Positions 1-64,000 of a DNA stretch of 64,000 bases are shown here, piece after piece. A program made the position numbers and the translations under genes. How positions within the stretch are numbered: position 1 is the stretch's first letter; each line of letters begins with the position of its first letter. Source of the DNA: Octopus vulgaris (taxonomy: Eukaryota); NCBI GenBank assembly GCA_951406725.2, contig OX597815.1, positions 150,598,001 through 150,662,000 of the forward strand. The letters are read 5' to 3'. Below the pieces are notes generated by a model. It did no database searches. It was not told the origin of the DNA and was given only the letters and a program-made list of their open reading frames with translations.

Positions 1-559
1 TCAACTTGTTATGGCCAAACAACTGACAAGCAATTCTGTGGTATTGAGCAGAATATTAGCCATAACGATATTTCTGCATCAGCAACACTGCACTGAATCT
101 GTCTGAAATGTAATATAAAATAACTCGGTTTCAAGAGATTGATGATCAGACCACAAAAGCAAACTATGAAGGAGATAGTAGTCATATCCTTTGCTTTCTA
201 TATAGAAACAAACAGGAAATAACACTTACTGACCGAAGATGAAATAAGCATAAATTTTGTTGCAGTGTTATTGTCTCCAGCGCTAATATTTTATTCATCT
301 TTTGTAGCCCAACTGTAAATCTTTTATACATCGAGACACGTTTGGCTCTTTGACTTTTCTTTCCGCAAATAATTTGATACCACCTCTATGGTGAACACAT
401 CTTCCGGCTATTTATGAGGCGCTATCTTGCCACGTCTGTAAATAATATGTAAATCACTATTTGTGAAAATATGTCAACTGTTTACATTATCTACAGACGT
501 ATATTTTCTCAGTTGTAATAAACTTTCAAATGTTCGAAAACCCTTTTGTGCCTGTTGGG

Positions 560-780
560 TTTATCACAATCCGGTAATCTCAGCCTTTCTTGCACTTGGA
601 CGGAAAGTACTTCGAAATCTTCAATTTATCTGGTCTTTGCTGATGCCTAGAATCTCCCTGAGAATTTTCTCGCCCATACCTGCCAACAGCCTTCTATGTA
701 ATAATAATAGTGTAGTCATTCCAGTAAACGGCCTCAGACAATGATAAATAGACCGTACCCTGAGAAACATATTTCCACGC
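560..780 (-). pseudogene. Decayed RTE-like LINE ORF2 fragment (post-RT region)
   Basis: Minus-strand translation HRRLLAGMGEKILREILGISKDQIN resembles the RTE motif RRL.AMEMKILRRILGIS.kD.I.N; frameshifts and stops present. Confidence 0.4.
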
Positions 781-789
781 AAACAAAGA

Positions 790-1040
790 GACAGATAACA
801 GAATGAATATTTTTGGACCTCCAAGAAAGGAAACGACTTTTTGTAGTCGTATCTGTCAGATTTGACAATGTATCTTTTAAACAAATGGAAGAATTAATCA
901 AATATAATGATATTGAAATAGAGACAACCAGAATGTTGAGATTAAAAACGGAAAGAGTTGCTATAAGGAAGGGTATTTTGGGCATGATTAAAATGTGATG
1001 CGAGCAAAGAAATAACCAGAATTATAGGACTGACATATTC
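790..1040 (+). pseudogene. R4/Dong-like non-LTR retrotransposon, restriction-like endonuclease (RLE) C-terminal remnant
   Basis: ORF 813..998 DLQERKRLFVVVSVRFDNVSFKQMEELIKYNDIEIETTRMLRLKTERVAIRKGILGMIK resembles the RLE motif D..vp.D.nv..kE.EK..KY.DL.iE..RmW..k....pi..GaLG. Confidence 0.55.
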
Positions 1041-1134
1041 TTTATTTCTTTCAATCATTAGACTGCGGTCAAGCTGGAGCAACAGCATGAAAAATCTTTG
1101 TCCAATAAATAAAACACAGTACATTGTTTTTCTA

Positions 1135-1249
1135 GGCCTGGTACTTATTCTATCAGTTTCTTTTGCTGAAACATTAGGTTACGGGGACGTAAACACACCG
1201 ACACTGGCTATTAAGTGATAGTAGGGGACAAACAAACACAATGACACAC

Positions 1250-1297
<48 letters not shown>

Positions 1298-1575
1298 CGT
1301 GATCACGTGACCGACCAGACCATCAGATGTTTTACACATCGCTGGTCACAATGCATTCGCATTGTTTTAGCCTTCGAGTGACGCCAGGCAACAGAAGAAA
1401 GAGAGAGAGAAAGAGTGGTGAAAGAGTACAGCAGGGATCACCACCCCCTGCCGGAGCCTCGTGGAGCTTTTAGGTGTTTTCGCTCAATAAACACTCACAA
1501 CGCCCGGTCTGGGAATCGAAACCGCGATCCTACGACCACGAGTCCGCTGCCCTAACCACTAGGTCATTGCGCCTC

Positions 1576-1617
<42 letters not shown>

Positions 1618-1644
1618 CATATTGAGTATTATGTGTTTACTCCG

Positions 1645-1688
<44 letters not shown>

Positions 1689-1840
1689 CGGACTTCTTTC
1701 AGTTTCCGTGTACCGAATCAACTCAAAAGGTTATATTCGATCCGAGATTATAGAAGACACTTTCCCAAATTGCTACGCAGTGGGACTGAACCTGGAACTA
1801 TGATGTTGAGCAGCCAACTTGTTACCACACAGCCACGCCT
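1135..1840 (-). mobile_element. tRNA-derived SINE family A (internal TA/CA microsatellite), interrupted by a nested family-B SINE
   Basis: Head on minus strand AGGCGTGGCTGTGTGGTAA...GGTTCAGTCCC (Pol III A/B boxes); body shared with many other copies in the window. Confidence 0.85.
1294..1577 (-). mobile_element. tRNA-derived SINE family B inserted into the microsatellite of a family-A SINE
   Basis: Head TGGAGGCGCAATGACCTAGTGGTTAGGGCAGCGGACTCGTGGTCGTAGGATCGCGGTTTCGATTCCC; homologous to 16650-17030 and 42530-42835. Confidence 0.85.
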
Positions 1841-2024
1841 CTATTTATGTATACAACATTCAGAGATTACCTCTACTAGGTGGACTACATTATTTAGACC
1901 ACAAAGATTATTATATAATTATTATAGGGGGAACAAAAATGAAACAAAATGGTACATGTATAAAGAACAGGCAGACCTGCGCTTGATAGGGCCATGGGCC
2001 TGCCCTATAAATATAAACTATTAT

Positions 2025-2355
2025 TTTCTATTCTACGTACAAGGCTCGAAATTTTGTGGGGAGGGGACCAGTCGATTAGATCGACCCCAGTACGCAACTG
2101 GTATTTAATTTATCGACCCCGAAAGGATGAAAGGCAAAGTCGACCTCGGCGGAATTTGAACTCACAACGTAAAGGAAGACGAAATACCTATTCCTTTACT
2201 ACCCACAAGGGGCTAAACACAGAGGAAACAAACAAGGACAGACAAACGGATTAAGTCAATTATATCGACCTCAGTGCATAACTGGTACTTAATTTATCGA
2301 CCCCGAAAGGGTGAAAGGCAAAGTCGACCTCGGCGAAATTTGAACTCAAAACGTA
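2025..2355 (-). mobile_element. SINE family D, tandem partial units, with a Meta/MESC-like central domain
   Basis: Repeated GAGTTCAAATTCCGCCGAGGTCGACTTTGCCTTTCATCCTTTCGGGGTCGATAAATTAAGTACCAG (B box plus conserved domain); domain name assigned from memory. Confidence 0.8.
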
Positions 2356-3525
2356 ATCGTCATTAAGGATATCAGAACAAGTTGGCATCATACTCAACAT
2401 GGTTGTAATTTATTTTTACCATTCATTTCTACAAAATGTCTTGTGCACAAAAATAATGAAAAGGAAGGTAATTTCGCAACCTGCTAAACACAGCATTTAT
2501 TTTTTATTTTATTTATTTATCTTACATTTTCTTCCCTGCAACCATAATCTCATTTTGAGTAGACTGGGAATGGTTATCTACTTCAATTCTAATAGCCCCC
2601 AAATGGATCTTATTAATACCAAGCCTACCTGTGACCAATATTTTTAGTTATATTTTTTAGTTTCGTGGTTTAATCTGTTTTCTAACGTTCGCTCTCCAGT
2701 TTCATTTTCGAAACGTTTAAATATTTTATCTGGTTGACGTAGCCATGCAGGTGTGCTAGAAAGTAGATGCAAGTACGATTTTACGATTAAGAAATCACTT
2801 TTGCTAACACGTGGTTCCAATGTCAATCCCACTGTGGGGTTCTTTGGGTAAATATCTACTATTCTAAAAACGCTTAACCGATATCATGTGAATGAATGTT
2901 ATTCGAAAGAAATTGTGAATGAGCTCATCGAAGAAATAGATTTGGAAAGAGATTGCTAATGCAAGTGCAGACAGTCGGAAACTCTGGATAGCAAAGGGTC
3001 TGAGGGGGCCATCAAAAAAGAATGCACATCTTCCCTTCGACGGCTTTATATGAAACCCCACCTATTGTTTCGACTGACTAGTATTCAACTTCAAGTCCAT
3101 TTGTTCATCATCTCCTATCCAGCCAGGTTTCGTCATTCTTTTTCAGCCATATCCAATGACTGTCCCTCTCAGCTGTCTGATTGGATCTTTTGCAAGATGA
3201 CGTTTGCTTGACGATGATGGACACTAACTGAGAGCAGCCACCATCTCAGTTTGGCCCCAATAAATCTCTCACATCTCACTTCTACAGGAAAGTATACGGC
3301 ACTTCAAACAGCATCTATACAGTAGCGTCTCATAAAGCTTGTCTTTCCTGATCTGGGCTACATCTAAATTGCTTATATATATAAGCATGCATACATACAT
3401 ACATACACCTATGTCCTAATTCTTAGGATTGGTGATGGAATAGCTTGATAGCGCATGAATTGACATATGCACATGTATGAATATTATCAGTATGTATAGT
3501 TATATATATATATATAAATATATAT

Positions 3526-5060
3526 TAGGGTGATGCAAAGTAACTTAGCATTTCAATAACTTGAAGATACCCTCTAATTTTATTTAATTTTGTGTAAAAA
3601 CCCAATATGCAAAATTTCAGCACAACTGAAGACATTTTAGAGGTTGCTACCAGCCACTAAACATTTTGAAAATTGTTACTTTTCAGTTTGTATTTATTGT
3701 ACATTTGCTGTCTCCTTGCCATCATCTACTGACCCTGACAAACAACTGCTTAAGAGTTTCAAAGCAAAGTGGGTGGGAATTGACAAGAACAATTACCAAA
3801 CAACAACGAATGACCCTAACATTGCAGAGAAAATCTCAGATGCTGAAGAAATCATTCAATTTGCTGAAGCTCAGCAGCCTTGTGATGACTACAAAGAATT
3901 GTTCGATCTAATGCTCATTTTCCTCGGTAGTACTCCCAAGTCAGGAATTAGCTTTAAAAGCACCCGGAGTTTATCACAGAGCACGATGGATGATCAAGCT
4001 AATTTACTGCATTAAAATTTGAATGGCTAAATCTCATTTTAAAGTAATTGATAGAGGGGGAAAAGGACTGAGAGATGTTTGCTGCTTTTCAGCTGCAATA
4101 TACATCAGATCGTGGTACCTGGCACCCATACGCTCATGCCCCCTTCCCTTCAGATTTGCATTTTGTGCAAAGTCTGTAGCTCTACAAACAAAAGGATGAC
4201 AAAATTTCGAGTGTTGCACTCAATAAGGTTTTGAGACATTTGTGGCACCTCTCTGAGGAACTTGTGGCGCTTGCATTTTTTGATTCAGCTGTTTTGCATG
4301 AGACAAAAATCAAAATTAAGCATGCTCTGCAGAAACCAGTTGACTCAAAACCGAGTAAATGAGCGACAATAAATCCTGAGTCAGCTGAGCAGGAACAACT
4401 GCAGGATTTCGTTACTGCCAACACAAAAAGATTCTTTGAAATCCTAGAGGAGCCTTGGCTTTTTCTTGAAAAAGATGCTGAAGAATGGAATGATGATGAA
4501 AGTTAGGCGAATGCAAGAGATATCGCATATGGACTCAAAGAGGTAAACGACATTGCGGAAAGAAGTGTACGACTGATGGGGGAATACAACAAACTGACAA
4601 CCAATGATGAAGAGCAGAAACAATAGTTTCTTCAAATTGTTAAAAGGTACAGGTCGTCACTCTCAAACAAAAACAAGAAAACATTACTCTTGCTTCACAA
4701 AAATATGAACCTACATAAGTGGTCATGATGTGCTTACTGGGGAAACTTCCACATAAAAAAGTTAACGCGGTACTCGCTGTACCTCACTATGTAATGTAGA
4801 CTAGAATGTCATCGTGTTTTTTTTCCTCAAACAAGGTTAACTAGGTACATATCAAATCGGTTCCAGCGAAAATATCAACAAAACAATATTTTGAGCACAA
4901 ACTGACATATGTATATTTATAAAGCTTGGTAGCAACCTCTAATTTTCTCTTTTTCAACCCCAAATTTCATATACAATGCTTTTAGGAATATTAATAAAAT
5001 AGGTTGGGTCTCCCTTAAAATAGAAAAAAATTTATTTGCCTCCGTTTTTGCATCACCTTA
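3526..5060 (+). mobile_element. hAT-superfamily (hATm-like) DNA transposon, internally deleted, with decayed transposase C-terminal part (about 3700-4700)
   Basis: TIRs TAGGGTGATGCAAA / TTTGCATCACCTTA; perfect 16-bp subterminal IR at 3637-3652 and 4927-4942; peptides QPCDDYKELFDLMLIFLG, PGVYHRARWM, HLWHLSEELVALAFFD, VNDIAERSV. Confidence 0.8.
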
Positions 5061-5088
5061 ATACACATACACACGCACGTACATACAT

Positions 5089-5120
<32 letters not shown>

Positions 5121-5144
5121 CTATATATATATATATATATATAG

Positions 5145-6365
5145 TTTAAAGATCTAAAGGAGGTAGGATCAACAAAAAAGAGATAACCATCAGTTTAAAT
5201 ACACAACCGAAAGAGATACTAAGAGTTTCATGCCTTTAAGATACCTAAAGTGGTATATTTGTATAATACGCCACGTATCTTAAAGCAATTTATACCAAGC
5301 CTATATCAGCAAATAAACTATACTGCAGGATGTTCTAGAGAAATTTGAAGAGCTCGTGCGACGGATGAGATGGAAGGCTTAATTTCTTGATTCATTGCTA
5401 ACATCTGCTTTCAGGGAACGTTATAATTTGAAAAGTCATAAGATAAAAGATTTAGCTCCTTTTGAAGCAAACCCTTTTGATTTGGTAACTAATATGAGAT
5501 TTCCTAAATACTATAAACATTTTTAAGCTAAACTAAAATCTGATATTAGAAATTTCAGAAGTTCTAAAGGCAAATTTGCATTTTCAGATAAGACTAATAA
5601 CCTGCTTGAAGTAATAACGATTTACATGATAAATTCTTACACGACGCTATATCTGCTAAATAGATACAGTGATATTAACAATGAGGCTAAATTTCTTTCT
5701 AAACTGAGTAAAATTGAGGATAGGGTAGAATGATTAGCTAAACGTGAAGCTTTTAATACTCTAAAAGATTACAAACCCAATTTCAGTAATAAGCCTACTT
5801 GTTGACTTTTAAACCCAGCGAGGAAGGAAACGGGCTTAGTAGCTAAAAAAAATGCTAGGGAAGATTAATATCAGAATTAGAGAGACAGTTAAACAACAAC
5901 AACAACGGGGTTATACCAGCAATGCGAAAAATTGGTTTAGGAATATGAAGGATAAGCATAGAGCTAGAGTCACTCAATTTGACATTATTGATTTTTATCC
6001 CTATGTCGAGGTCATTTCTAGATAAAGCGACAGAGATTGCAAAGGCGTAGGAGGATATAGACCAAATAGACATGAGAAAACCTTTTCTATTTAGTAAGAG
6101 CTCAGCATAGGTTAAACAGCTAGATTCTGATGAGTTGTTTGATGTATTGATGGGATCGTATTACAGTGCAGACATCTGCGATCTTGTGGATTTCTTTATT
6201 TTAAATACACTGATATCCAAGTTCCCATACCATAACGTTGGTCTGTATTGAGACGATGGGTTGAGAATATCTCATAGCTGTCGTGGCCACACTCTTAATA
6301 AATTTAGGAAAAATCTCATTGAGACATTTAGTCAATTAGGCTCCAAAATTAATTACTACTAATCT
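5145..6365 (+). mobile_element. Penelope-like element (Naiad-like) RT remnant with an inverted terminal-repeat fragment at its 5' end
   Basis: Peptides RRMRWKA, DKTNNL, LKDYKPNFSNKPTC*LLNPA, QFDIIDFYP, FDVLMGSY..ADICDLV, GLY*DDGL; multiple stops; flanked by (TA)n. Confidence 0.85.
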
Positions 6366-6523
6366 GTTGATTTTTTTCCCCTAGATTTAAATTTCCTCTC
6401 TTATATATATATATATATATATGCACGCAAATAATGATATAGATTGACTAGTTCACTTAAACTAAATGATGAACTATTATTTATGAAATTACTATTTTGC
6501 TAGAAATATTTTGTGTGCAAACT

Positions 6524-6650
<127 letters not shown>

Positions 6651-7174
6651 ATGACAGGGTGGTCTTGTGATTGTTATGGTACTGTAAGGATGTCGATTTG
6701 ACTTCTTTTCACTGACGCTCAACACGTTGTTGTCCGAGTCAAGTTTAGTGTTACATAACAAAGATTGTCTGACATTCATTCTTAAGTCATGTGGCCTTCA
6801 TACGGCCTCCCACTAAGTTTTATCTATCCAGCGCTTAACAATGACTCAACGATTCCAGCAACGTTAATTATGGACATATCTGCATCAGTTGTACTAATGT
6901 TAAATTGCCCAAAATCGTAGATTATATGTAGACACGATCCAACTTCATGTTCAGTTAATCGTTAGTGCTAAAAGTAGCAGCTGAGTTCCAACAGAAGCAC
7001 TCTCCTTAAACTTAAAAAGTATTGGACAATGTATTACTAGTTATCGTGGCTCTCCGTTGGTTACGACGACGAGGGTTCCAGTTGATTCACAGACACGTGC
7101 ACCCTTAACGTAGCTCTCGGGGAGATACACAAGTCTGTTCGATCAGAATCGGTTCGAAGATAAACAGGAATAAC

Positions 7175-7792
7175 TTTTCTTTCTCTACTCTAGTCACAAG
7201 GCCCGAAATTTGGGAGCAGGGGTCAGACGATTTCGCAACTGGTACTTAATTTTATCGACCCCAAAAGAATGTAAGGCAAAGTTGGTCTCCGCGGAATTTG
7301 AACTCAGAACGTATAGACAGACGTAAAAACAGACGAAACACAGCTAAGCATTTCGCCCGGCGTGCTAACCTTTCTTATTTCTTTACTGCCAACAAGTGGC
7401 TACACACAGAGGGGACAAACAAGGACAGACAGATTGATTAAGTCGATTATATCGACACCAGTGCGTAACTGGTACTTATTTAATCGACCCCGAATGGATG
7501 AAAGGCAAAGTCGACCTCAGAGGAATTTGAACTCAGAACGTAGCGGCAGACGAAATACCTATTTCTTTACTACCGACAAGGGGCTAAACATAGAGAAGAC
7601 AAACAAGTACAGAGAAACGGATTAAGTCGATTATATCGACTCCAATGCGTAACTGGTACTTAATTTATCGACCCCGAAAGGGTGAAAGGCAAAGTCGACC
7701 TCGGCGGAATTTGAACTCAGAAAGTAACGGCAGACGAAATACGACTACGCATTTCGACCGGCGTGCTAACGTTTCTGCCAGCTCGCCGCCTT
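7175..7792 (-). mobile_element. SINE family D tandem array
   Basis: Three partial units ending in the head AGGCGGCGAGCTGGCAGAAACGTTAGCACGCC on the minus strand. Confidence 0.85.
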
Positions 7793-7956
7793 GATAAACA
7801 GGAACAGCAACAACAACAGCAACAACCTGCAAACTTTTCAATACTGTTTCCACTGCTTCTTAAAGACATTCTTCCATCAACCGCTTTTAGATTCTATTTT
7901 CTATAATATTACATTATATTCTCTCTCTCCAGTCAAATTGGCTATTTATATTTGAA

Positions 7957-7995
<39 letters not shown>

Positions 7996-8525
7996 TTGTC
8001 GTTTTTCCTTCTTTTTTTTTTCCTCCATTTAACAACCCATTCAATTTTAATATCGTCCGTATATCGGTAAGAAAAATAGACTTTATTATATATTGTAGAG
8101 TAATAAAATCTCTCGATACTACGTGTTAATTTTAATGTGTGAGTTACTGAAAAGGAAAACACGCAATAATAAAAGAAAACAAGACAAAAAAGGCAAAAAA
8201 TATGAATGAAAGAAAAATGAAATAAAATCGCCAACCAAAAAGAAAAGAAAAAGCAGGAGATAAGTTGAACGATACACAAAAATATATATTTGATAATCAA
8301 TCAAATGGCACTATATATTTCAAGATTTTATCATAAATATGTTCATAGCACCAAGCGAAAGTCGTTATCTGCAATAGAAATACATTTTTTATTACTATTA
8401 TCAGAAAGGACATTTACGTTGTCCTGTCTGCTAATTGTCATATATGTACATATCTAATTTCTTCTCAAGCCTTCTTTAAACCAGTCATCATCATCACAAA
8501 CAATTATTTATTTATTCATTCATTT

Positions 8526-8761
<236 letters not shown>

Positions 8762-9139
8762 TATTTCTTTCCAGTGGCTGCTCTTCGTCTCAGGTTTTTC
8801 GACTTTTAGCTTCCTCCTTGTCATTTCTCAGTTCCTTCTTTCCTTCTTTCTTTCTTCTTTCTTTCTTCTTTCTTTTTTCTCTCTCTCTCTCTCTCTCTTT
8901 CCCTCCCTCTCCCTCTCCTTCATGTCATTCTCTTCATTTCCGCACACAATGAAATATATCATGCGTAATTGTCTTTTTTATGCATGTGTTCTTTCGTGTG
9001 TACATACGTGTATGAGTGCTCCCGTGACTGTGTGTGTGCTCGGATGAGTGTGTGTGCATGTGAATGTGCGTGTGTATGTGTGCACGTGTGTGTTGAGTGA
9101 TTCTTTGTATGGAGAATAGTTGTATATATGTTTTAGAAT

Positions 9140-9142
9140 GCA

Positions 9143-9194
<52 letters not shown>

Positions 9195-9325
9195 GCATGT
9201 ATGTATGTATATGTATGCATATCTATATGTATATATATATATATGCATATGTATATGTATGCATATATGTATGTATATATGTATATATATATATATGTAT
9301 ATGTATATATGTATGCATATATATC

Positions 9326-9362
<37 letters not shown>

Positions 9363-9389
9363 ATGTATATATGTATTTATGTATATGTA

Positions 9390-9436
<47 letters not shown>

Positions 9437-9532
9437 GCATATGTATATATATATATATGTATATGGATGTATATATACATATATGTATATATATGTATAT
9501 GCATGTATATCTATATATGTATAATTATTATG

Positions 9533-9565
<33 letters not shown>

Positions 9566-9803
9566 GTGTGTGTGTACATATGTGTGTGTGTATGCGTGCA
9601 TATATACGTATATGCACGCATACAACTCACATGAATATATGAATCATATATCTTTGCATGCATATGTACATATTTTAAGTATATAATCATATGTGCACAT
9701 GCAACATCTGTAGTACTTTTTCATATGAAGACAAGAACAGAATAAATACATACATATATGTGTGTGTGTGCATGTGTGTGTGTATGAGTTTGTGTATGTG
9801 TTC

Positions 9804-9834
<31 letters not shown>

Positions 9835-10150
9835 AAAAGAGAGAGAGAGATGTATGTATGCTTGTATGTAATTATGGATGTATATATGCACGTGTCTGTG
9901 TATATGTGGATGTATGGATATATTTATAGGTTTGTGTATTCATGTACGTGTACGTGTATACACACACACAAATTTATATATATATGTTTGTACGTATGTA
10001 TGTATATATATTATGTGTGGTTGTTTCTGAGTATATGTGCTTGTTGTTTGAGGTGGGTGTTGGTGTGCTTTTGTGTGTGTGTGTGCTCGTGTGTGCGTGT
10101 GTGTGTGTGTGCTCGTGTGTGCGTGTGTGTGTGTGCGCGCGTGCGTGTGT
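9140..10150. repeat. Long degenerate (TA)/(TG)/(TATG) microsatellite field
   Basis: Direct reading; source of the spurious Y/I/C/V-rich ORFs. Confidence 0.95.
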
Positions 10151-11184
10151 CCACCATTTCGTTTAACAAAAACTATTTATTTCATCTGTCTCGAAACAAC
10201 TGACCGCAATGGTTGAGTATTGTAATTAGCTCTTCCTTCTATTTTCACGGTATTTCCCAAGAGACACATTACGACTTCGTGCCACACAAATTCCTATGCA
10301 CTTAGTGTCGACTTAATGAATGTAAATAGACCGAGCGATAATAAAGTAGTTGATGGTTGCCTGGCTAGAGCCTAGATGTCAATCATTGCACATTCTTGGC
10401 TCTTACGTTAAATACTAAATAATGCTAGCCATTAGAAACGAGAGCCAAGTCGATGAGTTGGAATAGAGGAAAACAGAACGCTAAGAGTTGTATGTGTAAC
10501 AATTGTTCTTTTGTACTGTCTCAATGATGATTCAAATGATAAATCAGAAACAATGTTGTTCCCATCTTAATTTCTTTCGTAGTTCACTTTACTTCATTAT
10601 TCTTTCCTTTGTCTCCTTTCATCTCTTCTCAGTTTCGTCTCCTTCTGTCATTTTCACTCTCACTCTCTCACTCTCTCACTCTCTCTATCTCTTTCTTTTG
10701 TTCTTCTTTCTTTTCCTTTCTGTTTCTCTCTTGTCTCCTCCGCTTATCTGTCTTTGCACAATGAAAGGAGCCAAGCGTTTAGTATTCAACTGACGTAATA
10801 TGTAACTTAATGAATAAAAGATATTCTCCCGCTATTGTGAATTATTGTTCGTGTTGAGCAAACGAAAAGTATTTATTGAAGAAAATCCTTTTCTCCCCAA
10901 TGACATCTGAACACGTTCTGAAATGCGTACATCTTTGGCACACATTCTCCGGCCCGAACTGACAGACTATAAAATTGATGTCAATACAAGTTAGTGTATT
11001 AGAACAAACATTAAGCATATCTGGCAACCATCTTTCTTTCCAGAATTTTCTTATTGATTCACTTATCTATTGATGAAGGCAGAATAATATATTCACATTA
11101 TTGTTACTTTAAATATAGATTTTTGAGACTTCTGACACTGCATTGGTTATAGGTTGTGACTCAGAGTTGGCACTGTGTATGAAG

Positions 11185-12225
11185 GTTGAGGGTTAGTGTT
11201 AACCCGGTAAATGGGTAAAAAAAAATCTTTAACCTATTTAGTAGTTTCAGAGTTGTAGTTAAACTCGTAATTTGGTTGAGAGTCTTAGTTAACCTAGTTG
11301 GTAGGTTTAATATGTAGATAACCCCAGTTAGCTCAGTGAGTATAATGAGTCAGCATAAGTAATTTAAGAGTCACTATTGACTCAATGTATAGGTTGTTAC
11401 CCAGACAGTTACTGTAAACAGGTGGAATCATTATTAGCCCCACAACGGTGAAAGCCACCTCAGATGAACGTAAAGGCTCTGCTTTCCCAATAAGAAAATT
11501 GAGAATCCCTTTTAAATAGGTAAAGAGTCAATGTAAATAGGTTACGAGTCACTATTAGCCCAATAAATAGTTTGCAAGTCACAGTAAATAGGTTAAGAGT
11601 CACTGTTAACTCAATGAGTAAGTTGATAGTGACTTTTAGCCATGTATTAAGAATCATTGTTAGCCCATTGAATTGGCGGAGAGTCAATACTAGTTCAAAT
11701 AGATGGGTTGAGAGTCATTGTGAGTCAATTAAATTCACTGGAAGTTACTGTTAGCGTAATAAATAAAATGAACGTTTCTATTAGTCTATTAGACTAAGTA
11801 GAATAAGTGCCACACTGTTAGCTCAGTTTGTAATTTGAGAGGCACTGTTAACCGAATAAATTGATTGGGAGTCCCAGTTAACTGAGTAAGTAGATTGATT
11901 GGTCCCGTTAACCCGGTAAATATTCTGAGAGCCAGTGTTGGCCCAGTAAATAAATGGAGAGTCACTATTAGCTCTAAACATAAATGAATCGTCACTATCT
12001 TGTGAGTCATTGTTATCCCAGTAAATAGGTGAAGAGCCGTTGTTTGCCCAAATAGCTAGACTGGGCGTCAGTTAGCCCAGTAAATTGGTAAATAGTTACT
12101 GCCGTTCTAGCGAATAGCTGGCGAGTCACTATTAGCCCAGTAACTAGATTGAGTGTCAATGTTATCCCCATGAATAGGTTGAGAGTCACTGTTAACCCAG
12201 TCAGTAAGCTGGCAGCCATTGTTAG
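11185..12225 (+). repeat. Degenerate minisatellite with a unit of about 30 bp (consensus approximately GAGTCACTGTTAACCCAGTAAATAGGTTGA)
   Basis: Recurrent gagtcact(g/a)ttagccc/ttaaccc and taaataggtt at about 30-bp spacing over about 1 kb. Confidence 0.85.
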
Positions 12226-12399
12226 ACTAGACCGAGTGGGATTGCTTTTCCAGTGTATTCAATGAGTCAGGGATATGTAAGATTTCCTTCAGAGAAGTGT
12301 TTAGAGATGTGTTACCCCATTATTTTTAAAGAATGTAGGACACAACACAGTAAAATGTGATATTATCATGATGATATTAAATATTAAGTTAGAGTAGTA

Positions 12400-12930
12400 G
12401 ATTGGATAGCGTCAGTGCGCCGAACAAAATATCTTACTGTATTTGGTTACGTCTTTTTAAGCTCTGAGTTCAAATCCTACTAGGATCAACTTTATCTTTC
12501 GTCCTTTCCAGAACAGAGACGAATGAAGTGAAGTGCCAGTCAAATATTGGGGTCTCTTTCATCCATTCCAGCAATTATAACAATTGGGGAAAATCAATAC
12601 TATTTGTTTAGGTAGGAATATATTTTATAAGGAGGACAGGATGATCTACGTTTTCAACACAGCAGGGCACTCCTTAGATATATCACATGATGTTCGTTAG
12701 AGAAGCAACATGATACTTGTTAGTCACTCAGAAGCCTTTCTACTATAGGTACAAGGTCTGGACATTTGGTGGAGGGATTAAGTCGATTACATCGACCCCA
12801 GTATTCAACTGATACTTAATTTATCGATCCCAAAGGATGAAAGGCAAATTCAATCTCGGCTAAAGATAGACGAAATGCCGTAAAGCATTTTGCACGGTAT
12901 GCTAACGATTTTGCCAGCGCATAGTCGCTC
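12400..12930. mobile_element. Two degenerate family-D SINE copies (about 12400-12555 on +, about 12738-12930 on -)
   Basis: gagttcaaatcc...aactttatctttcgtcc and atcgatcccaaaggatgaaaggcaaa. Confidence 0.65.
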
Positions 12931-14514
12931 ATAATGATAACTCCTTAAACACACGACTTGACGTCTCTCTAAACACGTTTTCGGTTCTTTAGAGGCAGAC
13001 CATGATTTTGCACTTCTGATACTCATTAGACACAGAGTATAACTACTCCTTAAACCACACGAATACTCACTAGTCTCACAATGATATTCCTTAGGCAAAT
13101 AACATAACGGTCCCTGATACATAGTACGTAGTAAGATATTTCAGTGACAACCCCTAAGACAAAAGATGTATTCACCCTTATTTTGAACCCAATACCTAAA
13201 TATTTTATTGTAATGAAAACTGTCTGTAACTTTGTTTCAATTTCTGATTGATGTCAATTGATTTTCAAGTTTATGTTAATAATATTCGGGGAGGGGGCAG
13301 CATCGTCTGAGCTTCAGAAGTCAAATATCTCGGCTTTATATATCAGACAGCGCTACTGATAGAATTTGAACAACTCAATATACCACTCGTTGTCTGGAGT
13401 CGTTTAACATGATCGTCTTATTTAGTTTTAGAAAATTGATTCTATCCTGTGTAAAATGACCATAATAGACAATGGTTAAAACTTCCTAAAACTTTTTCTT
13501 TCTATCCCCTCCAGTATTGCAGAAATGAGAGTGGAGAAAATACAGTTTTATCCATTTAAGTAACATTTGTGGTCAATCAATAGCCTTATTAAGTTAATCT
13601 TTCCACTTTGTTCCAAATTTATTTCCTACAACTTAAACTGGTGAAACGCTTAGGATAGAGTGTATTAAACATTAATGAAAGGAAATATAATTATTTCCTT
13701 TTACTCTTTCTCAAACCGGGTTTTTCACCTGGAGCAGATCATGGACAAGTGAAATGTTAATATACAGTAATGTATGATGTTTGGAACACTGTCTGATTAA
13801 CGAAAGGATAAGCCTAACACATGAGTTAATGTGTTTCTATGTGTGAGAATTTATATTCATATAGGTTTCTATGTATGTGTATTTATGTCTATTTACGCAT
13901 GCGCAGTTTTGTTTTTTGTTTTTATATGAAATGTCTTGACGTAAGTCATCGTACAGATGTATATATGCGTACGTATATATTAAACAGCATATAAGATACA
14001 AAGTGGTGTGTGCTAGTATGGTGTGGAGGGTTTTTCTGCAAAACAAAAAGAAAACTCTGTAAGTTTTCTTGCTTTTTGGTTTGTCTTGTTGTTCTTATTG
14101 TTGTTTTGCGAATGTGCACCGTGTGATCTATGTGAATGTGGTGTATATGTTGTGTCTGGGCGGTTAAGCTGGTTTATGTGGTTATTGGGAATCGTGTTAG
14201 TGTGTGGTGACAGAATGTGATGACTGAGTCGTATTTCGTTTAGTAGTTTAGTGCGCTTGGTAGGTGTAACGTATGAAGTGTGTATGGCATCGACGTGCGA
14301 TGGTGTTGACGGAAAGTGTGTGCTGTACTCGTTATATTTGTTTGGCTTGCATATTCATTTTGTGTGTATGCAACCGGCAATTACTGTATGTGTATATATA
14401 TATATGTATGTATGTGTATATGTATGTATGTGAATATGTATGTATGCATGTATTTATTCATGTATGTGTGTATATATTATCTTACACCAGGCTAAACCCA
14501 GTTGGTGTTTGGTG

Positions 14515-14560
<46 letters not shown>

Positions 14561-14849
14561 TCTCTTCCTCTCACTTCTACTCCAGCTTATGCCCTATGCC
14601 CAGAAGTATATTCTCCAGTTCACTTCAGAAGCAACAACTTCCTCGCAGGACTCAGCACAACTATCCAATAACTTGCCAACAATTAGAATTCCTTTAAAAC
14701 TTAGGCAAAAAGCCAATATTTTAGGAGTCAGACATTGTTGATCCAGTGGACTTTATATATTATTAGTACCAATTTTCTTCGCATTAGAAATATTTTGAGG
14801 AATTTTCTATTCCCCCATAAGTATTTGTAGTTAATGTGACATTGTTATT

Positions 14850-15478
14850 AAGGCGGCGAGCTGGCAAAAATGTTAGCACACTGGGCGAAATACTTTACGG
14901 TATTTCGTCTGTCTTTACGTTCTGAGTTCAAATTCCGTCGAGGTTGACTTTGCCTTTCATCCTTTTGAGTTCTATAAATTAAGTCCCAGCTGCGTACTGG
15001 GACTGATCTAATGAACTGTCCCCCTGCCCCAAAATTTCAGGTTTGTGCTTAGAGTAGAAAAGAATATGTTTGCGATTTTAAGGCGGCGAGCTGGCAGAAA
15101 CGTTAGCACGCCGGGCGAAATGCGTAGCCGTATTTCGTCTGCCGTTACGTTCTAAGTTCAAATTCAGCCGAGGTCAAGTTTCCCTTTCATCCTTTCGGGG
15201 TCGATAAATTAAGTACCAGTTACGCACCGGGGTCAATATAATCGACTTAATCCGTTTGTCTGTCCTTGTTTGTCCCCTCTGTGTGTAGCCCCTTGTGGGC
15301 AGTAAAGAAATAGGTATTTCGTCTGTCTTTACTTGAGAGTTCAAATTATGCCGAGTCGACTTTGCCTTTCATACTTTCGAGGTCGATAAAATTAAGCACC
15401 AGTTGCGTACTGGGGCTGATCTAATCGACTGTCCCCCTACCCCAAAATTTTGGGCTTTGTCCCTAGAGTAGAAAAGAA
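14850..15478 (+). mobile_element. SINE family D tandem array (two headed units plus a headless unit)
   Basis: AAGGCGGCGAGCTGGCA heads at about 14850 and 15080; each array ends AGAGTAGAAAAGAAT. Confidence 0.88.
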
Positions 15479-16591
15479 TGTAGCATGGTTATAACTCAGA
15501 AATGAAGCTGGAACTTAATCCTACACAGCCAACTTTTAATAAGCAAATCGCTTATTGAAATTATTCTCGAATGAATTTTATTATTTTCTACAGTTGTATT
15601 CAATGTTCTCGCTTCATATTCGGTACTATACTATTCGGTACGTTCCACGCGAAATACCAAACTCTTGCTGTTTTTCCAATTACTTTGAGCGACTAAATGA
15701 TTGGTTACAAGCAAGCATCATTTGTAGCTTTTATTACGGATTTCTGCTGACTCATTGCTTTAGGACATCTAAAAACTGGTTTTCATTGAGACAGTGTTTT
15801 CCCTTAAGGGTAAAGCTGAAGGGGTGGAGAACAAACGAGATGAGTAAAATGGAGTTAGATAAGTGAAATACTTTCAACTAGTTATAGCAATCAGACTTGG
15901 TCATGACTCACTGGAGGGGATGTTCTTTGCACTGCAGCACTCAACAATTTATGCCACAATAAAACTTGTACAGTTGGTGACGCGTTATTATCAGTGTTTT
16001 TCCCTAAACATTTCGATAATGGTTTTGTTCCATAAGTTATTATCCCTTTTTCTCTACCAGCTTTACAAAGCTTACCAGTGCACATTTATATTTCCAATAT
16101 TGTGAAAATGTAGCAATCAAACTATCGGATGACTTCCAGGTTTGAACATATCAAACAGAAACAGACTTTTCAAGACGACCTCTTTTTTGTTAATGATAAT
16201 TCAAATACGTCGCAATAATATACATCATATACATAATCCCGAGGAAACGGAATTACTGAAACTTCAATCAAATCACTTCTGGATACGTTATGTCAACTGT
16301 TATTCATTTTATTACAAAGTACCTAACTAGATATCTGACTATCGCTTCGTGATATAAACACTGTTCGGTGAGATGGAATTCTGCGGCCGCCTTGGGTGGA
16401 AAGGGTCACTGAATCCGCTTCCCGATAAAAGAGGTTGGAAATCTATAAACATACAAATAAGAAAACAAACTAAAGAAGGGACCTCGACGTTGTCACTCCA
16501 CTTGTTAGAAATAGCAACTATTTTTCTTCAAATCAGCACACATACAGACACATCCACACGCCCACACGGTGCCTCTTATCACATCATTTGC

Positions 16592-16648
<57 letters not shown>

Positions 16649-16649
16649 C

Positions 16650-17030
16650 GTGGCACTCCGTCGGTTACGTCGATAAGGGTTCCAGTTGATCCCATCAATG
16701 GAACAGCCTGCTCGTGAAATTAACGGGCAAATGGCTGAGCACTCCACAGACACTTGTACACTTAACGTAGTTCTCGGCGAGATTCAGCGTGACACAGAAT
16801 GTGACAAGGCTGGCCCTTTGGAATACTGGTACAACAGAAACTTGAAGAAAGAGTGAGAGGAAGTTGTGGTGAAAGATTACAGCAGGATTCGTCACCACTT
16901 CCTGCCGGAGCCTCGTGGAGCTTTAGTGTTTTTACTCAATAAATACTCTTAACGCCCGGTCTGGGAATTGAAATCACGATCCTACGACCGCGAGCCCGCT
17001 GCCCTAACCACTAGGCCATTGCGCCGCCAC
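16650..17030 (-). mobile_element. SINE family B with 3' module X
   Basis: Same head and body as 1294-1577; 3' module shared with 17035-17348. Confidence 0.85.
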
Positions 17031-17034
17031 CTGA

Positions 17035-17348
17035 GTAGGAACACTCCATCAGTTACGATGACGAGGGTCCCAGCTGATACGATGAACGGAACAGCCTGCT
17101 CGTGAAATTAACGTGCAAGTGGCTGAGCACTCCACAGACCCGTGTACCTTTAACGTAGTTCTCGGGAAGATTCAGCGTGACATGGTTGACTCCTTGAAAT
17201 ACAGGTCCTACTCATTTTTGCCAGCTGAATGGACTGGAGCAACATGAAATAAGGTGTCTTGCGCAAGGACACAACGCATCGCCAGGAATTGAACTCATGA
17301 CCTTACGACCGTGAGCCGAATGCCCTAACCACTAAGCCACGCGCCTTC
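17035..17348 (-). mobile_element. SINE family C (tRNA head plus CORE-like segment) with 3' module X
   Basis: Head GTGAAGGCGCGTGGCTTAGTGGTTAGGGCATTCGG...GAGTTCAATTCC followed by GTCCTTGCGCAAGACACCTTATTTC. Confidence 0.85.
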
Positions 17349-17386
17349 ACACACACATACAAACACACACACACACACACACACTT

Positions 17387-17456
<70 letters not shown>

Positions 17457-17474
17457 TTATATATATATACACAT

Positions 17475-17655
17475 ATGCAAACGATGTGATCACAGACACC
17501 GTGTGTTGAAAATAAATAACCCTAGCATGGAAGATACATATTAGCCATTAACTAATACGCAATGAATGTCAACTTCACGTAAACATTTGTTTTTTGATCT
17601 CAAAATTCTCTTCGCACCAACCGCGACCTGGTCCCTGATATGACTTCGTGATATA
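17475..17655 (-). mobile_element. Old diverged copy of the roughly 200-bp hammerhead-bearing element seen at 33478-33715
   Basis: cgtgtgttgaaa...gcatggaag...agccatt...ccgcgacctggtccctga...acttcgtg aligns by eye with the reverse complement of 33478-33715. Confidence 0.6.
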
Positions 17656-18626
17656 TATACTTATATAGGTACACATACAAATCTAAAGATATAAAGAAGT
17701 AACTACACTATATATTGTAACCTTAAATGTTCGTAAAACCGGAACGGTCATAGTCGGAATGCTGTTGGTCATTAATCTTTAACATTAGGACAAACCGTCC
17801 TAATAAGTGTTAATAAGTATTTCGCTGATTTTCAGTATTTCCAAATTTTTCCTTCTTCTTTCAAGTGATGAGAACATGGCGGAAACGCTAACCATGTGAC
17901 GTTGCTCACACAGGTTCTTGCCTGATACCAGTTTAAGCTGAACTCGGAAACAAATAGGGAATAAAGTTTCAAGTTTTCTAAAACAGTCACCGCTTCTTTG
18001 CTGTTGTTATTGTTGCTGTTCTCCTATTTTCCCTGTCTTCAAAGAATGCAAAAGAAAAAAAAAACGCATCCTCTCTTTATTTATTTATTTATTTATTCTT
18101 TTATTCATAAATTGATGCCTTCTGTTAATTTTATTAATTATTTATTATTCCGTTTCATGTTCATCTTCATTTTCACATATCCTTAATAAGCTCTGAAATA
18201 TCTTCTCCTTCTGCAGTGCTGAAAGAGACGAAAAATAACAAAACCAAAAGTAATGCAAAATGTAACAAATGTCCTTCGTCACTCTTCCTGTTTTCCTCCT
18301 GTAGCTTTCATTTCCGCCACAGTTACACTATTGTATGGTTTTGTCTTCTTTCCTCTTTCACTTTCACTTTCTCTTGCGCTCTTTTTTTTTTATATATATA
18401 TTTTGTCATTGTCTTGATTGTTCCTTGTTAGCCTTTTGTTCGGTTCTCCTAGGGAAGCCATTGCTTTCTTTTATATACTATTATATTTTTGTTGCTCTTA
18501 TCTTTACCTCTGCGTCACTTTATCTATTCACTAAAGTTTGTTTTTTTTCTTTTTTCTTTTATCTATCTATATTTTTTTATATCTCTCTTCTGATTATCGT
18601 CTATTCCACCATTCTGAAATAGTAGT

Positions 18627-18759
18627 AGAAGAAGAAGAAGAAGAAGAAGAAGAAGAAGAAGAAGAAGAAGAAGAAGAAGAAGAAGAAGAAGAAGAAGAAG
18701 AAGAAGAAGAAGAAGAAGAAGAAGAAGAAGAAGAAGAAGAAGAAGAAGAAGAAGAAGAA
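18627..18759. repeat. (GAA)n microsatellite
   Basis: About 44 perfect units. Confidence 0.98.
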
Positions 18760-19001
18760 AAGGCATGAGTTTATCTTTTATAAAACTTCTCAGCCTTCAT
18801 TTTCTTTTTTTTTTCTTTTTTCTTCTTTTCAACCAAAATATCACAATCTTAGTCACCCTCTCAGTTCCTGTTGATTGGTCTTCTGGTTCATTCAGCCAAC
18901 AAATCCTCTCATGAATATATTCTTCCTCTTACAATCACCAGTCATCATTAAATAAAAAAAGGACAAAACCAAAAACGGAAGCAAAAACATTCTAATAATA
19001 A

Positions 19002-19036
<35 letters not shown>

Positions 19037-19312
19037 AGGAATTACTTGATTAAAGCACAGAATTAAGTTCGCAAGTATGGGTCTTCCTTGCCAATCGTCT
19101 CCAGAAATAGTTCCATTTTTACTCACTGATCTATTCATACGACTGTGGAATATCCTGTTTTGTTGTTTCTGCGAATGGTTATTGTTTTTCTTAAGCATAT
19201 TTGCTTTTTCTTTTTGCTTTTTTATTGGGGGGGGTTCTTGTTTCGTTTAAATTTGACGGATGTGTTGCAGGTGTATTTCTTAACGTCGTTGTTGTTCATG
19301 ATGATAACGAAC

Positions 19313-19323
19313 ATGATGATGAC

Positions 19324-19378
<55 letters not shown>

Positions 19379-19634
19379 GTGATCATGATGATGATGATGA
19401 TGACATTGACGATAATGATGTTATAAAGAAGTGTTTTAAGAATAGAGCTGTAAGAAACGCTGACGTGTGACAGCGAACTTTTCAGAAGTTTTAAGTGTTT
19501 TACAGCCATTCATTATAACCGTGTGACGTAGTGGAGTGTACCAGCTGCCTTGTGTAATGCACTGGATGTGTAGCATAATCTGCTGTGGTTGTAGTACAGT
19601 GTAGTTTTTTTTGGTTGGGTATGGAGTGGTAGTG

Positions 19635-19711
<77 letters not shown>
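19313..19711. repeat. (GAT)n tract at 19313-19402 and (GTA)n tract at 19635-19711
   Basis: Direct reading. Confidence 0.95.
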
Positions 19712-19712
<1 letters not shown>

Positions 19713-20089
19713 TAATCTAGCGTGGACGTGTAGCGTAGAGCAGAATGATACAGTTGCACAAGAAGTGTCAACTGTTGGCAAGACAAAAGTATTTCGCTTT
19801 GCCAACCAAGTACACTAACAGGTTTACAAGACAATATTGTGTCATACCGTGTGTTAGCAGTGCGATATTTTCGCTTTTAAGTTTATCCCTTTACATTTTC
19901 TATAGAATTCAAAGCTAGAACTGCAAATTGCGACGTTTCGTAAACAAACATAGATAGCATTTTTGTTTTTTTTTTCACATAGATGTATTTTAATACGAAA
20001 CTGCTGTCTCTAACTCTATAGAAAATCTACAGAAACAAACTTGAAAATTGTATAGTAGCTTAGTAATATTATGTAGTGGTCGAGTGTAG

Positions 20090-20507
20090 TACGAAGGAGT
20101 GGTAACAAGTTCCTGGCTTTGGGTAAAACGAAATGTAGGAGCAGCAGTTAATTGTGATTTTATTCAACATATTCCCTTCTCAGATTCATACGTCTTTCTG
20201 CAGCGGTCCTTCAGTTTTTCTAAGCCCTGTAAAAGAACTCGGAAGATTGGACCTCCAGCCAGGCCTTTCAGTCCCGTCCCCCCTACACACATACAAGTGA
20301 TGCTGAAAAGTTCCTGGCTTTGGGTAAAACAAAATGCAGGAGGGGCAGTAATTATGATTTTATACAACATATTCCTTTCATAGATCCACACACTTATTGC
20401 AGCAGTCCTTCAGTTTTTCTAAACCCTGTAAAAGAACTCGGAACGCTGGACCTCCAACCAGCCCTTCGTGATACCCTTAAAGCCAGGAACTTTTCAACGC
20501 CGTTGTA
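20090..20507. mobile_element. Tc1/mariner-derived MITE (20294-20505) preceded by a truncated tandem copy (20092-20270)
   Basis: TIRs ...TGAAAAGTTCCTGGCTTT / AAAGCCAGGAACTTTTCA..., TA on both sides of the second copy. Confidence 0.8.
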
Positions 20508-21171
20508 CAGTACAATGTAATAATGTAATGTTGTAGTACAGTATTGTTTGGTAAAGTAGTATAGTGTATAGTGCATGGTGTAGTAATTCAAAATAGTAAA
20601 AGTTCTTTTAATGTAGTACCATTTTGTTCCGTGATAGTGTAGCAGTATACTATAGTTCGTTAGTGTAGATATGTGGAGGAATAGCATGATGTAATACCGT
20701 GTAGTATAGGATAGTTTAGAGATATAGTGATGTAGAACAATGCAGCTTGGTAGCATATTGTGTTGCCGTGGTCGGCGGCGGCGTTAACTCGTATCTGAGT
20801 AGATCAATATCCAGTGATTAAGTCTTTTCATCTTGATGGGTGCTAAGGACGTAGGTACCTGAGGTGGTTGTTCAGGCCAAGGACTATAAAAAAAGCTGAT
20901 AGGGGGAGTTAATGGGAGACGACGGAGTAGCTCCCACCGCTATCGCTAGATGACTCATGTCCCTCCGCCCGGGACTTTTCAATGTTGCAATATACAGCAG
21001 TATTATAGTGTGTCGCGGTATCGTATACTTCATAATGATGTAATGCAGTGAGAGGCAGAGAAACATATCGTGTAATGTGGTGTAGTTGAACGATGTGGGG
21101 CGTTAGTTTATGGTGCTGGGTAATACAGTGCAGCACAGTTATATAGAATAATAATCAGATATTACATTATA

Positions 21172-22443
21172 TCAGGTCATCCCATAATTTCCGCCCAAAT
21201 TTTGAATAAAGAAAACAAGTCATCAAATGTTATGTTTAATTGAAATGTGATCATCAATGTAGTTTCCCTGATTATCTATGACTTCCTTCCATCTATTTAC
21301 AAGCTTTTTAATCCCATCAATATAAAACTCTTTTGGTTTCAAAGCGAAGAACTCTGAAATGTTAGTTTCGACCTCCTCTTGGCTCGCGAAAGTTATCTCC
21401 CCCAAATGATTCTGCAAACTACGAAACAAATAGTATTCTGAAGGAGCAAGGTCGGGAGAATAAGGTGGATGTAGGATTTTTTCCCACCCAAGCTCTTCGA
21501 TCTTCTGTGATGTGATCTTTGCAGTGTGTGGTCGCGCATTGTCCTGATGAAACATCACTCCTTATTGATTCACTAAAGCGGGTCTTTTTTCTTCAAAGTT
21601 TGGTTCAAAAACTCTAATTGCTGACTTGAGCATTGATTGTTGCATTAGGTGGTAACAATTCAAAATTAATTACTCCTTTGCAATCCCACCAGATAGAGAG
21701 AAGAACCTTCTTCCTATGAAGTTCCCTTCTCGGTTATTGTTGAGCGTTTTCCTTTTACGACGTTTAACATTTCGATAGAAGCTTCATTTTTCGTCATCTG
21801 TCACAATTCTATCCAAAAAGGGTGAAACGAGTTCACGAGAATGGAGAGAAGAGCAGATGTCAACGCGGGATTTGCGGTTGCTTTCGGACAATTCATGAGG
21901 CACCCAATTTCCAAGTTTAGGAACCTTTCAAAGATGTTGAAGATGACGATGAACAGTCGTATGGTTTGAACTAAGCTTTATTGCCAATTCTTCAACTGAT
22001 AATGCAGGGTTTTCTTCAAGTAATGCCTCAAGGAGTTTATCATCAAACTCAACTGGACGTCATGTTCGATCTCCATCTTCAAGGCTGAAATTTCTACTTC
22101 TGAATTTTGCAAATCATATTCTGCAAGCTCTGTCATTCAAGCATTCTTTCCCATAAACTGAGTGTATGTTTCGAATCGCTTCGGCTGCAGAGTTTCCTTT
22201 TCTGTACTCATAAATCATTATGTGCCTCAAATGCTCTTTGGATACTTCCATGTTAGAAAGGGTTTTAATTAAAGAAATTTCAATTCTATTATTCTATAAA
22301 ATAATATTTAATTCGTTTAAATGTACACAAATGCATAAAAATAATTTTAAATTCCATTAGACATTCTAAAAAAAATAAAAAATTTCATGTTTCATTCAAT
22401 TTTAAAAAAATTAAAATCGGACAGAACTTATGGGATGACCTGA
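21172..22443 (-). mobile_element. Near full-length mariner DNA transposon (about 1.27 kb)
   Basis: TIRs TCAGGTCATCCCATAA / TTATGGGATGACCTGA enclosing a transposase. Confidence 0.95.
21223..22251 (-). pseudogene. Mariner transposase pseudogene
   Basis: MEVSKEHLRHIMIYEYRKG..., WVPHEL, RIVTDDEK, HQDNARPH, YSPDLAPSEYYLF; internal stops, frameshifts and deletions. Confidence 0.92.
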
Positions 22444-22479
22444 TTCTAGTAGAACTTCTGTCGTAAGCGACAGATGAGG

Positions 22480-22745
22480 GTTCTGCTATTGATATACAAC
22501 CTGAGCGCAAGATTTGTTTACAATGATCAAATGTTAATGCTACACATTAGTTCCCTATCTCCATCAAATCGACATTACCTGTACAGATGCACAGCGTGCC
22601 ACATGTCAGACGTGGGTGTGATCACAGAACAAAGTGAAATTAAGCGTTTTGCTCAAAAATGCAACGCACCGCCCGATTCGGAGAGGGAAACCACGACCTC
22701 GTAATCGTGAGCATTACACTCTAACCACCAAGCCACGTGCATTCA
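22480..22745 (-). mobile_element. Degenerate family-C-headed SINE with a different tail
   Basis: ctaaccaccaagccacgtgcattcac head; gctcaaaaatgcaacgcaccgccc. Confidence 0.6.
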
Positions 22746-22949
22746 CCTTATAGTACACAACACCATGACGCATTACGAGCCTTTCCACTACTGTAACAAA
22801 CTTCAAGGTCAAGGTTATCGCCATATAGTTGGAGCCAGAAGTTTTATTGACAAATCTAGTTACGACGAAGGAAATAACCCTCAGTTTTGTGGAGAAAAAA
22901 CAGGACCAGATCCCTAAAGGCAATATCAGAGATGTTCCAACTGAATTTC

Positions 22950-23800
22950 TGGTCGAGGAGGAACAAGCACAATTTGCATACCATTTGAAGGAAATATTTT
23001 TGTATTCTAACGCTAATGGAAGTGACTCTCAGTGAGTCACTGTGATAGCGTTAACGTTTCCCTGCTACCATGACAACCAACGTTTCTTCTTTAAGTGTTT
23101 GTCTGAAAGCTGAGTCAACGGAGTGGAGTTGCGACTAGATGAAATATCGAAACAGTTTAAATGCACAAGTCTCCGATATCGAAGAGACAGCAAAATGTCA
23201 GCAGAAGGGCGCCCAGAAAACCTGGCCCACTTCGAGTGTAAGAGTTTAAGAGCTGAAATACTTGCCTTATGGCGATTTTTTGTTTGAAGACCTTCTACTG
23301 TTGAGTTTTTTAAGGGGGTTTCTTAACACTAGTAATAGCCAACATAAAAAATGTTGGCAGCTTGGTTTCTTGATATTTCCAGTGATCGCTACCATAACAA
23401 CCAACGTTATTCCTTAAGTTTGAAAGCTGAATCAACGGAGAGGAGTTGCGATTAGATGAAATATCGAAGTGGTTTAGATGCACGAGCCTCCGATATCAAA
23501 GAGGCTACAAAGCGTCGGCAAAAGAGCACCCTGGAATCATGACCTGGATGCGCACCACTCACTCGCCTTAAAGCATAAGAAGTTAAAGACCGAAATAGTT
23601 GCCTGAATTGTTTTCTTCTCCGAAGACCTTCTGCTCTTCAGCTGTCTTGGGAATCTCTTACCACTAAAAGCAGATACTGGAAAATAGGGAATAAACCAAG
23701 AGAACTACAGCCTTCCCGCAAATCCCTTCTGTCCGCATTGTAATTTCTCAGCTAGATCATGCGCTGGTTTATTGAGGCATGAGTATGCTCCTATCCATAT
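22950..23800 (+). mobile_element. Putative RTE-like LINE 3' remnant with an internal tandem duplication of about 325 bp (about 23065-23335 and 23388-23665)
   Basis: Duplication is evident directly; C-terminal CPHCNFSARSCAGLLRH zinc-finger-like motif typical of RTE ORF2 ends. Confidence 0.45.
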
Positions 23801-23988
23801 TGTTTTTGGTGGCCAGAGGACTGACATGAAGAGTCACAAGCTGAAGTGAATGAATTGTGAGTTATTGTGATGTGACGGTATTATTGATTGTCAATTTGGC
23901 TGGAGTTTTTCTGTCTTCTCGCCAAATGCTCATGCGTCGTGTTCGACTAGAGTCTGTCATGTGTGGATAGATAGATAGACAAAGACAG

Positions 23989-24096
<108 letters not shown>

Positions 24097-24139
24097 CTCT
24101 CACTCTCTCCTGGTTCAACTCGAACTTCTCTTTAGCAAT

Positions 24140-24445
24140 TCTCTATGATAGCAGAGCTGATAACAAAGAAACTGAAAAGACTGAGAAATATTGGGATTTA
24201 GCTAGAGAAGTAAGGAGACTGTCCAAGAGCATGACAACAAATATTCCCGTAGTAAATGGTGCACTTGGAACAACATCCAAAATATTGCCTAAAAGACTGA
24301 AAGGGATCGGGATTGAAGCTCGCATTGTTAAGCTGCAGAGAATCCTAAGAAAGATTCTAGAGAGTTGAGGAGACTTGTTTTCACCAAACCTCGAGATAAA
24401 ATTCCTGCTAACTAAATTAGCATGTACTAGCGTAGTAATAACAAT
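24140..24445 (+). pseudogene. R4/Dong-like non-LTR retrotransposon 3' end (RLE domain)
   Basis: DSRADNKETEKTEKYWDLAREVRRL...IPVVNGALGT...RILRKILES*; ends in a TAATAACAAT tail. Confidence 0.8.
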
Positions 24446-24851
24446 GATTTCAAATTTTAGCACAAGACCAGCAATTTTAAGGAGACGGGCTAGCTGATAA
24501 AATGAAGTATTCGACCGATACCTTATTTTATCGACCCCAAAACGAGGAAAGCCAAAGTCGGTCTCTGTAATGTGGGATAATTCTCCTAGGTGGGTAATTG
24601 CCTTAATACGAAACTCAGAACGTATAAAGCCAGAAGAAATGCGATAAGCATTTTGTCCGACGCGCTAACAATTCTGCTAGCTCCTATAATTGTCTTTATT
24701 TTCCACAAGGTGGCGGCTGAATATAGTTATGGTCCGGGGGCGTATATTCCGGGTGTGTTCGGTGTACGCTCCACACCCAGATAAAATGGCAAATTCATTA
24801 TAAATATTAACCTTGCTCATTAATTTAATCCCAAATTTTAATCAAAAACTT

Positions 24852-24992
24852 TTAGGCGTAGGAGTGGCTCTGAGGTAAGTAGCTTGCTTACGAACCACAT
24901 GGCACTTTGGAAAAGTGTCTTCTATTATAGCCTCGGGCCGAGTAAAGCCTTGTGAGTGGATTTGATAGACAGAAACTGAAGGAAGCCCGTCG

Positions 24993-25053
<61 letters not shown>

Positions 25054-25247
25054 CTATGTTTGCCCCCCTCCCCAACATGGCTTGACAACCGATGCTAATG
25101 TGTTTACGTCCCCGTAACTTAGCGGTTCGGCAAAAGAGACCGTTAGAATAAGTACTAGGGTCAATTTGCTCGACTAAAAGGCGGTGATCCAGCATAGCCA
25201 CAGTCAAATGACTGAAATAAGTAAAAGAGTAAAACAGAGTAAAAAGA
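24852..25247 (+). mobile_element. SINE family A, near full length with internal (TA)n(TG)n
   Basis: Head, internal microsatellite, body and GTAAAAGA tail. Confidence 0.88.
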
Positions 25248-26087
25248 TTTATACTCCCGCTTGAAATTTGGTGGCATTGGGTGTGGCAGGACACCATACG
25301 CTACTGTTATGGTCATGTGTGATATATCTCTTTCGAAAATGTTGCGCCGCAGACGAGGAAAGTCAGCTTGCTATCCATGAACGCCATTTCATCGACATTC
25401 CATTATTGTTCTCTATTCGTCGGTATTTGTCATGAATAGCATCGTCGTAAGAAGGTATGAAGTAAACATCACCTTTATCATCTGGCTGAGTGATATCTTC
25501 AAGGTGAAACAACATTAACTATAGTAGAAACTATTTAAGAATATTTTCAATAAATATGATTGTCTCAATGAATATTTCTTAATTTCCTTTGTTTTTACTT
25601 TAATGTTCAGTAAAAGTTCGTTGGAATACATAATTCAGTAGAAAATATAAAAAAATTGTGAGGTAAAAAACAGCCGCAGGGGATTTCTTTTACTAGACTT
25701 TGAAACTATGAAATAAGTAGCCGCTAGTAACTGTCTCGTCGTTTTCTCTGATCAGTCAGCTCTTTAAGCGATATTTATTGTAAAACAAAGAGAGAAATAC
25801 AGGCAACAACAAAAACGAAGATGGCGACGGCGTCGGCCGTGGTGACGGTGGTGTTAACGGCGACTACCACAGCGACGGAGACTATACTACCAACGCTGAC
25901 TTTGAAATATTACTGACAATGACGGCAGACAAAAAACAAAAACTTCAGCAAGTCGAAGCTGAAGATTATGACAATATTTTTTATTATAATGGTTTTTGAT
26001 AATCTATTGTATTGATGATATTATTTCACAACTACATACATACATACATACGTAATGCATTATATACATCCATATATATGTATGCTT

Positions 26088-26136
<49 letters not shown>

Positions 26137-26436
26137 TATATATATATGCATATGTATGCATTTAAATGCAGATATCTAAGTTTATATGCATACATATATG
26201 TATATACACACATTTATGAATAAACGCATATAGGTAGCCATATATACATGAGTGGATAGGGGGTATACCTATATAACTATATATTTGTGTGTGCGGATGG
26301 GTGTATATATGTGTGTGTGTATGTGTATATATATATGTGTGTGTGTGTGTGTGTATGTGTGTATACTTTTAATATAAGGATAGAATTTTATTAAAATATT
26401 TTATCAGTTGCCAGCATATGAAAAATACTTTTTATG

Positions 26437-26570
26437 TCCCCCAAATGATTCTGTAAACTACGAAACAAATGGTGGGTGTGGAAATTTTTCCCAACCAAGC
26501 TGTTCGATCTTCTGTGATGTGATCTTTGCAGTGTGGGATCGTGCATTGACCTGATGAAACATCACTTCTT
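26437..26570 (-). mobile_element. Isolated mariner transposase fragment of the same family as 21172-22443
   Basis: Matches 21400-21560 with a small deletion. Confidence 0.8.
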
Positions 26571-27361
26571 TTTTATTATGAATTGTAAATACAATTATAA
26601 ATAAGGGAAAAAGAAAAAAAATTCTGTTTGTAGGCCCATCTTTTTCCCGTTTTTAGTCCCTTACTCTTACAGTCGCTTCATGCCTTGTTTGGGGAAAAAA
26701 TTTAAAAACATTTAAAGTCCAACACTATGATTAATACATCCACATTTTGTTTCTGTACCGGATTAATTTCAGATTATGTTGGATTCTACATCCAACAATT
26801 TTCCTACGTTTTCAGCACTAATTTCATAGTATTCACCCATCTGTTAATATTTCCGTGTATGATACAATTTTAATTCGTATTTTTGTCGTTTTACTTTATG
26901 TATGTGTGTTGGGGAAGAGTATGGTCGAACCAAATCCTATGTTTCATTGGTTCATTTAAACGTCGGCTGATTCGCTCTGAAGCTGCATTATCTTGTTTAT
27001 AAGTGGTATCTAAAAGCCAGCCAGTAGTAACTGGTGTAAAAGATTAATAAAAATAGATAGATATGAATCAAATTTCAAAGTAAAACTGTAAATTACACAT
27101 ATTTAGACTTCAGATTATATATGTATTTATATATGTATGTATGTATGTATGTATATATGTATGTATGTATGTACGTATGTATGTATGCATGTATGTATGT
27201 ATGTATGTATGCATGTATGTATGTATGCTTGTATGCTTGTATGTATGTATGTATGTATGTATGTATGTATGTATGTATGTATGTATGTATATACTAACAT
27301 GTGTGAGTTAGTGTCTGAGTGTGCGTATGTATATACACTGGCCGAAACCTATCAAAATTAT

Positions 27362-27441
<80 letters not shown>

Positions 27442-27907
27442 ACATGTGTATGTGTGCACGCGAGGGTGCGTGTGTGTACTCTTGCAAGTGTGTATATATG
27501 TGTGTGTTCATGTGTCCTTGTTTTATGCTTTTATTTCTTGTAAACCATTGCTGCGTCCCTTTATGCCTAAGCTTAACTTAACGATTTTGAAAATATAGAC
27601 GAATAACTGAAATTTAAATATAAGTCTTAGAGTCTATATGTTCGAATACAGTCCTTGAAGTCAATGCTCCATTATGGCTGCAGTCCAATAATGAGATTGA
27701 GTATAGTGAAATATAAGCTGCTTATTGTATTTCATTGTTATTTATCTGTATAGGCGCAGACGTGGGTGTGTGCTAAGAACTTTGATTCACAACCATGTGG
27801 TGCCAAGTTACGAGTGGCATCATGCAGTAGTGTAGGAGTTCCCAACCTGGAGGTCTGTGGTTCCCTGATGGTCCGCAAAGGAAGTGCTCATTGTTCGTGA
27901 CTTAAAT

Positions 27908-27978
<71 letters not shown>

Positions 27979-28157
27979 TTTACTAATAAGAAAATGGAAA
28001 AATTTACTTGGATTATCAGCTTTAGGATATTAGAATGTTGACTTATTTATTTAACAAAACGAGAACCATAATAACATACATATATACATTAAAATTCAAC
28101 ACATATAAGATAAGAATACAATTAAAAAACCTTAATATAGATTATTGAAATCATTAA

Positions 28158-28283
28158 AATCACTTACAGCTGTTTCAGCCTTTGGTAATGGTAATTTGTA
28201 GTGCTCATAAATGTCAATTTATTGAGGTTGTGAGCAGTTAAAAATGAGGTACTTATATATTTCCATAGGCCTCGTCAGAGATT
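28158..28283 (-). ncRNA. Type I hammerhead ribozyme motif (C3-G8) with a long stem II loop
   Basis: AAUCU-CUGACGA-GGCCU...AGGCU-GAAACAGCUGU-A-AG; palindromic stem III; stem I imperfect. Confidence 0.7.
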
Positions 28284-28389
28284 ATAAAGTACATTCAAAA
28301 TATAAATATATACATGAAACAAGACACACGTACAAATCAATATATATAAATACACACACACACACATACACACACACACATACACACAC

Positions 28390-28432
<43 letters not shown>

Positions 28433-28526
28433 TATATTTACATAAGCAAATATATACACCTATACATGTATATAAACCTATAAATAGACATAATTAAACA
28501 GACATACAAGAATATAGACAATTATT

Positions 28527-28601
<75 letters not shown>

Positions 28602-28676
28602 TACATATATACATGCTGGAGCGCAACATAGACATCCATGCCTATGAGTACATATTAAATATTTAATTATTACTAA

Positions 28677-28786
<110 letters not shown>

Positions 28787-29449
28787 ATATTAGTTTCTGT
28801 GTAATCATCATTTCACAATACACAGTATAGAAGATTCAAATATATAGTATACCACAATACAATGAACAGACGTATATGATAGATGTAATCTTAATTTTAA
28901 AATCATAGTCAATATATTAATATATCATAATATCATAACAGTTATACTAGAGCTACTGCATTATAATTCATCATACACATAAGTACATGCATATATATAT
29001 ATAGCTTAGGGTGTGGTAATCATTATATTGGCCAAACAGGAATATCACTCCGTCGAAGAACCACTCCGCAAAAACAAATCTGCCAACCACAATACAGACA
29101 GATACAGAACAGTGAACACATAGAAAGATGTGCTAGGAACCTTAATCCTAATTTCCTAATTTCCCCCTTCTATCAATGTTCACAGAACCCCTCAGTATGA
29201 TAAAAAATGAATAAAGAGGCAACTTTCATCAATAAATAACTTCCACAACTCAATATGAACACATAACTTAATACAGAACACTACTAACCTTTCAATTAAT
29301 ACCATCTATACATTCTATATACCATTCACATTACAGATCTATATCTACCCTAATTGCACCAAATCCAGAACTACTTACCTCACTTACACATAATCTTTTT
29401 ACTCAGGGACTAGTATACCCAACACGGTTCAGTAATCGGTGTGTATTCA

Positions 29450-29485
29450 AAGCAGTGATCAGTAATTTACGAAACCGGTATGATT
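29450..29485 (+). ncRNA. Minimal hammerhead-like motif with G3-C8 core
   Basis: AAGCA-GUGAUCA-GUAAUUUAC-GAAACCGGU-A-UGAUU. Confidence 0.65.
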
Positions 29486-29819
29486 TTAAATCTCTTTAAC
29501 AATTCACAATAATGACTTTTATTACCTTTATTCCTACCTCAGTTCATCTAATTGTATATATCTATCGTTACTTTTCATAAAAAGCCTTTACTTTTTTATC
29601 TCCAATGTGCATTTTCGCTTAATTTTCTTCTTACTTTCCCCTTACATTTCCACGTATAGTTTCTATTTTCTGTTTGTAATATATTTCTGTTATATATGTA
29701 TATATATATATTACTCAATGAAATTCCAACTTCGATTTTCACGCTTTATTTAAAATCTTATAATAATATAATATAATATAATATAACGAAATGATACAAT
29801 ATTAAATCTCCACTCTAAG

Positions 29820-29864
29820 TGAACTAGTACTTTCATGCATTAAACTATGCAATCGTCAGGTTCA
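29820..29864 (-). ncRNA. Minimal type I hammerhead (canonical C3-G8)
   Basis: UGAAC-CUGACGA-U-UGCAU-AGUUUA-AUGCA-U-GAAAGUACU-A-GUUCA; perfect 5-bp stem I. Confidence 0.8.
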
Positions 29865-29884
29865 TGCAGTTATGGCGACAGTTA

Positions 29885-29956
<72 letters not shown>

Positions 29957-30194
29957 TATATATATATATATATATATATAGTAGAAATATGTTACAAAAA
30001 GAAAATATAAAATACACGCGGAAATGTAAGGGTAAAATATGAAAAATCAACGAAAATGCACATTGCAAATAAAAAAAAGGCTTTTTATGACAGGTAACGA
30101 CAAATATATACATTTAGATTGATTGAGGTAGTAATAAAAGTCATAAAAGTCATTATTGTGAGATGATTATAAGATGATAATAAAGTAAGAAAAC

Positions 30195-30236
30195 AAAGCG
30201 AACCATGGTTTCCGCAAAAAATCTATTCATCGCTTT
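30195..30236 (-). ncRNA. Minimal hammerhead-like motif with A3-U8 core (stem II degenerate)
   Basis: AAAGCG-AUGAAUA-GAUUUUUUGCG-GAAACCAUGGU-U-CGCUUU; perfect 6-bp stem I. Confidence 0.55.
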
Positions 30237-30258
30237 GAAAACACCGGCTAATACACTA

Positions 30259-30340
<82 letters not shown>

Positions 30341-30434
30341 ATAAACATATTAAAAGTGTCCATGAGAAAACTCATTTAGATAAAAGTGCTGGGAACCACT
30401 GTGAGTAGGTTGGGAACCACATATTTTATAGTGT

Positions 30435-30765
30435 CTTCAACTCTGGGCGCGAGCCGACAAAAGCCTTGGAAGTGGATTTGGTACATGGAAACGGACAGAA
30501 GCACGTTGTATATGTGTGTGTGAATGTGCATCAAAGAGTGTGCGCGCGCGAGCGCTTTTACATATTTGTTTGTACCCCACCACGTCTTGTCAACCGGTGT
30601 TGGTATGTTTACGTTCCCGTAACTTTGCGGTTCGGTAAAGGTGTCTGATAGAATAAATATCAGGCTTTGAAAAATAAGCACTGGAGTCGATTCCTTCGAC
30701 TAAGTATTTTTCAAGGCTGTGACCCAGCTTACCCACAGCCTAATTACTGGAACAAGTAAAAGATG
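30435..30765 (+). mobile_element. SINE family A, 5'-truncated
   Basis: gccgacaaaagccttggaagtggatttggta...cgttcccgtaactttgcggttcgg...actggaacaagtaaaaga. Confidence 0.75.
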
Positions 30766-30781
30766 AAAGAGATAGATACAC

Positions 30782-30854
<73 letters not shown>

Positions 30855-31515
30855 TGCAATCAAGCAGGCAGAGAGAGAGGGGGGGGAAAGAGAGAGAGAG
30901 AGAGAAAGAAAGCGTCTTTGAGATTGAGACACATACAGGCGGACAGACATACTGACAGAGAAATAAACAATCAGTCAGAAAGAGAGAGAGGGTGGGGTGG
31001 ACGCTTCATTACTGTGACGAAATCTCTCATTACTCTATATCAGTTAATTAGTTAAGTTTTGAGACGGAAATGAAAATGAAAACACATTAAACGTATGAAG
31101 TGTAATGTCCATTAGAAAAGATATTCATCTGTTCATTAAGTTTGCTGACAAATTAGATTCACATGGACAAAATTCCGTTGTGTTTCACTCGCTTTCAATC
31201 CGGTCATCATTATAATGGCCGTTCGGAAGACATTTCCAGCAACACTGCTTTCCTTTGATCACGACTAACACAAATAGCTTTAATGTTCGCTGACATTTCT
31301 GCTAGACATGACGTACTCTATTGTATTAGACTTACTGTCATTATTGCGTCGTGGCTGTGTTTATAGTAACTATTAATGAATACTTTAATATAGACATACA
31401 TATAGACACAGAGACAGATAAACACATTTTGTTCTTTTACTAAGTTTCAGTAACTGAACTGCGGCCATGCTAGGGCAGCATCTGAAAGAATTTTAATCGA
31501 TTACATCGACACCAG

Positions 31516-32432
31516 AGGCCGGTAATTTCTTAAGAAGTTATCACAAACCCATTTGAAGGCATGCCAAACTTTTAGCCCAAGTACTGCAAGTGTTTCCTGA
31601 AATGTTTTATTTTTTGATACCTCTCTGGCTTAAGATCATGTAATGGCTCCCACTTGAATTTTCTTTTTCAGAATTAATAACTTCGAAACTTATATAAATT
31701 TAATACGTTAGCTTTGCTTCTCTTACAAGCTATTTGGCGGCCATTTATTGTACAAACTGAATTTATTACCCCTGCGTTCTGTCATAAAATTCTGTCATCT
31801 AATTGACAGCCACTTTCTGTACAGATTTAAAGCGTTGCTCTGATTTTGATCGACCATGTAGTTAAGAGACACTCACTGTACATATTTAATGTGTTGACCC
31901 CGGCTTCTCTCAGCCGCCTTGACAATCATTTACTGTACAAATTTAATATTATGACCCCTGACGTCATTTGATCACACAGTTGATAGACACACGTTGGACA
32001 AATTCAGTACGTTACAATTGGTTTCACTTGGCTACGCCGTAAACTGTCAGAATATAGTGTTATACCTTTTTAAGATATTATGCGATGTGATATATTTGTG
32101 AAGCAAAGAATATCTGGGTGAATTTTATATTTTCTAAATATGTTGATAGTTTGGTTAGAAAATATTATAATCATGAAATAAAAGATGTTTGTAAAATCAA
32201 TATATAAGACCAATTATCACATTTGTGCATTTATGGGTAAATTTAAAGATAAATATATAAAACATTTATGCTGAATCTTAAATTATAAGTTAGGCAATGA
32301 ACCAAAATTTGAATGGTCATATCTCAAAAAATATACGCGCTAAGGAAAAAAGCAGAAAGAACTTCAATATCAGTGTAAAAACACTTTGAACACATTAAAG
32401 ACTATCTTCGAAAAATACTACTTGTCGACCTG
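31516..32432. mobile_element. Putative non-autonomous DNA transposon with internal degenerate tandem repeats of about 57 bp (31730-32070)
   Basis: Interrupts a SINE-A tail; weak terminal inverted similarity (GAGGCCGGTAAT / ACTTGTCGACCTG); repeated CATTTACTGTACAAATTTAAT. Confidence 0.35.
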
Positions 32433-33053
32433 CTTTTCTATGATTTAATGTTCTTTGTATCCTTAATGTGAGTTGAGGTATTGCTAACAATTTGTTTAAG
32501 GTATCTACCAAAACAGATATCACAAGATATTTTATAAGAAAAGATGTTATATAAGGTATAAGTTATATAAATATCATCTTGCTACAGTAATAGAAAATAT
32601 TAAGAGTAGAAGTTTTAAACAACTATCTGCATACAATTATTTCCGTTTCTGCAATTATTATTTTAATTGTCTAAATTATCCTTTTAATAATTAAAGGTTT
32701 CGAAAAGTTTGCTTAAATAACAGGAAGATATTTACAAAATATAATTCAGTTTCAGAAATTTTCAGTAAATCCATTCAATTTACCATATAAACCACATAGA
32801 TATACTTTCGAAAATCATGGAAGATTTTTCTCACACGGATTCTTCATGAACTATAAAATCATTTAGAAGATAGAACTTGCAGATCACACTTTTCAGAGAA
32901 ACAGCTGTAGGAATTTTAGAATATGGGAAAGAAACATGCATATATTCTTCGACTAATTGATTATTGAGGGTATCCCTTATATGTGTCGGCGGGAACGTTT
33001 CTGTATATATGTTTGTACACACTTTGTGTGTATACACACACACACACATATAC

Positions 33054-33158
<105 letters not shown>

Positions 33159-33257
33159 CCAAAGAGTGAGATAAAGATACTTATTTACATACGAAAATAC
33201 TCTATATAGCGGAAGATGTGTATTACTGTATATTTACACATAAAAACTGACGAAGTG

Positions 33258-33328
<71 letters not shown>

Positions 33329-33330
<2 letters not shown>

Positions 33331-33662
33331 CAATTGCAGCGTGGAAGGTGTTTATAAGCCATTTAAGAAACACACAAAAGCCGTTCGATTCACTTCAACA
33401 TTTAAGTTTAATTTGTCAAAATATTTTCGTCGCTAAAATCCGCAACCTGTTCACTGACAAAGTCCGTGCTGCATCACGAGATGCAGCACGGACTTTGTCA
33501 GTGAACAGGTCGCGGATTTTAGCGACGAATTTGTCAGTGAACAGGTCGCGGATTTTAGCGACGAAAATATTTTGACAAATTAAACTTAAATGTTGAAGTG
33601 AATCGAACGGCTTTTATGTGTTTCTTAAATGGCTTATAAACACCTTCCACGCTGCAATTGTT
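33329..33662. repeat. Near-perfect palindrome (arms of about 147 bp, 4-nt spacer) with a 36-bp tandem duplication in the right arm
   Basis: AACAATTGCAGC...GCTGCATC-ACGA-GATGCAGC...GCTGCAATTGTT. Confidence 0.97.
33530..33579 (+). ncRNA. Minimal hammerhead-like motif with G3-C8 core (mirror copy 33412-33461 on minus)
   Basis: UUUGUCA-GUGAACA-G-GUCGC-GGAUUUUA-GCGAC-GAAAAUAUU-U-UGACAAA; 7-bp stem I, 5-bp stem II, palindromic stem III. Confidence 0.75.
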
Positions 33663-33721
33663 TTCGTTTCAGCACACGATCTCAGATCAAATTACTTGCT
33701 ATGCGAGTACATCTCCGTAAT

Positions 33722-33900
33722 ATATATATATATATAAAACTGAGAATGTGTGTCTGTCTGTGTGAATCCCTAAAACTTGAGAACTACACAGCGAATTTCA
33801 TTCAAATTTTAGACATGCCTTACTTCTTGCTAGGGCGAGCCCACAGCAATATCACATCTTCTCCACTATTTCAGTATTACATGTTAAAAGTGAAACAAGC
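33722..33900 (+). mobile_element. Helitron-like non-autonomous 5' end
   Basis: (TA)n-ATAAAACTGAGAATGTGTGTCTGTCTG...AACTACACAGCGAATTTCATTCAAATTTT resembles 5' ends of invertebrate non-autonomous Helitrons. Confidence 0.5.
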
Positions 33901-33953
33901 ATCTCTCTATTGTATGTATATGGATGTATATATATATATATATTTATATATAT

Positions 33954-35540
33954 TGGTAAAAACGGTAAGATAACAAAAGAAAGAAAGAGACCTCAATATT
34001 ATGTAAATAGAGGAAATTTATCTGTAAAATAATATGTTACATTTACTCAATAGTCAAGATAAAACTCTGAGTTTCAGATGCCGAAGTGGAAATCCACAAC
34101 ACCATCTCTTCGGTTATCTGGCCATCTGAAAAACGCTATGAAAAAATACTGTTATATAAAGGGAAATTACTGTGTTATAATTCTGCTCGCGAACCCACGT
34201 GCGTACTTATACGTCACTATGAAAACGTACACATCTTCACTCGCATTTTCAATAAACACAATTTAAAAATTAGTTTAGTTCTACTACCAATTTTAAAAAT
34301 ATAATCACACATAACACACAAAAACCACAACAAGAAAACAGCTGTTCATGCAGGAATACAAAAATTGTGCCCGCTAAATGGAGCTTGCATGTCCGAGACC
34401 ATCATCTATGAAGCTACCGTGGACTCTATAACCACTAAAGACACCGTTTCGACGAAGAAATACGTGGGCCTTATAGAGGGTAATTTCAAGGCCAGGTTCA
34501 ATAACCACACCTTGAGTTTTAGGCACTGAAACAAAAGAAAAGCGACAAAATTATCTAATCATATTTGGTCTTTAAAAGATAAAGGTGTCGATTATAACAT
34601 CCATTGGAAGATTTTGGCCAAATGTAAGCCCTACACCAACGGCAGCGGAAGGTGCAGTCTATGCGACATGGAGAGATGGCTTATCTGGAAATGTGACTAA
34701 ATTTTTGATACGTTTTTGGTCCCCTAAAAAAAAACAGATAGAACTTGCTTTCTATATTATGTCCCAAAAAGTTTTTAATCTCATTATACCTTTTATTATT
34801 TCATATATATTTTTATATTTTCACACATATTAATTTTTTCTGTACTTTTCTATCCTGCATTTTTTCCTGTGCCTATATAGATGTGTATATAGATTCATTT
34901 GTACACGTGTGTGAATATGTATGAGTGGGCAGTTTTAGATGTGTGCGTGTGTGCGGGCATAAGAATGCATATATATATATAGACGTTTTTACTTAGTATT
35001 TTTCAAATTTTTTTTTGGGTGGGGGGGGGGCATATGTATATTCAATTTTTGTATATGCGTGTGTATGTATGTGTATATAGATATGTGCGGGTATGTACAT
35101 ATATGGGCGTGTGTGTGTATGAGTGCATAGGGGCATGTCCGTATATGAACGTGGTTTTTATGCTTTGTATACTTCCTTATGTTTTTTTCTGTTACCTTTA
35201 ACCATGGTTTTTCTTGCGCTTGTGCGTATATAGACGTATGTATGAACTTTTACGGTACGCATGTGTGTGTGTGTATGAGTTTGTATATATATGCGTATAT
35301 ATTTGGCGAAAAATGCGAGAGAAGATGTGTACGTTTTCATAGTGACGTTTAAGTACGTACGTGGGTTCGCGAGCAGAATTATAACATAGTAATTTCCCTT
35401 TATATAACGGTATTTTTTCATAGCGTTTTTCAGATGGCCAGATAACCGAAGAGATGGTGTTGTGGATTTCCACTTCGGCATCTGAAACTCAGAGTTTTAT
35501 CTTGACTATTGAGTAAAAGTAACATATTACTTTATAGATA
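33954..35540 (+). mobile_element. 5'-truncated Penelope-like (Naiad-like) element with inverted pseudo-LTRs and a GIY-YIG remnant (about 34340-34690)
   Basis: About 230-bp inverted repeat at 34020-34250 / 35308-35540; CSCRN..CPLNGAC..ETIIYEATV...KYVGLIEGNFKARFNNH...WKILAKCKPY..GSGRCSLCDMER. Confidence 0.88.
35440..35502 (+). ncRNA. Hammerhead-like motif in the pLTR (C3-G8, U4C); mirror copy at about 34056-34118 on minus
   Basis: AGAUAA-CCGAAGA-GAUG...CAUC-U-GAAACUC-A-GAGU-U-UUAUCU. Confidence 0.65.
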
Positions 35541-35605
<65 letters not shown>

Positions 35606-35631
35606 ATATATATGGATGTATATATATGCAT

Positions 35632-36025
35632 CAAAGGGTGGAGGAACTCTTGAGAGTCAACGGCCATCCAATAAGTGTCGTAAGGCTGTATCATGCGCGG
35701 GGACATAGAAATAATCGAACTGAATACCCGATCGCGCGGTTAAACCATTGGGAGTGAAGGACTTTGTTAGGGCATCCTTCTAGGAGAAGGTAACTCAGGT
35801 AACTGGGATAACTCCGACATAAAACCTGCGGCTCAGTGGTTACCGATGATGTTGACTTGTTCTTCTTTTCGGATTATGACTGCTGTTGCTTAGTGAGTGG
35901 GATTGACTCAGTGCACAGCCTTTCCTCACTTTAAAAAAAATATTCTTGCACAGGCATTGCACGATAACAACATTGATTAAGCCTCGTGCAATGGCCATAC
36001 TCGATAACGAGGGCGCACCCACCAT
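35632..36025 (+). mobile_element. RTE-derived short non-autonomous retroelement
   Basis: GGCATCCTTCTAGGAGAAGGTAACTC resembles an RTE 5'UTR motif; flanked by (TA)n. Confidence 0.45.
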
Positions 36026-36035
36026 ATATATATAT

Positions 36036-36379
36036 AACTTATAAATAAGGGCAAACGAAAAAAATTCTAATGCCAAATATGCCGAAATTAGACACATTGT
36101 CTATAACCATATATTTTTCACAATACGCACGCTACTCGAAAAAAGGTCGACAGAAATCTCTAAAAAATTTCATTATTACCATATCGGACCGATTTCAGGG
36201 TTAGTTCATAAGAACCCTCCCTTCGTCAATGATAAATGTGGCAAAGAAATAAAAGAGATACTTACTCATACCCATGGAAGAAGCAAACATTAAGTCATGA
36301 GCACAATTAAGTACCCCAAAAACATCCAAAATAGAAATTCTCCAGACCATTCAAGACACGTGTGATTTGAACTGAAGCT

Positions 36380-36414
<35 letters not shown>

Positions 36415-36920
36415 CGGAAGTGAACACTATTAAATTTATATTTAATGTAGGATAGAACACTATTAAATTTATATTTAATGTAGGATAAAAATTTTTATCA
36501 ATGGCCAGCATATTAAAAAATAACTTTAAAGGTTAAATCTATAAACAACTTATAAATAAGGGCAAACGAAAAAATTTCTAATGCCAAATATGCCGAAATT
36601 AGACACATTGTCCATAATCATATATTTTTCACAATACGCACGCTACTCGAAAAAAGGTCGACAGAAATTTTTTTAAAATTCCATTATTACCATATCAGAC
36701 CGATTTCAGGGTTTGTTCATAAGAACCCTCCTTTCGTCAATGATAAATTTGGCAAAGAAATAAAAGAGATACTTACTCATACCCATGGAAGAAGCAAACA
36801 CTAAGTCATGAGCACAATTAAGTACCCCAAATACATCCAAAATATAAATTCTCCAGGTAATTTTTAATATGCTGACCATTGATAAAATTTTTTTTAAAAA
36901 AATTCCATCCTACATTAAAT
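36036..36920 (-). repeat. Tandem pLTR-like duplication (period 511 bp), each unit with a U3-G8 hammerhead-like motif (36182-36234, 36693-36745)
   Basis: About 310-bp direct repeat; UAUCA-UUGACGA-AAGG-AGGGUU..AACCCU-GAAAUCGGU-C-UGAUA; about 45-60-bp inverted ends at 36471-36518 / 36861-36920. Confidence 0.8.
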
Positions 36921-37132
36921 ATATATATACATGTATATATATATACCTGTATATGTATACATGTATATGTATAGCTGTATATGTATACATGTATATGTAA
37001 ACATGTGTGTCTATATGTATATATAGATGTACATGTAATATGTACGCATATATATATACACATATATACATGCATACATATATACACCCATACATACATA
37101 CACACACACCGATACACCCACCCCATACATAC

Positions 37133-37518
37133 ATAGGTGCAGATGTGGCTGTGTGGTATCAAACTTGGTTCCAAAATACATGGTCCTCAGTTCAGTCCCA
37201 CTATGTGGTAACTTGGCATGTGTCTTCTGCTATAGCCTGAGACTAACCAAAGCCGTGTCAGTGGATTTTGTAGACATAAACTGAAAGAAATCAATTGTAT
37301 GTATATGTATGAATATATGTAAGTCTATTTGTGTGTCTGTGTTTCTCCCTCATCACCGCTTCACAACTGGTGTTTCTTTTATTTACATCCCCATAACTTA
37401 CTGGTTTCACAAGAAGAAACTGATAGAATAAGTACCAGGCTTATCAAAATATAAAAAAGCACTACGCAGTGTCTCATATTTTTGATTGTCCACTCAGTTG
37501 TATCTATCAATTTATCTT

Positions 37519-37569
<51 letters not shown>

Positions 37570-37830
37570 ATTTCGTAGACAGGAACTGAAACAAATCAAT
37601 CGTATATATATGTATGTATATATGTAAGTGCATGTGTGGTCTTTGTCTCTGTGTTTCGCCATTATCACCGCTTCACAACTGGTGTTTCTTTTATTTACAT
37701 CCACATAACTTACTGGTTTCACAAGAACAAACTAATAGAATAAGTACTAAGCTTATCAACATAAAAACGCACTAGGCTGTGTCTCATATTTTTGTTTGCC
37801 CACTCAGTTGTATCTATCAATTTATCTTTG

Positions 37831-37835
<5 letters not shown>
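37133..37835 (+). mobile_element. SINE family A with a tandem duplication of its 3' part plus flank around a (TA)n tract
   Basis: 37263-37525 is repeated at 37568-37835. Confidence 0.8.
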
Positions 37836-37862
<27 letters not shown>

Positions 37863-39040
37863 ACACCCTAATGGGGGCTTTAACTCCCAAATTTAGTCAT
37901 TTCTTTTATGATCCAAAACTAGGTCAAAAGTACTGAATGGATCTTTATGAAATTTGGAAATTATATTCTATGCATAAGGGCCATAACCCCCATGATAATT
38001 CATATATTTTTGCTGTTTATGACATTTTAAGCATAGGTATTAGACACAAATGAAGTATTATTTATAAAATTTCATCTTCTTACAAAGTTAGAAAGACTCC
38101 TCCATGGGGACTTAACACCCACAATTTTGTCATTTTATCTAAGCAAAAACGAATGCAGTTGTGAACTTGGAAGCTGTAGGGTTACCTGAGCATAAAAGTT
38201 GGACATTATTTCTAATTCAATGGTACAACAGTGTAACAGTTTGCTTTGACATACACTTACATTTTGATTTCTGCAATGTGGTGCATAAATTGTCAAGTAA
38301 ATGAGAGGCATCTTTGCCTCCACTGATTCAGTTGCAAAGTGTTGAGTAAAGTTATTTGATTGCAGACCTCCTTTCAGTCTTTTTATTATCACTCGGTCAC
38401 ATATAGTCCCCAGATGGTAACATTCATTTCAAGGCCTTCCCAGATGAGTGACTGGTTATTCAAAGACATTTATAGATTTTAAATTTATTCTGTCCAGTTA
38501 CGTATCAGTATAGTGGTCATTTGCAAATTCCAGAGGTTCACTTTAATTTCTCCTTAGCCCTCACGTCACACAGTTGTTAATGTTGATTTCAGTTGGGTCA
38601 CACCCTTCCAATTGCTATAGATTCGTAATGCATCTTACGGCTATGTCTGTCACCTGGATGGTGAGGAATTCTACATTAGGAGTGGAAACGACTAGGGTAG
38701 GGAAACTGACTCCTTAATGTGATCATTCGTCTTTTGGTTTCCTGTACCTTTGCTCTCTTTTACAAACCCATTGAACATATATTTCTTATTTCAAAGAAAT
38801 TCAAGCAATAGATATAAGACCCAAGTTGAAAAGATTTTCAACAATTCAACTTCTCTGGTTGACATTAAGATGCCCACCCCAAACAGGGGCCTTCACTCTC
38901 ACATTTTAGAACTCCATGACCTCCATTTTTCAGGAGCAAATTTTTTTTAACAGGTTCAATAAGACTGGAATTTTGGAATATGCGCATAAAAATCAGTAGT
39001 ATGGGATACATGTGGTACGATTACAATTTTTTTAGGGTGT
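37863..39040 (-). mobile_element. Possible decayed DNA transposon (weakly hATm-like C-terminus)
   Basis: ACACCCTAA / TTAGGGTGT ends, subterminal repeat ATGGGG.CTTAAC.CCCA.A.TTT.GTCATTT, weak peptide similarity. Confidence 0.3.
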
Positions 39041-39139
39041 GTAAAAAGGTAAATAACACTCATCTGCAATTTTGATGAAATTCGAAGCATAGATATTCCA
39101 GTTCCTTACAGAAAATATAACAGAAAGGTTTAATTCGTC

Positions 39140-39177
39140 AATTGAATGTAACCGAGCAACGCCAGGTATCTCTGGTA

Positions 39178-39179
<2 letters not shown>
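39140..39179 (+). mobile_element. Helitron-like 3' end
   Basis: ACCGAGCAACGCCAGGTATCTCTGGTAGT, a degenerate version of the CCGGGCAACGCCGGG hairpin followed by CTAG-T. Confidence 0.5.
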
Positions 39180-39217
<38 letters not shown>

Positions 39218-39612
39218 TCAAAACATTGATGACGTCACGCTACGCTAGATTGACCACCTAACAGGCATTATAAAACCAAGCATTTCACAAAAAATCACTA
39301 GAACCACCCAGCGAACTTCCACCATGGGTCATCACAATTGCTTAAGGTAAAAATGAATTCCTCGCTCTTTCGGAAACATCAATCTTCTGTATTGACCGCT
39401 TTCCACCACTTTGATCTGTTTTTTGTATTGAATACGTATCGCCACCGTGGGCCACTGCATCGAACACTTTGAAATATATTTCAAACTATATATCAACTAT
39501 ACATGAACTATATATCAACTATACATGAACTCTAAGATGTCTGACTCCGTTGTGTATTATAAATGAATTTCTTGTGTTTGACGGCATGAGCTGTCTCTTT
39601 TTATATATAACT

Positions 39613-39654
39613 TTTTTTGATAAGGTTCATTTCAGGAACTGAAACATGTTATAA
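39613..39654 (+). ncRNA. Minimal hammerhead-like motif with U3-A8 core
   Basis: UUUU-UUGAUAA-GGUUC-AUUUCAG-GAACU-GAAACAUGU-U-AUAA. Confidence 0.65.
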
Positions 39655-39712
39655 TGTATATATAAAAATTAAAAATTGTATAATACAGCAGCATTTTCGA
39701 ACTTCATTTTTT

Positions 39713-39764
<52 letters not shown>

Positions 39765-39768
<4 letters not shown>

Positions 39769-40990
39769 TTAACAGTTCCGTTAAGACAAGATCAGTAAAA
39801 AAAACTAGGCCATCCAGTGAGGGAGAAATATCATTGAATATACCCAGTATAAAGATATGAGCTACTAATATTTTCTTGCTTTGAAGGCGTGTCTCTAGGC
39901 CGGTTTTAATTACACAGCTTTTGGTTTCAAGCAATCCTCTGTCTCTGAATACAGGGCCAATTCAGTTTGCTGCTACTAGAGAAATTATGACAAAAAAATG
40001 AGAAGGTAGATGCAAAAAGTAGAAGGGTGAATAAAAACGTCAAAAGGAAAAAGAAAATTAAGTTTGTATTCCCTTTGACCATAAAACAATGACTAAGCTA
40101 GTTGTTACACAATAATTCGATGGAGCTGGTACCAGAGTATGCGAGACAGCTGCTAAATCTGGATAGGGTCGTGTTTCCAGTTCGCCAAAATAAATTTGTC
40201 TATATATTTGCATTTGCTGTGAATTTCGGATCTGGAATGTTGTAGTGCAGTGGAATTCTTAGACCTAAAAAGAATATGCGATCTTTCAGCGACGCATAAG
40301 TTGCATTTGTAAGATTCATTAACATATGGCATGGATTTGTCTCCGATTCTCCACATGATTGTATGAAGTTGGTTATCAAGCTCCATACGTGACTAGCGGA
40401 CTTTTAATTTTGTTGATGTGCCAGAAGTTAGGTAGTTTGCATAACGTGTTTTGAAATCGTGTTTTGAAATCGCCCAATGTAATTTTTCTTTTGCGATTAG
40501 ATTATCTTGAAGCATTGTTATTACTTCTGCTTTATATACGCCTAGTCAAGGGAGCAAGCCTCAGATTGTTGACCTTTATAACTCGGAATGGGCCCACGAG
40601 TGATAATGTTCTTCGTGTAGAGGAAGTAGCTGTATGATATGATATTCTAATCGAGTGTCTGTTAAAATCTTCCTGTACGTGTGGTTTACAGGGAAATGCT
40701 TATCTAAAAGAGACAAACATTTCTTGCCTACGTTAGTTTTAACATTTAGGAAGAAGGGACACGAACCATAACAATTTCCTGCGTCTAGTTTTATAATTCT
40801 TATTTTTGCCTAAAATGTTGTAATATATCTTATCTATGAAGCCGCTGTTGGTTGGAGCATTATTATAGTAGGGGTCTGTCTTATAAATTATTCGTTTAGA
40901 ACAAGAGAGATTAGATATCTTATTACTAATGTTAGCTATCAGGTTTTTAAACACAGTGTGGGGAGGTCGATAGGACTGTCCGTGTACATA
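39765..40990 (-). mobile_element. Penelope-like (Naiad-like) 3' remnant: thumb, GIY-YIG and 3' region
   Basis: KISNLSCS..IYKTDPYYNNA..NSGF..KI.Y; RRRKLLWF; LLDKHFP; YKCNLCVAER; RSEIHSKCKY..KFIL. Confidence 0.85.
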
Positions 40991-41757
40991 TAGGACTCTT
41001 TATGTATATTTATATATGTATGCTCATATATATATATATACATACATACATACGTACATACATACATACATACGTGTAGATCATAGCTCAAACTGTTTTG
41101 ATCCATACATGTAAGTCCCAATAAATTGGTTGAGTGCCCTTCTTTCATTTGTCCATTCACTCATATGTGTGTGTTTGTGTGTGTGTGTGTGTGTGTGCGT
41201 CTGTGTGTGTGTGTGTGTGTGTTTGTGTGTGTGTAAGTGCATGTATTCTGGAGACATGGTCAAATGTTTAAGAAGCTTGCGCTTAGCAATCCCTAGGTTC
41301 TAGGTTCGATTCTGCTGAGTGGCAAGTGTTATTCAACCACATGTGAAACAAAGTCTTGTGTTGAAAATTGTGCTGAGGAGAACGACTGGAGAACTGTCAG
41401 ATGGATTGCTTCTTTAGTTTGGACGACCAACCTCACCTCATACTGTATCTGGCTTACTTCCTACACGAATCCGTGGAATTCTCGTTCACTTAGGCTCGAA
41501 TTCGATAATGAGCGAATTTAGTCGATTGAATAATTAAATACGCATCGTCGAAACTAACGGAGATCCATTTGCTGAATGAATAGATTAACAGAGTATACGG
41601 TGTGTGATCGTATATGTTCCGTTATCACACTAACTCATTATCATTGTAATTTTCTCTCTTCAGTTACCCGTACACCCTGATTGCTTTTTGGTTTGATCTT
41701 ACTCCCACACTTTTTCTATTTACGCATGAATATGTATGTATACACACCCACACACCC

Positions 41758-41800
<43 letters not shown>

Positions 41801-42294
41801 AGCGTGTGTGGGTTTGCATATTGAGAGAAAAGGGAAAGTGGGAGTAATAAATAAATATAGATGTTTTCTTTTTCGTTTTAACATTCACCTGGAAAGCATT
41901 AACGCTCTACTAACGATATTGATGAACAATCAATACAGCTAAATTGAATTCCATCGATCAGAAACCACAGTTACGTTCCTTGATTGCATATGTAGCTTAT
42001 GGAAATGTTATTATGACTAAATGCCTAATCTCTAAAAAGGAGCTGCTATTTTAGATCACATGACTAGTTTAATCGTTACATTTTTACAAGAAGATCACAT
42101 CTGCTAGTCTCATTAGCATATCACCTTCTGCAACAATAATGAGCCTACTTTCATCTGATCATATCAAACTTAATATAAACTTATCAATATTTATCATAGA
42201 TGCATCATAATTATTTTACAATAAATTAAGAATATTATAAATATCTACGTACCACTATGCACTACTTCCTACGATAGTTTAGTTTTATCATCCT

Positions 42295-42495
42295 TTCTAC
42301 AACAGGTATAAGGCCGGGAATTTGAAGAAGGAGACTGATCGACTACATCGATCCAATTATTCAATTCGTAATTATTTTATTGTCCCCTTGAAGTAAAGTT
42401 GTAATCGGTGATATTTGAACTCATAACTCAAAGACGGGAGGAAATATCGCTACGCATTTTGTTCGGCGTGCCAACAATTCTGTCCATTCACTGCA
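42295..42495 (-). mobile_element. Degenerate SINE family D
   Basis: tttctacaacaggtataaggcc...tttgaactca...gcattttgttcggcgtgccaac. Confidence 0.6.
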
Positions 42496-42529
42496 TAGTT
42501 TAGTTCCATTATAATTTTGTCAATGTAAT

Positions 42530-42835
42530 GTTGGTTTGTTCTTTCTCGAGCTATGCCTGGCTCATAAGGGCCGGTTTCCCGGTTTCCTTGGCGTATAGGT
42601 TCCCCACCTAGACGGGACGCCGATCCGTCGCAAGTGAGCTGCAAGATGCAGGAGTAAAGAGTGAGAGAAAGTTGTGGCGAAAGAGTCAGTAGAAGTTCGC
42701 CATTACCTTCTGCCGGAGTCGCGTGGAGCTTAGGTGTTTCGCTCATAAACAAACACATCGCCTGGTCTGAGATTCGATCCCACGATCCCTCGACCACGAG
42801 TCCGTTGCTCTAACCCCTAGGCCATGTAACTCCAC
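42530..42835 (-). mobile_element. SINE family B head and body with a third type of 3' tail
   Basis: Head and body as 1294 and 16650; tail cctggctcataagggccggtttcccgg...gacgggacgcc. Confidence 0.8.
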
Positions 42836-43662
42836 TGTCAATGTAATAATTAGTAAGATTATGATTCAAAGGTTCATATTATGAAAGAGCGCCACACAGC
42901 ACATCTTAATGTATTTAGAGTTATTTCCCTTTCTGCCTCACACTTCTTTGCCAAATTTTGCTAAAAATGAATAATGGTCTGAGCTTACTTGAATTACTGT
43001 TCTTTTTCTTTTATTCTTTAACTTGTTTCAGTCATTCGACTATAACCAGGTTGGAGCACCACCTTTAGTCGAACGAATCCACTCCAAGACTTATTCTTTG
43101 TAAGCCTAGTACTTATTCTATCGGGACTGAACCTGGAACAGTGTGGTTGGGAAGCAAGCTTCTTACCACACAGCCACACCTATTCGTAAAATACATGAAA
43201 AATTTCAAAGATATCTGCTACCTATGAGTGAGTATGACTTGCTAACATGTAGTACACTTTCTCTAATTCTACGAAATGCCTAAGTAGTTGCGAGCAGACA
43301 TACACACCCTCACTAACTGCACCACAATTTGACTTAGCGACATCCAGGATGTAATAGATGGAAGCAGACACGGTTGTACCATCAGGCGATTGGTCCTTCT
43401 TTTTTGTTTGTTGAGTAAATTGAGGCAATATTACGTAAAACGATGTGCCCTGCTTTTATAGATACAAGGCATGGCCCCGTCCAAGAAATGAAACTATGAG
43501 ATTAGGATCGTGAGCTAAATACTCTAATCACTTGACCACAAATCCTTCTCCTTATAAATATAATTTTAATCATTCACTCTTCAATATTCAACAGAAGTAT
43601 ACTATATACTGATATCATATAGTTATTCATTGAAATATTATGGATCATTATTATAAGTTTTC

Positions 43663-43978
43663 CTGAGTTCAAATTCCGTGGAGGTCGACATTGCCGTTCA
43701 TCCTTTCGGGGTCGTTTAAGTACCAGTTACGCACTGTGGTCGATGTGATCGACTTGATCCCTTCCCCCAATTTTCAAGCCTTGTGCCTACAGTAGAAAGG
43801 ATTATTATAAGTTGTCGTGAGTTCAAATTCCGTCGAGGTCGTCTTTGCTTGCCTTTCATCCTTTCGGGGTCGATTAAATAAGTACCAGTTACCCACTGGG
43901 GTCGACATAATCGAGATTAATCCCTTCCCCTAAATTTCAAGCCTTGTGCCTACAGTAGTAAGGATTGTTATAAGTTGT
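43663..43978 (+). mobile_element. Headless family-D SINE tandem dimer
   Basis: Two units of about 155 bp, GAGTTCAAATTCCG...GCCTACAGTAG.AAGGATT. Confidence 0.85.
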
Positions 43979-44148
43979 CGTAATATAACACAAAATAATA
44001 GTTATTGTTGTTGTTGTTGTTGTTGTTGCTGCTGCTGCTGAGTGAGAGAACAGCACGCGCCATCAAAGCAAGAAGAAGTCGAAATCATTGTGCCTACTAG
44101 TCGACAGATGATGAAGAGAGTCAGCCACAGTGCTAGCCTTCTTCCAAG

Positions 44149-44192
44149 ACACCTGAAGAAGGCTGGAGGGTATATTAGCCGAAACGTTGCGT
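44149..44192 (+). ncRNA. Minimal type I hammerhead (C3-G8) in a short element next to (TTG)n
   Basis: ACAC-CUGAAGA-A-GGCUGG-AGGGUAUA-UUAGCC-GAAACGU-U-GCGU. Confidence 0.75.
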
Positions 44193-45300
44193 TAACAACA
44201 AACAAGATGAGGACAAATATTCGTCAAATGTAAATAATGTAGAAAAGTTGAAGTTTGTCATATTTACCTTATTTACAGGTGGTGTAGGTACGGGTCCCAC
44301 TGACAGCTTCCTACTTTTTCTATCCCCTGTGGTTTTCTGACCAATATTTACACGTCGTTCCTTGTAGCTTTAAGTGCTTGGAGACCCACTGTCCCAATGC
44401 GCGCGCGCGTGTGTGTGTGTGTGTGTGTGTGTGTTGTACATTGGCTCGCTCCCTCAATTAAATCGATATTGCCTGAACGATTTCTCGGTGCACCACACGT
44501 CTGCTGTCGAAGTGATGGCGGATGAAGTGCTTTGCTCCAGAACGCAACGCATCACCCGGTCTAGGAATTCGAACCACGGTCCCGAGATCGCGCATGTGCG
44601 ACCACCCTAACACTAGGCCATGCGCGCTCGACTACGATGTGTGTGTGTGTATGTGCGTGTGTGTTTTGAGATATACATATACGCGTGTATATGTCATTTT
44701 CTGTGCAGGAAAGCGAAAGCGTATGCATGTATGCGTGTACATACATTAATGGATGGATGAAGAAACATATATTTGTATGTCCGCATAATTATATATAAAT
44801 ATACTCAAACAGATACACTCATATGCAATATAAAGATACAATTACTTATCGACAGGGAAGGGCTAAATATGATTGTATGTATGTTCGTGTGAGACCTTGC
44901 TCACGTTTGCGTAAATCTCTCTCTCTCTCCCTCTTCCCCCCCTCTCTCTCTCTCTCTCTCTTTATCTCTCTGTGGTGGGGTGCATGATGTGTGTGTAGTA
45001 GTTATCATTTATTTAACATTACTGTTTGTACGAGCAAGCTCTAAACTCCATTCGCTGATATGTATTTGCCAACATCAAAGAAAACAAATATTTCCTTTAG
45101 TGATGTTGAAGTAATAGATGGCAAAGTATGTCTGCTTATAAATACAATATTGCTACTAATCTTTCCTTCTAGAACTTTCTGTTTTGCTGTCTGCAAGTAT
45201 ATTTAGTCTCGTGGTTCACTGAATTGATAATGTGTCCGTACATACGATTAATCGATACATACATACTTTGTATGTATGTATATATATATATATATATATA

Positions 45301-45513
45301 CTCTTTTACTTGCTTCAGTCATTTTACTGTGGCCATGCTGGAGCACCACCTTTTAGTCAAGCAAATCGACCCCAGGACTTATTCTTTGTAAGCCTAATAC
45401 TTATTCTATCGTTCTCTTTCACCGAGCCACTGGGATACGGGGACGTAAACATACCAGTATCGGTTGTTAAGTGATGGTGGGGAAACAAACACAGACACAG
45501 AAACATACACACG

Positions 45514-45601
<88 letters not shown>

Positions 45602-45758
45602 TACGTCAGTCTTCTTTCAGTTTCCACTCACAAAATCCACTCACAAGGCTTTGGTCGGCACGAGGCTATAGTAGAAGACACTTGCCCAAGGTGCCACGCA
45701 GTGGGACTGAACCCGGAAGAATGAGGCTGGTAAGCAAGGTACTTACCACACAGCTACA
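45301..45758 (-). mobile_element. SINE family A, full length
   Basis: Tail, body, internal (CA)n(TA)n and head all present. Confidence 0.9.
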
Positions 45759-45771
45759 TAATATATATATG

Positions 45772-45818
<47 letters not shown>

Positions 45819-45853
45819 ATGTATGTATGTATGTACGTATGTATGTATGTATG

Positions 45854-45909
<56 letters not shown>

Positions 45910-46234
45910 ACTCTGTATTGGTATATATGTATATACACACGCATATACATACACATATATTTTGATTTATATATGTGTGCGTGTGCTCAGACGTGCAAGC
46001 ATGGGTGTGAATATCTTTGTGTCTGTGTGTCTGTAGATAATTCTGATCATGCGAGTGTATACACCAAAAAATGAAAGAGTAACACACAATGGAGATCAAA
46101 GTATCTGCTACTTGCCGTTCCCGTACGATTTGACCAAAATATCTCTTCACCAAATCATAAATAAACGGTAAATATCGTACACGTCTGCGCGCGTATATGT
46201 TGTGTTTTGTGTGTGTGATTGATTAACTAAAATA

Positions 46235-46629
46235 ATCCTTTCTACTAAAGGCACAAAGCATCAAATTTGTGGTGAAGGGATTAGTCGATCGCATCGACTC
46301 CAGTACACAACTGGTTCTTATTTCATCGACCATGAAAAGATAAAAAAACAAAGCCAACCTCGGCTGAATTTGAACTCAGGACGTAGCGACGGACGAAATA
46401 CCTATTTCTTTACTACCCACAAGGGGCTAAACACAAAGAGGACAAACAAGGACAGACAAACGGATTAAGTCGATTATATCGACCCCAGTGCGTAACTGCT
46501 ACTTATTTAATCGACCCCGCAAAGATGAAAGGCAAAGTCGACCTTGGCGGAATTTGAACTCATAACGGCAGACGAAATACGGCTACGCATTTCGCCCGGC
46601 GTGCTAACGTTTCTGCCAGCTCGCCGCCT
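46235..46629 (-). mobile_element. SINE family D dimer
   Basis: As 7175-7792; GATTAACTAAAATAA flanks both sides (46221-46235, 46630-46644) as a 15-bp target-site duplication. Confidence 0.88.
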
Positions 46630-46819
46630 GATTAACTAAAATAACGACTAAGAACATACCAAAGCAGTTGATGTGTCTATGATGTGCCTTCTTAAGTGAC
46701 TGTAGTCTTGTGTTTAGGCTGTTCGGATTATGATAATAAAGTCGTGGGTTCAATTCCTGAACTAAGCTACAGTTTTGTCCTTTTAGTCATTTATTGTAAT
46801 TGTCGTGTCCGGAGGAAGA

Positions 46820-47170
46820 GTTGCTGCCCGATTTTTACAGGGACTTTCAATGCAGGTGGTTCTCATACCATTAAGGGTCCATTTGAATTTTTGCAAGAAG
46901 AACATTATCAGGGAGAATATTCTAAAGGGTTCATGTTCATGTGAGAAATCACTGGGAATAATATTTCTTTCGGGTATTTAGGAGGTTGGACGAAGCAAAT
47001 GTGAGGAACAGTGGATAGATAAGTGGGTCGAGTTTCCATAATGGGGAGGGTACAACATCAGTGAGTTTCGAGAAGACAATATTCTGGTAGTAACAAATAA
47101 TTAGAGTGAGAAGACAGCAAACCGGTGGATCAGGTGCCGTAATTATTGATGCCAGCCGAATAGTCTTTCT
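46820..47170 (-). pseudogene. Decayed PLE (Neptune-like) linker-region remnant
   Basis: HICFVQPPKYPKEILFP...CSSCK resembles AFRQPPNLR.IL and the Cys linker. Confidence 0.35.
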
Positions 47171-47419
47171 CTGGAGAGTGTTTCATGGCCATTTTTTTTT
47201 TACATATGGACTCAATGATTCCTATTTTATTAGGATTTCACTCGGTCCTTAAACAAAATCCCTTTATATTTTTAGAGTTAAATATTATTAGAAATTGTAT
47301 TTAAAAAATTGCTAAAATATTTTGTGTATTGTAGAAGTAAAACCAAATTATTATACATAAATATTAACAACAATGGACCCTCAAAGGTGATACGGACCCT
47401 CAAAGGTTATATGAACCCC

Positions 47420-47990
47420 GCATTGTAGCAACTCGGTCACAGATCTGGACACAGTACTCACTTGTGGATTTTGTCTGCAAATGAGACCTGTACGCACGGC
47501 CCTGTAGAGTGTCAACAGCTGTCGGAAGTTCATATATTTACTGGCCCTGAAAAGAAGGGCCAATCTTTGCGATGCAACCCCAGCTATATTAAATTATGTG
47601 ATTTCGCTAGAAGAGATCGTTGATGCCAGCGCATTCCAAAATTTGGAGCTACTGTGAGGTCCCTAGCTGAATGCTATTCATATTTAGTGGATTATTGTGT
47701 ATGCTGCTGTGATGCTTTATTCAGCAAAGTAGTTAATTTCTTCTTGTTCCAGTTTGTTCAGCTATAATAGTTACCAGCTGGGTGTTTGTGCAACCCTTGT
47801 TCCTCCCAGTTATTACAACTTCGATGATCCGCGAGGTCAAGGATGGAAGGGCGAGAGAGTATCTATGTCAGCTTGCAACTATATAAGCACTCAAACAATT
47901 AGCGAAAGTATGGTACATTTCCAACTCATCCTCCTTCGCGAACGACGGCTGACTGTACGGAACTGATGAACCCGTTATGTGGACCCGCTT
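47420..47990 (-). pseudogene. CR1/Jockey-like LINE RT C-terminal remnant
   Basis: IAGVASQRLALLFRASKYMNFRQLLTLYRAVR resembles A..ASQRL.LL.RA.KY.....LLTLYKA.VRP. Confidence 0.55.
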
Positions 47991-48004
47991 ATGAAATTTT
48001 GATA

Positions 48005-48038
<34 letters not shown>

Positions 48039-48195
48039 GATGTTTCGTTTTTGGATTTGGTTTGCAAGATTCTTTATATGAGTTCGTGTGTTGAAGCATA
48101 TTCTGTTGTGTCCGGGGAGAGTCATTTTCTTTTTGCGCCTTATGATGTAACAAACTCACTGGTAAAATTTCCACTTATTTCTTATTTCTATTTTC

Positions 48196-48232
48196 CTAAA
48201 ATTTTCGTTGCGTCTTGCGACATTTTCAATAG
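48196..48232 (-). ncRNA. Minimal hammerhead-like motif with U3-A8 core in repeat 48045-48247
   Basis: CUA-UUGAAAA-U-GUCGC-AAGAC-GCAAC-GAAAAUU-U-UAG; homologues at 49500-49765. Confidence 0.6.
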
Positions 48233-48699
48233 TCTTGACTCTGTCCGTTATTCACTCTGCCTTCCGTTTTGTATGTTTGTGCGCATGTGTGTGAGTCAAT
48301 ATGTGTGTGTGTGTGTGTCTTTGTATGCATGCATGTATGTACGTATGTGCGCATGTATGTATGCATGTGTGTTTATGTATATATGTGTGTTTATGCATAT
48401 GTATATATGTATGTATGTGTGTGCATCTGTATGTGTGCGCGTCTCTATGTATGTATTCTGCATATTCATGTGCTTGCATGTCCGCGTTTGTGTATTTTCT
48501 ATGTATGTGTGCGTGAGCGTATATGGTCATGTTTTTCAGTCTCCATTTGCATATATGTGCCCGTCTGTTCTTATAATCTATGTACCTATCCGTCTTTATG
48601 TTGATCTGTATATTTTTATATCTATATGCTTACATACAAAAAATACATGAGCATACACACACGCTCACACTCACACTCACACATACATACATCTACATA

Positions 48700-49056
48700 A
48701 CAGTCCACTAACTATTCTATTCTACCTGTGTAAACTGTGGGTATGGAGGTATGATATCTCCTATGTATATTTCCTATTTAGTATTGGAGTGTTTTCATTT
48801 ATAAGAACGTACTCCCGTATTTGTCTGAGTGTTGGGTCTTTTGGGTGCTTGGATAAAATTTGGATGTCAAGTTGACCCAAGTTGCCTTCATGGTGGTCTT
48901 TGACATGTTGGTAGAATATGGAGGACTGTTTTTTGTCGTCATATTGTCCCAGATGTCCATTTAGTCGTTTCGCAATGCTCCTATATGTCTCCACTACTTA
49001 CGTCATGTTCATGTCTTTACAAGCACCTTCTATGCATGACGTACATAGGGAAGACA

Positions 49057-49094
<38 letters not shown>

Positions 49095-49400
49095 TGTCTT
49101 CTATATATATATAGGTTGAAGATATGTGGAAAACATATACATAAAGTGGCAGAGAAATGCCTTCGGTTCACATATTTTAATATCTTTTCATAAAGAAATG
49201 TTTGAGACTTCTTTGTCACAAAAAATGATTACTTCATAATGTCCCTTGAAAAGCTAATTTAAATAGCGAAAACTGGTTGGATATCTCGACATATATATAT
49301 GAAAAATTCTTTATAAAAAGATATAAATCTATGTGAAACGAAGGAATTTCTCTTCCACTTTTTATATATGTTTTCAACATGTTTTCAACTCATAATCTTG
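48700..49400. mobile_element. PLE GIY-YIG 3' remnant (minus, 48761-49050) joined through a (TA)n palindrome to an oppositely oriented terminal repeat with a U3-A8 hammerhead-like motif (49239-49284, +)
   Basis: ETYRSIAKRLNGH...DPTLRQIRE.VLI....PILNRK; AUGUCC-C-UUGAAAA-GCUA-AUUUAAA-UAGC-GAAAACUGGU-U-GGAUAU. Confidence 0.7.
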
Positions 49401-49438
49401 CAACGTGATGGATACTGAATCTCCAGTATCGTTGCTCT

Positions 49439-49495
<57 letters not shown>

Positions 49496-49499
49496 CATA

Positions 49500-49765
49500 A
49501 ATATTCTGTTGTATCTGGGCAGAGTTATTCTCTTTTGGTGCCTTATAATTTAACACACTCACCGGTAAAATTTCCCCTTTTTTTTTCTGAAATTTTTGTA
49601 GCGTCTTGCAACCTTTAGAAAAATAAAAAAGAAATAACTCGAAATTTTACCAGTGTGTGTTTTAAATGATAAGGCACCAAAAGAGAGTGACTCTCCCTAG
49701 ACACAACAGAATATGCTTCAACACACGAACTCACATAAAGATTCTTGCAAACCAAATCCAAAAAT
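49500..49765. repeat. Imperfect inverted pair of the 48045-48247 repeat family between two (TA)n tracts
   Basis: 49500-49616 direct, 49617-49765 inverted. Confidence 0.85.
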
Positions 49766-49815
49766 GATATATAGAAATATATATACACGCACACACACAC
49801 ACATATATATCTATA

Positions 49816-49862
<47 letters not shown>

Positions 49863-50420
49863 TGTTATTGCTGTTATTGATGTGAGAATTGGTCAAGGGT
49901 ATGACATCACCTTAATTATTTAAATATACATTTTTCAGTTTCACTTTGTCACCGTGTACGGTTTATGCCGACTGCTTTTCAAATAGAGTTGTGTTAGTAA
50001 ATATTTTTATACTTAGAATCAGTGCATTTATTATTTCAGGTTATTTCTGATGAATATTGTACGTGGGATTTGTTGCAATAGTTGTTTACGTTGTTAGTTT
50101 TGACATTGATACCGCTGATGCTGTTAGTTACACTTACTCCGAGTCGTGTTTCACTATTTGGAGAAATACAAACATTTTTCATTTTTCTAGGTTTTTGTGA
50201 TTTATATTATATATTCTGCCGTAGCGTAAGACAACAGCGATCGGGCATCTACGTTTGAACCTGCTAGAATATATTAAAAATTAATAGATATGTTGATTTT
50301 TTTGATCTTCACTGTTCTACATGCTCCTTTTCTCGTATTGTCACCTATTTGGTACACCGCAGCACACATCAACAAATAATTACTCGTGCTTTCGGGAAAA
50401 TAATCGGTCCCGCAGATAAT

Positions 50421-50471
50421 CTTCCACTGAGGAGACACACAACGAGATCGAAACATCATGGTGTCTCGAAG
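50421..50471 (+). ncRNA. Type I hammerhead motif (C3-G8, GUC cleavage triplet)
   Basis: CUUCCA-CUGAGGA-GA...UC-GAAACAUCAUGGUGU-C-UCGAAG; stem II weak. Confidence 0.65.
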
Positions 50472-51154
50472 TCCCCATCCATCAAGGAACCTATGAATTG
50501 AATGCTATAAGTACACATCATCGAAATGCAGAGACTGTTTTCTGATGATGAAAAACAACAGCGATCAGACATTTACGTTCGAATCTTCCAGAACGTAATA
50601 GCAATGAATATTACATCGCTTTCTTTATTATATTCATGTTTAGTTGTTCGTTGTTATTTCATTTCTGCGTGGTGTTGGTGTGTTGTTTGTCCTTAGAGTT
50701 CACCCATTTCGCTATATCTAATGTATAATTCATGTTTTATTTTCATGTTGCCTTCTGTGATCTGAATTTTAGATGTGTCTACAATTATTTTCCTGGATAT
50801 CCGCATTACATTGTCGATATTAATAATTCTGGTATTATTGAATTCTGCAGACTGTCGTTTTGTTTCCTTGTGAAACCAGTTCAAAATAGGTTTTTTTTTT
50901 TTCGTTATTTCTTTTCATTTTATTTTTTAGTTATTTTTGCTTATGTTGACATGTGTTCTTTATGATGGAAAGGGAGTTTCGTGTTGGTGATATTATATCG
51001 TATCTTATATTTTCTGTTTTGTTTATAGACCGATTTGTTTCATACCTATTGTGTCCATTGATGTCTCCCTCAATAATGATGATAAGGAGTTTGGGCGTTC
51101 ATGTGGGAATTAGCAAGGGCGATGGTTCTATGTATACATTGATGTGAGTTGCGT

Positions 51155-51410
51155 ATGTGAATGCACATGGTTTACTGATTAGGATATTCGGTTCACGATC
51201 TATGGTATTTGGTGCAATTCCCGGCGGTGTGTTGTGTCCTTGGGCAAGACACTTTATTTCATATTGTTCCTGACCACTCAGCCTTACCACATTGTGTATA
51301 ACGCTGAATCCCCTTCAGAACTACATTAACGGTACATGTGTCTGTGGAGTACTCCGTCACTTGCACGAATTAACTGGAACACTTACCGTCCTAACTGACT
51401 GAGTGCTTGT
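51155..51410 (+). mobile_element. SINE family C with 3' module X, degenerate
   Basis: gtgaatgcacatggttt...gtccttgggcaagacactttatttc...agaactacattaacggtacatgtgtctgtggag. Confidence 0.75.
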
Positions 51411-51417
51411 TGGTATA

Positions 51418-51456
<39 letters not shown>

Positions 51457-51539
51457 TAAATATATATATATATATATATCTGTATATATATATATGAGAT
51501 GTAGCACGAAGTTTTGTCAGTGAACAGGTCGCAGAAAAA

Positions 51540-52585
51540 CAGAAGACGAAGATAGGTGTATAAACAACAAGCAGGTGTATTTGACGCTCGGAAAGGTGGG
51601 TACGTCTCTTACGTTTCGAGCAAACGCTCTTCAACAGAAAGAAACACGAAGAAATAAACAGACGCAATAGAAAAAGTTTTGGAGTTAGCCGTCAATCATG
51701 GCGACTAGTTGGACAAAGGTAGTTAGACAGGGGAACTAGGAAGAAGGGAAGATAATAAAGTACTGGTGATCCCAAAACGAAGATGTGCGTGCGTGTGTGT
51801 ATATGAGAGTGTGTAGGTGTGTGCGTGTTGTTAGGAGTTGGTTACTTTGACGTGTGGATGAGTGCGTGTATGTCTGCGTCTGTACTGTGTGCGTGTGTGG
51901 ATGATGGTGTGGGTGTTGGGAAGTGGTCAGTGCTAGTATGTGCTGAGTATTGTGGGGTAGTGTGAGGTGGTGAGGTGGTGTGTAGTGTGGTGTTCGGGTG
52001 TGGAGATGTGAGGGTGGGCTGTGGGTTTGGGGTGAGTATGTAGGGGTGAAGATGTGGGAGTAGAGTGAGGCTGTAGGGTAGAAGTTGGGTAAGTGAAAGT
52101 GGGATGTGTGGGGGTGGGGGTAGACAGAGGGTATCAATGAAGGGATAAGGTATGTAGGAGTGAGGAGAGGAATTAGGTATTAGAGGAAGAGAGTTGGTGG
52201 GAGTCAGATAAAGAAGGGAGGGTAATTAAGCCCATGCGGAGCAAAGGAACTAAGAGAGAAGATAAATTCTTGTTCACGGTGAAGGAGCGTGTCCGGATGA
52301 CTCCTGTGCAAAGACAATCCGAACACAGGCAGTTGTTGTAATGAAGGACCGGTAGTGCGGAAATGGTACGAGACCTGAGTGTCATTGCCGAGTCTAATGT
52401 CTCGAAGGTGCTGCGCGAACTGGTCAGCCAAACAGCGTCCCTTTTGACCGATGTACAGAGAAGGGCAGAAAGAGCAGGAAATGCAGTAAATGGCGTTGCT
52501 AGAAGTGCAAGTAAAGGAGTCAGTGATGTAATAGTGTCGATGATGGGTGCCTGTGAGGATGGTGGTGTTGGAGAGATAGCGGCAG
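51540..52585 (-). mobile_element. Penelope-like (Neptune-type) element 3' end: GIY-YIG, CA-rich 3' region and pLTR with a hammerhead-like motif (51605-51642)
   Basis: FTCTSSNAIYCISCSFCPSLYIGQKGRCLADQFAQHLRDIR...REQEFIFSLSSFAPHGLN; UCUUU-CUGUUGA-A-GAGC-GUUU-GCUC-GAAACGU-A-AGAGA. Confidence 0.88.
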
Positions 52586-53690
52586 TGTATGTATGTATTT
52601 ATGTATGTATAGTCAAGTCAGTGTGCAATTTCTTGGACATTTTATAAAGAGAAGGGTAGTCTTATAGCTCTTTCAGAGACATAAAAGATATTCCATCACC
52701 AGAGACGATGTAAGAGAGTTAAACAGGATGAAATAGTAGAGTTCAATATAAGAAGTTATATTGGAAAGGGAGAGATATAAGAAGTATGAAGGGAAATACG
52801 AAAATAAGAATATATGTTGGATGTTACAGTTGTAGTTTCATTATCCAAGGAAAGTGCTGTGTAGGATGGGGAAAGAGGCTTCTTGTCTATGGTATGTAAA
52901 TTCCGATAGGATTTCATATTTTGTTATCACAAATGCATAGTGTGGAGATATTAATTCCATGTGCTGTTCGTTCAAAGGGATCTTGTTGATCTGTATGTAT
53001 ATATGTAAGTGAGGGGACAAACGAATGTGTGTGGCCCTCAACACATTTGAAGAGTTACATGTTATTTAATAACAAATGGATTCGGCTCCATGCAACTTAA
53101 AGTTTCGTGGACCCGCAACACGAATGCTTTGATATACATGCGACCGAGTTCCCTGTAAAGATAAATAATCGCTTAAAACGATTTCAAGAGAAACATATGT
53201 AGAACAAAAGAAGAAAATCATTTCAAATTACTTTAGATAAAATTAATTAGGTATCACAATTAAGTAACTATACATTTAGTGATGTTTATCTTAATGAAAT
53301 AGCTGTCTGATAACGGTAAATATGTATATACATATGTGAATGTAAATTTAACATGTGTGTGTGTGTGTTTGTGAATTTAAATATATTTACATATATATGT
53401 GTGTGCGCGTGTGTGCTCATTATCGCAATATATTCTTTCTTCGTAGTTTTATTTCCCATACTTAGTCTTCTGGTGTGTTATCATGCACTGTCAGCCTAAC
53501 TGTTATCTATAGTATATACATCACCAAGGCCTTTGATTGTGGTTTGTTGATATCGAGCATATTATGAGGGTCACGCTGCCCTTCTACCTGTTTTGCATTA
53601 CTTGCTCACAAAATAGAGGGAATTGAGGTGTTGTATTGTGGTATGTCTGTTGCAGAAAACGTTTACAGCACTCTGACGATATACTGTCGC

Positions 53691-54080
53691 TATTCTTTTA
53701 TTCTTTTATATGTTTCAGTCATTTGACTGCGGCCATGCTGGTGCACCACCTTTAGTCGAACAAATCGACCCCAGGATGTATTGTTTGTAAGCCCAGTACT
53801 TATTCTATCGGTAACTTTTGCCGAACCGCTAAGTTACGGGACGTAAACACAGCATTTGTTGTCAAGCGATAGGGGGACAAAATACACACACACACACACA
53901 TATGTATATATATATACGACAAGCTTCTTTCAGTTTCCGTCTACCAAATCCACTCACAAGGCTTTGGTCGGCCCGAGGCTATAATAGAAGACACTTGCCA
54001 AAGGTATCACGCAGTGGGACTGAACCCGGAACCATGTGGTTGGTAAGCAAGCTACTTACCACACAGCTACTCCTGTGCCA
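53691..54080 (-). mobile_element. SINE family A, full length
   Basis: Well-conserved tail, body and head. Confidence 0.9.
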
Positions 54081-54584
54081 ATAGTAACTCCTCTGTTTAT
54101 GTGAATATTCTGTGTAACGATGACATATTTTTCTCATAAAGTAATTTGTTGTTTTTTTTGTTTTTATTCCATTAACATTAATTATTCTTTCATGATTTAT
54201 ATGACGCTTAAAATCACATACTTTACTGAAAGTTTGGTGAATGGGTGCTTCTAGTATTTGTGCAAAAGTTCCAGTGGGAAAAAATACCTTCATATATTTT
54301 AAAACACCTTTTTTTCATATACGTATTATACTTTGTATGTATTTCACTGCAATGTCTCATTTTGTAATATACCTAATTGGTAAATTTACTGGCTAAATCA
54401 TGCAGAAAATTCCTAAAAGGGATAAAATAGTGCTATACATGATTACCACAAGAGATTTTAAATAAACTTCAAGATAGATTATAGAATTTGATATATATGT
54501 GTGGAGAAGTGTTCGTGTATACTCTGTAAATTGTATGTGTGTTTCTGTGTGTGTGTGTGTACTCTATGTTAGTTCAAATTTATA

Positions 54585-54710
54585 GTAAAACAAAGACGAT
54601 GACAGGTGTTGGAACAACAAGCAAGTGTATTAGTCTGACGCTCGCGGAAAATGGAAAAGTCTTTTACGTTTCGAGCCTACGCTCTTCGACAGGAAAGAAT
54701 AAGAGGAAAT
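54585..54710 (-). mobile_element. Solo pLTR fragment of the 51540 PLE family with a hammerhead-like motif (54660-54698, core CUGUCGA)
   Basis: Homologous to 51538-51660. Confidence 0.75.
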
Positions 54711-55502
54711 TACTTGATTTGAATTCAAGCCTTCAATCTCGCCTCATTTTGGAAGAAAATAATATACCTTTCTTTGTAGCAATTGTCAAAGACCGCCACA
54801 CGTGAAAGTGTATAGTTCACTCAGAACTGTTGATTTGGTTTTAGCATTTTCTCTCTGTACTTTCTATTTTCGAATGTTCAATATTCATCATTCGACCGGA
54901 ATTTTATCCCTACAGCCAGAACAAAAACTGCAAGATATACATCCACATTTCTATATCTATTATTAGTATATACTTATCTATTTGCCGGACTACAAAGCCC
55001 AACTATAAAACTGATGCGATATATACTTTTCATTCGACTATCGTTTCGCTGGTAATCTCATCTCTTAATCTTCTTTTCTGTTGTATCTTGCATTACTTTA
55101 TCCAATATATTCCTCTATTTTAAGAAAAATAAGCTACAATGCGAAACAGATATTTGGCTGCTATATCTAGTCTATCGACCGGTTACGTGGATTGTCTTCC
55201 TCGCAAGCTAGTGCAAGTGTCAATATATATACCTATGGGTAATTATGATTTAGAGAACTCATAGAGTGATATTTCTTCTTTCGGTGAAGATGACAGTAAA
55301 GAATATGATGCTATGACGAATGATAAATATTACATAACTGCCATTTTAGAATCAATCTATGGGAAACTTAGCGAAAATATAAAATTATAAAATAACGGTA
55401 GATATTTTCCCCTTCGACGTCACCAGAAGTAATCATAGCGCACATATTTGACATGTAGATGATAGAACGGAAATTACAGAAAAATCAACCTTGGCGTCAA
55501 AA

Positions 55503-55582
<80 letters not shown>

Positions 55583-55916
55583 CATAAATGTATATATGAA
55601 TGTGTGTGCGCGCGTGTACAGTTGTGTGCACGCAGCAATAATTTTGTGTGTGTGTTAATTTAAATGTTTGACTACGTGTGTATGTGTATACAATGTGTGT
55701 GTGCGTATGTGTTTCTGTGTGTGTATGTGTGGTGTGTGTGTGTGTTTGTGCATGTGTATATATATATATATATATTTACGAGAATGCATGGTAGTATATA
55801 GGCAATAAGGCTGAGAACTTTCGAGTATACTGAAATAGAAAAATTTTGAAATCGAATTTTGAGAGAAGCTTAAATAGCACCGAACGTCAACAAATCAAAA
55901 GTAAATACGTAGTGAA

Positions 55917-55964
<48 letters not shown>

Positions 55965-56155
55965 CAGAAGAGAAGAAGTCTAAGCAAAATATTCTAAAAC
56001 GTATTCCATCTCAACTCTTGGCTTCAAATATTCAGTTGTTTTATAAAGAATTTTCAAAATACTTGGAAAATATGAGAGTAAATGTTATTGTAAGCAAAAA
56101 TAATAAGCTGACTTTAATATCAGAGATGAAATGCATACAAATCATACATACATAC

Positions 56156-56239
<84 letters not shown>

Positions 56240-57064
56240 GTATGTATGAATGTATGTATGTATATGTGTGTATATATATGTATATAGGAATATATTTTAA
56301 GACAGATGGAAATACAACAAAAATATTTACAAGAGAATGCGGAATTAGAGTAGAAAACGAAATCCAAAGCAAAACAAACAGGAAAGAGAGAAAAGTGGTG
56401 ACGCAATGATATGTATTATTATTCTGTTTTGAAAACAAATGTATTGCTTTATCAATGCGTTTTAAAAGAATTAGAATTCTCTGATGAACAAACGTATACG
56501 ATAAGAATAATTCTTAACTGATATTCTCTTTTGCTTTTTTAACCAATTTTTTTCTCTATTGTTTATGAATGTGGGTATATGATAAGAACTTGAAATTTCT
56601 TTTCTCTTAGTGCTTTTCTTTCTATTTTTATGTTTATTATATATTTTATTTCTTTTTGTTATCTCCTAATGATTTATGTGTTATAATATAATAATGGTAT
56701 ACGATGTTTGATGTGGAATTCTTTTGATTTTTTTTACTAGGCTACACAAAGGTTCTGCATTTTAAAAGAAGGAGAAATAATAATAGAAAAAAGAATGTGT
56801 TTGTCTTCTTTTCTCTCACAAATGATTTAGCGTGGAGAATGGAGAAAGGAAGTGACAACACATGTGAAACTGTGTTGCACTCCCGAATGATTCAGTAGCT
56901 AAATCCTGGCGTTGAAGTATTCACTACATTCGTACATGGCGCACATTTTCAAAAAAAATTGTTTCAAAAATAACTCTGACTTCTCTATGTCTATATGGGA
57001 AATTGAGTTCCTTTAAGATTTAATGCACACAAAAAAAATGATAATATTTCTGACTTTGCACTGC

Positions 57065-57121
57065 TGAAATTGGAGTCCGTCTTATATGCCCGTGCACCCT
57101 TTATGACCCCCAAATACGGTG
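57065..57121. mobile_element. Possible pogo/Tigger-type terminal fragment
   Basis: GTCTTATATGCCCG...AAATACGGT resembles a pogo-type right TIR. Confidence 0.3.
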
Positions 57122-58659
57122 CATTATTCTGTGGTTAAAATAATGCCAGTAATAAACTAGGTGTTTGATTCGATCGATATTTTGTTAGTTGAAACTATCA
57201 GCAACTTTTTTTCATCCTTCCTCAAAATGGCATGTCGAAGTAAATTGATCTGAATACAAAATTCATAATGATGGCTGCATGAATGAGAGAACGGAAAGAA
57301 ATGGGCCAAAATGGCCCAAAAGGAACCTGAACCTTCCTTAGCAGCATCATTGATTCACAACACAGATAATTAGAGAGTAATGTCGGTAAGTGACGAAATG
57401 TGACTTCCTGTCAACAGCTGTTTAGAGGAAAGTTCCACACTTCGAACTCCATGCAATATTACATAAAAAACATGATTTTAATATTGTGGTTCACATAAGG
57501 ATAAGTGGGGTGGGGGAGAAGTTTGACTTCCGATAGACTGATGTTAGGAATTTAAAACAAACAAAACCCACAAACTGACAAGGTTCTTTCCTTTAAGTCA
57601 AAACATCTGTTGGGATTTGTAGGTATCCGAATCGGTTGATATGTGCGAGTACTAATTACGCACTACGTCATTAATAGTTAACATAGTCTTTTAAAATTCT
57701 TCGTGATGGAACCGCTTGTCTGATAGAATATGTAAGTGTTAATACTTGTAATTTTATTATCTATTAAACAGTCTTAATCAGCTTTAAACATAGCAAGGTT
57801 TTATAATAATAGTTAATTACTAGTACTTTTATTAGCTCCCTTTTAATAAAATAAATGTTTCATTTAGTTACTGGTTATTTAAAATTTTAAACTGTAATTG
57901 TGATATATTAATAAGGATGTCGTGTTTATTTATTAATTTTTGAATGATGAAATAATGTATTTCACTCATTATTTATATATTATTAGTTAAATTAAATTCA
58001 GTCGTGTTTGTTTTGTTTTGGAGAGATTTATATAAAGCTTTACCTTTTTTTATAATTATAGTAACTATGGAAGACTGGTGGGATTATTATATGTATTGTC
58101 TAAAGATTAGTCGCGATTTAGCATATAATTTCGTTATTGCAGGTTTACTATTAATACTAATACCATGTACATTGGTTTATGTGCTTCTTTGTTGTAGTTT
58201 TATTAAAGATAGTGCTTAATCCTGCCTATAATTTGATTGATTGAATGAATGTGGTTATTAGCTTTCATTTTTTTTTTTATACTATGGAAGATGGTAGGGA
58301 ATATAATTGTTGTATGACTTAATAGATTGGTCACTGTTTTGTTACGTATTTTTGAGTTTGCTGTAATTCACTTATTGAATTTATTTACCGATACGGGTGT
58401 ACATAGGGTAAATGTGTTTGAAAGTTGCAATTTATTTGTTATAGTTGCTCCCAAACATATATTTTAGTGCTGTTGACACCGCCGGATTGAATGGTAATAC
58501 GCAGGTGTCGAAACCATAATGTTATCCGTGGGGCAGCTGATGATGGAGGCATGTTGGATTATTGGTATGGCTGTTTTTGTATATGTGGAATAGTATTATT
58601 GGATTGTTGGTATGGCTGTGGAATAGTATTATAACACATCTTTTTGATATATATATATA

Positions 58660-58787
58660 TACAACGGGCTTCTTTCAATTTCCTTCTACCAAATCCACGC
58701 ACATGACTTTGGTCGGCCCGAGGCTATATTAGAAGACATTTGCCCAAGGTTCTACGAAGTGGGACTGAAACCGGAACCATGTGGTTC
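58660..58787 (-). mobile_element. SINE family A, 5' part
   Basis: acaacgggcttctttc...gggactgaaaccggaaccatgtggtt. Confidence 0.8.
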
Positions 58788-60119
58788 ATTGCCTTTGTAT
58801 ATAGGATAATACGACATTTTCCTCATTTACCTCAGTTTGTTTGTTTGGTATTTATTAGGAGTTAAATACCTCTATAAAATCCAGTCTACGAAGAGAACTT
58901 ACAGCAAATAGTTAAATCAAACACACACAACTTCACAGTAATGGCTAGAAGTTTTGCATGTCTCGGGACTATTGGCCGGGTGATAGAGTATTTTATGGAT
59001 ATTTATGCAGAATATATACTGCATTTGAAAACTTAAGATAAATTTAATGATGTTACACTATAATTTTTAAGCGTTTTGATGTGGAATTTAAACAAATGAG
59101 AATGTATCATATTTCTCTCGTCATACGCCGAAACATGGACAAACAATCGCTGCTATTTCCCTGTTTTCTACAAAGAGAATAATAAGAGACTTTCATATCT
59201 GTTTAGTGGGTATTTTGGCGTCTGCGCAACCAAGTGTCACACTATACACCCAAACCATATTGACGACATTGAGAAATTATATCAGTACTAGTAAGAAAAA
59301 AAATGTACCCCCACTAAGTGGAGTATTTGCCCTCAGCAATATAAGGCCAGAGTGCATTCTATGACTGATTACTGCCTTTCAAAATAGTAACAACCCATCC
59401 GTCTGCTCTATACTTTTATATAAGCATGTATAGCCTGCTTTTAAACCCTACGTTTAATCTCATGTCTCTGCATGCGTGTGTGTAGCGGAGGTGTACCATA
59501 TATAGAGATATAAATTAGCATAATATAAATTAGCATTTATCTTATTGTTTTCCTTTTGTTTTTCTCCCCAATTCAATTCAAAAATTTCATTCTTCGTTTA
59601 TTTTAGTTTCTAAATGTTATCTAAACAATACTTTTTTTCCGCATTTCCCGTCATTTATCAAAATATGTATATGCGAATTCAACGCTATTATTGCATTTGG
59701 AAATCTCGAAAGAATTAATCGTTTTCACAAAAAAAATGTTCCACGTTTAGCTATCTTCACCTTATTTCATAGTTCATAAAATTTGAATTTCTTCCAGAAT
59801 TTTCATGGGAATTCATTGTTTTATGTTTGTCTTTCGGATTTGGTTTTATTTATTGAAAAGGTGATATTTTTTCGATTTTATTTTTTCAAAAGTTCTTCGG
59901 ATGATGGAATCTGTTGCTGTTGTTGCTTTTAGATTATTATTTACTTTTTCGAATTATTAATTCAATAATTGAAAAGCGAAAAACGGCTGAATCAGAAATT
60001 CAGTTCAATGATCTCGTGTTCAAATCCACTTTAGCCGTACTTTATAAATCAGAAAAAGAAACTTAAACGTATGTGTCCAAGATTACCTACACTATTACAG
60101 TTTGATGTGAGGAGGAGGG

Positions 60120-60421
60120 GGTTGCACCTAGAAAGTTACCTTCCGAAGCACAAGTCCAAGCAAGGTTGTTTATGGAAGTCCAGCAGTCGTCCATCCATAC
60201 CACCCTCCCCTATCAACGCCACCAATGTTATCCAAGGGAAAGGCAAAGGGACTGATACAGCTTGGTACCAGTGACGTTACAACTCATTTCTACAGCTGAG
60301 TAAACTGGAGCAACGGGAAATAAAGTCTCTTGCTCAAGAACACAACACAGAACCCTGTCCAGCAATGGAACTTGCTACCTCATGATTGTGAACCAGACGC
60401 TCTAACCACTGAGCCATGCGC
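60120..60421 (-). mobile_element. tRNA/CORE-like SINE with an RTE-type 3' tail
   Basis: Head GCGCATGGCTCAGTGGTTAGAGCG; TCTTGAGCAAGAGACTTTATTTC. Confidence 0.7.
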
Positions 60422-60541
60422 ATTTACTACAGTTTGATGTAATATTTGACAAAATACACAATTCTTATATATTATATATCATATATAATATATAAGATAA
60501 TATATGCTATAATATGCCATGTAATACATATGTTATACTGT

Positions 60542-60925
60542 ATGGCATTGGTGTGAGTGTGTGGAAAAAATTTTGCTTCCCAACCACATGGTCCTTAGTT
60601 CAGTCCCGCTGTGAAGCACATTGGGGACGTGACTTTTAGTATAACCTCGAGTCGGCCAAAACTTGTGAGTGAATTTTTTGACGGAAACTGAAAGAAATCC
60701 ATCGTGGGTGTGCGTGTGCGCGCGCGCGTAACTGTCACAACCGCTCGACAATTGGTGTTGGTGTGTTTATGTCCCAGTAACTTAGCTGTTCGGCATAAAC
60801 GAAACAGAGAATAAAGTACCAGGTTTAACGTAGTAAGCACTGGAGTCGATTCGTCCGAAGGAAAATTCAAGGTGGTGCTCCAACATGGCCGCAGTGTAGC
60901 AATTGAAGCAAGTAAATGGTAAAGA
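60542..60925 (+). mobile_element. SINE family A, full length, degenerate
   Basis: Head, body and tail present. Confidence 0.8.
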
Positions 60926-60926
60926 T

Positions 60927-60967
<41 letters not shown>

Positions 60968-61214
60968 GGGGAGAGAGAGAGAGAGATAGATAGATGCATG
61001 TATACATAAGTAAATGTCAAACGATGAGAATGAGTGCTCAACACCTGGCTGTATATAAATATATATATATATATATACACATACCATACACAAACATACA
61101 CGCATATATACAACCGACTCCCACGTACATTCCGTCTACCAGTTTCACTGAATCAGATTCATGCTATGATAACTTTTTTTATTGGCCACACAGCGCTGAA
61201 CACAGAGGGGACAA

Positions 61215-61462
61215 ATACAAATGTAGAGCTTTTCGTTTCGAAAATGGAAAAGAAAAAGGAAAAAAGGGAACAAATGTAAAATTCCGATCAAAAGGGATCG
61301 GGAAAAAAAGCGATCAAAAGAGAACGTGTATCACAGAAAGACATTTTATAAAAAGTAAGAAACAAGATTAGGTTCATCCGTGGAAAGAAAAGCCTTCAGA
61401 AAAGACCACGGTAACCTCACGCAGGGAGAAAATAAACACATGAGAGCAAAGTGCTCTCTCTC

Positions 61463-61497
<35 letters not shown>

Positions 61498-62375
61498 ACG
61501 ATTTACAGGATCATGCTCAAAGTGGCTTCGTCGCCCGCACGCACAATCTTTGCTACATTCACCCACCTTTTTTGAAACTATCACGAGACAAAACCCATCT
61601 CTCCATTCTCACCTTCCTTTTCAAGTGATACTTGAAAAAGTTGATGAGCAAGTGGACAGAGAGGTAAGTGTTTGTCTCTAATCCCTACGCTCGTGTTCAC
61701 CATGCACATTCTTTAACCATGGCCACCAGTAAGATGAAGACTGCTCTGCCTTCCCGGTTGAGGGAAGGTGGCGGAGCAATACCAACGATAGACTCGGCCG
61801 ACAGGCGAACTCGACATGACACCAGCTGTTCGGCATAAGCCCACAGGTCCGAAATGTTTGGACACTGCACGAGTGCGTGTAGAACAGTTTCATTGCTCTG
61901 ACCGAATCTCGGGCTAGTTGGTCCGGTGTGTCTCGAACCGTGCCTGTAGAACTTATCCCGAAAAGGTAATGCTTCTAGATAGCACTGCCAGGCCAGGGAT
62001 CTTTGGTAATTGTCCATAGGTCCCGGCCCGAAAGTTGTCATGAACAGGCAGGTCAGGTGTTCCTCGTCGACGCCCAGATTCTGCCCGAGAACGTCGTCGC
62101 ACCTCCCCTCCACTAATCCTCTATAGAACGCTTTTGTTGTAATGAAGTCGCACAAGTGTTGTCCCGGACTGCAGATTTGCTTGAGAGCAACGTGACACTC
62201 GCGGTGCCATTCGTCTAGCCTCGGTCTCTGTTTGATCCACGACAGTAGTATCACTTGAAAAGGAAGGTGAGAATGGAGAGACGGGTTTTGTCTCGTATAT
62301 GAAGCGCCGGAGATGTCGCAGTCTCAGCGCATGTCTGCGCATCTTCAACCACGGCATGCCTAGCCCTCCATTTAT
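61215..62375 (-). mobile_element. L1-clade (Tx1-like) LINE 3' end: ORF2 C-terminus with decayed zinc knuckle, plus 3'UTR
   Basis: GGLGMPWL; RSLAWQCY.EALP.RDK.YRHG...PTSPRFGQSNETVLHALVQCP (decayed CxxC..ET..H...CP); VAMVKECAW. Confidence 0.85.
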
Positions 62376-62620
62376 GATAGAAAACACTTGCAAGTGATGG
62401 CGTCCGAAAGGTAGGCCTGAACTCGAGATCACATAGCAACGAAGCGAATTACTTAATTACACAGCAGCTTAAGCCGATCAAGTGTTGACCCATTTGAATA
62501 CCACATTATCCCCTCTTTCCCTCTCCCCACACTCTCTCTATTTCTGTATGTCTGTCTGTATCCCTCACTCTGGCCAACAAACCGAATTTTCAACAGACTA
62601 GGCCATATACGTATGTAAAT

Positions 62621-62674
<54 letters not shown>

Positions 62675-62709
62675 AAAAAGATGTGGAACACGAGTTGTGA
62701 TATATAAAA

Positions 62710-63180
62710 AAAGGAAATGAAGAAAATGCTGACAAAATAATTTAAGTAAGGGAGAGTATATTTAATTAGGTGAAAGTTCTTTTTACCGGTTACGCATTTG
62801 TTATACTTATCAAAAGATATTTTTTTAAGAGAGATAGAGTTCCTTTCTGATAGATTTTTTTCTCTTATCTGACTTTATGCTGGGTTTACTGTCTCTTATA
62901 TGTGAAAAAAGAGGCTCCAGAGTTGTTTAAGATTTGCTTGGTTTCGCGTCTAAAATTTCTTGTGGAGAATGGTCAATACAATTTTGATTGGTCATTATAA
63001 AGGGGTCACGTGAATGTTTGAATGGAAGTAGGTGTTGGGGTGAGAAAATAGGCTCCATATTAAAAAAAAATATCTTTTGATAAGCATAACAAATGCGCAA
63101 CCGGTAAAAAGAACTTTCACCTAATTAAATACACTCTCCTTTACTTAAATTATTTTGTCAGCATTTTCTTCATTTCCTTT
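62710..63180. mobile_element. (TA)n-flanked element with inverted repeats of about 120 bp (62710-62828 / 63060-63180), each carrying a U3-A8 hammerhead-like motif
   Basis: UCUU-UUGAUAA-GCAU-AACAA-AUGC-GCAACCGGU-A-AAAAGA at 63073-63112; position 13 is C in this copy and U in the other. Confidence 0.75.
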
Positions 63181-63231
<51 letters not shown>

Positions 63232-64000
63232 GTTATTTTTATTGTATTTTGTATTTTTATTTGTGTAACATCGTCTGTTTTTCCGTCCTTGTTTTCGTAT
63301 ACATTCGATGCATTCTTCCAGGGAATCTAATGCTCTTAGCTTAGTTTTTCCTTGGGGCTAGCCAGATTGGGGCAATCTCAAGATTAATCAGCCGAAATTG
63401 CGAAGATGATCCGGTTCTTGATTGAGGATAGAAAGCTTCGAATGACCCGTCCTTGTTTATTTGTATCGTCTATCTGGCTGTTTTGTTGTCCCTTTTTGTA
63501 TCACCTAGTTGTCCGGGTGTTTTGCGTTCTTGTCTCATTTTGTATTTGATATATATATATATAACGGCGTACGTACACTTTGTTCTCTTATATGTAAGCA
63601 CACATTTTACTAAATTTTGTACGATTCTATCAACCTTTCACACTTATTCGTTCATTCTACTCTTCGTTCTTTCCCCCTCTCTCACATTTCTTTGCCTTCT
63701 TTTCTTACTCACTTTTCACTTCACTATGTCCCTGTCATTTTTTTCTCACCCCTCCTTAATTCTTTTGTCCATCTGCTTCTACAACTCTCTCTCTTTTTCT
63801 CTCTCTTCTCTTCTCACGTGACCGATAGGCCAGACTGTTAGCCCTCTATTAGCGTCTGACCGTGGTCAGTGCAACATCGATATTCTTCCCTGTGTTTGTG
63901 AAAGTTTTATATCTCTGTCGTAAGGCTTCATTTCCACACACGCCAGCTGAATTCAATTCGTCCCCAATCGAAAGACACCTGTTGTTATGTCCTGTTATTA

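Follow-up and report, generated by a model that had tools for sequence, protein, structure and literature searches.

The window, by which the whole 64,000-nt stretch of Octopus vulgaris DNA is meant, lies in a genome of 2.8 Gb and contained two copies of one AT-rich repeat family, each with a hammerhead motif (Table 1). The copies were homologous and inverted, as the original prediction had held, with 84.3% identity over 185 nt and a mean column identity of 81%. The start of copy 1 had been placed at 29430; the true start was 29004, which takes in the C-terminus of a GIY-YIG domain. The best genome matches were 90–94% identical to copy 1 and 92–96% identical to copy 2, against 84% between the two, and by these identities the copies belong to different lineages.

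Table 1. Features of the hammerhead-bearing repeats in the window
Feature	Position	Strand	Basis or remark
Copy 1, 5'-truncated Penelope-like element, lineage S1-GC, (TA)n-bounded	29004-29690	+	matches long copy L097 at 89.9%, starting at 29004
Broken GIY-YIG C-terminal frame, in-frame stops	29004-29266	+	translation; tblastn 65% to L107 ORF residues 410-510, E 4.7e-34
Small hairpin upstream of motif 1	29421-29443	+	ACACCG / CGGTGT in family, one arm mutated here; present in S0-S4 copies
Hammerhead motif 1	29446-29490	+	sequence, family comparison
Motif 1 stem I	29446-29454 with 29481-29490	+	lesion at 29483
Motif 1 core	G3 29455, C8 29460, G12 29471, A17 29480	+	predicted cut 3' of A17
Motif 1 stems	stem II 29462-29470; palindromic stem III 29474-29479	+	
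Third, unrelated repeat, family F4	29713-29886	-	canonical C3-G8 hammerhead motif, core at 29859
(TA)n microsatellite, insertion target	29887-29979	.	(TA)n flanks most family copies
Copy 2, Penelope-like element of lineage S2, 5'-truncated to its 3' repeat	29980-30256	-	95% to L098/L039
Hammerhead motif 2	30194-30239	-	sequence, family comparison
Motif 2 stem I	30239-30231 with 30200-30194	-	
Motif 2 core	A3 30230, U8 30225, G12 30212, U17 30201	-	
Motif 2 stems	stem II 30223-30214 plus one extra base; palindromic stem III 30209-30202	-	

The core of the type I order was complete in both copies (U4 G5 A6, A9, G12 A13 A14, A15.1-U16.1 and H17). The literal C3 and G8 were absent, and the cores were G3-C8 and A3-U8. 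This double difference was present as first read, with GTGATCA at 29455–29461 (+) in copy 1 and ATGAATA at 30230–30224 (-) in copy 2. Copy 1 was ordered as stem I, GTGATCA, a 3-bp stem II, GAA, ACCGGT and A17, and copy 2 as stem I, ATGAATA, a stem II of 1–2 bp with one extra base, GAA, ACCATGGT and U17. Stem III was altered between the copies yet palindromic in each (ACCGGT at 29474–29479; ACCATGGT at 30209–30202). The core had been described as standing right after the shared TTCAAAGC; the core letters were correct, and a single base separates the two, A in copy 1 and G in copy 2. This base pairs with the base after position 17 (A-U in copy 1, G-C in copy 2) and is itself a compensatory stem I pair in the predicted fold. 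The description of stem II of copy 2 as degraded held in part, as stem II was only 1–3 bp across the whole family; the extra C-to-A in stem II of copy 2 was common to 12 of 71 copies of lineage S2. At 29483, the stem I lesion of copy 1 was an A in place of the C of the family.

Scanned with a relaxed hammerhead pattern, the window had seven matches, whereas 40 dinucleotide shuffles had 0.35 on average and two at most. Rfam gave no match in the window at the gathering score, and its hammerhead families gave none at E up to 10 in 29350–30300. The copies lay tail to tail, with (TA)n and the third hammerhead repeat between them. This family F4 had 43 matches among 40 scored of 292 candidates, and its core was C3-G8 in 12 of 12 loci, including that of the window. 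A single inverted-repeat unit or a cis dimer of copies 1 and 2 was rejected on the different lineages, the tail-to-tail order and the unrelated repeat. Moreover, with the copies on opposite strands, pairing between them within a single sense transcript is impossible. The preferred reading is that of two independent 5'-truncated insertions into one (TA)n microsatellite.

The 3' end of the family was fixed and followed by (TA)n, and the 5' ends were variable. Longer copies extended into a frame with a reverse transcriptase (RT; YLDD), a CX4CxxC linker and a GIY-YIG domain. The locus L107:726-2255(-) was a single 510-aa ORF, in which Pfam GIY-YIG scored above the cut-off (E 1.4e-5) and RVT_1 below it (E 7.8e-5), with the YLDD motif present. 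The CX4CxxC linker and a CxxC inside GIY-YIG were found in L097, L098 and L107. In L104, the 3' repeat end and a short tail stood ahead of the ATG, with an inverted truncated copy before them, and inverted partner copies were found in L007, L033, L038 and L042. The RT-then-GIY-YIG ORF, the pseudo-LTR partial tandem, the tail and the inverted 5'-truncated copies are features of Penelope-like elements (PLEs) of the EN+ type, and the family is, on this anatomy, a Penelope-like retroelement with a hammerhead motif in its 3' repeat. A non-LTR retrozyme, with tandem non-coding repeats and a hammerhead in each, was rejected; the copies are dispersed 5'-truncated pieces of a coding element. Six family copies stood about 20 kb apart in a tandem segmental array (G000:C1:132439539-132539204), of which the unit at L109 holds a cysteine-rich ORF that may resemble interleukin-17. 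The CX2-5CxxC linker before GIY-YIG, the CCHH in EN and the (TA)n preference found here, together with the partial tandem with tail and inverted 5'-truncated copies, resemble in anatomy the Neptune/Nematis-type EN+ PLEs of Craig et al. (2021, PMC8557442).

Positions 3 and 8 were tabulated in the genome with exact patterns in which these two positions were left free, and the copy numbers are lower bounds. The totals include L064, L346 and L353, which look like chance matches rather than family members. The A3-U8 state was not private to copy 2; it was the majority state of four lineages, S1, S3, S2 and S4. The S1 pattern had 248 matches, with A-U in 212 (by subtraction), G-C in 19, G-U in 4 and A-C in 3, and the other ten were A-G (4), A-A (3), U-U (2) and U-C (1). 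No G-C was found in S2 (A-U in 65/71), in S3 (A-U in 28/31) or among the first 100 of 205 matches listed for S4 (A-U in 99). The first 100 of 108 matches listed for S0 had G-C in 86, A-U in none and other states in 14. Intermediates were not as common as the paired states; G3-U8 and A3-C8 made up 7/248 in the lineage that has both pairs. The G3-C8 copies of S1 were tied to one upstream haplotype. Two of the seven G-U or A-C copies shared a marker with the G-C copies and five were on A-U haplotypes; these seven look like later single mutations. No lineage with mismatched 3-8 was found among the tabulated family copies, and a canonical C3 or U3 state, sought by pattern in the same family, occurred as scattered singles only.

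Two readings of these tables were discarded. The G3-C8 state as a small derived offshoot (19/248) was an artefact of a pattern that fixed N7 as U; a downstream-anchored sample (70 fetched of 205 pattern matches) exposed more G3-C8 lineages, which reversed the likely direction. Additional A3-C8 rows in one alignment were misaligned copies of a lineage in which a 22-nt duplication places a second stem I 5' strand and first core box in front of an intact motif. This lineage comprised L079, L089, L116, L121, L131, L139, L140 and L148, and the segment was triplicated in L121 and L131. The S3 pattern was found on 26 forward and 5 reverse strands, possibly a search artefact; the other patterns were balanced.

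The history of the pair was traced with a tree built on the ORF region of 45 natural copies (a 46th candidate was too short and was dropped), for which a sister PLE of 50–55% protein identity served as outgroup on a long branch (0.57). The tree was a ladder of S0 (G-C), S1-GC and then a single A-U clade (S1-AU, S3, S2 and S4) with a support of 92/94, and one change was found in 90% of bootstrap trees. The double change at 3-8 fell on one very short branch. S1-GC differed from the nearest A-U group by 9 fixed substitutions in 1,380 columns, two of which were positions 3 and 8. The short 3' region gave a tree that lacked resolution and was contaminated with flanking sequence. The ORF tree indicates that the 3-8 pair likely switched once, in one event inherited by many copies, and that the switch likely ran from G3-C8 to A3-U8. 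The reverse, with A3-U8 ancestral and G3-C8 derived, or G-C and A-U lineages as concurrent sisters, is unlikely. The root fell among the G-C copies when placed by the outside PLE, on a ladder with shrinking end branches; a rooting on S2/S3 nests G-C inside A-U, and a tree that holds the G-C copies together as a clade was not rejected (p-AU 0.168). Non-CpG divergence from the group majority was 4.5–5.0% in every G-C group, against 3.0% in S2; it was 4.2% in S3 and 2.5% in S4, the last from an ORF-picked, biased sample. Within S1, G-C and A-U copies were equal in age (4.6% vs 5.0%, p 0.56), so the direction is likely rather than shown.

Pairing across the fold was scored in 18 hand-picked, mutually related representatives. 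Of all cells, 94.4% paired (stem I, 91.7%). The 3-8 pair was A-U in 12, G-C in 6 and unpaired in none. The stem I pair adjoining the core was A-U in 11 and G-C in 7, and the third stem I pair was G-C in 10, A-U in 3, U-A in 1 and unpaired in 4, with the mismatch in S0 lineages; in this set, the two stem I pairs covary as well. Residues U4, G5, A6, A9, G10.1 and U16.1 were invariant in all 18. The covariation score of these related rows was above 500 of 500 shuffles; the number of doubly changed pairs was not above chance, as 227 of 500 shuffles reached it, and one of the four such pairs was a register shift. Stem III was 6, 8, 9 (imperfect) or 10 nt long, with self-duplex energies of -8.3, -11.2, -8.9 and -13.0 kcal/mol, respectively; it was self-complementary at 6, 8 and 10 nt, and the palindrome grew from 6 to 10 nt among lineages. 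The minimum-energy folds of monomers were not hammerheads. In dimer folds, stem III was intermolecular in three of four sequences, and the best dimer fold of copy 2 was a different structure. The within-family covariation that had been put forward as a sign of selection on ribozyme structure is borne out by the paired lineages, the one short-branch double change and the rarity of intermediates. Paired core letters that change together suggest that the predicted hammerhead fold was kept under selection, which shows only when source lineages are compared. Among 33 A-U copies picked irrespective of the ribozyme, core sites were changed in 12/287 and the distal 3' region in 204/4,360. The core thus decays at the background rate, so the genomic copies, both window copies included, are not under selection.

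Signs of cleavage were sought in copy ends and in RNA. Copies started at the predicted cut site in 2 of the 70 downstream-anchored copies, with no pile-up. No pile-up of starts or ends was seen at this site in RNA reads at low depth; the raw reads were mapped at 85% likeness, have many source loci and are silent on cleavage. They covered both strands and showed both core states. Seventy reads at window position 29467 (X21-X23) joined the family 3' part to a different 5' sequence with an A3-U8 core box, and are probably from one expressed locus or from another lineage in the organism of the reads.

Changes in the G12-A13-A14 strand were carried by amplified lineages of the S0, S2 and S4 groups. 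GAUA replaced GAAA in 8/26 S0 copies, and G-U-AAA was found in 11/47 S2 copies and 11/23 S4 copies. An amplified G3-C8 sub-lineage (L328, L330, L331, L333, L335, L342, L350 and L352) had A14 changed to U, A at position 7 and U17. The youngest lineages (S4 L229-L255; L041-L053) had G-N-AAA after a 2-bp stem II, with N mostly U or A, and their stems I and III still covaried.

Other hammerhead families of the genome had U3-A8, G3-C8 and C3-G8 cores, and every family core tabulated in the genome was Watson-Crick at 3-8. The sister family F3 (L372-L390) was a young PLE family with copies 97–98% identical and a 3' region of more than 1 kb. It shared the 6-nt stem III, carried A13C and had a stem I that was weak, and U3-A8 occurred in all of the first 100 of 876 exact matches listed. 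Family F2, present as a head-to-head pair at 33329–33720 of the window, had a G3-C8 type I motif with a 5-bp stem II and AATATT as stem III, and was partly duplicated internally; G-C occurred in 98 of the first 100 listed of 2,325 exact matches. No ORF belonging to F2 was found, and a link to the outgroup ORF was rejected (1/20 loci).

We consider it probable that the hammerhead in the pseudo-LTR cuts tandem transcripts as a dimer, slowly, and that source elements kept the 3-8 pair through the change from G-C to A-U. In a transcript of tandem elements, two motifs would pair through the palindromic stem III, and the 3-8 pair would form within the paired motif. The RNA would be cut after position 17, only as a dimer and probably slowly, perhaps aided by the element protein. 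Sources with an unpaired 3-8 would propagate poorly, and so, it is proposed, no lineage arose except by the double change. The window copies are relics. That dimers form, that the RNA is cleaved and that a mismatch costs fitness are steps that we infer with the aid of PMC4209133 and PMC11167929, set upon the observed anatomy, lineage tables, single tree change and neutral decay. Against this explanation stand the neutral decay of genomic copies, the altered G12-A13-A14 strands of amplified lineages, the short stem II, the lack of a pile-up at the predicted cut site, the dispensability of the Anolis hammerhead for insertion in vitro (PMC11167929) and the fact that it concerns a single event. 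A single event is also what two neutral transitions fixed by chance in one source element would leave, since transposable element subfamilies fix linked changes in blocks. Such a coincidence is highly improbable given a P of 3.8e-5 for the named pair, or about 1e-3 over 25 pairs with the number of branches uncorrected, two more double changes in stem I, palindrome-preserving insertions, and the Watson-Crick state of every tabulated family core.

A hammerhead-shaped fold may instead have been kept for RNA pairing or protein binding, as a dimerisation or RT-loading element, with catalysis lost or incidental. The amplification of A14U, G-N-AAA and A13C lineages, the youngest included, with helices and palindrome kept covarying, the lack of a cut-site signal in copy ends and RNA reads, and the insertion in vitro of hammerhead mutants without a defect (PMC11167929) are in its favour. 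This reading is nevertheless improbable. The 3-8 pair is described in the tertiary-stabilised structure and as absent from minimal-ribozyme crystals (PMC3884650), and its retention therefore argues for the catalytic fold. The six invariant residues listed above were unchanged in 18/18 representatives, and PMC3088659 regards U13a, an insertion found naturally within the GAAA strand, as one that is likely tolerated. A tentative extension of the dimer-cleavage explanation, which we hold to be rather doubtful, is that hammerheads of this Penelope clade work with the aid of protein and with a looser core. Each of the four Watson-Crick 3-8 pairs would be naturally used in one genome, and motifs with changes at A13/A14, one more base next to G12 and a stem II of 1–2 bp would still cleave as dimers. 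If true, the genome would offer an evolutionary series of functional core variants that are invisible to standard C3-G8 searches.

Type I minimal hammerheads with a palindromic helix III were reported in the pLTRs of metazoan PLEs by Cervera and De la Pena (2014, PMC4209133), along with natural U3-A8 (Schistosoma) and the model that the palindromic helix leads to dimers. The present family resembles those systems in its place in the 3' repeat of an RT and GIY-YIG element, its mostly 5'-truncated single copies with inverted copies nearby, G10.1-C11.1, the palindromic helix III and natural 3-8 covariation. Unlike here, the representative motifs listed in the text of Figure S3 of that paper begin with CUGA or UUGA, none with GUGA or AUGA; stem II is mostly longer there than the 1–3 bp of this family, in which A9 is not followed by an additional base and the switch can be mapped inside one family. 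A G3-C8 core in a PLE hammerhead was engineered in Anolis Poseidon (PAc), where the C3G/G8C double mutant gave a partial rescue of cleavage (PMC11167929); in contrast to that laboratory mutant, G3-C8 is natural and likely ancestral here, and A3-U8 also occurs. The Anolis hammerhead is described there as needing protein to cleave and as dispensable for insertion in vitro. The variants that Perreault et al. (2011, PMC3088659) describe for natural cores share the 3-8 covariation, the short stem II (two base pairs) and the insertion in the GAAA strand, with U3-A8 as the sole 3-8 variant named in the text available of that paper. Small PLE-associated variants with a diminished stem III that cleave as dimers (Lunse, Weinberg and Breaker, RNA Biol 14:1499, as summarised in PMC6765202) are, by title and review summary, alike in their PLE link and dimer cleavage. 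No natural G3-C8 or A3-U8 was found in the literature searched; Lunse et al. and Przybilski and Hammann (2007) may cover them.

PLE hammerheads, their action as dimers, the 3-8 pair and natural U3-A8 are thus already published, and the addition here is a 3-8 switch mapped within one family, which confirms and extends the established pair and does not overturn it. The role of Penelope hammerheads in retrotransposition is debated, as they may simply parasitise the elements (PMC8557442) or be dispensable, as in the in vitro work on Anolis. A compensatory switch of an active-fold pair on a very short source branch is population-level evidence of fold selection in propagating elements. The lineage ladder provides ready natural sequences for cleavage comparison, and C3-G8 descriptors and Rfam miss whole families.

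Elsewhere in the window, a further GIY-YIG-like PLE fragment at 52234–52533 (-) was 31% identical to the L107 ORF, and at 50417–50480 (+) a canonical CUGAGGA motif resembled a hammerhead and had a near-palindrome of 12 nt as its stem III.
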